Positions 1-64,000 are shown, counted from the first letter of the stretch. The stretch is 64,000 nt of DNA from Basidiobolus meristosporus CBS 931.73 (GCA_002104905.1 MCFE01000139.1:93455-157454); one strand, 5' to 3'. Program-made: numbers and translations. Notes: generated from the letters alone by a model not told the origin.

Positions 1-2670
1 CCTATTCTGGTAGTTCTCCTAACTGGGATAATCTGTTCTGATCTGGAACTGGTAGAAGTATCTTCCATCTCTGGCTGGATTTGGTATGTATCTTCTTCAT
101 TTGTGTTGATTGCATCATCAAGCAGCTGACCAATGATTTCTGTGGCTTTCTGATCTAAATTCTCCTCAAATACAACTTCCCTGCTCTTGATCAGCTTCTG
201 AATTTAGCCATCATACACTCTATACCCTTTAGTATCTTTACAATACCCAAGAAAGATCCTTTTTCTACTCTTTGGTTCCAACTTTGAGCGTTTTTTGTCA
301 GGGATGTGATAAAAAATATTGCTGCCAAAGATCCCAAGGTGCTGGAGATCTGGTTTTTTGCCTGTAAATGCTTCAAAGGGTGTAGAATCACGTAGTGCTG
401 TTGTTGGGCATCTGTTCTTGATGTATACAGCGGTAGCAACAGATTCAGCCCAAAACTTGTAGTCCATTCCCTTATCATGTAGCATAGATCTTCCCATCTC
501 TACTATTGTTCTATTTGCACGTTCTGCTACTCCATTTTGCTGTGGAGTATGAGGAACTGTGGTCTGTTGAAGTATACCAGTAGACAAGCAGTATTTTGCA
601 AACTCCTTTGAGCAGTATTGTCCTCCATTGTCACTTCATAGTACCTTCAATTTACACCCTGTTTGTGTTTCTGCCATGTTCTTGAAGTGCTTAAACGTCT
701 CTAAAGCTTCATCCTTTGTTTTGAGGAAGTACACCCATGTATATCTTGTCTTGTCATCAATAAACGTCATAAAGTATCTCTTGGCTCCAAAGGACAGTGT
801 TCTCATGGGGCAACATATGTCTGAGTGTACAATAGCCAATATTTTGGTGGTATTGATGCCTTCTGAGCTCCTGAAACGTTACCTAGCTTGTTTGCCATAT
901 GAACATCCCTTACAAACATTCAATTTGATCGGAATTGAGTATTTTAGGCCCAAAACAAGCTGATTTTTCACTAATTGGCTCATTTTCTGTTCCCCTATCT
1001 GCCCTAGCCTCCTATGCCACATCTCCCAGTTGGTTTCATCAGTTTCAGCAATGTTGACATACTTAGGTACAATGATCTTGCATTGTAACTTGTATATTGT
1101 GATCTCTGATTCCCAAAGCTAATTTTTGTCCATTTTCACTCAATATTGAGCAGCTCAGCTTAGTAAAAGCAAATTTCAGTCCCTGAGTAGTTGCTTTACT
1201 GATTGAGAGTAGGTTCTTAGCTATTCCAGGTACATAGAGTACGACAGTCAGTTTTGCTGTTGTTGCCCCTGAGTTATCACTCATATTTAGTTGTATAGAC
1301 CCACTGGCGGTAGCTTCCAATGAAGAGTTATCTCCCAGATAAACCTTTCTTACGGGAATAGTCTTTATGTTGCTGAACCAATCCTTTATACCACAAATAT
1401 GCTGTGATGCTCCAGAGTCAATATACCATTCATTACTTTGGTTACTTGCACTCTCTTGTACAGTTACAAATAACTGTTCATCAATAGTTATATGGTTTGC
1501 CTGCTCTAGTTTCTGTTTTTTGTCTGCTTGTTTCTTCTTGCATTCTCTTGCCCAGTGTCCTGGCTTCTTACAGTAGATACAGCAGCCAGGTTTTCTTTGG
1601 TTTTGTTGCTTTCCCTTCTTTTCTATATGCCTTTCTGAACTGAATAAAGCATTATCTTCAATTTTCTCTGCTTGATCATTACGTCTGAGTTCTTCATGGA
1701 GAAGTCTTCCTTTGACATAGTCTAAAGTCAAGTTGTCTTCACTGCTTTCAAAAGAAAGTATGAGTGGCTCATACTTGTCAGGTAGGCTGCAAAGCAGACA
1801 GAGTATCTTTTCTTCATCATCTACACCAACATTAATACTGTAAACTTCTTCTGCAAGTGTCTCCATTCTGGTAATGAGTTGTAGCATGTCATCATCTGGC
1901 TTTTTTCTCATGTTGAAGAACTTTTGTTTCAAATGAAGCTTGCTTGATACTGACTTTGCTCTAAAGATCTTCTCTAAGGATTCCCATGCTGCTTTGGCAG
2001 TATTTGAGGCATGGATTTGTCCAATGAAGGAGTCTTGCACATTGATGCATATTGCATTGAAGGCCTTTCTCTCCTTCTCTTGAAACTTCTCCACATCTTC
2101 TGTTGTTCCTTTGGGCTCAACTTCCTTTCCTGTCACTATGTTCCCAAAGCTTTCTTTCCTCAAGGTGGATGTGCATCTTGATTCTCCAAAGTCTGTAGTT
2201 CTTCCCATCAAACCTCTCCTTTACAGGGAAGATGTTGGTATTCTTTGTTCGCTGGTAGAAGTCATCTTTAGAATAGATTAAGGCAATTGGGGCTCATAAC
2301 CTGTTGCAATTTAAGAAGTGATTTGGATATAAGGAACTTATCAAGAAATAGTGATAATAGTGGAACTGTTGTTTATTCATAAAGAAGCTCAGTATTTATA
2401 CCTTTGTAGAAGTAATACAGCTGCAACACTAAGTAGGGAGGGTTTCTCAATATTCAGGAGCATTCTGTAACAGTTTCAGGGTTAGTACATAATGTTTGGT
2501 AATAGTGCTAATTTGATCCTGACTATAAAGGAATAATCATAAGATCATATATCTGGAGAAAGTGGCAAAGTTAAGGCAGTAAATGAGTCCTACAGTGACT
2601 AAGACTAGCCTAGAATTGTTAAGTAAATTTTTAGCTGCTGAATGATTCCAAATAGTCCAATATTTCAATA
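1..2670 (-). mobile_element. Ty1/copia LTR retrotransposon, 5' half (5' LTR 2302-2670, PBS 2289-2301, gag-protease ORF 2211-1063, frameshifted integrase 839-204); degenerate
   Basis: Gag zinc knuckle CIYCKKPGHWAREC; protease WYIDSGASQH; integrase VHSDICCP and TPQQNGVAERANRT. PBS GGTTATGAGCCC lies directly after the LTR end (ATTGCAACA). The LTR matches the one starting at 9993. Confidence 0.93.
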
Positions 2671-3806
2671 ATAACAAGATTGACATATATCTACATGAGA
2701 TTGGGTTCTTTTGTAGCAGGGCATATCATGGTATATATGTGAAACAGCTTAAAAAGGGTGTGATCATCCTACTTCTCTATGTGAGCAACCTAATAATAGC
2801 TACAAGTGACCAGGAGGCACTTAAACTGATAAAATCAGATATATGCAGCATGTCTAGTATGGAAGATCTTAGAAAATTGGGCTAGTTTCCTGGAATTGAA
2901 GTCAAATTTGGCAAACCTATGCAGACAAATATGTTGAATCAGTCTAAGAACATTGGGGGCATTCTTAGTGGCTGTAAATTGAGAATTTTCAAGCCAGCAG
3001 GTATCCCCATGGACAATAACCTGAAACTTAGCAAATATTGGCCAGTTTTAGATGGCAAAGGCTCAAATATGGACTAAAACTATTCTATCGATCAGTGGCT
3101 GTTAGCTTGATATATTTGATGATGTCTACATGTTGAGATATTGCAGTGGTGGTTAGTACAGTCAGTCAATTCATGCATATTATGGATCAGATCTAATTAC
3201 AGCAGTTAAACAGATTTGAGGTATCCACAAGCTGCCATAAATATTGTATAGGAATACTCTGGAGCAGCTAATAAGCAAAACTTTGATGGTTACAGTGATT
3301 CAGATTGGCTTAGGGATATGATTGACAGATGCTCTACCACTAAGTATGTATTTCTTTATGCCAGTGCATCTATTACCTGAAGTTGTAAGAAACAATCAAC
3401 TGTAGCCCCATCTACAACTGAAGCTGAGTTATGGCTGCTTGTCAAGCAACTTAGGAGGCTGTATGGCTGCAAGAGCTACTCAAAGACTTATGTTTTAATT
3501 TGGATGAGTCAATATGTATTTACAAGGATAATTAAAGTTGTATATCACTAGCTGGAAATTTTACTGATCATGTCAGAGCTAAGCATATAGATATGAAACA
3601 ACACTTGCCAAAAGAAGCTGTAGAGAATACCTTTTATAGATAGTTTGCTGCCCAACCAACAAAATGGTGGCAGCTATATTGATAAACCTCTGGCTAGGCC
3701 ACAATTTGAGAGTATCAGAAAAGAATCAGGTTTAAGAAATTATTTAGTTGAGGGGGAGTGTTGAAATATTGAACTATTTCATAGCATTCAACAGCTAATG
3801 CCTTAC
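2671..3806 (+). mobile_element. Ty1/copia RT-RNaseH relic with PPT and first ~48 bp of the 3' LTR
   Basis: Decayed paralogue of 8437-9998 with many stops. PPT GAGGGGGAG is followed by LTR start TGTTGAAATATTG at 3759. Confidence 0.85.
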
Positions 3807-4690
3807 TTAGCAATTCTGGACAAGTCTTGCCTGTAACTGACTTTGCTCTAAGGATCTTTCCCAAGGATTCCCATGCTGCCTTGGCAGTATTTGAAGCATG
3901 ATTCTACCCAATGAAGGAATCTTGCATCTGGAATTAAAGGCCTTTCTCTCATTTGCTTTAAACATCTCCACTTCTTCTGCAAATCCTTTGGGCTCAACTT
4001 CTTTTCCAGCCACTGCATTCCAAAGCTTTCCTTTGTCAAGGTGTATCTTTATCTTGATTCTCCAAACTCTGTAGTTCTTCTAGTCAAACCTCTCCTCAAC
4101 AGGGAAGATATTTATATTGTTCTGTTTGCAGGTAGATGTCATCTTTAGTATTGATTAAGACAATTGGGGCTCATAACCTTTGCAATTTAAGAAATGATTT
4201 GTATATAAGGAACCATCAAGAAATAGTGATAATAGTTGAACTTTTGTTTACTCATAAAAAAGCTGAGTATCTGTACCTTTGTAGAAGTAATACAACTGCA
4301 ACACCAAGCAGGGAGGGCTTCTCAACACCCAGGAGCATTCTATAATAGTTTCAAGGTTAGTAAGGAATGACTGGTAAAAGTGCAAATTTGATCTTGACTA
4401 TAGAGAAATAATAATAGAGTCATAGATCTGCAGAAAGTTGCGAGTTTGGGCTGTAGGTTAGACCTACAGAGACCAAGACTAGTCCAGAATTGTTAAGTCA
4501 ATTTTTACTTTTGCTTCTCAACACTCGGGGGCATTCTGTAACAGTTTCAGGGCTAGTCATAATAGTGGGTAAAAGTGCTAATTGGATCTTGACTATAGGG
4601 AAAATAGCCTAGGATCATCAATCTGAAGAAAGTGGCAAGGTTAGGGCTGTAAATAAGTCCTACAGTGACCAAGAGTAGTCCAGAATTGTA
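3807..4690 (-). mobile_element. Ty1/copia gag start, PBS (4166-4178), 5' LTR and a partial second LTR; same family as 1-2670
   Basis: AGKEVEPKG...ERKAFN matches the gag at 2211-1063. GGGGCTCATAACC and the LTR are homologous to 2289-2670. Confidence 0.85.
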
Positions 4691-4699
4691 AGCTTTGGC

Positions 4700-5830
4700 T
4701 GTGTAAGATCTCCTGGAATCCTTAGTTCACATCAATACACTCAGTAAAATGGCTGCAATGGGTGGTGTTATGTACTTTAACTCTGCATGCAAAAAGTGTC
4801 TAGTCATTATAATCATCCCATCTACTGACAGCTCCATCAGCATACATGGTCAGCATTTTTCCAAAACATCCATTAAACTGCTCAGTGACTTCATGAGCAC
4901 TATGACAATATGCCAATATTTTCAAGTGTTTGCTCTGCTGCATTTCCAGGTAAGCTTCCAATTTCTTTACCATAGATTTTGCTCCTTGATTAGATAAAAT
5001 CTGTACAGGGCATTCAAACTTCATAAGGTTATCTTGTTAGATGATACTTGCAACTTCTTGTTTACTGGCCACAGGTGCAGCTTTAGCCACTGGCCATTTT
5101 GTGGCATGGTAAATTGCTACTAAATTCTGATGGTTAGATTTCATGAAGGTTGGCAGTCTTCCCATAGAGGAAATTCCCCATCTCTCAAATGGTCTAACAG
5201 GCTCCAATGGAAAGAGGTCTGCAATTCACTGTGGTTATTTGGGCATATATTCACTAGCTTCTCAATATTGTATTTCATTTTGGGCCAAGATATTGTAGCT
5301 TTTATGTTATATGTTCCTTTAATTGCAGGATATCCGGATCCATATTTTCATTGGCATTGCTTCTGATTGACCTCTTTTATAGTGATTACAACCTCTCTGA
5401 TTAGTCTTTGTGGGCTTCCTAACTCAAGTATAGCTGAGTAATAGCCAATGGTGGGACTGACCTGATCTTGTTGTGGTACCAATGTAAATCTGTACCTGCC
5501 ATGTACAAAGCTGCATAATGTAACTTACATTCTAGGGCAATTTCTTTAGACTTAAAAGCTTCTTCAATCTTCCAGAGTCAAGTTCCCATGTTCTGATTGA
5601 CTCTATCATGTTATGGGTCAATCGTCACACTCAAGTTGTTCTTGACAGGGCTTTGCAGGTTCTGCACCATGGTAGTCATTCTTTGTTGCTGCTGGCTGAG
5701 AATCTGGTGGAACTGTTAGTGTTGGACCAGGATTTACTACATAGCATTCTTGCTTTCTTGATTTTCAGACATGTTGAAGGAGGCTTCTACTTTCTTCAGA
5801 TAGGAGGTTTCTAGTTATTGCTGCTACCAA
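4700..5830 (-). mobile_element. Internally deleted Ty3/gypsy relic (gag fragment plus integrase core fragment)
   Basis: ORF 5024-4800 FECPVQILSNQG...EQFNGCFGKML resembles the gypsy integrase core; decayed. Confidence 0.6.
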
Positions 5831-6299
5831 TGTTTTAAGTAGTGATAAAGGAATTGTAAAGGACTAGGGAATTTAACTAATGTAGTGTTCACCAAAACTT
5901 GAGCTGATTTTTATTTCAGTTCCAGTAGATTCTTATATATATCTTACCAGATTGATTGTTGACTAATTGTATTTCCTAGTGCAGGTTGTAGTTGATGATT
6001 CATTTGATTGCATCATCATAGCCCAATTAGAGCCTTCTTAATATATATCCTATTTGTATCTTGAAGAGTCCCTAATCTAGCTGTTATGGTCCCACTTTGT
6101 AAATGTCTAAGAAAAAAAGCTTATTATTACTACCATGATTCACTTGGATAATCCCTCTCCAACTGCATTATGTGTGTTGTAGTTTTTCATGAAAACCTTA
6201 TTGATTGGAATCTTACCTCTCATGCATGGGGGTGATATTTCTCATTTTCTTATACAGTAGCATTATGAGTTGTAGTTAATACTTTCAAAGGCTCTTGCA

Positions 6300-7400
6300 T
6301 TTCTCTTTTGGTGGTCATCATTGCCATCAGGGTATTTTCATATTCCTCCTTGTTAGAGCTTAATCTCTAACTTTCTGCCCATGAGCCTTCCACACATGTA
6401 GTTTTAGGCCAAATTCTCAGTGGTAGATAAAAGACACAATACAGGACCCTGATGCTCCTCTGTCAGGTTATTCAGGAAGGTACCCATTACATCCTCATTA
6501 GTGATCTCTGTGCCAGCCTATATCATCTCATTAGCAAAGGTAGTTCAACTAGTTAAATTTCTTATTTCTCCTCCTGGTAGCATCTTTTTTGCACATAATA
6601 TTTGCTTTGAATATATCTATTTGCAGCTAAGTGTGACCAGCAGGTCTCTTCTCATGCCATTCCGGCCAATTGAGGAGGCTCCTGAACCAAGAATTTACAT
6701 AGTAATGTGCCTTTAACATTAGAGCAAATTTAGTTAAAGCACCTTGGCTCTTTTTGCTGGTACCCCAGGGCTCCTGCTTCTTAGTCCTTAGGATGGCCTT
6801 CCCCTGCCATAGTAAAGCTCTAAAAGCCTCTGTGCTATAGCATATTAGTTGTTAGCACCTTCTAAGCTCTGAAGTAAGATTTAATGAGCTTCTTGGTAGA
6901 AGGAAAGAGTTTAGTAATTGCAATAGTGGACATCCCTAAGAATGGCAACTTGAGACGTTTGTCATGTTGGAAGAGCATTCAAGATGTTGGAAGTGATTGG
7001 GAGTTTTGTAAAATTTCTGGTAGCTCATGAGCACTTGCCTAACTAGGTCACTAGATCTCTACTTGCAAAGATTTGAGACTCCTGATCAAACTCCTTGCTA
7101 AGATTTACTTGGGGCATTATTACCAAGTGATATGGTATCAAGAATGTGATTTTGCTACTTCTGCATCCATCAAATGATTGAGCAAAAGCTATAAAATCTG
7201 CTTGTTCTCTGTTTTGCTACCAATATCTCTAAAACTGCTACAATAAGCTGTAAGCCCCATGCTGACACTCTTCAGAAAGCGTACTGGTCTACTACTAGAA
7301 TTTTGACTCAGCTGAAGTGTTATATGGATCTAGCTATCCACTTTAGTAGGTAAAGACCTCTCTCTAGCATTACTGGGTTGTGATGGTGTTTTGCAGATCA
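6300..7400 (-). mobile_element. Highly decayed Ty3/gypsy pol (RT) relic
   Basis: Manual translation near 7200-6900 gives KITFLIPYHL..VIMPQ and FASRDLVT, resembling gypsy RT motifs; many stops. Confidence 0.4.
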
Positions 7401-8434
7401 TAGTGAAAAACAAAGCTAAAAACTTGACAGTATTTTTGCGGTCTTTTGATAGGAATTGCACAGCATTATCTCCGTTGCAATGTGCTCTGCATTTAATTGA
7501 GCAGACCTAACCAGCCAATAAATCCAAATAGCCTTTTATGTCAAGGAGCTTGATGATGTTCCAACAGCCTCATTGCAAACCTTTATGGCAATTTCTTAGC
7601 AATACAGCAGCTTACAGGCAGCTCTGTATAATGCTACAGTACCAATTTACCAAATAGTATTTCCTTTTTCTGTTTCCCCTCACACCACTCATATTACCAC
7701 CGTAAATTAACACTTTTTACTTGCCTACCCACCACTACTTTGAGTATTCCAACTATAGTTCAAACCAAAAAAATTTGGCCTCCTACTTACTAACCTCCAC
7801 ATACCCACCCACCTGCAGCAATGGACACCCTTCTATTATGTCAGCTATATGGCTTTGGAGTATGATACTTGCAAAGTTGCCATGTATACTTTATCACCAG
7901 TAACATATAGATCTAGCAAACTTATGCTTGTTGCCACCACTGTAGCCACAAATACCTCCTGAATGTGTGCAAACAACTTACTGGTATTTAGCCAATATAT
8001 TACATCTCCCTACTGGATTCTAGTCCCCCTTGTAAGTGTGCTCTGGCTCTTGTTTATATGAGTTCCATATTGGATGGTGTAGAAACTGGCTTGTAACCAC
8101 GTTTCTTAATCCCAAAAGCATAGGTGTCTCCATGTGCACAATTGCCCTCAATATTTTTCCATTCTTGGTGTTCATCCTCCATGTGCCAACCCATTACATC
8201 CATGACAGACTTGAAGGTAATATTGTTAATGAGATTGGGATATGGTAGTACCTGCAACTTGACTTGTCTTCCTATCTCCTTACATATCCACTCCATAGAA
8301 AACACCAAAATGGTGAAGCAAGGCCCAATGTTCTCCACACTCCCAGCAAGATGGAGTAGGGAATGAATACAGTGGCAGCAGAGATCTAGGCATTCAGCTG
8401 TATGCTGGTAGTATAGCCACTCAAATTCTGTCAT
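7400..8434 (-). mobile_element. CMC/EnSpm (CACTA-type) transposase C-terminal fragment
   Basis: ENIGPCFTILVFSMEWICKEIG resembles the GP.W.YW.FPMER motif of CACTA transposases. Homologous to 13000-14220 and, inverted, to 24900-25560. Confidence 0.65.
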
Positions 8435-8436
8435 AC

Positions 8437-10143
8437 TTGTCTAAACGCTGCAGATGGGTCATGTGGCAACAAGCCATGCAGGAGGAGTACCAATCACTGA
8501 TCAAGGCAAACATGTGGGAACTGGTATATTTACCATATGGGAGAAAGCCAATAGGATGTAGATGGGTCTACAAGATCAAGATAACTTCAAATTGTGCTGT
8601 TGATAAGTACAAGGCTAGATTGGTGGCCAAAGGCTATTCTCAAATCTGGGGACTAGATTTTAGGGAAACATTTGCTCTGGTTGCCAGGTTTAACTCCATT
8701 AGGACAGTTTTAGCCCTGGCAGCTGTACACAGTCTACATCTACACCAAATGGACGTTAAAACAGCCTTTCTAGATGGGGATTAGCAAGAAACTATATATA
8801 TGGAGCAGCCAGAAGATTCTACCAATCCAAAAGGCCCCCATAAGGTGTGTAAACTTAGAGAATCATTGTATGGGCTTAAGCAGGCACCTAGAGCATGGTA
8901 TAACAAGATTAACACATATCAAGAGGAAATTGGGTTCTCTTGTAGCACTGAAGATCACAGTACATATGTGAAGCAGCTCAAAAAGGGTGTGATCATCCTA
9001 GTTCTTTATGTGGGCAACCTATTTATAGCTACAAGTGATCAAGAGGCACTTAAACAGACAAAATCTGATCTCTTCAGTAAGTTTGAGATGAAAGAACTTG
9101 GAAAATTGGGCTGTTTTCTTGGAATTGAAGCCAAATTTGACATACCTATGCAGAAAATTGTGCTGAATCAGTATAAGTACATCAGGGACACTCTTAGATG
9201 CTTCAAAATGAAAGATTGAAAATCTACAGCTACCCCTATGGACAATAACCTGAAATTAAGCAAATTTCAGCCAGTTATAGTTGAAAACACCTCAGATATG
9301 GACCAAAACTTTCCCTATCAATCATTGGTTGGTAGCCTAGTGTACTTGATGGTGTCTACACGTCCAGATATTGCAGTGGCAGCTGGAATAGTCAGCTAAT
9401 TCATACAGAATTATGGATCAGATCAAATTGCAGCAGTTAAGCAGATTTTCAGATATCTACATGGTACCATAAATATGGTACTGGAATACTCTGGAGCAGC
9501 TAATAGACAAAATTTGATGGCTATAATGATTCAAGCTGGGGTAGGGATCTGATTGACCAATGCTCTACCACAAGCTATGTATTTCTTTATTCTGGTGCAG
9601 CTATTACTAGGAATTGCAAGAAACAACCAACTGTGGCCCTATCTACAACTGTAGCAGAGTATATGGCTGCATGTCAAGGAACTAAGGAGGCTATATGGCT
9701 ACAAGAACTATTCAAAGACATGGGCTTTAATTTAGATGAACCAACATGTAGTTACAAGCATAATAAAAGTTGTATTTCAAAAGCTAGAAATCCTATTGAT
9801 CATGACAGAACTAAGCACATTGATATACAGCATCACTTTGTGAGGGAAGCTGTAGAAAATAACTTAGTAGAGCTAGTGTACTCCCCAACTAACAAAATGG
9901 TGACAGATATATTGACAAAACCACTAGCTAGGCCACAGTTTGAGAATCTCAGGGAGAAATTAGGATCAAGAAAATGCTTAGTTGAGGGGGAGTGTTGAAA
10001 TATTGGACTATTTGGTACCATTCTGCAGCTAAAAATTACTTAACAGTTCTGGACTAGTCTTGGTCACTGTGGGAATAATTTACAGCTCTAACTTTACCAC
10101 TTTCTTCAGATCTATGATCTTATGATTGTTCCCTTGTAGTCAG
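8437..10143 (+). mobile_element. Ty1/copia RT-RNaseH, PPT and truncated 3' LTR (from 9993)
   Basis: KYKARLVAKGYSQ, HQMDVKTAFLDG, SLYGLKQAPRAW, RTKHIDIQHHFVRE. PPT GAGGGGGAG is followed by TGTTGAAATATTGG. Confidence 0.93.
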
Positions 10144-11900
10144 CCATTCACCAGTTGCTGCTTTACCAATAATATCTTGCTAGCTGCTTGATACTTCCAT
10201 AACAGCACCTAGTCATACTTGTTACCCAGCATAAACTGAGTCAGGTGAGTTTGTGACACCTTAAGGCCCACCTTATCCTTCTGAATACAGCATGCATTGT
10301 GATAGCTCTGCAGAAGCAGGCTCACTGATTGATTGTGAGCCTATCTCCTCTAACAAAAGTACTCTGCATTAGCCTGCCAAAATCCCAGTATACAAGGGAC
10401 AACACTTGTGGAAAAAAATGCAAAGAATACTTTATGGAGTCAAGTGAGCTCAGTAATCCATCTGCTGGTGAATTAAGTGATGTTGTGGTCAGAGGAGTGG
10501 TGCATTTCCATCAATATCAGTAATAGGGGCTTTGAGGATTTACTGCTACTTCTTGCCAAAATCATCCTGAAGTGCAACTTACCATGTAAACAGTATAAAT
10601 GGACAACCATCATGTGGCTGGCAATTTATGACCTAGAGACTATCCTGATACCAGCATGTACTAACAGTTGCATAGCATTAACATCAGAAATGCCACCATT
10701 GCATGGTGTCCAACCTGTCAGGAATCCACCATCATTGGGGGAAAATATTGCTCTTATTCCAAATATAGTTCCAGTAATACCTAGTCTAAAGAAGCTCATG
10801 GAGTCCAACAAATTTGGTGAAGCTTCAAGGTACTCCATTCAGTATCAATTAAGCGCAAACTAATCCAATATTTTTGATGGCAAACAGTGCAAACAGCTAA
10901 GAAGAAAGGGTTACTATAAAGGTATGTATGACCATGCCTTTGCCTTAGGCACCTGATGATTCTCATTGAACAAGTACTCTGCCAGCAAATCCTGCAGGCC
11001 CCTGGCTCTAATCTACCTGAGTCTACCACCTATCTAACAGTATCAGGGCAGAAATCTGATGGTAGTCTCACTGGTATCTGGGCCTCAATTGCCAACCAAA
11101 CTGGATAGCTATCTGCTTATATTGCTGGAGGAATATTGTATGCTTTCTAGCAGTATAACACTAAATGGTTGTTATGTTAAAGCGCATATTACTATCTGCA
11201 TTGGAGATGCCCCAGCCATCAGCAAGATAGCTGGGTTTTTAGGGCGCAATTGACAGTATTGCTGTCAAGTGGTTGAGATCCAGGGGACTTACTCTATCAC
11301 TCACACATATTATTATTACCTAAGCACCAACACCAAGAACATCATTTTTCTGCATAGAAAATATACAGGAGTCAGCATGCAATTACAGCAGAGCTGGCAA
11401 GCTATAAGCCATTGGCCAGAAATCAAAATCAATTGGAGACCAGAAATACTTAAGCTAGATGGAATTTGTTGGAGCAAAAGCTTTTGGCCGGTAGCAAGGC
11501 ATTTGATTTTCAACAATATCTCTATACTGATGTCCCAGTTGTACATTGGGCATTTAAAGCTAAATGAGCCCTTAGAGATACTGGAGAAATTTGAACAAAT
11601 TGGTAAGATATTACAGGGTAATCTGGTGATAGAGAGTATTCCATAACTACACTATTTCAAAATTAATATTGCAATCACTTCTTTACTTTGCTTTTGCTAT
11701 TGTAATACACAAGATATCAAGAAATCCCAACTTTGAGGGATAAAAGCTCCAGGCCTTGCCAAGCAATTCACCTAGGAAAATTATTTCATGCAGAACACTC
11801 TGCAGCCAATGCATGTTGCAAGTTAAAGCTCATTTGAAGCAACACTTAATGAGCTATAATCAAAAGACTCCAATTACCATAAATACTAGGCCTCTTTCCT
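10144..11900 (+). mobile_element. CMC/EnSpm (CACTA-type, Tnp2-like) transposase relic, N-terminal and middle part
   Basis: IFDGKQCKQLR, LLEE, ICIGDAPAISKIAGFLG. Homologous to 23500-24390; frameshifted. Confidence 0.7.
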
Positions 11901-11924
11901 GTTGGAAAAGTCCCCACTAATAAA

Positions 11925-12110
11925 CCCCTGTAATCTAAAGCCCCCTGTAGAGACATCTTTGAGAAGCTCCTTCAGGCACCTCTTTAATGTACAGTCCACT
12001 CTAGAGACCACTATCAGAAGCCCCTTTACCCTAAAGGCACCCCTTTAGACATTTCTTTAGGTCCAGAGACCCTTTTAGAGACATGTACTCCACACCCCTT
12101 TAGGTTCAAT
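11925..12110. repeat. Degenerate CCCCTTTAG / CTAAAG short-repeat array (copy 1)
   Basis: Several CCCCTTT(A) units. The array and the ~220 bp after it are homologous to 18085-18570. Confidence 0.7.
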
Positions 12111-12333
12111 GGGAATTCAGAATTACTATATCAGGATATAATTTTCAGAAATCAAATTGTCTTCCAAATAAGTAAACACTGCTCTGAAAGTAAATGAGCC
12201 CAATAGTCAACAGAAGGTCAGAACACTGCTGTGGATGTGAGAAACACTGCCTACAGTATATTTCATGCCTAAGATTGAGGATTTTAGTGAAAGATATATC
12301 TTCTATTGTTATATCAAACTCCCAATAAACCAT

Positions 12334-15300
12334 TTCAGTATTATCATACTGAATATAAGATTATGCAATTTGGCCTCACCAATGCCCTAGTTGTCTTTCA
12401 ACACCTAATGAATGATGTAATCCAGGAGTACCTTGACCAATTTGTGGCTATCTACCTTAATGATATCCTAATCTACTCAAAGACTCAAGGAGAACGCAAT
12501 TCACATGTGAAGAAAGTCTTTACTAAGCTTGATGCCGCTAGTCTTTATGCCAAACTGAAAAAATGTGGACTTGACCAGAAGAAGTTGAGTTCCTAGATGA
12601 TCTTATAAGCTCAAATCAAACAAGGATGGACGCCAAGAAAATAGATGCCATCTAATCTTGGAAAACTCCTTGTTTGTAAGAGAAGTGCAATCCTTCCTTG
12701 GATTTGCCAACTTCTACCATAGGTTCATTGCCAACTACTCCAAGGTAATCACTCCCTTGCCCTATGAAAATAATTTGGCCCTACAGATGGATCCAATCCA
12801 GATCAGCCATAAGTATCCCATTTGGAGACTATATTAATACCAGCAGCTGGAATTAGTGACCCTCTTGACAATCTTATGATAGGATCACAACAGCATTTTG
12901 CTAATTTTACTGCCAAATAAAGTTATAAAACTTGACAGGGTTTGAATGGTGCTGTGACAATAATGGCATGGCATTGTTGCGGTCTTGATGCACTCTACAG
13001 CTATTTAATTGTATTTAACAGGCCATGACATTTGACTGCCTTATATGGCAAATAAATTAACATTGTTTCAACAGCATCACTGCAAGACTTTGATGGTAAT
13101 ATTATGGTAGTATGGCAGCCTATAGCTAGTTTTATATATTGCTACCTCATCAATTTACCAAATGGTATTTACTTTTTCTACCTCCCATTGTGCAATCCAT
13201 ATATTCCGCTGTAGAATCACCCCTCTCTACTTGCTTACCCACTACCACCTTGGGTATTCCACATATAGTACAAGTCAAAAAAAATATGGCCTCCTGTTTA
13301 CAAACCTCTACAAAGGCACACACCTGCTGCAATTGACATACTTCTATCACCTCAACTTTACGGCTTTTTGATGTGATACTTGCAAAGTTGCCATATACCT
13401 TGCACTGCTGGTAACATATACATCTTGCAAACATATGCTTGGTTGTTGCAACTTTTGCCAAGAATACCTCCTGAATATCTGCAAAGAACTTCTTGGTACT
13501 TAGCTAGTATATTCCTTCTCTCTGCTGGACTCTAGTCCCCCTTATAGGTGTGCTCTGGCTCTACTTTATGTGAATTTTGTAATGAATGGTGTAGAAGTTG
13601 GCTTGTTACCATGAAAAATGCAGCATACCATGGTAGATTTTTCCTTATATAAACTAGTTTCTTGTTACACCTAATCCAACTTTGCATTACTTAAATTATT
13701 ACCTGCACATTGGGGCTGCTTAGCTTCTTAAGTCCATAGGCATAGGGGTCTCCATGTGCACATCTATCCTCTGTATTTTCCAACTCTTCCTGACTGTCTT
13801 CATGTGCCAAGTCATCACATCCATGACAGATTTGAAGGTAATTTTCTTGATGAGAGTGGGGTATTGTAGTACCTGCAACCTGACTTGTCTTCCTATCTCC
13901 CTACATATCTGCTCCATAGGAAACTCCCAAAGGTGAAGCAAGGCCAAATATTCTCCACACACCAATCAAGATGGAGTAGAGAAAGGATACAGTAGCCTCA
14001 GAGATTTACAGGTTCAGCTTTATGTTTGTAGTATAGCTGCTCAAACCTGCTACAAACTCCTTGTACAACAGCTGTAAATGCAGCAAGTTGGCATTGATGA
14101 TTGCTTGATTGATTCTGAGTGAGGTACTGCATAGCTTTGCAATATATATCAGACTGTATTAGCTTCTTTAGCTGGGGTATTACTGCAGTATATCTGGAAA
14201 CCAGTGACTTTCTCACAAGCCTGTTGTAAGGTACCGGGACTTGTATAGGTCAATACAATTGGCTTTTAAGATATAACTGAAGTTTCAATGGAAATAAACC
14301 AATTTGTAAGCATGAAAAGTAAGAGAAACCGTCAAGTCAGGAAGTAAGAAGTGTAAAAAAGAGGTAATATCCAATCAATGCACACAAATGTAGGAGGTGA
14401 TAGAGTGTCCAAAATCAGAAAGTGAGCACACTGGCAGACAGCCAATTTAAAGCCACTTGTATAGTATTGTGATGTGAAATTTTGGCTAAGTTTTTTGCAA
14501 TATCTGGGGTGTAATTGTTTTGCAACACTCTGGACGGTGTCCTGACAGGATCAGTACCTCTTTGTCACAGGACTTTGAGTTTGTGATGGCCTTTTGACAG
14601 GATCATTTCAATAATTTATCATGGGGCTGACAGAGCTCACCCAGAAAAATCTGCCCTTTGCCTGGAATAAGGAACAGTCTGAGTCCATTGATTCTATCAA
14701 GAAATTTTTCTTGTGTGCCCCACTGCTTTCCCATCCTGACCTCAAGAGACCTTTCATCATAGAAACCAATACCTCTGACATTGCCCTTGGTGCCATCCTT
14801 TCTCAGTACAATGATAAGAATGTGCTACACCCTATTGCATTCTACTCTCAAAAATTTACTCCTGCTGAAGTCAACTATGATATATATGATAAGGAATTAC
14901 TTGCAATCTTTATTTTATCTGAACAATGGAAACACTACCTTGATGGTGCAGCCCAAAAGATAAAGATCTTCTGCAATTGCAAGAACCTCAAGTACTTTAC
15001 CACCTCAAAAGTACTGAACCAGAGACAGGCCAGATGGTCCCTCTTTCTGTTTAGCTGTGACGTTGTCATCACTTATAGACCAGGTGTGAAACAAGGAAAA
15101 CTTGATGCCCTGTTAAGAAAGATGAGGTATTCCCTTGAAAAAGGGGATGATGCTTATTGGCAAATGAGAAACCATGTACTCAACAAAAGATATTTTGAAC
15201 TCCTTGCAGCCTAGTCCTCCAGTATTATAGCACCTTTACTCCTTGAGAATGTCATGACCAGCCAAGCCACCAACTCCGCAGCAGCAACAATCAAGAAATA

Positions 15301-16730
15301 CCTCAAGTCTCCCACCAACCTACCACCCAAGTTCCCAAATCTCCAGCACCTACATCTAGTCAATGACATCATATATCACCAGCACCAGCTGTTTATCCCA
15401 GAACCTGATACCCAGTTGGATATCATCCATTCTTGCCATGATTCAATAACTGCAGGACATTTTTGTACTGCCAAAACCATGAGTGCAATCAAGAGAGACC
15501 TCTGGTGACAAAGATGATATCCCTTGTCATGGAGTACCTCCAATCCTATGATACATGTAATTGTGGATAATCTGCCATACACCAGCCATATGGGCTTTTT
15601 CAACCTTTACTAGTTCCTGACCTGCAATGGAAGTTAATTTCAACAAACTTCATAACCAACCCCCCAAATCCAACCAATTCAATTCAGTTCTAGTAGTGGC
15701 ATATAGACTGACATAGATGGCTCACTTCATTCCCTGCTCCAAGAATATAGACACCAAGGCAACTGCCCACCTAGTAATCAAGAGCATTTTCTGGCTCTAA
15801 GGTATCCCAAGCAACATTGTATCTGACAGAGGACCCCAGTTCATATCAAAATTCTGGAAACACTTCATGCAACATCTTGGTGTGCAAGTCAAGCTCTCAA
15901 CTGCTTTTCATCTTCAGTTAAGTGGTCAGACAGAGAGAATTAACCAGATCCTTGAACAATACCTCTGGTACTATATGAGCTATCAGCAAGACAACTGTAC
16001 TCAGCTGATACCACTTGTAGAATTTGCCTACAACAACTCATGTCTTAGTGCAGCTGGTCTCACACCATTCTATGCAAATGATGGTTTTCATCCACAATTT
16101 GATATTCAGATACTAAAAAACTCTATGAGCCCCCCAGCAGCTGAACCTGCGTCAACAATTTGAGAAATCAAAGAAACACTCATGAAAGAACAATCCCTAG
16201 CCCATGAGGGCTGCAAGAAATTTGCAGACAACAAATGGCAGCCTAGCCCCAAGCTTAATGAAGGAGATTTGGTATTGCTCTTGAGTAGAAACATTGTTAC
16301 CAGCCACCCTTGTGATAAATTAGACTACAAGAAACTGGGACCATTCAAGATCAAGAAGAGGCTTAGTCCAATGGTATACCAACCACAGTTACTGCCAAGT
16401 ATGAAATCCATGACACACTCCATGTATCCCTCATAGAACCATTCCATGAAAGTAATCTACCCAGCCAGCACCCAGCAAATCCCCCAGCCACCCAAGTAGA
16501 CAAACCCCAAGAGTTTTAAGTTCAGCAAGTATTGGATTTAAAGTACATTAAATCCAAACTTCACTATCTGATCATCTGGGTTGGTTACAGACCAAATGAT
16601 CAAACTTAGGAACCAGCAGCAAACCTCACAAACTACTAAGATCTAGTTGCACTATTTAACCAGACATACACTAACAAGCCAATGCAAAAGCTTGAGCAGA
16701 GCCCCTCAAAAGAGGAGAATAGTGTTGTGA
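12334..16730 (+). mobile_element. Ty3/gypsy chromovirus pol (RT 12334-12759; RH-integrase-chromodomain 14627-16650; PPT then LTR start TGTTG at 16723), split by a DNA transposon
   Basis: MQFGLTNA and YLNDILIYS (RT); ETNTSDIALGAILSQ and NYDIYDKELLAI (RH); LSTAFHLQLSGQTERINQ (integrase); VQQVLD...YLIIWVGY (chromodomain). The sequence ITPL|TELTQK is split by the insert. Confidence 0.88.
12760..14626 (-). mobile_element. Internally deleted CMC/EnSpm element with CCC termini
   Basis: Termini CCCTATGAAAA and, reverse-complemented, CCCCATGATAA (9/11 match). Flanks TTG (12757-59) and CTG (14627-29) look like a decayed TSD. Internal WEFPMEQIC transposase motif. Confidence 0.75.
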
Positions 16731-17199
16731 TCTCATGACATCCCTGGTCTCCAATGCGTAAGCTAAATTACATTGGTAAAGAAATCCCAGTTCCTTCTTC
16801 AAAGACCTGCTGCACTCTAGCAACTTCTGAAAACCTCCAAGTCAACATTATGCAATGGAACATTCTATGGAGGCTCCTGTTTGGAATTTATATAGCTCAA
16901 AACCATATATGGTAATTGCATGTCACATGGCCTAGTCTCATGACCAGCTGACCCCTGACATATCTCCATGTGATATTCTAATCTGTACTTTAGTATATTT
17001 CTATCTTGGCACACTAACTGTGCCTCACCCCATAACCCCATCAGGATTAGCCAATATCTCTTGGCATCCATATTGCCAAAAAGGATATATAGTCCTATCC
17101 CCCCTTATGTATTCCTCAGTCTTATAAACACATGTCTTGAATAGACAGCCTTGCCTTGGAAATCAGCCTTGCCTTATTGATCCACACCTAAGTTCTTTC

Positions 17200-17600
17200 C
17201 TGGTCCTGCCTTGCCTAGCTCTACCCTTCTGCATTGTGTCTATTCACAACAGTATCAAGTGGCTGGGAAAATATTGTTGGTGAATTAGTAACTGATGAAT
17301 GATCATATATGACTTGTGTGGCAAAACACTGGTCATGATCCTTGTAATACTTCCTATGCTGTCTGAAAGCTTTATGGCTGAGAGGCTTGCTACAATAGCC
17401 ACATGGTCTTTTTTCTCTTCTCCTACAGCATTGAATCAAAGTAGTCTTGTCCGTGGGGCAAACCATTTGGCAATCATCAATCTAATGCTATTATATCATA
17501 CTTTTGTCAATGCAAATGTGCATCAACAACAGTCTTGTATTTGAGGCATTGCACCTATATGAATGTGAGATTCAATGATGACCTGTCATAGTGAGCATTA
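17200..17600 (-). mobile_element. CMC/EnSpm transposase N-terminal fragment
   Basis: ORF 17466-17221 (CGYCSKPLSHKAFRQH) is the inverted homologue of 23080-23480, which leads into the transposase relic. Confidence 0.55.
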
Positions 17601-18084
17601 TGAATAAAGCTGTGGAACCACATATTTATGTATACAAACACAGGTATTCAAACACAAATAAACAAAATAAATAATCTTATCTCAGGCATGAATATAACTA
17701 AATTAACTGTTAAAAATATTAGCATCGTTCTCAACCTTAAACTCTCTGTACCCTGGGACAAAAATATATTTATGGATATTATTTTAACCAACCCAAAACT
17801 AAGATATCATATTGCAATTCCAGAAACAAACAGCACCATACAATACGTTTGCTATTTCCCCTTTGGTTTGACTCACTTCAATATATATGCAGCCAAAAAA
17901 TAAAGCAAAGCTGTCAGGTTCCCAACCAAACCCCACCACAATTACAAGTTTAAAGGTTATGAGACTTCCCCTGCATCACTTGCACTGTTGAGTATTCTGA
18001 CTATGATTTGTACTACATCAGTAAAGAGACTGCAAAGCTCACAAGAACCCAATCTAAGTTCTACAAGAAACTACCACTTTTCTT

Positions 18085-18330
18085 TTGGAAAAGTTTCCTC
18101 TAAGAAACCCCTTTACTCCAAAGACACCCCTTTAGTCTAAAGACCCATTTAGAGATCCCTTTAAGAAACCCCTTTACTCTAAAGAAGCCCCTTTAGGCAC
18201 CCCTTTAGTGTAGATTCCACTTTAGAGACCACTACAAGAAGCCACTTTACTCTAAAGACACCCCTTTAGACACCCCTTTAGGTCTAAAGACCCCTTTAGA
18301 GACTTCTACAACAAACCCCCTTAGATTAAA
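18085..18330. repeat. Degenerate CCCCTTTAG / CTAAAG short-repeat array (copy 2), containing CACTACAAGAA at 18230
   Basis: Multiple CCCCTTTA(G/C) and CTAAAG units; same downstream flank as the 11925 array. Confidence 0.75.
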
Positions 18331-19689
18331 GGGGAGTTTAGAATTTCCATGTTTGGAAATATTTTCATAGAAAGGAAAGCAACTTCCAAATAAGGAGAAG
18401 TTACTATAAGAGTAAATAAGCCCATTAGCTGACAGAAGGTCAGAACACTGCTGTAGAAGTGATAAACACTGCCTATAGTGTATTTTGAGCCTAAGATTGA
18501 GGAAATTAGTGAAAGTTATATCTTTTATTGGTTTATCAAACTCCCAATAAACTATTCCACTATTAGCATACTGGAAGTTGTTGTACATTGTTGATTAGCC
18601 TCTACATTGTAGAACAAGCCCCAAACTAATCATAATACAACACAACAGATGTACTGGATTTGGATTGGAGAATTAGAAGATATATACAATACTCACTAGT
18701 TACTTTGTTGAGTTGCACAACACATCATTTGTGCTTATTGCATAACTACATCAATGTAACTACTTGGTCATAATTACAGGATTTTCAGATGTAAATGTGC
18801 CAAGCTACAGCTCATTAAGACAACTTTCAAATTTTTCTAAAATTCTGTACTTCACTAATTCATAATAAACAGCTATTCTCCTACAAAATTACTTATAAGA
18901 TAATAACCTGAGATAACTCAGTATCTGAAAGAGCTTGATTTTCTTGAAATGCACTATCTCAACTTGGTGATTAGTGCATTTATATTGTCACAGAGCAGGC
19001 ATGATACAAGTGTTCATATAACTATAGTTGAGGGACACTAAGTTTAGCTATTTTTCTATTCAATTGACATTGAACTGACTTTCATTGATTCTCCAGCAGC
19101 TCCTTGCACACATCTTGCTAGATGAATTGCTGACTGGTTGTAGCTTCCTATGTAGGTTGTGGCTGATGGTTCAATCAAGTTCATCATCATTGCTCAGATA
19201 GTCCTTATTCATCATATCAATCTCTATCTGGTAAGGATCTGACAATTCAGCTGATGACTAGTAGTACTGACTTGATAGATGATACTAACATGCCAATAGG
19301 CTAAACATGGAGCTGATGTATTAGATCAAAAACTAATCTTACTTAAATATCCAAGTAGCAGATTGTAAATTCTACCCTTCTAGAGTTGAGAGGGCTCTAT
19401 TGAGTCTCTTTTCTTGTAATACTAATATCTTGATGGTTTGGTATTGTAAGTAGGAGTTGCAAGCTTGAGTCTGTCTAGTTGAACTACTTATTTGTGGATA
19501 TTTTCTTGTTTATTCACTTGCTGTTAGGTTGCAAATGCGCGTTCGGTGATGATCTTAAATGCTTAGTATATTGTGGCCCAAACTTCTTCCAGTATTACTT
19601 CTCATCAATGCAAAGCTCCAAACTGTTGATGCTTCTGTTGGTATAATCTTATCTAATCTCTGTTCCATCAATTCTGCACCTGTGAGCAC

Positions 19690-20690
19690 TTTAGCTTGTG
19701 CCTTCTGATGTCTTTGTAGCAGAGCTTAGCCACTGGGCTCTAAGTTCAATAGTTGATTGCTACTAGGATCTACTAGCTGCATTTACTAGTGGTTCAGTCT
19801 TGCAATGAAGTCAACAACTGCATTGTTATTCCCAGGTCAGTAGACAATCCTGCTTACTGTATACAAATATATCATCTTGGGAGATTACCACAAGCTTCAA
19901 AGTGCTCACCAAAGATGGCTTGTATTCAATTCCTGAATGCTGCAGGGGCATTAGGGAGGCTAAACTCATGACTAGGCACTTCCAGTGTCCATATCTAGTT
20001 TTGAATACTGTCTTGGGGGTATCTTCTGGTTTTGCCTCAAGTTGATCATATCTTGAAATAAGTTCAATCTTGCTGAATAGGGAGGCTACATTAGTTTGGT
20101 AAGAAAAACACATCAGTCTAAGATATTGGGTACTTTTTCTTCAAGGAAACTGAATTCAGAGCTTGGCAGTCAATGCACATCCTAAGTGATCCATCCTTCT
20201 TCTTCACAAAAAGCACTGGTGCACCCTAATGTGACTTTGTGGGCCTGATGTTACCTTGCTTCAGTAGCTGGTCAATGCAACTCTTCATTGCATCCAATTC
20301 TATGGATACAATTGGTATGGTGTTTAGCTTGCAGGGGGGCTATCCCCTGGGTTATTGGCATGATGCAAGTTACAGATTCTGTTTACTCAGCCATGGTACT
20401 GGTTGATCTCCACACCAAAGTTGCTGTTGACAGCACTGTGGGGATTATGGGCCATGGTAGTCATCTTGTGTTGCTGCAGGCCAAGGATCCGGATAAAGAT
20501 GCAACACTTAGGGTCACTCACCTGGAGATTCCAAGACACAAAATATATGCAACTGGCCTACTCCCACTAACTTAACCCAAGCTTGTGGCTTTGTGGCAGC
20601 TTGTGGGTTCTTCAGGATCTGGATACCATGGATTTCTTAAGTTGCAGAACCAATTCACTACCAACAAAGAATGACCGCCCCATCTAAATT
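19690..20690 (-). mobile_element. Ty3/gypsy gag-RT relic
   Basis: [15 protein letters not shown] and KTVFKTRYGHWKCLVM; decayed. Confidence 0.75.
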
Positions 20691-21850
20691 GGAAGAAGAT
20701 CAAGAAGTGCAATGCAACCACTAAAGGAGGCCCTAGTATATCCACCAAATCTAAGACTGGAGCACTACTGGGCTAAGATGGCATAGATGGCAACCACTAT
20801 GCCAGCTGGTATGAGAGCTGCCTTTTCTCTCCTAGAGAACAAAGGTACTGTCAGATTAAGAGAGAACTGCTAGGAGTTGTGAAGTCACTAAGGAAATTGA
20901 AGTTACAGCTCTACATGACACATTTTATCCTGGAGACAGATGCCAAGCAATTTATAGGAATGATCAATAAGCCTGACTTACCTGACAATGCCAGTAACCA
21001 ATAGATGGCATAGTTGAAGATATTTGACTTTGAGGCTGGACATATCCCTGGCAAGACAAATGTTGTAGCTGATGAACTATCCAGAAAGGGATTACAACTC
21101 TCTGAGGACTTGGAACTCTACTTTGACAATATGCTTGATGCCAAGATATGGCAGATTGCCATCAAAGACCAAGATAGAACTCCCTGGAGCCTGATCATTC
21201 AGTATCTAAGGACAATAAAGAAGCCTAGCTGGATGAAACCTTGCAAGTTCAGCATCTTACTGATACAATCTGTCTATGGCCAAAGGTTGGTATTGATCTT
21301 GTGCACATGCCAACAGCAGGATCCAAGAAGTAACCAATTGTTGCTAGAGATGACCTTAGTGGATGGGAAGAAGCTCAAGCCTAGCCCAACAACAAGAGCC
21401 ATACCATATGGAGATTTATATTTCAAGACATTATCTGCAGATTTGGCTACATCCAACAGTATGTTGCTGACAGAGGAGAGATTACATCCCAAATGATTGA
21501 GGTATTGTGCTCAAAGTACAAGATACACATTGCTTTTACTACAGCTTATAATCCTCAAGCTTATGGGATGGTAGAGAGGGCATGGACCACCGGTGAACTA
21601 TTTAGTCTGGACCTGTGAGCATAATACAACACTGTGGCTACAACAGTTGCATCTTGCACTCTGGGCAGATAGGATTACTACTAAGAGAACAACTAGATTA
21701 TTGACATTTAAGCTATAGTATGAATATGACTGCATACTACCAGTTGAGTTAGGCACAGCCACTTGGAACACATTGGATTGGAAATCTAATATGTAGACTG
21801 AAGACCTCTTAGCCACTTGTACACAGCAACTTGATCACCATGACTTAAAT
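20690..21850 (+). mobile_element. Ty3/gypsy RNaseH-integrase relic (different family from the previous one)
   Basis: FILETDAKQFIGMINKPDLP, FEAGHIPGKTNVVADELSR, TAYNPQAYGMVER. Confidence 0.75.
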
Positions 21851-23079
21851 ATCAACAATTTAATCCCATTGGACTTAGTTGATCAGTACTATCTCATTAG
21901 TTGGCTAATTATCACACCTGCTTATCTTATTGAAACAAGTTATCTGTCATTCAATGTGAGATCACCTCATTTAAGTGCCTCTATATTAGGCAGGTAGCTA
22001 CACCTGTACCCCTGACACATGACCAAACCATGTCACCATCCCTACCACTTTCATACCAGATATGGTATTCCTATGTAACACAGGTCTCAGAATACTGATT
22101 TCTGCTTGATTGGGTGTGCTGTGTTTCTTAAAACCTTTGGGCACCCACTTAGAGCATTCTTAGCTCATTCTGATGTCATTAAGATTTCTATTTGACCACC
22201 AGAACCTTCTGTAATATTATGATTAGTATTCACTTTGCCAGCAAGAAAATTATATGGGACAGGCAATCACTCAGCAATAAATCATCATCCCTTTTTATCA
22301 ATATACTAACTTGGTGATTAATGTGATCACTGCTACCTGCTGCTACCTGAACTTCCAATCACAGACCACAGGACACAAATCTTCACTGTCTTTTGGTTTT
22401 TGGGCTTTGGTATAAACACTTCAGCTTCTCCCTCCCATGCTGTGATAGGTTTCTCTATAGGCTTTATCTTTGCACATTGCTGTTGTACTTCAAAGACTGG
22501 ACAGTGCACCGATGCTCTTACACTAAGAGATGGCTCAATTCTTGTCTGTCACATTGAGCTACTTGAGTTCCTTGCTTGCAGCAACAATACTGCTTTCTTC
22601 ACCTGGGATATTAATTGGTGTACATGCATTATCCACTCATCTGATTTCTGGACTATTTCCTGATCTCTTTGGCCTAATGCATCTATCCCATCAGCCACTG
22701 CACCTAAGTCTGCATTATTGATTTAGTATGAGCTGACAGCATACTTGCTAATACAGGTAGTGGGGATGTTGTGATGGCCACTTGCTTGTCTTCAACTGAA
22801 GGAACTGCTTTTGCAACATTCTCATCTGCTTCAGCAACATGGTCAGCTTGCAGCTCCGCAGAGATTCCCAATTGCCTACTTGACTGAGAGCCTGAGGAGT
22901 CCACATTGTGACCTTTGGTGGGCACACTCTCCGCAGGTCCTTTTTTGGCTGTAGCCCTGCTTGTTGCACCAAATGTCAAAGCAAGCAGCTGTCCAACTGC
23001 TCTACTGCTGCTGTCAGTGGTGGTATTTGGTTGGGAACCAGGCAACTTTGCTTTATTTTTTTGTGGTATATATATGGCA

Positions 23080-25627
23080 GTGAGTCAAACCAAAGTGGAA
23101 ATGGTGTTACATATATGTATGTATGTGGTGCCACAACTTTATTAATAATGCTTACTATGATGGTTTATCATTGTATCTTACATTCATGTATGTGCAATAT
23201 CTCAAATACAAGACTGTCTTAAATTCACATGAGTATTGACAAGAAAATGTAATAATATGTTATGTTGTTGAGTATCAAACTGCATGCTCCATAGAAAAGG
23301 CTACTTTGATTCAACACTGTAAGAGAAGAGAAAAAAGACCACGTGGCATTTGCATCAAGCCTCATAGCCATGAAGCATGCATACAGCATAGCAAGTATTA
23401 CAAGGATCACAGACAGTGTTTTGCCACACAAGTCATATATGACCATTCATTAGTCACTACCCTACCAACAATATCTTGCTGGTAAGTTGATACTTCTACA
23501 ACAATACCTGGCTATACTTGTTGCCTTGCACAAACTGAGTCAGGTGAGCATGTGATGTCTCAGGCTCACCTCAAACTTCTGAATATGGCATGTAGAGTGA
23601 TAGCTCTGTAGAAGCAGGCTCACCAATGGGCTGTGAGCCTATCTTCTCTAATAAAAGTACCCTGCTTGAGCCTGCCAAAATCCCATTATGCAATGAGACA
23701 ACACCTATGGAAAAAAATGTCAAGGATACTTTATGGAGTCAAGTGAGCCCAGTAATCCATCTGCTGGTGAATGATGTGATGTTGTGGCTAGAGAAGTAGT
23801 GCGGTTCCACTAATATTGGTAATGAGAGCCTTGAGGATTTACTACTACTTCTTGCCAAAACCATCCCAGGATGCCACTTACCATGAACATTGTATAAGTA
23901 AACAACTATCATATGGCTAGCAACATATGACCCAGAAACTGTCCTGATACCTGCATGCATTAACAGCTGCATGGCATTCACATCAGAAAATGCCACCATT
24001 GAAAGGTGTCCAACTTGTCAGGAGTCCACCACCATTGGGGGAAAATGTAGTTTGCTCTCTGGATATACTCTGGTAATACTCTGTCTAAAGAAGCTTATGC
24101 AGTCCAACAAATATTTCAAATCTATAAAGTACTGCACTCATTATCAATCAAGCGCAAGCATATCCAATATATTTGATGGCAAACAGTACAAACAGCTAAG
24201 AAGCAAGGGTTACTTTGCAGGTATGTATGACCATGCCTTTGCTAGGGCACTTGATGGATTCTCATTAAACAAGTACTCTACCAGCAAATTCTGCTGGCCA
24301 CTGATTCTCATCAACCCAAATCTGCCACCTATCTTACAGTATCAGAGCCAAAATCAGATAATGTGTCACTGGTATCTGGCCTAAATCACCATCCTACCTG
24401 ATACCAGCATATGCCAACAGTTGCATGGCATTCCCATCATGTTTCTTGCCATATAAGGCAATAGGATGCACTGGCCAGTTAGATCCACTTAAATAGCTGT
24501 AGAGCACACTAAGGCTGCAACAATGCTATGCCACCCTTGGCAAAACACTGCCCAAACACTGTAATGTTTTTTAACTTTTTTTTGCAATAAGATTAGCCAA
24601 ATGCTGTTGTAATCCCATCATAAGATTGTGTAGAGGGTCATTAATTCCAAGCTGCTGGTATTATAATGGTCTCCTGACAGGATCTTGACCGCTGATCTAG
24701 ATTGGATCTACCTGCAGGACCAAATTGTTGCTTGCAGGGATTTATCTACCACAGCCTCCACATCTTCCCTTGTTGACAGAATGGAGTTCCCACTGACAGA
24801 CAAAGTTACAATGTTAAGAACTCAAAAGACTATCACAATGCCTTCTGTGGAATTTTGGAACATTAATAAGCATACCAAGAGGTTGCAGCACTTCTTCAAG
24901 AGCAATGCTCAAGAAAATGCACTTGAACATTGCAAGGATTTATTGCAAAGACTGGCAGTTGAGATAAGATGTAAATGTTACCAGCAATGCAAGACATAAG
25001 GAAACTTGGTAACTATTGCACTCATTAGCTGTAAAGTTAAGGTGATAGATATATGCCAATTGCAACAGGTGTATGTGACTGTAGAGGTTAGCAAGCAGAA
25101 GGCCTTGGTATTTTTTGATTCAAATTATATGTGGAGTATTTGTGGCTAGGTGGGTAAGTTAATAAGTGACTCTACAGTGGAGTGTATGAATGGTACAAGT
25201 GGAGGTAAAAGAATGAAATGCCATTTGGTAAAGTGGTATAGGAGCATTACATAAGACCAGCAGTAGGCCATCACACAGCTGTGATAAAGCCTATGGAGGT
25301 CTGCATAATAGTGACTTAAGCATTGTCAAGTAGTTCTCCATATAAGGCAAATAGACATATTGGCCAGTTAAGCCCTCTGATATAATATTGGGCTGCAACA
25401 GAATCACTATAAGGCCATCAGAATCCTGCAATGATGCTGTCTAGGCATTTTCAAGTTTATCACTATATTTGGCATTTTAGACAGCACAGCAATGTACCAA
25501 CCCTGCCATAACATTATTTTGAGGGTGAGGAATTCAAAGCTAATGGCATTGTTATGGCCTCATTGCAGGATCATGATATTTGACCCATATTGAATCTAAG
25601 CCTGGGACCAAATTATTTTTCACAGGG
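23080..25627 (+). mobile_element. CMC/EnSpm (CACTA-type) element relic with CCC-type right terminus at 25627
   Basis: RCPTCQES, NIFDGKQYKQLR, DGFSLNK, WPLILINPNLPP. The reverse-complemented end CCCTGTGAAAAATAATTTGGTCCC matches the 12760 terminus. Confidence 0.75.
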
Positions 25628-26722
25628 ACATTATGAAAATTACAAATACCACTTTACATTCTATTCATCATCAGGTTAAAACCACATAATCTACTTCCAC
25701 TCCCAGTTGCTACCAACATCTCCAAAACTCTTGCAACAACCCAGAAGAGGTAGAAGGTCCAATTTGATCTGGTAAACTAGTAGAATGGCAGATAGAGTAA
25801 AAGTAGTTGACCACCATAAGGTCATCAAAAAGCCATCAGAAGCCAATCGGAAGGCCATCAAAGCACCACCAAGTTTTCCACCATAACAGGCTATTGGGAT
25901 GTACTGACCAGTTGGTTATCATAAAAGCACCATGAAGATCATATCATAAACATGCCAAAAATGGTGGGAATTCCAATATGCGGTTGTTGTAGTAGTGCCT
26001 TGACAGAATCATGATGGCTAATCCAGATTGGATCCACCCACAAAAGCGTTTTATTTTCCATGGAGTATATCATGTTCGCCCACTCCAAGGCCTTCCTGTT
26101 TAAGAATCACTTCTGCCAAACCTGGTACTACACCATTATGCAAGTCCTGGATAAATGGCTACGCAGGGGCTATCATGACATCAACATTAGCAACTATATT
26201 TTGGGGCCACCAGTGATACTTTGGAGAACTTGCAGGTTTACAAGATACCCACTGATTGGTATACCGCTGATGTATTTACAATAGCAGGAGACCTAGAGTT
26301 GCAACATGCTGATACGAGCCTAGATGCAGCAAGTGAATCACACCTTGGAAACTTTGCGCATTCTACTTCAAGTGTACAGGCATGCTGATTCCACGGTATC
26401 TTCATGGGCAGCAGATTCCAATAGATTGATTTGGTTACGCTCCAATATCAAGCCATTCACGCACAGGAAGTGCCTGGGCAAGATTTGCCCAATACTCCAA
26501 AGAGCTTTGCAGCAAGAAGCGCTTTAGGTGGGGTGGATCTACTCCTCACAATATGACCACTCGACCGCCAGATGTTGCACACCGATAAATTAGTCAAGTA
26601 TTTATTTATATAGAAACATCAAAAAAATACAGGAATGCGTGGGGAGCATAGCGGCACCCACACACGATAGTTAAATACCAACTTCACTTCAGTGTAGACT
26701 TCCCTTCGGCCTTGGGATGGGA

Positions 26723-29311
26723 TTAGGGTAGACGGCAGGGCTTGATGTTCCAGATGGAGTCGGCATATTCCTTGATGGCACGGTCCGAGGAGAACTTCGC
26801 CATTCCTGCTGTGCACATAATTGACATCTTGGCCCAGCTCTCCTTGTTCTTGTAGGCGACATCAACCCTGGCCTGAGCTTCCAAGTACGTGCGGAAGTCC
26901 ACCGAGACGAGGTAGACATCTCCGCCGTTCTGAAGAGTGTACAGCAGGGGGGCGAAGATGTTGGGGTCCCCGAAGACGCCGGAATAGATGATGTCCAGGA
27001 CATTCTGGAGTTTAGGATCCATGGGCAGCTTGCGATATCTGATGGCGTGTCGGAGGTCATCCACCTCGTGAGCAAGAACCCCAAAAGTGAAGATGTTCTC
27101 GTCGCCGATCTCCTCATTGATCTCGATGTTGGCGCCATCGACGGTGCCGAGGATGATACCTCCGTTCAACACGAATTTCATGTTGGAGGTACCGGAAGCT
27201 TCAGTACCTGCAGTGGAGATATGCTGGGAGATGTCACTGGCAGGGATGATGACTTCAGCAATGGAGACGTTGTAATCAGGAATAAAGACCACCTTCAACA
27301 AGTCGCCGATCTCCTTGTCGGCATTGACCACATCCGCAACACTATTGATGAGCTTGATGACCAGCTTGGCCACATAGTATCCAGGGGCAGCCTTTCCGCC
27401 AAAGATGACCACTCGGGAGACTTGCTTCTCTCTCTCGGCCTTGCTCATGGCTTTAAGAGAGGAGTAGCGGTAGATCACACTGAGGATGTTCATGTACTGA
27501 CGTTTGTACTCGTGGATACGCTTAACCTGGACATCGAACATCGCCTCCGGGTTCACCTTCACACCACAGCGCTCCTCAATATGTTTGGCCAATCTCTCCT
27601 TGTTCTTCTTCTTGACATCCATCCATTCCTTCTGGAACGCTTTGTCGCTGGCGAACTTCTTCAGCTTGGCAAGTTCGGTGAGTTTAGTGGTCCATTGATC
27701 ACTGCCAAGCTTTTTGGTGATGAGGTCGCTGAGAAGGGGGTTACATTGATGCAACCATCTTCTCGGGGTGACCCCGTTGGTCTTGTTCTCGAAACGCTTG
27801 GGCCCGTAGAAGTCGACAAAGTCCTTGAAGATGGTCTTTTGAATCAAGTCCGAGTGGAGCGCCGCCACTCCGTTTACCCGGTGGGAACCGACGATGGCGA
27901 GATGGGCCATGCGGACGTTCTGCGGCTGGGATTCCTCAATGATGGAGATGCGGTTTAGGAGGTCTCGGTCGCCTGGCTTTGTTTTCTCAACCTTCTGCAG
28001 GAAGAACAAATTAAGGTCGTAGATGATCATCATGTGTCTGGGTAGCACGTGCTCCAACATGGGTACCGACCATTTCTCCATGGCTTCAGGAAGAATGGTA
28101 TGGTTGGTGAAGGCGAAGGTACGGGTTACGATGTCCCAGGCCTCATCCCACTCCAGACCTTCCTCATCGATGAGGACACGTTGCAACTCCGGAATCCCGA
28201 GCGTTGGGTGAGTGTCGTTAAGCTGGATGGCCACCTGCTCAGGGAATTCCTTCCAGGGGCGCTTGGTCTTCTTGAAACGACGGATGATGTCGTAGAGAGT
28301 GGCACACACGAAGAAGTACTCCTGCTTGAGACGCAGCTCCTTTCCAACCATGTGGTTATCGTTGGGATACAACACCGAGGTGATATTCTCGGCGGATTTC
28401 TGCTCACCAACGGATTTATCGTAGTTGCCCTCATTGAAACTCTCGAGATCGAAGCTCTTCTTGGGCTTGCTGCTCCACAGACGGATGTTGATGCAATTCT
28501 TGGTATCGTATCCGGGGATAGGGATGTCGTAGGCGACAGCCTGAACGATTTGTCCACCCTCCCAGGTGTACTTCGTGTTCCCTTTGCTGTCGTAGTTCTT
28601 ATCAACATACCCGTAGAACCGGACCTCCACCGAAATGTCTAGGCGAGGAAGCTCCCAGGGGTTTCCATAGTTGAGCCAGTAATCTGGAACCTCGGTTTGG
28701 AATCCGTCGACGATCTTCTGTTGGAACATGCCGTAGTTATACCGGATTCCGTATCCCCAGGCTGGGTAATCCAGAGTAGCTAAGGAGTCCATGTAGCAGG
28801 CGGCTAGACGCCCGAGACCACCGTTTCCGAGGGCCGCGTCTTTCTCCTCCTCGATGAGATCTTCCATGGTGAAGCCGAGCTGCTTAACACCTTTATTGTA
28901 GTTTTCCTTCAAGCCAAGTGCCAACAGGGCGTTGTCCAGGGAACGACCGATCAGGAATTCCATAGAGAGGTAGTACACCCGCTTGGGATCGTTGGCAGTA
29001 TGGTATTCTTGAGTCTCGTTCCAACGTTTGATTAATCGATCGCGGACCGAGTGCGCAGTGGCAAGATACCCGGCAAAATCGTCCACATTGAATGGGGTTC
29101 TGGCCAAGGTGGTGGCCATATGACGAGCGATGGAGGTTTGGATGGAGGTGACATCTGGCTCATCAAGCTCGATCAGTTTCTGCCATAGCTTGGTCTCCTC
29201 TTCAGTGAACTTCTTTCTGGTATCTTGGTCCTTCGATTGGATCGTAGGAAGAGGAAGAACTGTCGAGCTTCTTCTTCTGGGTCTGGGTCTTTCGGGAGCA
29301 CTGGTGTTCAT
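26723..29311 (-). CDS. GPH1: Glycogen phosphorylase (862 aa, single exon)
   Basis: [39 protein letters not shown] (PLP-site region), [10 protein letters not shown]; full-length open ORF. Confidence 0.97.
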
Positions 29312-31483
29312 GTTGAACGAGGCGGTGGTTGGGTAGGGGAGGGAGATGGAAAAGATCTGAGCTCTAACTGGAGGGGAGCGGCCAGCTTTTATAAAGCAAG
29401 TACATACGTCAACATCAAGCTAGCTGAACCATCTGGGATGCGTAACCCTGTGCTAATCAAGTAATGGATCCTGTAAAATATTCACGTTCTACTGCGAAAT
29501 TTACCATGATGTCCAAAAGAATGCTACCGTCGATAGAATCCAGTATATTTATCGATACCGGATGTACCCACTCATCAACAATACCCAGATTTCAGTATTG
29601 CCTCCCTTCATAGACCAGGATTCCAGAGCCCCGACAACCTCTGACCGAATTAAATGATGGAGAAATACTGTTACGTAACCACCTTTGACTGAGATGCGTC
29701 CGTCCATACTTCCTGGAGGTTGGCCGTGGAGGTTCCTTTTAAAGGACCAATTAGGTCGGAGATGGGTTGTGAGGCAGCAGTGCACAATCCGCGGCCATTT
29801 CTCGTCTGGCTTCGCATGTGAGGTTAGGACCGAGGGTATCCTGGGGTGGGGCTTTGATCGTTGCTGGCAGCGCTTGATATGCTGTGAGACCACATCTCGC
29901 CACGGGACAAGTGCGCAAGGGCGAGTTGGGGCTATCGATGGTAGACACACACTGGTTGGTAGGATCGGAGTCATCGATGATCAGATATTGAACTTACCAG
30001 TCCAGTCATACAGAGGATGAAGAATAAGTAAGACACCTTCATCCAGTGGGTAGATGCCGCACCTAGCCGATGAAAGTGCGTACAAATTGAAAATCCCAGA
30101 ACCCATCAGGCTTCGAGTGGCTGAAATGAGTGATCGGATGACAAGCCCCAGTACCTACTACAAGGCTGCCTGGTGGGCACACCGCTCTTGACTTTCCTTC
30201 GACGATTGCTTTGCGAGTTTCGACACGACAAGTCAAGGGAGAGTGTTACTTGAGGTTAGATGATGGAGGATAGGATACAGAACCGCCGTTGATCTGAATC
30301 TCGATTCCGCCAATCACTGATCAAGCCTGGCCATACTGGAATCACTACGCTATTTGGCTCCATACCAACTTGATCTCGGATTTGACGCATTGCAGATGAT
30401 TACACACACCGTCCAAATCCTCTTCCATAAATATGGCATTGATGGGAGCTACATCCCCACAGGGTCAGACTGATTCACTTGGATTTGATAAGAGGTTGGT
30501 ACACGGCATTCTGTGGACGAGTAGATCTGGGGCTATGCCAGATGCTACTCTCTAAGCCACGACTCTGAGTGTTCCCTTCCAACGCAGTGAAACCATAATA
30601 GGGACTTCGTTACTGTTGATTCCTCGCGCTTCGTGCCACCACTAATAGGCAAATTGACTCTTATCTGATAAGGGCATTGTTGAGGGGAGGTATGTTGTGA
30701 GTGTCAGTGGGAATGGGAATGTGAATGTGAATGTGGACAAACCTTGACTGTTACCCAAATCAGTGTCCAGTGTATTGCTCTGATTTATTCGGCATGTTCA
30801 ATCAAACTGTTGACCAAACTCGACGCTGGATTTGGCAACGTTGACGTCACTTTCGAGACATTAGATTAACTCCATGGTGACTCCAACATACCACCTGTCT
30901 GCTGTGAGCAACAGAGGACTCTTCATATAAGGTTCCAGAGCCGAAGCCTTCGTGTGTGTGCATTACCCCGTGAGTATTGAGTTGTTAAGCGAGGGAGAGA
31001 TCTACAAGCCATGCGCCAAAGACCGACGGGGCCTTCCGCATGCTGCGAACCATGCTGGAGATATCCCTGCTATGTGTGAATGGAAGGGCCGATGAAGATA
31101 ATGATGATCTTTAGCTATTGGCACGCAAGATCAGTTGCGATATAACCCCGATCAAGCCATAGCATGCCTCTTCGGGGAGAGTTGGCTTAAATGCCGACGA
31201 TTCTACTCGAATGGCATGGGTCAGAGCTTCGAAGAAAACATGGAGACAGCAGCGTATTATTTGTTGGTACTTTAGCCACCCTGATACAAGCGACACTTGG
31301 ATTCATCACCCTTAGGTGACATGATATTACTGTTCATATCACCGGGTTTCAACTGATCACTACATAGGCAAACTCCCTCCCCAGCATTACGACTAATACA
31401 ATGGGTTTATTCGGGTGTGAATCATTTGCTAGACTGCCATTACAAAAGCAAATCGCTGGAAGCCGAAAAGAACTGGTGGTTCT

Positions 31484-33324
31484 TCACGACGTGTGGGTAT
31501 TTGTACACTGGAACACAAGACATCTGTTGATATCGTGATGATCCTTATGGAACTTGATAAAGTCCCAATCATTAAACACATCCTTTACTTGGTCAGCTGT
31601 GCCGCTCCCGGCTTCCAAGACGAGGTAGCCATTTGCCGAAATGATCTTTTCTCTGACTGAGGCATGTAACATTTGATACGACGTTAAGCTGGTCTCACCA
31701 CAAAACAGTGCCTCATGGGGCTCGAACTCCGAAACCCCAAAATCCAGCTTTCTGGCTTTGTCCTCCGGTATGTACGGGGGATTGCATAGTACAATATCGA
31801 AGCTCTGCTTCAGCTCTTCGATCTCGTCCAACTTCGAGAAGTCTCCGGTCACAAAGTTCACTCGGTCGACCATATCAAGCGATTCGGCATTTTTCTTGGC
31901 AACCTCGAGCGCCTCTGGGCTGATGTCAACTCCGCACCCGGTGGAATCAGCAATCTTCTTCATGCACGACAGCAGAATGCATCCTGAGCCAGTCCCAAGA
32001 TCAAGAATCTTGATTGGAGTCTCTCTATCCTTCATTGACTCGGCTATCTCCACTGCCGCAGCCACCAAGGCCTCGGTGCTTTGACGAGGAATTAGCGTTG
32101 CGGGTGTAACATGGAATCGTAGGCCACAGAATTCCTATTTGAGGCGCTTGCAAGTTAGCAAGGACCGGTGTAGGAGGAGAGGAGGAAGATGTTACCTTGT
32201 AGCCAAGCAGATAGGCCACTGGCATCTCCGTTCCAGGATCATACTCTACTACATCAACATTGTTTTTCTGCAGCTCCTCTATATACTGAAGCTTTCGCTT
32301 TTCGAAGAAGCGAACCTCTCGTTGACGCAAAGCCTAGATATCAGGGATTAGCAAGGTCGGTCGTTTCCTCCACCGCGAATACACGGGCTCTCCCACTTTA
32401 CCTCGAATTTGTTGGGCTCTTCTCTGAAAAACCGCATCGGCTCCCCGGATACTGGGTGCGGGAACTCCAGCGCAAGTAGGGATAGAAACATCCCCTTATC
32501 TCTAGAGGTTTTTAGCTGCTTCGTGTATGAATTATTGCCAACCACAGGATGATCAAGTTGCTCGAACAGCTTTCTAAGCGTTGCGCCGCCAGAAACCCCA
32601 ACAGAGCATATGTCCACTGTGGATAGGTATCCGGCTGAATTACTCCGACAGAAAGAGACATGTGTGCACGACTCGAAATCCGCCACTTTGGAGTCGATCG
32701 GGAAATTCTCCCCCACCTCGCATTCGATTTTCCCATGGACTACCGCTCGATAGGTGCGCCGCACGAGGCCGCTCTTTAACTTTGCCTCCAGGCTATTTTG
32801 AGCCTCGATGGTTTTGGCCACGGCAACCTGGTTTGACAAGAACGAACCTTGAGTACAACAGAAAACATGGGAGAACCAAACAATCTAGGCATACTGACCC
32901 ACCCAACAGTGGCCTTCTCCAATTCATACAACGATTTCGGCTTCAGATCGGTATGGAAGCCTGCGCAGTCGGACATAGAGAAGGGCAGGGCCTCCAGAAA
33001 ACTCGTGATATTCATGCCTGGAACTTTCCAAGCGACACAGACGTCCGCATCCTCGTAAACGACCTCGATCGGGGTGGAATTCTTCGCTTTTCTTGCCTCG
33101 TACGTGTTGAACTTGAACTCGACCACGTCCCCTTCCAACAATATCCTCGGCGGGAGGACTTTTTCGTTATTGACCAGCACCTCCCCGCGCTTGAAGCTGC
33201 GGTGCACGGCCAGCCTACTTGTCACGATGTCGGGTACCTTGGCACGCACGAACACCGAGGCTCTGGAATTCGCCTCCTCCTTGGTGACTGTCCAGCAACG
33301 ATACACTATGTTCTGCTCGTCCAT
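31484..33324 (-). CDS. Fusion protein (~546 aa): S4-like + RluA-family pseudouridine-synthase-like domain + PrmC/HemK-type N5-glutamine methyltransferase; predicted exons 33324-32899, 32827-32402, 32333-32196, 32134-31484
   Basis: Three phase-0 GT-AG introns (71, 68 and 61 nt) join the ORF pieces into one frame. RluA-like VVYEDADVCVAWKVPG, RTYRAVVHG, HPVVGN; PrmC-like PVAYLLGYKEFCGLRFHVTPATLIPRQSTE, LDLGTGSGCI, NPPY. Confidence 0.8.
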
Positions 33325-34274
33325 ATTGTTGTCCCGGAAAGGTGAATTCCCAGGAGTTCGTGGAAGCGGAGCGATCGAGCCCAGTTGGTATGCCGAAGGG
33401 GCTGAAAAAAAATCGACCACATCCCAAGCAAACAGTGATTGGTGAGCATCGCCAGCTGATTGGCTTGGTCGCAACCCCGATGCTACATGGTCGACGATAC
33501 GCCAGCTTTCGGCAGGGAGACACCCACTTAAATGGGCTAGTGCTAGATGATCGATACCGGCTCACACCCGCACCCACCAGACAGTTCCAGAGAAATGTTG
33601 CCAAAGTTGTCGTTTCTATGGGCATCGAGATCCGTGATGGGCACGATCTGGTGGGCTTGGTGTTCACGGTTCTATTAATAGCTGCGATGGCAACTACTCC
33701 AGTGCGCACCGTCTCATCACGTGTTGCTGGAGGAGATTAAATCGCCCTGGGCTACAAATCACTACTGACTTCGCCCGACCAGCCAATCAGTGTGACGCAG
33801 TGGAGGTACGTAAGAAGTTGGCTGCCTCAGGTATATTGGATGCACACATTCATATGGATCTTGGTATCAGCGATAAAGCCCAGAGACTCTGTGAGAGAGG
33901 GGCTGCCCTATCGAGTGGTGCGGTTCAGGATTTGGTTGGCCATGTGACTGTGCAATTAGATGTGGTTGCTATTCACTGGTTGTCACTGATGAGCTTGTAT
34001 TTGGGGCTTGACTCCTTATTAGCACTGCCGGTTCAGTGAGATTGGAGTGCAACAGATTCCATAGGTTGCTCGCCTTTTTAGGGAAAAATTCAAATTGCAT
34101 CTTACTCGGATCCAGAAGGCCTGACCGACTTAAGCTTTGGCTGGTTCAGAACCTCCTGCCAAGGCGGTATTCCTTCCAGCCTATTTTATTGAAGCGTATC
34201 TTGACGGACAAGAGAAGGAGGTTTGCCACATTCTTCTAAGACAGCTTCCCAATTATTCTTTTTACCTTTCAAGA

Positions 34275-37200
34275 ATGTCGGACACTAGTCAAGCACTGGA
34301 AGTTTATGGAAAAGTAGGCCCTTTTTATCGTCCCCTTCCTTTGCTTTCCTCATATATCAACACTCTACTCTTCGTTAGGGGGCTAGGGTTTGGTTGGCAG
34401 ATGATGTGGTCGGCTGGATTAGCGCCACAGTGAACTTCAAAGAGGTCGAAGCTAAGAGTGTCAAGCTAGGGCTTACTGATGACACTGGCAAGGTAAATCC
34501 CACAAAAATAAACCTCCCTCTCGAGAATGACAAGCTCAATGCTTCTGAACCGCACCCACATTGGTCCAACCCTTGTGCCACTCCCCATTCTAGGATGTAC
34601 AAGTGGAGCTATCCTTAACTAAGCTTCAGGCGGGAGAAGAAGAGCTCCCACCCCTTTGCAACCCAGCCATCCTAGAGGGAATCGATGATTTGACCAGTTT
34701 GTCCCACTTGCACGAGCCGGCTGGTAAGTATTTCTCGACTTTTCTGCTGCTATGTGTCCGTAGCATTAACGATCACGCTATTCTCAAGTCCTCCACAACA
34801 TCCGGACCCGTTACGAGCGACACAATATATACACATACTCGGGGATTGTGCTGATCGCCTGTAATCCGTTTCAAAAGGTCAGCGTTTACTCGGAGGATGT
34901 CATTCAGGCGTACTCCGGAAGGAACCGTGGGGAGCTGGATCCACATCTGTTCGCCATCGCTGAAGATGCGTACAGGTGTATGCTGCGAGAGAAGAAGAAC
35001 CAAACGGTCATCGTCTCCGGAGAGAGGTAGCCACCAGGGTCTGCGCTCATTCCTTAGACCCGGGATACTAAGCAGTAATTTGGCCTGTAAATATAGTGGT
35101 GCGGGAAAGACTGTCAGTGCCAAATTCGTCATGCGATATTTCGCGTCCGCCGAGCCCGACCCCACCAATCCTAGGAAGACCAAAGGCAAGTGCCCACTAG
35201 GCGGATCCGTTCATTCAACCCATGACTAACCTTCTTTCGGTGCATCAAAAGATAGCGGAAAATTAAGCCAGGTCGAGGAGCAGATTCTTGGTAATCATCG
35301 CTCATTCTTACTCCCTTTCCCCGCATCTTCGCTTTAGCTAATCCTGCTGCTGGATCACTCTAGCCACAAACCCCATCTTGGAAGGATTCGGTAACGCCAA
35401 AACCACTCGTAACGATAACAGTTCCCGGTTCGGTAAATACATGGAGATTCTGTTTGACAACAACACAAACATCGTGGGGGCTCGTATTCGAACCTACCTT
35501 CTGGAGCGCTCTCGGTTGATTTTCCAACCGGAGAGTGAGAGAAACTACCACATCTTCTATCAGGTAAGCGTGGCTTTTATCCATCTCTTTAGGTCCATGC
35601 TTAACCTTTGCACTTCTGTCAGCTGTGTGCTGGTGCACCGTCATCCGAAAGAAAGGAGCTTCGCTTGGAAGATTACTCCTATTTCCATTATTTGAATCAG
35701 GGCGCTTGTGGGGCAATTTCTGGCGTGGATGATGCCGCCGAGTTTGAGTTGACCCAGAGATCGCTCTCACTTGTCGGCATCTCGGTGCAACTTCAATGGA
35801 AGATATTCAAGGTGTTGGCCGGATTGCTTCACCTTGGGAATCTGCAGATCGGAGGCAGCGAGAAACTTGGGGCAAGCATAGATGATACTCAGGAATCGTT
35901 CGGTCTGGTTACTACCCTTCTCAGCATTAACCCGGCAGATTTCAAGAAATGGATGACCAAGAAGCAGATTGTTACTGGTCGCGACAAGATTATGAGCAAC
36001 ATGAGCCCGGTGCAGGCAACGATTGCCCGAGACGCTGTGGCCAAGTTCATCTACGCCAACCTGTTTGACTGGCTGATTAGAGTCGTGAACCAAAGCTTAT
36101 GCACCAACGAGGTTCTCGAGACTGTTCATTCGTTTATCGGCGTGCTAGATATCTACGGCTTTGAGCATTTCGCAAAGAACTCGTTCGAACAATTCTGTAT
36201 CAACTACGCCAACGAAAAACTGCAGCAAGAGGTAAGTTGGCTGTGCAGCGTCTACCCTTACCCGCCTATACATTGCTAACAGTCGCCCGTCTAGTTCAAC
36301 AAGCACGTATTCAAACTTGAGCAAGAGGTAGGGTTCATCCGGAGTGATCGCCCAGAAACCCAGCACTGATGTTAGTCCAATTTTAGGAGTATGTGCGGGA
36401 AGAAATCAACTGGCAGTTCATTGACTTCAGCGATAACCAGCCCTGTATCGAGTTGATCGAGGGCCGAATCGGCGTGCTGTCTCTACTGGACGAGGTAAAG
36501 CATGATGTATCCACTGCATTTATTGGAAGCTGATTTAACCGCCTCCAATTCGACAGGAATCACGACTTCCCTCCGGAACAGATCAAACCTACGTAACAAA
36601 GCTGTACCAGCAGTTCGATTCACCCAACTACAAGAAGTACTTCGCCAAACCCAAGTTCAGTAACAACGAGTTCACGATCAAGCATTATGCCCATGATGTC
36701 ACTTACCAGGCGGAGGGCTTCCTCGATAAGAACAAGGACACCATTCAAGACGAACTGTTGAATGTCCTATTGGCCACTGAATTTGACTTCCTGGAGGAAG
36801 TTCTACCCAAGCCCACAGACGAGCCCCCTGCCCAAGTTAAGCCTGGAAGACGTTCGATGGGCCCTGGTGCTAAGAAATCCACCCTGGGCTCCGTCTTCAA
36901 AGGCTCCCTCGTAAATCTGATGGACACCATCAGCTCTACCAATGTACATTATGTTCGCTGTATCAAGCCAAATGAGGCAAAGAAGCCATGGCTGTTTGAT
37001 CCTATTATGGTTCTGTCGCAGTTGAGAGCCTGTGGTGTGCTCGAAACCATCCGAATTAGCTGTGAAGGTTACCCGTCACGGAGAACTTTAGAGGACTTTG
37101 TGGAGCGCTTCTACCTCCTAACCAAGTCTAAAGACTGGTGTCCCCAAGATATACCAGCCTTTTGCCAAAAAATTCTCGCCGAGGCCATCAATGATCCCGA

Positions 37201-40155
37201 CAAATATCAGATTGGTAAGACCAAGGTGTTCTTCCGTGCAGGCCAGGTAAATGAGTGGATGACCCCTTGCCCCCATCAGAACTGAGTCTCAAGCGATTAC
37301 CTTTCCCCCGTGTTTAGCTCGCCTACTTGGAGAAACTTCGCTCAGAGAAACTCTATCACTACACCGTTTTGATCCAGAAGAATGTTCGTCGTTTCTTGGC
37401 TCGCAAGAATTACCTCCGACTCCGTTTCCGGGCCGTGGTTGTTCAATCGATCATACGAAAGAAATTCGCACTCCGGTTGTTGGAAAACATGCGTCGCAAG
37501 AAGGCAGCCGTCTGCATTCAAAAGAACTGGAGAGCTCACCGCGAAAGAAAGAGATACGAGGCAATGCGCGCATTGATAATCAAAGCGCAATCTTGTAAGT
37601 TGGAGCAGCATGATCTCCAGATACTTCATATATTCATCATTCGTCACACTAGATGTCAGACGGCATCTTGCCAAAACGCTGGCCCAGAAATTGCGTCAAG
37701 TCAAAGCAAGCATCAATATACAACGAGTGTACAGAGGCTGGTACGTGCTCTGCACCGCTATTGTGTGGGGTTTGCGCGTATATACATACTAATGAGCATT
37801 GAAACATCCTATCAGGCTTGTACGTAGGGAATACCGAAAAACCATCAAGTCTATCGTCTTTATTCAGGCCTGTATTCGTCGCGCATTGGCAAAGAAGGAG
37901 CTTCGTCTTCTTAAGATAGAGGCTCGTTCCGCAAATCATTTCAAGGAACAGTCCTTCCAGTTAGAGAACAAGCTTGTGACGCTCACTCAACAACTGGCCA
38001 TTCAGAAAGACGAGAACAAGTCCTTAATCGAGAAGATCAGCTCGACTGAGAACCAGGTAGGCTATTGGAAGGAGAAATACGACAAGGCCGAGCAAAAGAA
38101 CCAAGAACTTACGGAGAAGTTTGCTGGTTCCTCCGAAGAGTCCAAAGAGTACGAGGCATTGCTGAAGGAAAGGGACTCCTTGTTGGCTCGTGTGAAGAGT
38201 TTGACTGACACGTTTAAGACCAAAGAAGCCGAGTTCAATGGAATTAAGGAAGAGCTTTCCACAACCAAGAAGGAGCTATTGAAGCTTAAAACAATATCAA
38301 AAATGGTCAAAACTAAGAAAGAGGCCGATGACAAGATGGTGCTTAAGCTTCAGGAAGAGGTCAGCTCACTTAAGGCTCAGCTAGCTGTCCTGTCAAGAGG
38401 ACAGAAGGTAGACACTGCTACCCTACAAGCTCACTACAACCTCGTGTCTGCCAACTCCACTCCTGTCACTTCCTCACCAGTGCTCACCCCTAGCATTAGC
38501 AATCCGATCATCTCTGCACAGCCCATTGTTCCACCCCGCCCAGATATCGTTCAAGTGGAGAATGAAGCCAAAGAAGCCGAGTTCCAATCCCCAGCACCTG
38601 TGCAAAGCTTCAACCAGGCACCCATGCGACAGAGCGTGCCACCACACGCCTTTGCTAAGCACATGCGAAGTGGCTCTGTAGAGCCTCCCAAGGGCAGCTT
38701 TACTACCGAAAGAGATTACAAGCGCATGACTTTGGCTGGACTTCCTATGGGCAGGTCTCGACAGTCTATCCTTGGGCATATTTCGCTTCCCGACATCCAG
38801 GTATGTTTGTGATTTAATGAACTCCCCTCTGCTTTGCCAGCTAACATGCTTTCTAGAATATCTTGATCAGCGAAGGTTTGGTCAGTGAAATTGAGACGTT
38901 CCTGCGATCGGTGGCTATTCCGGTGCAAAACCAATCACGCCCCATCATGGGTGCTCACGAAATCCTGTTCCCCGCCAACATCATCAACATGTGCGTTACC
39001 CAGTTGTGGGCAAATGACTTGGGCTTGGAGTTGAAGCGGTTTTTGAACAAGGCGACGTTCACGATCGAAAAACTCGTCTCGGTATGTTTGCTTCTACGCT
39101 AGCTAGATATCAGGATGGTGGCTTAATTATTTTGTGTGTGTACCCAGAGACCCGAACGAGACTTTATCTTGCCTTTCTGGCTTGCCAACGCTTGCTACCT
39201 GCTCCTTGGGGTTACCGAAACCGAGAATCGCTATAAGCAAGATACAGTCCCCGGGTTGACTCGTCGAAACACCGACTACGTGGACCCATTGCGTGTGATT
39301 GAGAAGTGCAAACAGGACCTTGAGATGTTGATTACTAACATATACAACATTTACCTGCAAGAGCTCGGCAAGCAGGTTGGCAAGCTTGTCATCCCTGCTG
39401 TGGTTGAAAGCCAGCCGTTGAACGAATATTTCGTCAAAGAGTCTGGATTCTTCAGTAAGCTGATGGGTAACAGCAACCCACCGCCATCCAACAAGATCCT
39501 GACCGAGTGGCTCAACGAACTGATTGACACCATGAACTACTACTATGTGAGCGAGCTGCTTGCATCCAGGCTGGTCGCCGAATTGGTCAACTTCATCGGA
39601 GCCAGCGCCTTCAACCACATCATCATGAGGAAGAACTTCTGCAACTGGAAGCGAGGAACCCAGATTCAGGCAAACATAACCGCCGTGGAGGAATGGTTCA
39701 AGGCCCACATCTCACCCAAGCTGCCCACCATGATCCACTTGGAGAGACTCAAGCAGGCAGTCAAGCTGCTCACACTGCTGCATCAGGTCCGCGACGTCTC
39801 TATTCTGTTCCAGGTCTGTTATCTGCTGAATCCAGCGCAGATATCGAAGCTCGTGTCTATCTACTCGATCACGGAGTATGATGAGCCTATCGACCCCGAG
39901 GTATTAACCGAGGTTGCCAAGCAGAGTGTGGGAAGCGAGCGAGAAAGCTTGTTCTTGGCGGTGGACGACCCCCAGCAGACCCAGCTTTTCCCTGATTTAA
40001 CACTGGCCTCCCATTATTATCCAATTAGAAGGTATATTCCTGATTGGCAGAGGGTGCATCTGTTGAGAATCATTCTGGAGCACTCAGAAGAGGATACTCA
40101 GCAGGCCATTCCTACCAACCTACAACTTGATCAGATCCCTGAAACATATATTTAA
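34275..40155 (+). CDS. MYO2: Class V myosin, multi-exon (motor, IQ repeats, coiled coil, dilute/cargo domain)
   Basis: [23 protein letters not shown]-loop split by an intron, [37 protein letters not shown] motifs, [13 protein letters not shown]. Exact exon set not fully resolved. Confidence 0.93.
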
Positions 40156-40875
40156 TCCGCAACCATATACTCCCATAATCCATCCATCTCCGGAACTCCA
40201 CTAGTAATAAATCAGTTGTATGGGAAGCCCATTCTCCATGAGATGCAGCCCAATAAGGCCTTCCCGAGTATGTGCACGAACGTGATTGCATACCCTTGGG
40301 GCACCACGCAAACTTGATCTTGGTGTGCGTTTGTCTGGCACCGGCCATGCATCACAAATATATGCGCGGGGGTTTCAGCCATCAATTCAAGTCTGTCCTG
40401 GTCCGGAACAGCCCTCCGATTGGGGAAGTGATGGCAGTATTACCTCGGCATATGTGCGCTTGCACCACGGATAAGCCATCCTGTCCGATGCCACCCCTCG
40501 ACTGGGGTCGGCTTCCACATGGCATGGCAATAGCCTTGTGCCTCGGGTGATGGAAAGGGCTCCCCCGTCTCCATGCATGCTGGGTGGAAGTGCTGGCATT
40601 TGCTGCTTTTGGGCTCACAAGGAACGATGCCCAATTTATCCTGCGTAGGCATCAAGATCGGCTCCCATATATCTGGTCTTGCAATTCGGAACCCCCGTCT
40701 CTCCTGTATCTCAATCGGATAGTGGTTATATTCAGGATTATGTAGAACATTTGAGGAGTGACCCTTGATCTCAGGGTGAGACACCCATAAGAGGTGCGAG
40801 GGAGGATGAAGGTTATTAAGGAGGTTCGTCTTCCTTCTCTGACCGCACTTCTGAGTCTTTTCTTCACTTCTAATC

Positions 40876-41736
40876 ATGCGCTTTGATTACCATATCAACG
40901 AGGAAACCTTAGTGAGTTTGCGGACGGAAGGGCCCCACTTCGTTATTCGGATGAGATTACAAGGGTGTCATCTGAGCCCAGAACTGCTGAACTGTCTACT
41001 ACAAGCGTTAGACCAGGTTGAAGAATGTTTGCCTGGCCGTGCGGATAATGGGCCTTGCGCGGTGATCACTACGGGTTGGGAGGAGCTCTACGCCACCGGA
41101 ATCGACCACGAGAACATCTTGAAGAACAACAAGGCCACCACGGAGATATACAAGAAGCTGCTCCTACGTCTGATCACCTTCCCTATTCCGACTGTGGCCG
41201 CCATCAATGGCAACGCATTTGGCGAAGGATTGGTATGTCCTGCGAGAGTTCTATCAGCGCCCCTCCCACATAACTAACCGATTTCACTGTGTATCACAGG
41301 TGCTAGCAATGGCTCATGACTACCGCACAATGTGCTCAGACCTGGGATATCTGTGTATGGTACTGAATCAAAGTCCGGAATTCGTTTGTAGCAGCTCTAT
41401 ACTAACCGTGTTGCACAGTACGAGGTGGACTTCCTGAATCCTCTGACGCAAGCCATGATCCCCATCGTGAAGGGAAAGCTGTCGGATGAGGTTTACCGGG
41501 AATGCTTCTGGGGGATACGTCCATTCCCCGGCGATTCGGCCTTATTGGCTGGCTTGGTTCATGGGATTGCTCCGCAAACGGAGGTTTTGGATAGTGCGAG
41601 AGCTTTGGCGAACAGGGAAATCCAGATCAGTCAGCCCATCAGGAATATCCCCCGTGCCAAGACGTGGAACGACGAAACCTACAAGGAGGCCATCTTGGCC
41701 TTGACCAGAGAGATATTCGAGAAATCCAAGTTATAG
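40876..41736 (+). CDS. Enoyl-CoA hydratase/isomerase (crotonase) family protein; introns 41233-41299 and 41360-41418
   Basis: AVITTG, FPIPTVAAINGNAFGEGL, LAMAHDYR; splicing restores a continuous frame. Confidence 0.8.
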
Positions 41737-42825
41737 CCAAGCGACCAGTGCCCTACTAGGGAGTACCGGAGATAAATCCTATTACCGAAGACTATATTCT
41801 AAGCCACACCTGATCTAGAGAAATGGGCAGTATTTGTACATTTATTCTATATAAAGCCATTAGTAGCAAAACGTAAACTGATCGTAAGCTGAGTTCCAAA
41901 TCAATTCTATGTTTCCCATTGGAGGCTTGACCATTATACGGCAAGACCGTAGGTTTGGAGCACACGAACACTGAGTTTGTGTGCTGGGTTTTGCATACAC
42001 CAGTTATGTCAAGCCAGTGGGAGACTCTGGCCAAGAGCTCTATAGAGATGACTAACCGATCTAGTCGCTGGTCCAGAGTTTATCGCCACTAACATATGAG
42101 CAAGCCCATTACGGGTATGTTTTTAGCCTAATGGATAGTAATGAATAGCCTGCTCTCGATTCGAAATACACGTGACTTATATGGACTAAATGTCCCTCTC
42201 TCCTGCCATCGCTCAAGTAATAACTGAGATTCAGTTGAGTAGTCCTGTTTGCTACAAACATAAATGACACTCTACACAAAATAACGTGTTCTCAAGCCTA
42301 CAAAACATCAGCCCAACTTCGACTGGCGTGGAATTACCAGTGGTTTCATTTACCAAATCTAGCCACAGCTTGTCCCAGGCCGAAATCCATTGAATGCAGC
42401 CTACGTAGCAGTTACATAACAAAGCCAGCACTATTGGTTCAACCGCAGACTACATATAGAAGGGGGAAATCGTGCTCCTTGCGAATGCAAACTTCATCGA
42501 AATCCTCCGATCACCACATCATTGTACCTAGCCATGGGCGAAACTCACAGCATTGGAATAATGGAGAGGCAACAGATGGTGCCACACTCACTCTCGAAGA
42601 GGGTAAGCTACGGAAATGTCCACTTGATCTGGAGACATACTACATCGGAGACATTACCACCTCCTGTATCTGCGCATAGATGGGCCTCTATTGTTGTTTG
42701 GACAGAAGACGCGCATCAACCGCCATTGCGAGCGTAGAGGGGACAAGCATAAGCTATGCCAAGATGGCGTGTGGCATATAAAGGTGCCTGGAATGCCTGG
42801 TGTTGGCCAAATCTGCCTCGATACC

Positions 42826-43364
42826 ATGCATGGATTAAAGCTTTTCTTGGTTGTTTTGTCAGTAGCGAGTCTTGTTACAAGTAGAGTGGTCACCCCATGC
42901 AACCGTTGTGCTGTATTACCGTATGCTCACTTACTCCATAGGTTTCAGAGTCATTGAACCTGCTCCCGGAAAGGTTTTTCACCACAAAGATTTCGCTTTT
43001 GTCACCTGGAGCGACGAGGATATTGGTAAGAGTCCAATCCGGCAAACCTTGGGAAACGTCAAAAACACTCACTCCCTTCAAAGACTCCAGCGACCATGTA
43101 AACGTCGAACTTTGGAAGAATGAGCCCAATACCATGGGTTCGACAACCCCTGCTTACGTTGCGCTGTTGGGCTCTAGCATATCTGTGGGCCAAGGTCGGG
43201 CAGGACTCTACATCTACCCCGAGTATGGTGTTGGGGATCAGTTCTTCATCCTGATCCGCACAGAGGTTGGCCAAATCGAAACCCGTGGCGAGGCGTTCTC
43301 CATTCAGACAGAGCAGGAAGTCCTCAGGCGATCTCTCAAACGCTCAAGACGTAATTTGATGTAA
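42826..43364 (+). CDS. Small secreted protein (~139 aa), possibly Kre9/KNH-like N-terminal Ig-like fold; introns 42881-42941 and 43026-43083
   Basis: Signal peptide MHGLKLFLVVLSVASLVTS; spliced product FRVIEPAPG..VTWSDED..VNVELW..FFILI..GEAFSIQ. Confidence 0.65.
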
Positions 43365-44650
43365 CCAGCCCCTCACATTGATCGTGAATTCTACGAGAAA
43401 CATCATATGTATGCATGCGGATCCCACCGCATGCTCGCAATTTCCGACTACTGTCGCTACATACGAAAGAAATAAAGGCCAGCATGATTAGCCACCGCTC
43501 AGTCTACGACCACAAGCTTGAAAGTTCTTTCGTACGACATCACCGACCAATCAACCAGAAACCAAGTGGCTTCATGGGGCTCTCTTTTTGACAGGGACTG
43601 GCCGCTATAGAGATTACGCTGTTGATAAGGGGTGTGTGGAATCCAAAGCCAGGTTGCTAGTATCCGGCGGATATCTTGGATAACTACCGCAGAATCTGGT
43701 TGCCAGTTGGCAATCGCCTTACATCTGGGCGCGACAAATGGTGCTTGGCATGCGCTGCCATCTGATCCAGCAAGCATGCGCTGGTAGTGGCTTAGCACCG
43801 ATGACAACCCCATTTTTTGAGCAGATGGTGGTGTGATAGGTGCATGATGAGTGGCTGAGAGAGGCCCATTTTGTCAGCATGAGTCCCGGCAACCAGCGAA
43901 CCATCGGAGCCAAACTCGACTGATTGCAGCTCAGGTACTGATAGATCATGGCAGGCGCTACCCGTTGGACTCGTCACATTCTCACCATCTTAATTATGGC
44001 AATAGATCTAGCAAAGACGACGGATGAGTCATATGTCGTCGCCTCTGCAATCAATTTTTTTTGAGCATTTTTGCAGTGCGGAATGGATAAAATCGCTGCT
44101 TATCAAGAGATCATTTCACGCGGACACCATCTATTTACCCGTTTAGTATTCTAACTTCCGTACTGGTCAGTTTTAGTAAGGTGTAGGTTATGCGTGACGA
44201 AAACGGGTCTTGGTGTGCCCCTGATGCCGTCTCCATAAGGAAGGAAGTCGATGTTTTCATGGTCATGAGTATTGTGAACTGTCCTAATTTGGCCTGCCCT
44301 TAGATATCTGATCCTCAATGGATTATTTATGTGCCGACTCAATTGGGTCGACTGTGTCGTGAGGAACACCCTGAGAAAATTTGTCTCGCCTCGCCATTCT
44401 TATTGATGATTCTATGCTACATGTGAGATCAACATGGGTGGCAATTGGCTTTTTTGGAGGGTAGGGTTGCCCTTCCAATAGTGATTTAGGTTTCACGATG
44501 ACCATTAGAGTAGTCATATTATATATTGTTTTCAATCAATCCAGCGACCGCCACCGATTGGCTCACGAGCATCCCAGACATTCTTTAGATATAATAAGCT
44601 AGTTACCACGTTTAAATAAACATACAGCTTGACTCTCTACCTTCGTCTCA

Positions 44651-47214
<2,564 letters not shown>

Positions 47215-48638
47215 GCAGTAGACAAGACACCCCATCGCTTCCCAACCCTTCTGAAGATATCCCCAATCCTCACACGGATTCATTTTCGCTGTACAAGTTA
47301 GACCACGTGGCTCAATATTTCCTATGATTCTCCGCACTAACGCATCTTCTGACAAGCTGCCTCCCATTCTCATCACCTTCGATTCACCCATTAATACAAA
47401 TCCCAAATATCCCAAATAAATCGGCGCAAACAATGATTTCGATGCAGTCATCCGGATGTTCTCCTCCGTGACCGAGTCCGTGTCCGTGTCACCAAGGGGA
47501 ATTCCAAATCGGGCCCGGATCGAGACCAGTCGTATCAGGCGGGGATCTTGAGTCGAGTGTTGCCTGATAAGGGCCAGATCCAGAGATTCCCCAGCGAAGT
47601 GGAAGTGTAGGAGAAAATTTTAATCCACCTCAGATGTGATCGATTTCATTACCAAATTGCCTGGATGCCAATACATCATGACCAAGATGGGTGCATGCTC
47701 AAATGCGGTGTCTATCCTGTTTGATGGATGCGGTTACATCTTGCGTATTAGCCTAGTGCACCTCATCGCAAGGGACTGACACTTCCCAACGATGTCTCTA
47801 CGCCCATTCTTCACTTTCTGTTCATCGTTTCAAGTGCGTTCAACTCAAAAACATCGGCGACCAGTAGCTTAGAAGTTGATAGTTCCATAGCGGTTGAGTG
47901 GTCAAGCTGAGGCAATATCCTTCTTTGTCTTGGGACCAGCTAGCATGGACATATAGAGCGCACAGTAAGTGGAGGGTGTTGACTCTCAAGCTGCAGGGCG
48001 GATAGCAGGGGAGGCTCTCAAAGCCTTTGTCGTAAGCCTGCGCAAGTAGTGGCCATATTATCGGCAGTTACGAAATTGGCATTTTTGTTCGGAAGTCTGC
48101 AATGCGAAGAAGCATCTGAAATGCAACGTGGTTCTGTGTTGCTGTAGTTGCAAGAGTTCAACGCTTCGCTACGCCCTCGAAAGGCTGTGAGCAATATGCT
48201 CGTCCGAGCTACACTATATAAATGAAGAACGTAAGGTGTCTACAGAATTCCGAACAGACTAGTCCACAGCTGCTGTTGGACGTGTAAGGGAGATTGATAC
48301 CAGGCTACTGAAATGACGCGGCTTCGGTTTGGCTGTGCCTCTGCCCATGGCAGTCTTTCGTAGTGATGCAAATTGCTAGTGTGGCTGGTGGCAAGAATGA
48401 AATGTGGTCGATCATAGTGATAAAGGTGGTCTTATTCAACCAGAGTAAATTTATTCATTCGATAGGCAGTTTAAGCCAAGAATCAAAGTGTCCTATTAGT
48501 ATGTCCAGATTAAAATTAGCCAGCATTATTCCCCAAGATGAATTGATCATTTCTTGGTTATCCAGAAAACTCCGCCTATCCTGTTAAGTGAGAGTTTTGG
48601 GTATTGCGTGGTCTCTTACTTGCGTTGAATTTCCACCC

Positions 48639-50689
48639 ATGGGCTATAACACGGAAAGCGAGGTGTCGGAGGACGAGGTAACAGAAGACATTGAAGATTT
48701 CGGTGATTCTTTACAGGACGATTCGTACTCGGTGAAACCCGAAGAGCTTGAGGATGTAGACATGATGGACCAAATCGACGAAGATGAGGAGGATGAGGAG
48801 GACGATCTGATAGATCCTGACAATGAAGAGGAAGAAATGGATGAGGACGAACTTGAAGACATGGAGGAGGGGGAGGAGGAAAAAGAGGACGTGAAGCAAG
48901 AGAAGGCGGAGACCGGCGAAGGTAAGATCTCCTCACAGAGCATCGATCTGGCAGAAGTTCCTAATTGTCTGCATAGTAACCGTTGATGAAGGCGGGATCT
49001 TTCAGAAATACTTTGATGCATCTAAAGGTACTCCTCGGCGGAAACTTCAGGACAATGCAGACACGTGCAAAACCTATGATATCATTCCATACGTATGAGC
49101 CTCTTGATTATTCCCAAACCCTTTCAGACTGAATAACCCTAGCTTGCAGGTTGCAGCGATAGAGCCCTATAATATATATTGTATGGCAAGCACACGGTGT
49201 ATGCGATGGGTTTTCACTGGGTCCGAGGACGGTTACGTGCGGAAATACGATTTCTTCGCCTCAATGAACGGGAAAACCCCGCTGGCTCAATCGCAAAGAC
49301 ACAACCACGTTGATTCAGTTACAAAAGTAGCCCAACTTCTCGAAATACTTCTATACGACGACGTGCTAACCCATCTTGGAATGCCTAGTCAGGAATCCTG
49401 TTGTCCTACTGGGAGAATGAGGAGCAAACGCCAACTGGTCGGTACTCTGTGTGGCAGAGTTGCAAGCGAGGACTAGGGGCTAACCCACTTCTCTGTAGTG
49501 AAAACCTCTCCGGAAGTCAAAGTGTCTCCTGTGTACAGTCTGGCGGTTCAGTCCGAAGCGATCTGGGGGCTCACCGGGCTCGAGGTATTTTGTTTAGCGT
49601 GTACTTGAGAACTCCACCGGGCGCTTACCTACGCGTTTCTAGAACGGAGACATCAATCTATGGACCGTGCGGCACGAAGAGGGGAATTGCCAGCATGTTT
49701 TGCGCAAACATACTGACCCAGTATCGGTGCTTCAAATCACACCAAATGAGATCGGAGTAGTCAGTGGATCCTGGGACAGATCAGTATTGGTAAGGCAGCT
49801 TGTAGTGGTGTTACCTGGCTGGATACTGAACCGAAGCAGCATTGGGATTTGAATTCAGGAGACATCGTTCGTAAATTCACCGGACACAAGTCACAGATTA
49901 GCTCGGTGGCCTTCCAATCAATACAGCCGGACGAGCAAGCCACGCAGATTCTGATGACAACAAGTATCGACGGAACTTGCTTATTTTGGGACCTACGAGA
50001 CCCAAAGGCAATCCCTAGAAAAATCACCGCGCCAGAGAAGTGCCCACCCTGGTGCCTATCGGTACGACTTGAGAAAGGATCCTTTGGCATTTGCTGCCGC
50101 CTGACTGACCCGAACCGTACACACATATAGGCGTGCTGGAGTATCAATGGGAACAACATATATTGTGGAAGACGTAATGGCACAGGTAACGATCATTTCA
50201 AGTGCGTAATGGTCATTTGTTGCTGACTGGAATTTTCCAAAAAAGTGGACGAGTGGGACTTCGGCACCGGCAAGTTTATTCGCTCGCTCAAAATGCCGTC
50301 CAATTCTGGGCCGGTCTCGTATGTCGCTTGTATGCCAAATGGGAGACATCTTGTGTGGTACGTTCGAAGGTTACTTTTAGTTTCACCCGTAGCGTGCTAA
50401 ACGACTGTAGTGCTTCCAATGACAACATACGTATGTGGAACCTTGCGATGGATGGTGCTGAGGGCAAGCTCATTCCATTCCAGATCATTCCCGGTCACCA
50501 TGGAGGCGTGGTATCTGATATACGTAAGGCTGGTGGTGTGATAGATTGCGTTTGTTCTTCTCTAATGCCTTCCAAACAGAAATCGACGAAACCTCGAAGT
50601 ACATGATTACAACCTCTGGTAATCGCGGTTGGGAAGGGACCAGCACAAACTGTGCTCTTTTCTACGACATAGTGCCCACGCTCTCGTAA
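48639..50689 (+). CDS. SPT8: SAGA complex WD40 subunit Spt8, multi-exon
   Basis: Acidic N-terminus, FTGSEDGYVRKYDFFASMNGK, SYWENEE, VSGSWDR, IIPGHHGG, C-terminal SGNRGWEGT. Confidence 0.9.
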
Positions 50690-51281
50690 AGTGTCGCGTC
50701 ATCACGCCCTTCATTACCCCCGAACCAGCTTGTTCAATATAGATGCATCCTAATAAAATTCTATCCTTTGTGCATCACTATGCACGTAAATCGTCTCTTT
50801 TGGTGCGGCACATTTTAAGAGCCTACTTTGAAATATCCGGAAAACAAGACGAAGGCCCTGTGGTATATTTAGTACGATGCCCATGTCCGCGGTGATCTTA
50901 ATATATGGAAATTCTCCAGTGAACAATCATGGTGTACATAAAGATACTGGCAAGGCTGTGGCAACGCTGTCGAGTGCTTAAAAGAACTCGACAGACATTA
51001 TTTCAATGTACTGAGCCTTACACTACGGCAGTCTGGATTCTGGACATAGACCAAGAGAAAAGTAGTCAACGAAGGAAATACCCCGTCACAGTATATTGCA
51101 GTTTACATAAAGGCTCATGCTTCTGAATGTGATATACCCCGATGTCCTCTCGCTAGGGGCGTAGAGTAATATTCAGGATAGAGCTAACATTGACCATTTG
51201 AACAGCCTACAAAGATGATATTAGGGAAGGTTTATTAGAGATCAAAATAGCTATGTACAATATGTAGAGATCGGGTGACGC

Positions 51282-51735
51282 TTAACAAAATTGAATGGTG
51301 TAATCCCCACTACAAGTGAAGATGGATGTAGCATCATCATAGGCGTAACTGTAGCAGAAGGGACAGGCTGATTTGAACAGCTTGGAGTATTTACTTGGGT
51401 GACAGGTTTGAGGTGTGCTGTCTGGGCCAGAGCAGCAGTACTGGGGCAACCCAAAGGCGCTACAGGCGGACTCGCACCCAACTACGTCTCCATTGTGGTC
51501 GCGAATCTGGAGTGGTCCGGGGCAGATGAGATTGATGTCTTTCTTGACAGTGGGGCTTCCACAGGAGTATGGGTCTCCCCAGTTGGGAACCTTAGAGTGA
51601 GGTTGAATAGAGACGGGCAAGTTGTACCCATCCACAAGCAATACATCATAATAATCAAGATTGTTCCAGCCGTTGAAGGTGAATTTGGCTAAAGAAGCAG
51701 GTGGTCTGCTGGAGATATAGCCACAGCACTCCTCT
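51282..51735 (-). pseudogene. Thaumatin-like (PR-5) protein, C-terminal half only; 5' part replaced by a LINE relic
   Basis: PPASLAKFTF, DYYDVLLVDGYNLP, GCESACSAFGLPQYCCSG, YSKLFKSACP, YSYAYDD, IQFC-stop. No start or signal peptide visible upstream. Confidence 0.8.
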
Positions 51736-51739
51736 AGTA

Positions 51740-53040
51740 ATCTTATTGACTAAGATCTTCAAAGGATTCTTGGGTGATGCTTTTGCATAGTGCTGTCCAA
51801 ACCTGATACCTAAAGTCTAAAATCTGATTGGCACAGCCTCAATACCAGTCAGACTATGTATAAGCCTCTGATATTGCTTAGAATGGTAGTCAGAAGCATT
51901 GACTACCCAGCCAATAGCTTCTTGCTGCAGAGCTTGTAGTTCGGTAATGAGGTCATGATCAGCAGCTAAACACATCATAGGTGGAGCATACTCCAATGAC
52001 AACCTCACAAAGGCCTTGAATAGCTGTAACCTAATCAGGGGATGCCATCTGGCCCCTTTGAGCCGTAGGAATCTCAAAGTGGCAGAAGCCCTTTGAATAC
52101 ACTTTTCAGTGCAAGCTGCCCAAGAAATACCACTTTGACAGGTTGGGAGTCCAAGGTAGCTGTAAGAGGAAGGCTGAGGCAGAAGGGAGTTATAGAAGGA
52201 AATATTCCACTCTGGTGTAGGACCAATGTATGCTGATTTAGCACTATTAACTTCCATACCATTGGCAGTACACCATTGGCTGACTTTACTTAGCAAATGA
52301 TTAGCTTCTGAGAGACTCCTAGGCAGCAATTGTATGTCATCAGCAAATTACAATGCTGAGGGCACAGCAGCTCCTGAGTCATTGAAGCAGAGACTTTGAG
52401 CCAGGTCATCAATGTAGACATTGAACAGGATTGGTGAAAGCAAAGATCCCTGGAATAACCCCCTGAGCCTGGGAAATGGAGATGATATCACACCATTAAC
52501 ACTAATAGTGGAATAGCAGGCCAAGAAGAGTGAGTGTACATCCTAAGAAGCTGACTGGATACATTCAGGTTCTTTAGCTTCTTCAGGAGTATTGGGATCA
52601 CTACCCTATCATATTCTTGTTTCAGGTCAATAACAATTCTGTGTTTCCTTTCTTCATGACTAGATAGGTAAAAAGCATCATGAGATACTCCTGAATGTGT
52701 TACAGTAGAGGAGCCACCCCTAAAGCCAACTTGTGCAGGATGAAACCGGGCTAAGGGGGAGTCCTTCAGGTAGTTCAGGAGGCAGACCTCAAATATTCTT
52801 CTAAGCATTGGTGTCAAGGCAATAGGCCTGAGGTTGTCAATGGTTGAGGTAGTGGACTACTTTGGCAAAGGGTGAATATGAGAGAAATTTCACTGTGAAG
52901 GGGTAAACCTAAGCCTGAGGCACTGATGGAAGAAAATCTTCAAATCATCTATAAAAGCTGCATTTCTAGCCAAATCCTTGAGAATGCATATATGAAGAGG
53001 GTCCAGACCAGTGTGGTAGGGTAAACATACCTCCCACAGA
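51740..53040 (-). mobile_element. Non-LTR (LINE) RT relic, unrelated to the telomeric class A element
   Basis: LRPIALTPMLRRIFE, QVGFRGG, GLFQGSLLSPILFNVYIDDL, FADDI, YLGLP; frameshifted. May continue at about 53700-54250. Confidence 0.8.
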
Positions 53041-53139
53041 CAAGTTTATTCATATAGCTATTATCATGCACTTATCCATATTTTATCTTATCAGTATTAT
53101 CCCATTCTTCTTTTGCCCATATTTTTAGTATTTTCCCCA

Positions 53140-53460
53140 TATGATGTTTACCCTGATTAGTTGGATGTGCTGTGCCTCTTAGAACCTTCCAGGGCCTTCT
53201 TGGAGTATTTTAGCTCATAGTGATGTCATCAAGAATTCCACTGATGCCTGGAATTTGCTAGAACCTTGTCATTAGTGATCACTTGGCAATCAGGAAAAGT
53301 ATTTAAGGGAAGTCAATCCCTCACCAATGAATCATCCCTTTGATCAGTAACACTTCTCCCTTATTGATTATCAGTTGATCACTGCACTGGCCTTCAACAG
53401 ATACATCTCAGATCTGCCATCAAGGAGCTTTTCAGGGTAGTGCACAAGACACACAGAGAC
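53140..53460. repeat. Dispersed LTR-like repeat, homologous to about 22080-22400
   Basis: Shared blocks such as TGTGCTGTG..CTTA.AACCTT, TTAGCTCAT..TGATGTCAT.AAGA and ATCATCCCTT. Confidence 0.45.
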
Positions 53461-54516
53461 TTTTGGAGACACTTGGAGCACCTAGGAAGCTAGAGAAACA
53501 GGAGCTTTTACCATAGTGACATCTTGACAAAGACATCAGCAGTTTAGAGCCAGAGGTTATTGCACCAATCAGACACTTCACTCACCTTGAGTAGTGTAGC
53601 TTTACCCAGGGGTACCTCTACACCACCATACCAGCAGACTAGGAAGAGGGATACTTGCTGATTGTAAGAAGAAGAGACTTGGTAGTGAATCATAGACTAC
53701 CAGAAAGGGTGTCTTGCATGAAAGACCCAGATGCTGGAGTCCAGCCCTCTTTAGGGCAATGAGCAGGTGGGTATGCATATACTACTTGAAAGTACTTGTA
53801 TGCATCATCCACAGCAGAGATACCAGGATCTCTGGAACTCATATTACTTCTGCCTGAGTTACCCTTTGAGTTTGCTTGAATTTCACAGCATCCTGCTGGG
53901 CAGCTTAGGCAGAGTGAAGTTGCCAAAGGGGGTCACTTCTCCTAGGACCAGATTTGGCAGCATGAACTGACTAAGTTCCCAGGTACTCCTCATATATGAT
54001 CAATACCAGGGAGTGGAAAGCAGTAAAGGCAGCATCAATAGCAGCAGAGATGGTTTCCATAGGAGAATAGGATATAAGCTCTTCTAGATGTCTCCAGGAA
54101 GCTTGCAGTATGGGGGACTCCAAAGAGTAATGGCTGCTAATGAGTGACTGAACCACTAGCTTCTCTAGTGGTAGAAGTTGCAGCTTGATTGAGTTAGAAG
54201 AAGAGGTATTCTGGGTGTTAGAGGAAGAGTGGGCCATTGGCACCACAGCAGCTATGAATATATATGGTCAGACTGGCCACACATAACATCAGACTGAAAG
54301 TACCAATGAGCTATTGTGTTGTATCTGACAAAGGCATGATCAGGAGTGCTTCCCACAACATCTATGATCCAGCAGATATGGTCTCAGGGTTCCTTGAGCT
54401 ATACATTTCTAAGATATTGAAGAATTATACTTACAGTTACAAATATTGGCTCAAAACAACACAACACATTGTAATTATGAGGTATTCAAGAGCTTTGAAA
54501 TCCACATAACTGCTGC

Positions 54517-55098
54517 TTAGGGGGGGGAGACCACCAGTTGGTGTAATATTCATTGTCAATCATTGTGAAAATAAAGAAGTCAGGGATTGATTCTGCAGTC
54601 TTGTAACATATTTGTACAGACTCTTTGGGTTACTATGTAGATAGGTTGCTATTTCTTGTAGTTCCTCTGCATTGAGTAGAGTGTTGAGAGGGTGTGGTGG
54701 TAGCACTAGAAATAATAGCTTATAATCTATGTATTAAGATGTGCTTTTGCCAATTGGTGATATAAAGCAAAGAAATGGGGTTTGCTGAGTTACATACTCT
54801 TGCCATAGTTGATTAAGATACTTGCTATATGCTACTTTGGGGTTTTTACTCCCCTCTATTGCTTTGACAAATTGCTGGACTCTGGGGCACCCAATGATAA
54901 GTTGAATATGTAGTCTTGTACAGAGGTACAAAATCCTAACTGAATATGGGAGTAGTCCAAATGTTGCCAAGACTGCATGGTGATACTCTGTTGGTGGGAG
55001 CCATGGTAATAAAGTATCAATGCTGTGGGAAACAAACTTGTCCAGTTTTGTCAGATATCTTGTTGGAATAGGCATTATTGCCAATCCAAACTCCAGTA
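54517..55098 (-). mobile_element. Class D: 3' end of a diverged relative of the telomeric LINE, with a fossil TTAG(G)n junction
   Basis: ILEFGLA..TKLDKF..HAVLATFGLLPYSVRILYL and PPHPLNTLLNAEEL align to the class A ORF2 C-terminus. The 3' end reads TTAGGGGGGGGAGACCACCAGTTGGTG...AAAGAAGTCAG. Confidence 0.8.
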
Positions 55099-55784
55099 TG
55101 TTGTAAGAGTCTTGGAGATATTGGAAGTGAATGGGAGGACAAGTAGATTGTGTGGTTTTCACTTAATGATTTATTGAATGTAGAAGTAGTATTTATACTT
55201 TTACCTGGTCTTGGCATAACAAACATGTAGAATAGATTAAGGAAGGTCCCAAGAACATGTGTGCAAAGTTTGGGGCTGTATGGACAACTTTGAGAATTTT
55301 TATGTTCTGGGTACCTGGTATTTTGGTGAAAATAATCTGAGTAAATCCCAACAAGGAATTTGGTCAGTATTCTCTAGAATTTGAGGGTAATGATTTAAGT
55401 GACCAAGTTAGGGGAATATTTAGGTGGAATTACAAACTTCTTACAACACTCCCACTCAGCTAAATGTTCACACTGACTAGTCCTAATTTAGACCTAAAAT
55501 ATTCAAACTTGACTCTAGCTAATGGTTTGGTGAACATGTCAACAATCATTTCATCTGTAGGACAGTAAACTAAGATAACTAAGTTATTCTCTATAGCTTC
55601 ACATATGAAATGGTGTCTAATATCTATGTGCTTGGTTCTAGCATGAAAAGTTGGATTTCTACCTAATTGTATACATCCTTGATTATCGTGAAATAAAGTA
55701 ATAGGTGTTTTTTGACATAGGCCTAAATCTGTAAAAAGCTTTCTTAGCCACATTGCTTCTTTTGTAGCTTCACAGGCTGCCATA
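55099..55784 (-). mobile_element. Ty1/copia 3' end (RNaseH C-terminus 55783-55460, PPT, 350-bp LTR 55099-55448), truncated by the telomeric array
   Basis: ATKEAMWLRKL and HARTKHIDIRHHF; LTR with 9-bp terminal inverted repeats TGTTGTAAG...CTTACAACA. Confidence 0.88.
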
Positions 55785-56217
55785 GGGGAGGGAAAGTCAC
55801 CAAAGTAGGTGAAATCTTTATTTGATTTCAGACAAGTCTAACTACAAATAAAGAAGCCAGCTGGGAATAGAAGATTCCCAAAATAAACACTAAGTTGAAT
55901 ATGAATAAATCTAAGCTAAAGTTAAGGCAGTATCCCAGAGTACACTGGAGTTCAGGTTCATGGGGGAGTGAAGCAGATAAGCTTGAGAGATATAATAATC
56001 ATTTAAGAAGTGGGTAACAGCAGGTGAAGGGGAGTTTTTGATAAGTGAAGTGAATCTTGAGATCAGAGATTCCTCTAATGAGAAGGTTTAGTAAACTGGA
56101 GAATCAGGAAACTCTTTAAAGGCATGGTCAGTAGGTTCCCAGTAAAACTGGTCAGAGACATTTTGAGAGAATTGTTTAGCAATACTTTTGTCAAGTACAA
56201 CCTCCAGAGTGTGATGG
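55785..56217 (-). mobile_element. Class B telomeric element, 5'-truncated copy (B1)
   Basis: Near-identical to 62675-63107; begins with the G-run and shared 3' hairpins; truncated at GTGATGG. Confidence 0.9.
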
Positions 56218-56229
56218 GTTAGGGGTTTA

Positions 56230-57639
56230 GGGGGGAGACAGTCACCAACAGGTGAAATTTTTATTTCAGTTGAAACAAAGAAGCCAGCAATACTGTTGTA
56301 GCTTTGATACAAGAGTGTGTAGCTGAGGGGAATTTGTAGGTAAGTTAATAAGAAGTCATGATAGTTCTTCAGTGCTCAAGACACTGTTCAGTGGGAAGGG
56401 GGGTAGCAAGAGAGGTAAGAATGACTTGTGAACAACATTAATGAGGGGAATGTGATAAGGATTGATATTCATCATAAAGGGAGTGTGCTGCTGCAGATAT
56501 TGCTGCCAAAGGTCTGTCAAGTACTTCAGGTAGGCCAGCTTGGGTTTTTCTGACTGCAGAATATAGTGAGCAAACTTCTTGACTTCTGGATCTCCAAGTA
56601 GAGTTCTCCAGCAGGAGTCAGGTGTAGTGTGGTGTGTTCTCTTCCAGGCCTTAATCAGTGGGTTGTTGCAGTTGTGAAGTCTGAGGTATAATCTGGTTCT
56701 AAGGTAGAGAAGTCTGATCTTATAGGGCATAAACCCAAAAGCACCAAGAATAGCATGTCTGTAGGGGCATTCAGGCAAATGAGGCACCAAGGAGGTAATG
56801 CACCATACTGCAAACTTGTCAAGCTTAGTGCAGTCTCTAGAAGTAAGAGAGAGATGTGGTAAGCCAAATTCCAGGACAGGGAAGACAAACTGCTTGAGTA
56901 GAAGAAGGCAGCTGGGAGCTGAAGTTGTAGGAGGAGTAACAGTCAGTAGCTTGTGGAGTGCCTGTCTTGCCAGGATAATTCTCTTCTTCAGGTGTGCTCC
57001 AGAGTCTAGTCCAGTAGGAAAGAAAGGAAAGCCAAGATATGTAGCAGAAACCTGAGCAGGTAGAGTGGAGTTCTCCAAGTTGATGGGAGAGCCCAAAGGT
57101 ACTGTCTTTGCAATGGAAAGCTGGAGATTATTCTTCTGCAGATACTGGTGGATGGTCTGAGAGTCTTGTTGCACATTGGAGGAGGATATTCTGATGTCAT
57201 CAGCAAAGAGAGTAACCAGGCAGTCAGCTGAGAGTCTTGGGAAATCATTCAGGAAGATGGCAAACAGTATAGGACCAAGCACAGAGCCTTGAACCATCCC
57301 ATTAGGAACTGAGAACACAGCTAATTGCTCACTTGGGTGCAGAATTCTTGCTTGTGGATCCAGAAACAGAGACCTGACAAGGAGGGTGAGAGAGGTACTG
57401 GAGAAGCATTGCAACTTGGACCAAAGCAGATTTCTGTCAACTGAATCAAAGGCCTTAGTAATATCAAACAGAACAGAGGGATACTTGCACTGGAGAGAGT
57501 GATCTTGGCTAAGTATGACTGCATATTCCAAGGAGAGGCCAGGAACAAAGCCAAACTGTGCAGGATGAAACTTGAGGGAGTCAGAGTAGAGCTCCTGAGC
57601 AAGCAGAAGCTCAAACACCTTTCTGCAGGTGGGCAGCAG
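56230..57639 (-). mobile_element. Class A telomeric LINE, 5'-truncated copy (A1)
   Basis: RT C-terminal half near-identical to 59552-60961; premature TGA at 56356-56358. Confidence 0.92.
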
Positions 57640-57650
57640 GGTTAGGGTTA

Positions 57651-58172
57651 GGGGGGAGGAAAGTCACCAAGTGGTGAAATCTTTATTTACTTATGACAAG
57701 TATCCAAAGAAGCCATGTTAATCTGAAGTAATTCCTAGAGAGCTAGGTCTGAGAGATATCTTCCTGGTAAGCCAGGTCTGAGAGTTGAGAAGCTGAGTGG
57801 TACTGTATTTCCTAGTTAGCTAGGTCTGAGAGAGGTTTCCTGGAAAGCCAGGCCTGAGAAGTGAGAATCTGAGTATATCTGAGGTGAGTTGTACTGATTT
57901 GCGGTAGCTTGTTTGTGGCCAGAATGGCCAGTAGACTGGGGAAACTGAGCGGTATTCCTGGGCGATCACTGGCCAAATTTACTAGGCAAATCTGACCAAT
58001 TAGCATTTCAAGGATTTCAGCCAATCAGAGCCTTTACTTTGCCCAATGGTTGATCAAGCCATCTCCCAATGAGCACACATCAATTTATTAATCAAATTTT
58101 GCTGGATCCAGGATTTGAACCCACAACCATGGGTATGGAAGGGTTAGGGATAACCACAAGGCTAAGTGTTCT
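57651..58172 (-). mobile_element. Class C tRNA-derived SINE-like element, apparently full length (C1, ~520 bp)
   Basis: Minus-strand head GAACACT-TAGCCTTGTGG (A box)...GGTTCAAATCC (B box) at tRNA-like spacing; 3' end shared with classes A and B. Confidence 0.8.
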
Positions 58173-58178
58173 TGGTTA

Positions 58179-58692
58179 GGGGGAGACAGTCACCAACAGG
58201 TGAAATCTTTATTTCAGTTGAAGCAAAGAAGCCAGCGCTACTGTTGTAGCTTTGATACAAGAGTGTGTAGCTGAGGGGAATTTGTAGGTAAGTTAATAAG
58301 AAGTGATGATAGTTCTTCAGTGCTCAAGACACTGTTCAGTGGGAAGGGGGGTAGCAAGAGAGGTAAGAATGACTTGTGAACAACATTAATGAGGGGAATG
58401 TGATAAGGATTGATATTCATCATAAAGGGAGTGTGCTGCTGCAGATATTGCTGCCAAAGGTCTGTCAAGTACTTCAGGTAGGCCAGCTTGGGTTTTTCTG
58501 ACTGCAGAATATAGTGAGCAAACTTCTTGACTTCAGGATCTCCAAGTATAGTTCTCCAGCAGGAGCCAGGTGTTGTGTGGTGTGTTCTCTTCCATGCCTT
58601 AATCAGTGGGTTGTTGCAGTTGTGAAGTCTGAGGTATAATCTGGTTCTAAGGTAGAGAAGTCTGATCTTAAAGGGCATAAACCCAAAAGCAC
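58179..58692 (-). mobile_element. Class A telomeric LINE, short 3' fragment (A2)
   Basis: Matches 59552-60066; truncated at AAAGCAC, followed by TTAGGGTTAG. Confidence 0.92.
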
Positions 58693-58701
58693 TTAGGGTT
58701 A

Positions 58702-58922
58702 GGGGGGGGGGAGGAAAGTCACCAAGTGGTGAAATCTTTATTTACTTATGACAAGTATATAAGAAGCCAAGTTAATCTGAAGTTATTCCTAGAAAGCTAG
58801 GTCTGAGAGAGGTTTCCTGGAAAGCCAGGCCTGAGATGTGAGAATCTGAATATATCTGAGCTAAGTTATACTGGTTTGCGGTAGCTGAATTGTGGCCGGA
58901 ATGGCCAGTAGACTGGGGGAAC
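58702..58922 (-). mobile_element. Class C SINE-like element, 5'-truncated variant with two internal hairpin units (C2)
   Basis: Homologous to C1 but lacks two of the four CCT(A/G)G-N4-C(T/C)AGG units. Confidence 0.88.
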
Positions 58923-58931
58923 TTAGGGTTA

Positions 58932-59436
58932 GGGGAGGAAAGTCACCAAGTGGTGAAATCTTTATTTACTTATGACAAGTATTTAAAGAAGCCAAGTTAA
59001 TCTGAAGTAATTCCTAGAAAGCTAGGTCTGAGAGATATCTTCCTGGTAAGCCAGGTCTGAGAGTTGAGAAGCTGAGTGGTACTATATTTCCTAGTTAGCT
59101 AGGTCTGAGAGAGGTTTCCTGGAAAGCCAGGCCTGAGAAGTGAGAATCTGAGTATATCTGAGGTGAGTTGTACTGATTTGCGGTAGCTTGTTTGTGGCCA
59201 GAATGGCCAGTAGACTGGGGGAACTGAGGGGTATTTCTGGGCGATCACTGGCCAAATTTACTAGGCAAATTTGACCAATTAGCATTTCAAGGATTTCAGC
59301 CAATCAGAGCCTTTACTTTGCCCGATGGTTGATCAAGCCATCTCCCAATGAGCACACATCAATTTATTGATCAAATTTTGTTGGATCCAGGATTTGAACC
59401 CACAACCATGGGTATGGAAGGGTTAGGGATAACCAC
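58932..59436 (-). mobile_element. Class C SINE-like element lacking about 14 nt at the 5' end (C3)
   Basis: Near-identical to C1; retains the B box and the CCCTAACCC motif. Confidence 0.88.
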
Positions 59437-59445
59437 TTAGGGTTA

Positions 59446-59551
59446 GGGGGGAGGAAAGTCACCAAGTGGTGAAATCTTTATTTACTTATGACAAGTATCT
59501 AAAGAAGCCAAGTTAATCTGAAGTAATTCCTAGAAAGCTAGGTCTGAGAGA
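59446..59551 (-). mobile_element. Class C SINE-like element, short 3' fragment (C4)
   Basis: 3' 105 bp of class C; abuts the G-run of A3 with no TTAG spacer. Confidence 0.85.
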
Positions 59552-59611
59552 GGGGGGGAGATAGTCACCAACAGGTGAAATCTTTATTCAGTTGAAACAA
59601 AGAAGCCAGCG

Positions 59612-62365
59612 CTACTGTTGTAGCTTTGATACAAGAGTGTGTAGCTGAGGGGAATTTGTAGGTAAGTTAATAAGCAGTGATGATAGTTCTTCAGTGCTCA
59701 AGACACTGTTCAGTGGGAAGGGGGGTAGCAAGAGAGGTAAGAATGACTTGTGAACAACACTAATGAGGGGAATGTGATAAGGATTGATATTCATCATAAA
59801 GGGAGTGTGCTGCTGCAGATATTGCTGCCAAAGGTCTGTCAAGTACTTCAGGTAGGCCAGCTTGGGTTTTTCTGACTGCAGAATATAGTGAGCAAGCTTC
59901 TTGACTTCAGGATCTCCAAGTATAGTTCTCCAGCAGGAGTCAGGTGTTGTGTGGTGTGTTCTCTTCCAGGCCTTAATCAGTGGGTTGTTGCAGTTGTGAA
60001 GTCTGAGGTATAATCTGGTTCTAAGGTAGAGAAGTCTGATCTTATAGGGCATAAACCCAAAAGCACCAAGAATAGCATGTCTGTAGGGGCATTCAGGCAA
60101 ATGAGGCACCAAGGAGGTAATGCACCATACTGCAAACTTGTCAAGCTTAGTGCAGTCTCTAGAAGTAAGAGAGAGAAGTGGTAAGCCAAATTCCAGGACA
60201 GGGAAGACAAACTGCTTGAGTAGAAGGAGGCAGCTGGGAGCTGAAGTTGTAGGAGGAGTAACAGCCAGTAGCTTGTGGAGTGCCTGTCTTGCCAGGATAA
60301 TTCTCTTCTTCAGGTGTGCTCCAGAGTCTAGTCCAGTAGGAAGGAAAGGAAAGCCAAGATATGTAGCAGAAACCTGAGCAGGTAGAGTGGAGTTCTCCAA
60401 GTTGATGGGAGAGCCCAAAGGTACTGTCTTTGCAATGGAAAGCTGGAGATTATTCTTCTGCAGATACTGGTGGATGGTCTGGGAGTCTTGTTGCACATTG
60501 GAGGAGGATATTCTGATGTCATCAGCAAAGAGAGTAACCAGGCAGTCAGCTGAGAGTCTTGGGAAATCATTCAGGAAGATGGCAAACAGTATAGGACCAA
60601 GCACAGAGCCTTGAACCACACCATTAGGAACTGAGAAAACAGCTGATTGCTCACTTGGGTGCAGAATTCTTGCTTGTGGATCCAGAAACAGAGACCTGAC
60701 AAGGAGGGTGAGAGAGGTACTGGAGAAGCATTGCAACTTGGACCAAAGCAGATTTCTGTCAACTGAATCAAAGGCCTTAGTAATATCAAACAGAACAGAG
60801 GGATACTTGCACTGGAGAGAGTGATCTTGGCTAAGTATGACTGCATATTCCAAGGAGAGGCCAGGAACAAAGCCAAACTGTGCAGGATGAAACTTGAGGG
60901 AGTCAGAGGAGAGCTCCTGAGCAAGCAGAAGCTCAAACACCTTTCTGCAGGTGGGCAGCAGAGATATTGGCCTGTAGGAGCTAGGATCCAGGTGCTTTCC
61001 TTTACCCTTGTACAGTGGCAGAACATTTGCAAAGGACCATTCCTCAGGAGTAGAAAGCTGGGCTGAGCATTGCTGAAACAGTGGAAGCAGAAGTGCAGAC
61101 ATGGCCTTGGTACTAGTCTTCAGAAGCTCATAGGAGATTGTGTCCACACCTGGAGCAGTAGAGTTGGGAAGCCTCTTGAGCACATTATGGATTCTCCTTT
61201 GATCAAGTGCAAGTGGGATGGGCAGAGTCTTGAAGTCAGGATGAAAGCCAGGAGTTGAGTACTGCTTTGTAGAGAAGAAGATGTTAGCCAGCTGTTCTGT
61301 TGAAGGTAACTTCCTGGAAGAGGGCCTCATTGCCCTGTAGAGTCTTGATACTGTTCTTGTTATAGAGTTGGAAGATTGCAGAGGCAAGGAACTCATAATA
61401 TGATCCCAGAGCTGAGTATGCAGAGTGTGGTGAATTGCCTTGGAGTGGTGTATTGCTGTCAGGAGGAGTTTCTCTGTTTTTGGGTTAGGGAAGCTCAGGT
61501 AGCTTTGTTGCAGGGCTGAAACAATGGATTCCCATTTTCTTGAGGTAACAGCAGTAGTCTTGCATGGCAGTGAGAGGGAGGCAGACACCAGAATAAGATG
61601 CTTCACAAAGAGCCAGGCAAAGTTGAGATCATCTGGCAGAGAAAGTAGCAAACTGGCAAGCTTCAAGTAGTTCCCAAAGTCTTTCTTCTGATTCTTGGTA
61701 GCTTTGTGGGTGAGCACAGTAAGTTTTGGCAGCTTCTTCTTCACAACTGGTTGCATAGAAAGGGACCAGGCTGGGTGGTCAGAGGCTCTCAAGGATCCTA
61801 GCTCAGCTCCAGAGAATTGCTTAACTTCATTCACAAAGTAGAGGGCAGCAGCAGAAGGGCAGATCCAGTCAACACATCTTTTCTCAGATTGAGCACCTAG
61901 TGCTAGCAGGTGGCTTTCTCTCAGGAAGTTCAGTAGGAATGTAGACCTTGGCTTCATTCTTGCCGTCAGAGTAGTCTTGTTCTCAGGATGGGGAATGTTG
62001 AGATCTCCAAGCAAGATAACAGGTGTTGATATAGACTGTTGGTATTGCTGAACCTTCTGGCATATAACTTGCACTTCCTGAAGGGCTAGACTTGGAGGCA
62101 GATAGCAGAGCACCAGACTGATAGTTGGCAACTGGAGAGCAGCACAGTAAGGGGAGTAAAGAGGAACACAGAGCTGAGGAGTATTGATGGTAGAAGAGAT
62201 GAAGCAGATAGAGGAGGTATTCTTTGTTCTAGGAGTAGAAAAGCAATATAGATTAGTCAAAAGTATAGAGGGTAGCTGGACATCAATCAAACACAGGAGG
62301 GAAAATCTTGAAAGAAGTCTCTCTAGAGTTGGTCTTGATGGCTGTATGCTGTTGCAGTTAAGCAA
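59612..62365 (-). CDS. LINE ORF2: APE-type endonuclease + reverse transcriptase (~917 aa, intact, no AUG before the GDLN motif)
   Basis: Endonuclease: LNCNS, CYLPP, GDLN, VDWI, SDH. RT: APGVDTI, YRPISLL, QFGF, DITKAFDSV, GVVQGSVLGPILF, FADDI, YLGF. Confidence 0.95.
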   Translation of the reverse strand: MLNCNSIQPSRPTLERLLSRFSLLCLIDVQLPSILLTNLYCFSTPRTKNTSSICFISSTINTPQLCVPLYSPYCAALQLPTISLVLCYLPPSLALQEVQVICQKVQQYQQSISTPVILLGDLNIPHPENKTTLTARMKPRSTFLLNFLRESHLLALGAQSEKRCVDWICPSAAALYFVNEVKQFSGAELGSLRASDHPAWSLSMQPVVKKKLPKLTVLTHKATKNQKKDFGNYLKLASLLLSLPDDLNFAWLFVKHLILVSASLSLPCKTTAVTSRKWESIVSALQQSYLSFPNPKTEKLLLTAIHHSKAIHHTLHTQLWDHIMSSLPLQSSNSITRTVSRLYRAMRPSSRKLPSTEQLANIFFSTKQYSTPGFHPDFKTLPIPLALDQRRIHNVLKRLPNSTAPGVDTISYELLKTSTKAMSALLLPLFQQCSAQLSTPEEWSFANVLPLYKGKGKHLDPSSYRPISLLPTCRKVFELLLAQELSSDSLKFHPAQFGFVPGLSLEYAVILSQDHSLQCKYPSVLFDITKAFDSVDRNLLWSKLQCFSSTSLTLLVRSLFLDPQARILHPSEQSAVFSVPNGVVQGSVLGPILFAIFLNDFPRLSADCLVTLFADDIRISSSNVQQDSQTIHQYLQKNNLQLSIAKTVPLGSPINLENSTLPAQVSATYLGFPFLPTGLDSGAHLKKRIILARQALHKLLAVTPPTTSAPSCLLLLKQFVFPVLEFGLPLLSLTSRDCTKLDKFAVWCITSLVPHLPECPYRHAILGAFGFMPYKIRLLYLRTRLYLRLHNCNNPLIKAWKRTHHTTPDSCWRTILGDPEVKKLAHYILQSEKPKLAYLKYLTDLWQQYLQQHTPFMMNINPYHIPLISVVHKSFLPLLLPPFPLNSVLSTEELSSLLINLPTNSPQLHTLVSKLQQ

Positions 62366-62380
62366 CAGAACTTCAGGTAG

Positions 62381-62668
62381 TCAGGCAGAGGTTGTAGCTT
62401 CTTCAGAGGCAGCATTAACAATGTGACCTGCAGAGTCCCAGAGCTCTTCAAATGGTGCATCACCTAAGTCAGCAAGGAGGGAAATGGCATGGTTCTTGAG
62501 GAAGTATGCCACATCATAGGAGGGGGCTTGTCTCTTGATGGCAGCAAAGAAAGACAGAATGGCAACATGGGCTGGAGGCTTGTTGAACAGTAGAGAGTCA
62601 GAGGATTCAGATTCTTCAGGCACTATCTTGAAGTCAGTTTTCAGCCAGTTAAGGTTCTTCTCCACAAA
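62381..62668 (-). CDS. C-terminal ~95 aa of class A ORF1 (5'-truncated by the telomeric spacer)
   Basis: Open up to the TAA contributed by the CCCTAA spacer; no AUG; aligns to the C-terminus of the class B protein. Confidence 0.75.
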   Translation of the reverse strand, partial: FVEKNLNWLKTDFKIVPEESESSDSLLFNKPPAHVAILSFFAAIKRQAPSYDVAYFLKNHAISLLADLGDAPFEELWDSAGHIVNAASEEATTSA

Positions 62669-62800
62669 GGGTTAGGGGAGGGAAAGTCACCAAAGTAGGT
62701 GAAATCTTTATTTGATTTCAGACAAGTCTAACTACAAATAAAGAAGCCAGCTGGGAATAGAAGATTCCCAAAGTAAACACTAAGTTGAATATGAATAAAT

Positions 62801-63529
62801 CTAAGCTAAAGTTAAGGCAGTATCCCAGAGTACACTGGAGTTCAGGTTCATGGGGGAGTGAAGTAGATAAGCTTGAGAGATATAATAATCTTTGAGGAAG
62901 TGGGTAACAGCAGGTGAAGGGGAGTTTTTGATAAGTGAAGTGAATCTTGAGATCAGAGATTCCTCTAATGAGAAGGTCTTGTAAACTGGAGAATCAGGAA
63001 ACTCTTTGAAGGCATGGTCAGTAGGTTCCCAGTAAAACTGGTCAGAGACATTTTGAGAGAATTGATTAGCAATACTTTTGTCAAGTACTACCTCCAGAGT
63101 GTGATGGTTGATAAATCTCATGTTAACAATCTTGGATAAATTGTAACCTTGTTGCTTGAGATACATCCTATGCTCAGATATAGGAATAAACTCTACATTG
63201 GCAAAGTAGCAGACAGCCCAGTCAGTAGCAGGAGGCAAATCAGAAGTGGCAGGAAACTTTCTTTTGGTCTTGGGAGGAGCAGCAGGATGTCTTGAGGAAG
63301 CAGGAACAGACTTTTTGACAACTTCAGAGTAGGAAGAGTGAGCAGGAGCAGATGATTCTTGGGGAGTCTTGTTGGCAGGAAGAGTTGGCACAGGGACAAT
63401 AGATTCTTGCAGATCAGAGAAGGCAGAAAAGAGCTTTTGAACTTGTTTCTTGAGTAGAGCATTTTCAGCTTCAACAAGTGCAAGCCTTTCCTCAAGGAAA
63501 GAAATCTGAAGGGAATGGAGTGAAGGCAT
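62801..63529 (-). CDS. ORF1/Gag-like protein (242 aa from ATG 63529): N-terminal coiled coil, Pro/Ser linker with SYSEVVKK, C-terminal domain
   Basis: LEERLALVEAENALLKKQVQKL heptads; SYSEV motif as seen in many LINE ORF1 proteins; C-terminus homologous to class A ORF1. Confidence 0.75.
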   Translation of the reverse strand: MPSLHSLQISFLEERLALVEAENALLKKQVQKLFSAFSDLQESIVPVPTLPANKTPQESSAPAHSSYSEVVKKSVPASSRHPAAPPKTKRKFPATSDLPPATDWAVCYFANVEFIPISEHRMYLKQQGYNLSKIVNMRFINHHTLEVVLDKSIANQFSQNVSDQFYWEPTDHAFKEFPDSPVYKTFSLEESLISRFTSLIKNSPSPAVTHFLKDYYISQAYLLHSPMNLNSSVLWDTALTLA

Positions 63530-63570
63530 AAGAAATAAGAAGAAGAGGGTAAGATGGGGTGGGTGGGTGG

Positions 63571-63786
63571 GAAAATTAGCAGGGAGAAGAGAAGGAAGGA
63601 GCAAAAATTCCAGAAGTCAGAATTTATAGATGGATGGACAAGGGTAGGTGGATGGATTATTCCTGGGTTAGGAAAATTAGCAGGGAGAAGAGAAGGAAGG
63701 AGCAAAAATTCCAGAAGTCAGAATTTATAGATGGATGGACAAGGGTAGGTGGATGGATTATTCCTGGGTTAGGAAAATTAGCAGGG
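63571..63786 (-). repeat. 101-bp tandem repeat (2 full copies plus 14 bp), each 94 bp + GGGTTAG, containing a minus-strand TATAAA
   Basis: Units start GAAAATTAGCAGGG at 63571, 63672 and 63773; TTTATA at 63622-63627 and 63723-63728. Confidence 0.92.
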
Positions 63787-64000
63787 TTAGGGTTAGGGTT
63801 AGGGTTAGGGTTAGGGTTAGGGTTAGGGTTAGGGTTAGGGTTAGGGTTAGGGTTAGGGTTAGGGTTAGGGTTAGGGTTAGGGTTAGGGTTAGGGTTAGGG
63901 TTAGGGTTAGGGTTAGGGTTAGGGTTAGGGTTAGGGTTAGGGTTAGGGTTAGGGTTAGGGTTAGGGTTAGGGTTAGGGTTAGGGTTAGGGTTAGGGTTAG
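63784..64000 (+). repeat. Telomere (TTAGGG)n, about 35 perfect repeats to the end of the window
   Basis: Uninterrupted TTAGGG tract with the G-rich strand running 5'->3' toward the end. Confidence 0.99.

Follow-up and report, generated by a model that had tools for sequence, protein, structure and literature searches.

The repeat array at the end of a Basidiobolus meristosporus CBS 931.73 contig probably represents a family of non-LTR retrotransposons dedicated to telomeres, with an autonomous element (A) and non-autonomous partners that are added at chromosome termini. We analysed a window of 64,000 nucleotides (MCFE01000139.1:93455-157454), in which the whole array occupies positions 55785-63786 and comprises nine inserts in the order B-A-C-A-C-C-C-A-B, with boundaries set by eye and by BLAST. 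All nine lie on the minus strand, antisense to the terminal (TTAGGG)n (63787..64000, plus strand) that runs to the window end, which is also the end of the 157454-bp contig. Their 3′ ends are intact and face inward, and the spacers separating them consist of 0-14 nt of telomeric repeat. The nine inserts, their order and polarity, the short TTAGGG spacers and the variable 5′ truncation are all present as the initial annotation had described them. The window contains 38 matches to the motif TTAGGGTTAGGG, compared with 0 expected.

The inner boundary of the array is a remnant of a Copia-type pol ORF (55460..55783, minus strand) that is broken at 55784; its 107 aa correspond to the C-terminus of a 1416-aa ORF, of which just 125 aa are open frame here. 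B1 (55785-56216), the innermost insert, abuts this break directly without any telomeric repeat and is a 5′-truncated copy comprising the 3′ 432 bp of family B, with 97.7% identity to B2 by BLAST and a tail motif with the loop AAAGTA. Further outward follow A1 (56230-57639; the 5′-truncated 3′ 1.4 kb of A with a 420-aa ORF fragment, 98.4% identical to A3), the full-length, non-coding and SINE-like C1 (57651-58173), A2 (58179-58692; the 3′ 514 bp of A by BLAST), C2 (58702-58922; 5′-truncated and without one 76-bp unit), C3 (58932-59436; lacking about 17 nt at the 5′ end) and C4 (59446-59551), which consists of the 3′ 106 nt of C and is joined to A3 without a telomeric unit. A3 (59552-62668), truncated inside ORF1 at its 5′ side, is with 3.1 kb the largest A copy in the window, and B2 (62675-63786), a complete ORF1-only element, is the outermost insert and is capped by the telomere. 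In A, B and C alike, identity to other genomic copies increases outward along the array.

The three classes carry the single shared 3′ structure that had been claimed for them, a conserved, roughly 70-nt module with two hairpins and a subsequent C-run, after which come 0-2 telomere units but no poly(A). This module is also common across families and in related samples, and its stems are nearly invariant, so that covariation support is almost nil. Among 39 junctions we counted one telomeric unit in 23, two in six, a partial unit in five, none in four and six or more in a single case, and a T-run or A-run marking poly(A) was found at none of the 39. Nearly all of these junctions read TTA followed by the G-run of the element, the length of which ranges from 3 to 10 and may vary by slippage or PacBio homopolymer error. 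Every insert possesses its own 3′ tail junction, and the junction type is common to A, B and C. Terminal tracts measure 54-210 bp, with 108-210 bp at loci that extend to the end of a contig, and internal tracts measure at most 48 bp.

Across the 89.5-Mb genome, the tail motif GTCACC-N4-6-GGTGAAAT occurs 1558+145 times compared with 2+1 matches for a reversed control pattern; about 1,700 tails against three control matches are hence far above chance. In 40 of 40 contigs checked, the tails are located no more than about 22 kb from a contig end and in telomere-consistent orientation, and no contig with mixed tail orientation was present among the first 100 tails listed. Element order, truncation points and neighbours vary from end to end, whereas the dispersed 1416-aa Copia ORF, which served as a control, sits on both strands and at internal sites. 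The copies are young, terminal and one-way. Arrays of up to about 22 kb appear to cap hundreds of ends, a count that is extrapolated to about 600 contigs and may be inflated by uncollapsed copies; many of the array-bearing contigs are just 10-30 kb long. The genome also contains an exon for the RNA-binding domain of TERT, and judged from this exon the host appears to have telomerase.

A is an APE-type non-LTR retrotransposon (LINE) with an N-terminal endonuclease, and its copies have intact 3′ ends, are 5′-truncated and lack LTRs. The attribution of both an endonuclease and a reverse transcriptase to class A is borne out by an APE fold in Foldseek and by Pfam RVT_1. ORF2 of A3 (59615..62380, minus strand; stop at 59612-59614) is intact over 922 codons and matches RVT_1 with 1.7e-25 and 90 bits compared with a cut-off of 29.6, with the reverse-transcriptase core at 60347..60985. 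The best relative of solved structure is human L1 ORF2p (E 5.8e-13; R2 reaches just 0.09), and the best database matches are LINE ORF2 proteins, which beyond a few close relatives do not exceed 31% identity across one third of the protein. While Pfam endonuclease matches fall below the cut-off, the AF2 model of the endonuclease domain (about aa 1-235, 61676..62380; pLDDT 75.7) retrieved ExoA, APE1, L1 EN and TRAS1 EN in Foldseek with a probability of 1.0 and E-values of 4e-10 to 1e-8. Residues N8, Y93, D126/N128, D171 and S200-D201-H202 are invariant, and a conserved aspartate (D33) replaces the usual glutamate of the catalytic motif. As modelled, the endonuclease looks functional. The C-terminal part of A has no Pfam match. 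ORF2 is intact in six of seven copies examined, and synonymous variants are in excess (p=0.003). Compared with longer genomic copies, A3 misses about 1.5 kb on its 5′ side, that is the 5′ UTR and most of ORF1; it is covered by 41 other genomic copies at 98-99% identity, and a complete A copy elsewhere in the genome measures about 4.6 kb or more.

The C-terminal 95 codons of ORF1 that 5′ truncation has left in A3 (62384..62668) are separated from ORF2 by an in-frame UGA (62381..62383, minus strand), which is followed by CUA. Relatives with 47-63% ORF2 identity keep the stop, the frame and the UGA-CU(A/C) context, and an ATG at the start of ORF2 is present in just one of four distinct relative elements. 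Since ORF1 and ORF2 lie in one frame across a conserved UGA-CUA stop, readthrough is suggested, and an ORF1-ORF2 fusion is probably made in this way. The stop offers a testable case of LINE ORF2 expression via readthrough.

B encodes a single ORF of 242 aa (62804..63529, minus strand) that combines a predicted coiled coil with the conserved C-terminal domain of ORF1. The bodies of the three classes had initially been described as unrelated, which is incorrect for B: its ORF shares 30% identity with A ORF1 (E 8e-23) and is a diverged paralogue of it in the manner of HeT-A. There are also more than the three classes originally recognised, as further families exist, including a second ORF1-only family. 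As had been proposed, however, neither B nor C encodes a reverse transcriptase. Pfam matches of ORF1 are of coiled-coil type and weak. The model of the ORF1 domain displays an RRM-like beta-alpha-beta-beta-alpha-beta core plus helices; Foldseek returned nothing under 1e-3 for it, and a VIA search gave Z 8.0 for the Prp24 RRM and values close to Z 6 for many RRMs, within the background range. At its 5′ end, B2 carries 2.1 copies of a 101-bp tandem monomer (63570..63786, minus strand; TRF), each with TATAAA and a TAACCC unit, and another B copy contains 8.2 monomers. Position 1021 of B (63696 in the window), 33 nt downstream of TATAAA (63729-63724), is the 5′ end of at least ten copies on other contigs. 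These copies border differing neighbours depending on the contig, namely B, C, another family or the telomere, so that a transcription start fits this recurrent end better than a single duplicated junction.

C, with a length of about 520 nt, has no notable ORF and ends in the 3′ tail module common to A. Its 5′ terminus (AAGAAC...) is identical in three independent copies, and C1 contains an internal duplication of 76 bp (TRF). A box A-like TAGCCTTGTGG at +10 and a box B GGTTCAAATCC at +53 show tRNA-like spacing. With this putative Pol III head and its LINE tail, C qualifies by sequence as a SINE in the general sense. The initial annotation had gone further and called it a tRNA-SINE; the boxes and the fixed 5′ end agree with this, but a tRNA-derived head does not emerge, since ARAGORN detected no tRNA in C and the Rfam tRNA model matched neither the 8.1 kb searched (E<=1) nor the 96-nt C head (E<=10).

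How might such arrays be built? A would yield an ORF1 protein comprising a coiled coil plus an RRM-like domain and, in addition, an ORF1-ORF2 fusion that combines the APE-fold endonuclease with the reverse transcriptase. Three kinds of RNA would carry the common 3′ module, namely A itself, ORF1-only elements (B and at least one more family) and the Pol III-type C, and each would end in two hairpins, a C-run and UAACCC-like units without poly(A). The reverse transcriptase of A would recognise this module, and because of the shared tail we infer that B and C may be mobilised in trans by A. Reverse transcription would presumably be primed by the terminal 3′-OH of the chromosome's G-rich strand, whereby each new copy, its 3′ end pointing inward and its 5′ end outward, would come to lie distal to the previous one. 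The TTAGGG cap would then be added by telomerase onto the outermost 5′ end. The one or two telomeric units per junction would most simply be the tail of the element RNA itself, which would imply that additions occur onto ends with few or no repeats, whether eroded, broken or freshly extended. It is known that the L1 reverse transcriptase can prime from a deprotected chromosome end, independently of its endonuclease at uncapped telomeres.

The polarity of the array fits priming from a G-strand 3′-OH irrespective of whether this is provided by a natural end or by an endonuclease nick. Against terminal addition speaks that the endonuclease looks functional, which one would not expect of an extension that needs no cleavage, and that full-length internal copies such as C1 abut the tail of the next element, so that erosion alone is insufficient. 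An alternative is that the endonuclease drives sequence-specific insertion into double-stranded telomeric repeats, as for TRAS1/SART1; this would involve a G-strand nick (e.g. TTA^GGG) near the base of the tract, reverse transcription from this nick, and loss or renewed synthesis of the distal repeats. We regard it as rather unlikely, even though the APE-fold endonuclease, with its conserved catalytic motifs, is maintained by selection, TRAS1 EN is among its structural matches, and junctions of TTA plus a G-run are also expected from a TTA^GGG nick. Random nicks in tracts of 100-210 bp predict spacers of all lengths, whereas 38 of the 39 are no longer than two units and the internal maximum is 48 bp. 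Moreover, the innermost B meets the broken Copia without a repeat, four junctions are unit-free, and poly(A) is absent, in contrast to the need of SART1 for long poly(A) and at least three repeats (PMC7265360).

That the arrays were mostly spread or reshuffled by end-to-end recombination (break-induced replication or segmental duplication), with few retrotransposition events and the elements as passengers, is highly improbable. The copies are highly alike and identical junctions do recur across contigs, such as that of B monomer to B tail at loci L004 and L010, yet order, truncation points and neighbours differ between ends, the B 5′ end at 1021 meets differing neighbours, ORF2 copies are intact and under purifying selection, and a separate 3′ tail junction belongs to each insert. 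It is hardly credible that the assembler merely broke contigs at these repeats and that the elements are not truly terminal. The short length of many array contigs and the 91% of tails on the plus strand, which points to an assembler convention, would agree with such an artefact; however, 108-210 bp of perfect TTAGGG extend beyond the last element at contig ends, and the orientation relative to the terminal tract is invariable, none of the first 100 tails listed being on a mixed contig.

Building on terminal addition, we tentatively consider that the retroelements might act beside telomerase as a second RNA-templated system that builds and heals ends. Broken or eroded ends, e.g. the Copia at 55784, would be extended by LINE, Gag-only and SINE RNAs with telomere-imitating tails, and template jumping may lay down several elements per event. 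The reported karyotype of Basidiobolus ranges from 60 to many hundreds of small chromosomes, which easy break healing may have enabled; the system may also bear on whether healing by retroelements promotes extreme chromosome numbers.

Retrotransposons dedicated to telomeres have been described in flies, silkworm, Giardia, Chlorella and rotifers and, among fungi, in a few ascomycetes and basidiomycetes. Our literature search found no paper describing the A/B/C system, nor did we find reported together a fungal APE LINE, telomere-unit tails, HeT-A-like Gag-only partners, an end-restricted Pol III-type passenger and apparent telomerase. A culturable early-diverging fungus is available for asking how retroelements and telomerase split end maintenance. 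The system resembles MoTeR1/MoTeR2, FoTeR and Cnl1 of the CRE clade in its TTAGGG fungal host, flanking telomeric units and 5′ variable tandem repeats; to our knowledge, a SINE-like partner has not been reported for these elements. MoTeR2 is non-autonomous and shares its ends with MoTeR1 (PMC7367193, PMC12857005), and the endonuclease of MoTeR, FoTeR and Cnl1, which cluster with CRE and SLACS, is C-terminal and restriction-enzyme-like (PMC12857005). We rejected A as a CRE-clade element on the basis of its N-terminal APE fold and a C-terminal part without Pfam match, and unlike this clade A has an L1-type ORF1/ORF2 layout.

As in TRAS1/SART1 of Bombyx (R1 clade), a LINE with APE-type endonuclease and reverse transcriptase exists alongside telomerase repeats. 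TRAS and SART insert at a fixed nucleotide inside long tracts and need poly(A) and at least three repeats (PMC7265360). In contrast, A, B and C are without poly(A), have spacers of 0-2 units and are directly stacked. The likeness to the R1 clade is one of structure, with TRAS1 EN among the structural matches of the A endonuclease; the TRAS/SART type was rejected for A given no A/T run at 39 junctions and spacers of mostly no more than two units. In stringent LINE/SINE pairs such as UnaL2/UnaSINE1 of eel, the non-autonomous RNA borrows a conserved 3′ stem-loop and short tail repeats. C similarly shares the 3′ module with A, but in this case the telomere unit itself serves as tail repeat, and all partners are confined to chromosome ends. 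Athena/Terminon Penelope-like elements of bdelloid rotifers are terminal, are oriented as expected from G-overhang priming and carry short telomeric repeats at their 3′ ends (PMC10088271). Unlike Athena, which has no endonuclease and a Penelope/TERT-like reverse transcriptase, A combines an APE endonuclease with a LINE reverse transcriptase; with this fold and LINE ORF2 proteins as best matches, a Penelope-like A was rejected.

The system resembles HeT-A, TART and TAHRE of Drosophila (Jockey clade), which likewise form head-to-tail, one-way terminal arrays with 3′ ends that point inward and 5′ truncation of variable extent, join broken ends and pair an RT-encoding element with a Gag-only partner, B relating to A as HeT-A to TAHRE or TART. 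Unlike Drosophila, the host is a fungus that has real TTAGGG caps and an exon for the TERT RNA-binding domain, telomeric units take the place of oligo(A) at the junctions, the array includes a Pol III-type non-coding partner, and the putative promoter lies in 5′ tandem monomers instead of at the 3′ end. The system could show whether that of the fly is a special case or marks one end of a continuum. Drosophila arrays continue the G-rich strand composition of the telomere (compare PMC10088271, PMC5537684), as does the array described here with a GC skew of +0.22 to +0.42.

The 157,454-bp contig MCFE01000139.1, of which the window forms the right end, closes on at least 35 perfect TTAGGG units running from position 63787 to the end of window and contig. 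Nine inserts lie within 55785–63786 in the order B-A-C-A-C-C-C-A-B, where A is a LINE with endonuclease and reverse transcriptase, B an ORF1-only element and C a short non-coding element. The order and single polarity described in the initial annotation hold for the entire array: the sense strand is the minus strand in all nine inserts, each has an intact 3′ end facing the interior, most are truncated at the 5′ end, and 0–14 nt of telomeric repeat space them. The array starts where a Copia-type pol ORF is interrupted at 55784. The remnant (55460–55784) encodes the 107 C-terminal amino acids of a 1416-aa polyprotein that is found at internal sites genome-wide on both strands, and a Pfam search of the remnant gave no significant match. 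Since the Copia ORF is cut at this position, the innermost B copy (55785–56216) is attached to a broken, non-telomeric end. The junction at 55784 is devoid of telomeric repeat and has the appearance of a broken chromosome end that was healed when a retroelement was added.

The outermost A copy (59552–62668) is 5′-truncated, and copies on other contigs extend about 1.0–1.5 kb further in the 5′ direction. The longest of these, at array locus L011 (2200 to ~6780, ~4.58 kb), comprises a 5′ UTR of ~520 nt, an ORF1 of ~357 aa from the first methionine, a single TGA and an ORF2 of 922 codons in the same frame. ORF2 contains an RVT_1 domain (Pfam, 1.7e-25), and its closest solved structure is human L1 ORF2p (E 5.8e-13), with R2 at 0.09. 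The N-terminal ~235 residues of ORF2 yielded only sub-threshold Pfam matches; their AlphaFold model (pLDDT 75.7) matched ExoA, APE1 and the L1 and TRAS1 endonucleases with a probability of 1.0 and E values of 4e-10 to 1e-8. The catalytic motifs of the endonuclease are invariant among relatives, with the exception that the usual glutamate is replaced by a conserved aspartate. An atlas search confirmed the endonuclease plus reverse transcriptase class of A. Close relatives (47–80% identity) occur in few assemblies only, beyond which matches fall to ~30% identity over one third of the protein; hence, the lineage of A is isolated. ORF2 is fully open in six of seven copies examined, at 99.1–99.6% identity, and carries one single-base indel in the seventh. 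Among the variants of the intact copies the synonymous fraction is 0.43 versus 0.24 expected (p=0.003 in a crude test). The 5′ UTR contains an internal AACCCTAACCC, located ~165 nt inside the most extended copy (L011 ~6600–6780; L012, a second array locus, 6540–6610), and one copy is truncated just outside this motif, so that even the most extended 5′ end may not be that of a full-length A.

The last sense codon of ORF1 specifies Ala, and its stop is a UGA with CUA or CUC next to it, both in A and in four distinct relative elements (47–63% ORF2 identity). Stop codons in the context UGA-CUA are known to be leaky. In the same frame, 3–5 codons past the UGA, the endonuclease begins with a conserved stretch (LLLNC...), and an ATG is found at the start of ORF2 in only one of the four relatives. 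From this arrangement of codons we infer that ORF2 would be produced as a readthrough fusion with ORF1.

Element B is ~1.1 kb long and encodes a protein of 242 aa. The initial annotation had assigned unrelated bodies to the three classes, which does not apply to B and A: the B protein aligns with A ORF1 across the coiled coil and a conserved C-terminal domain (30% identity, E 8e-23). B is thus a Gag-only derivative, as is HeT-A of flies. Neither B nor ORF1 had a significant match in Pfam. The predicted model of the shared ORF1 domain combines a beta-alpha-beta-beta-alpha-beta core with further helices; Foldseek returned no match for it, and a VIA search returned RRM-like matches at background level only. 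A profile search with the domain, covering candidates of similar length with common short words, retrieved relatives from the same species only, and the domain of A is 99% identical to a hypothetical protein of B. meristosporus CBS 931.73. In related elements from other samples (L035 600–800, L037 1169–1350), ORF1 begins with a Cys-rich CPNCG...C.C motif that may form a zinc finger and that A of B. meristosporus does not have.

The 5′ end of B consists of tandem 101-bp monomers, 2.1 of them in the window and 8.2 in another copy, every one of which contains both TATAAA and a TAACCC unit. At least ten B copies on other contigs, with differing neighbours, end at one and the same base, position 1021 of the element (window 63696), 33 nt downstream of the monomer TATAAA. 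Random truncation would account for this recurrent end less well than a transcription start. The genome has a second ORF1-only family (~1 kb, at G000:C23:15700–16760), with the tail variant ATCACC-AAAG-GGTGAAAT. Adjoining it are the last 36 nt of a further family with the loop AAGTT, and the tail loop variants AAGGTA, AACT, ATTAT, AAAGCA and AAAGGA also occur among the genomic matches listed.

Element C (~520 nt) is non-coding and includes a 76-bp internal duplication. The 5′ end is AAGAAC in each of three independent copies, and in the head of the element a box A-like motif (+10) precedes a perfect box B (+53). Neither ARAGORN nor Rfam detected a tRNA in C, even when the head alone was searched at E<=10, which leaves a tRNA origin unsupported. 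Of the designation tRNA-SINE, the SINE-like part is therefore retained on the basis of the putative Pol III boxes and the fixed 5′ end, and the tRNA derivation is dropped; these features support C as a SINE-like, box A/B-bearing element. A telomere-like unit, CCCTAACCC, is located between box A and box B (window 58140–58150 and 59420–59430).

The 3′ features are arranged identically in every family and in the relatives from other samples: first a long hairpin with the 3′ arm AAAUAAAGA, then a 5-bp hairpin (UCACC-loop-GGUGA), next a pyrimidine tract with a terminal C-run, and finally telomeric units. The hairpin stems are nearly invariant with a single covarying pair, so that covariation support is minimal; in the long hairpin the apex alone varies, with pairing kept. 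An AAUAAA in the tail was considered as a poly(A) signal and rejected, since this sequence makes up the 3′ arm of that hairpin and the inserts contain no copied poly(A).

The initial annotation had raised the questions whether these elements adjoin other chromosome ends in the same polarity and in different orders, and whether the host has TERT. The conserved tail motif has 1558+145 matches genome-wide versus 2+1 for the reversed pattern. Among the first 100 matches listed, 40 of the contigs C1–C91 carry the motif, none in mixed orientation, and in 40/40 contigs measured the tails lie at most ~22 kb from the contig end with the 3′ ends pointing inward. Eight other ends examined in full contain A, B and C in varying orders and with varying truncation points, the terminal element being any of the three, complete or truncated. 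A TERT RNA-binding-domain exon is likewise present in the genome (44 bits, cut-off 25). The plus strand holds 91% of the tail motifs (1558/1703), so that the arrays occupy the right-hand contig end in nearly all cases, which is probably an assembler convention. The Copia family, our internal control for a dispersed element in this assembly, is balanced between strands, unlike the tail motifs. Cytology papers cited in PMC3281927 put the karyotype of Basidiobolus at 60 to many hundreds of small chromosomes.

In each family, the copies in the window resemble other copies in the genome more closely the further out they lie, with identities of 98.4, 98.8 and 99.0% for the A copies (56230–57639, 58179–58692 and 59552–62668), 96.4 and 97.8% for the B copies (55785–56216 and 62675–63786), and 95.2, 95.7 and 98.1% for the first, third and fourth C copies (57651–58173, 58932–59436 and 59446–59551). 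This agrees with sequential distal addition. Exactly one telomeric unit, made up of TTA and the G-run of the element, is found at 23 of 39 junctions; the others have two units (six), a partial unit (five), none (four) or six or more (one), and a poly(A)-derived run is absent from all 39. Terminal tracts measure 54–210 bp, or 108–210 bp in loci reaching the contig end, and the longest internal telomeric tract 48 bp.

With this array polarity, first-strand cDNA is a continuation of the G-rich strand. At the short junctions it is the inner side whose register varies, and non-telomeric DNA is the attachment point of some copies. The simplest explanation of both would be that the telomeric units at the junctions come with the RNA, as its tail, and that priming occurs at the 3′ end of a chromosome bearing few repeats or none. 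The main rival is a nick near the base of the telomeric tract, as made by TRAS and SART. The conservation of the endonuclease speaks for such a nick and argues that cleavage matters somewhere; TRAS and SART depend on poly(A) together with three or more repeats (PMC7265360), a combination that A does not show. Besides priming at a repeat-poor 3′ end, template jumping may contribute, since full-length internal copies directly abut the tail of the next element, suggesting that some neighbours may have been laid down in a single event.

Among known systems, the fungal telomeric LINEs MoTeR, FoTeR and Cnl1 belong to the CRE clade and use a restriction-like endonuclease (PMC12857005), from which A differs by its predicted APE-fold endonuclease. 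The closest functional analogue is HeT-A/TART/TAHRE, from which the present system is set apart by its fungal host, a TERT homologue, TTAGGG caps and a SINE-like partner. Nothing of this kind is among the telomeric retrotransposons listed in a 2023 survey (PMC10088271), and our literature search found no prior description of such a system in Basidiobolus.

Plus-strand GC skew ranges from +0.19 to +0.42 between 54 kb and the window end and from -0.19 to +0.12 in the remainder of the window; the raised skew indicates that the antisense strand of the elements continues the G-rich telomere strand, as it does in other telomeric retrotransposons (PMC10088271). Fungal genes in the window include an Arg5,6-type fusion and a glycogen phosphorylase. 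Positions 1–26000 are AT-richer (GC 37–42%) with pieces of Copia gag/pol, e.g. at 1063–2211, and adjoin a GC-richer genic block at 26–52 kb. The glycogen phosphorylase (26723–29311) has a 90% identical paralogue on contig C2 of the same genome, consistent with widespread duplication of genes or of the genome in this species.
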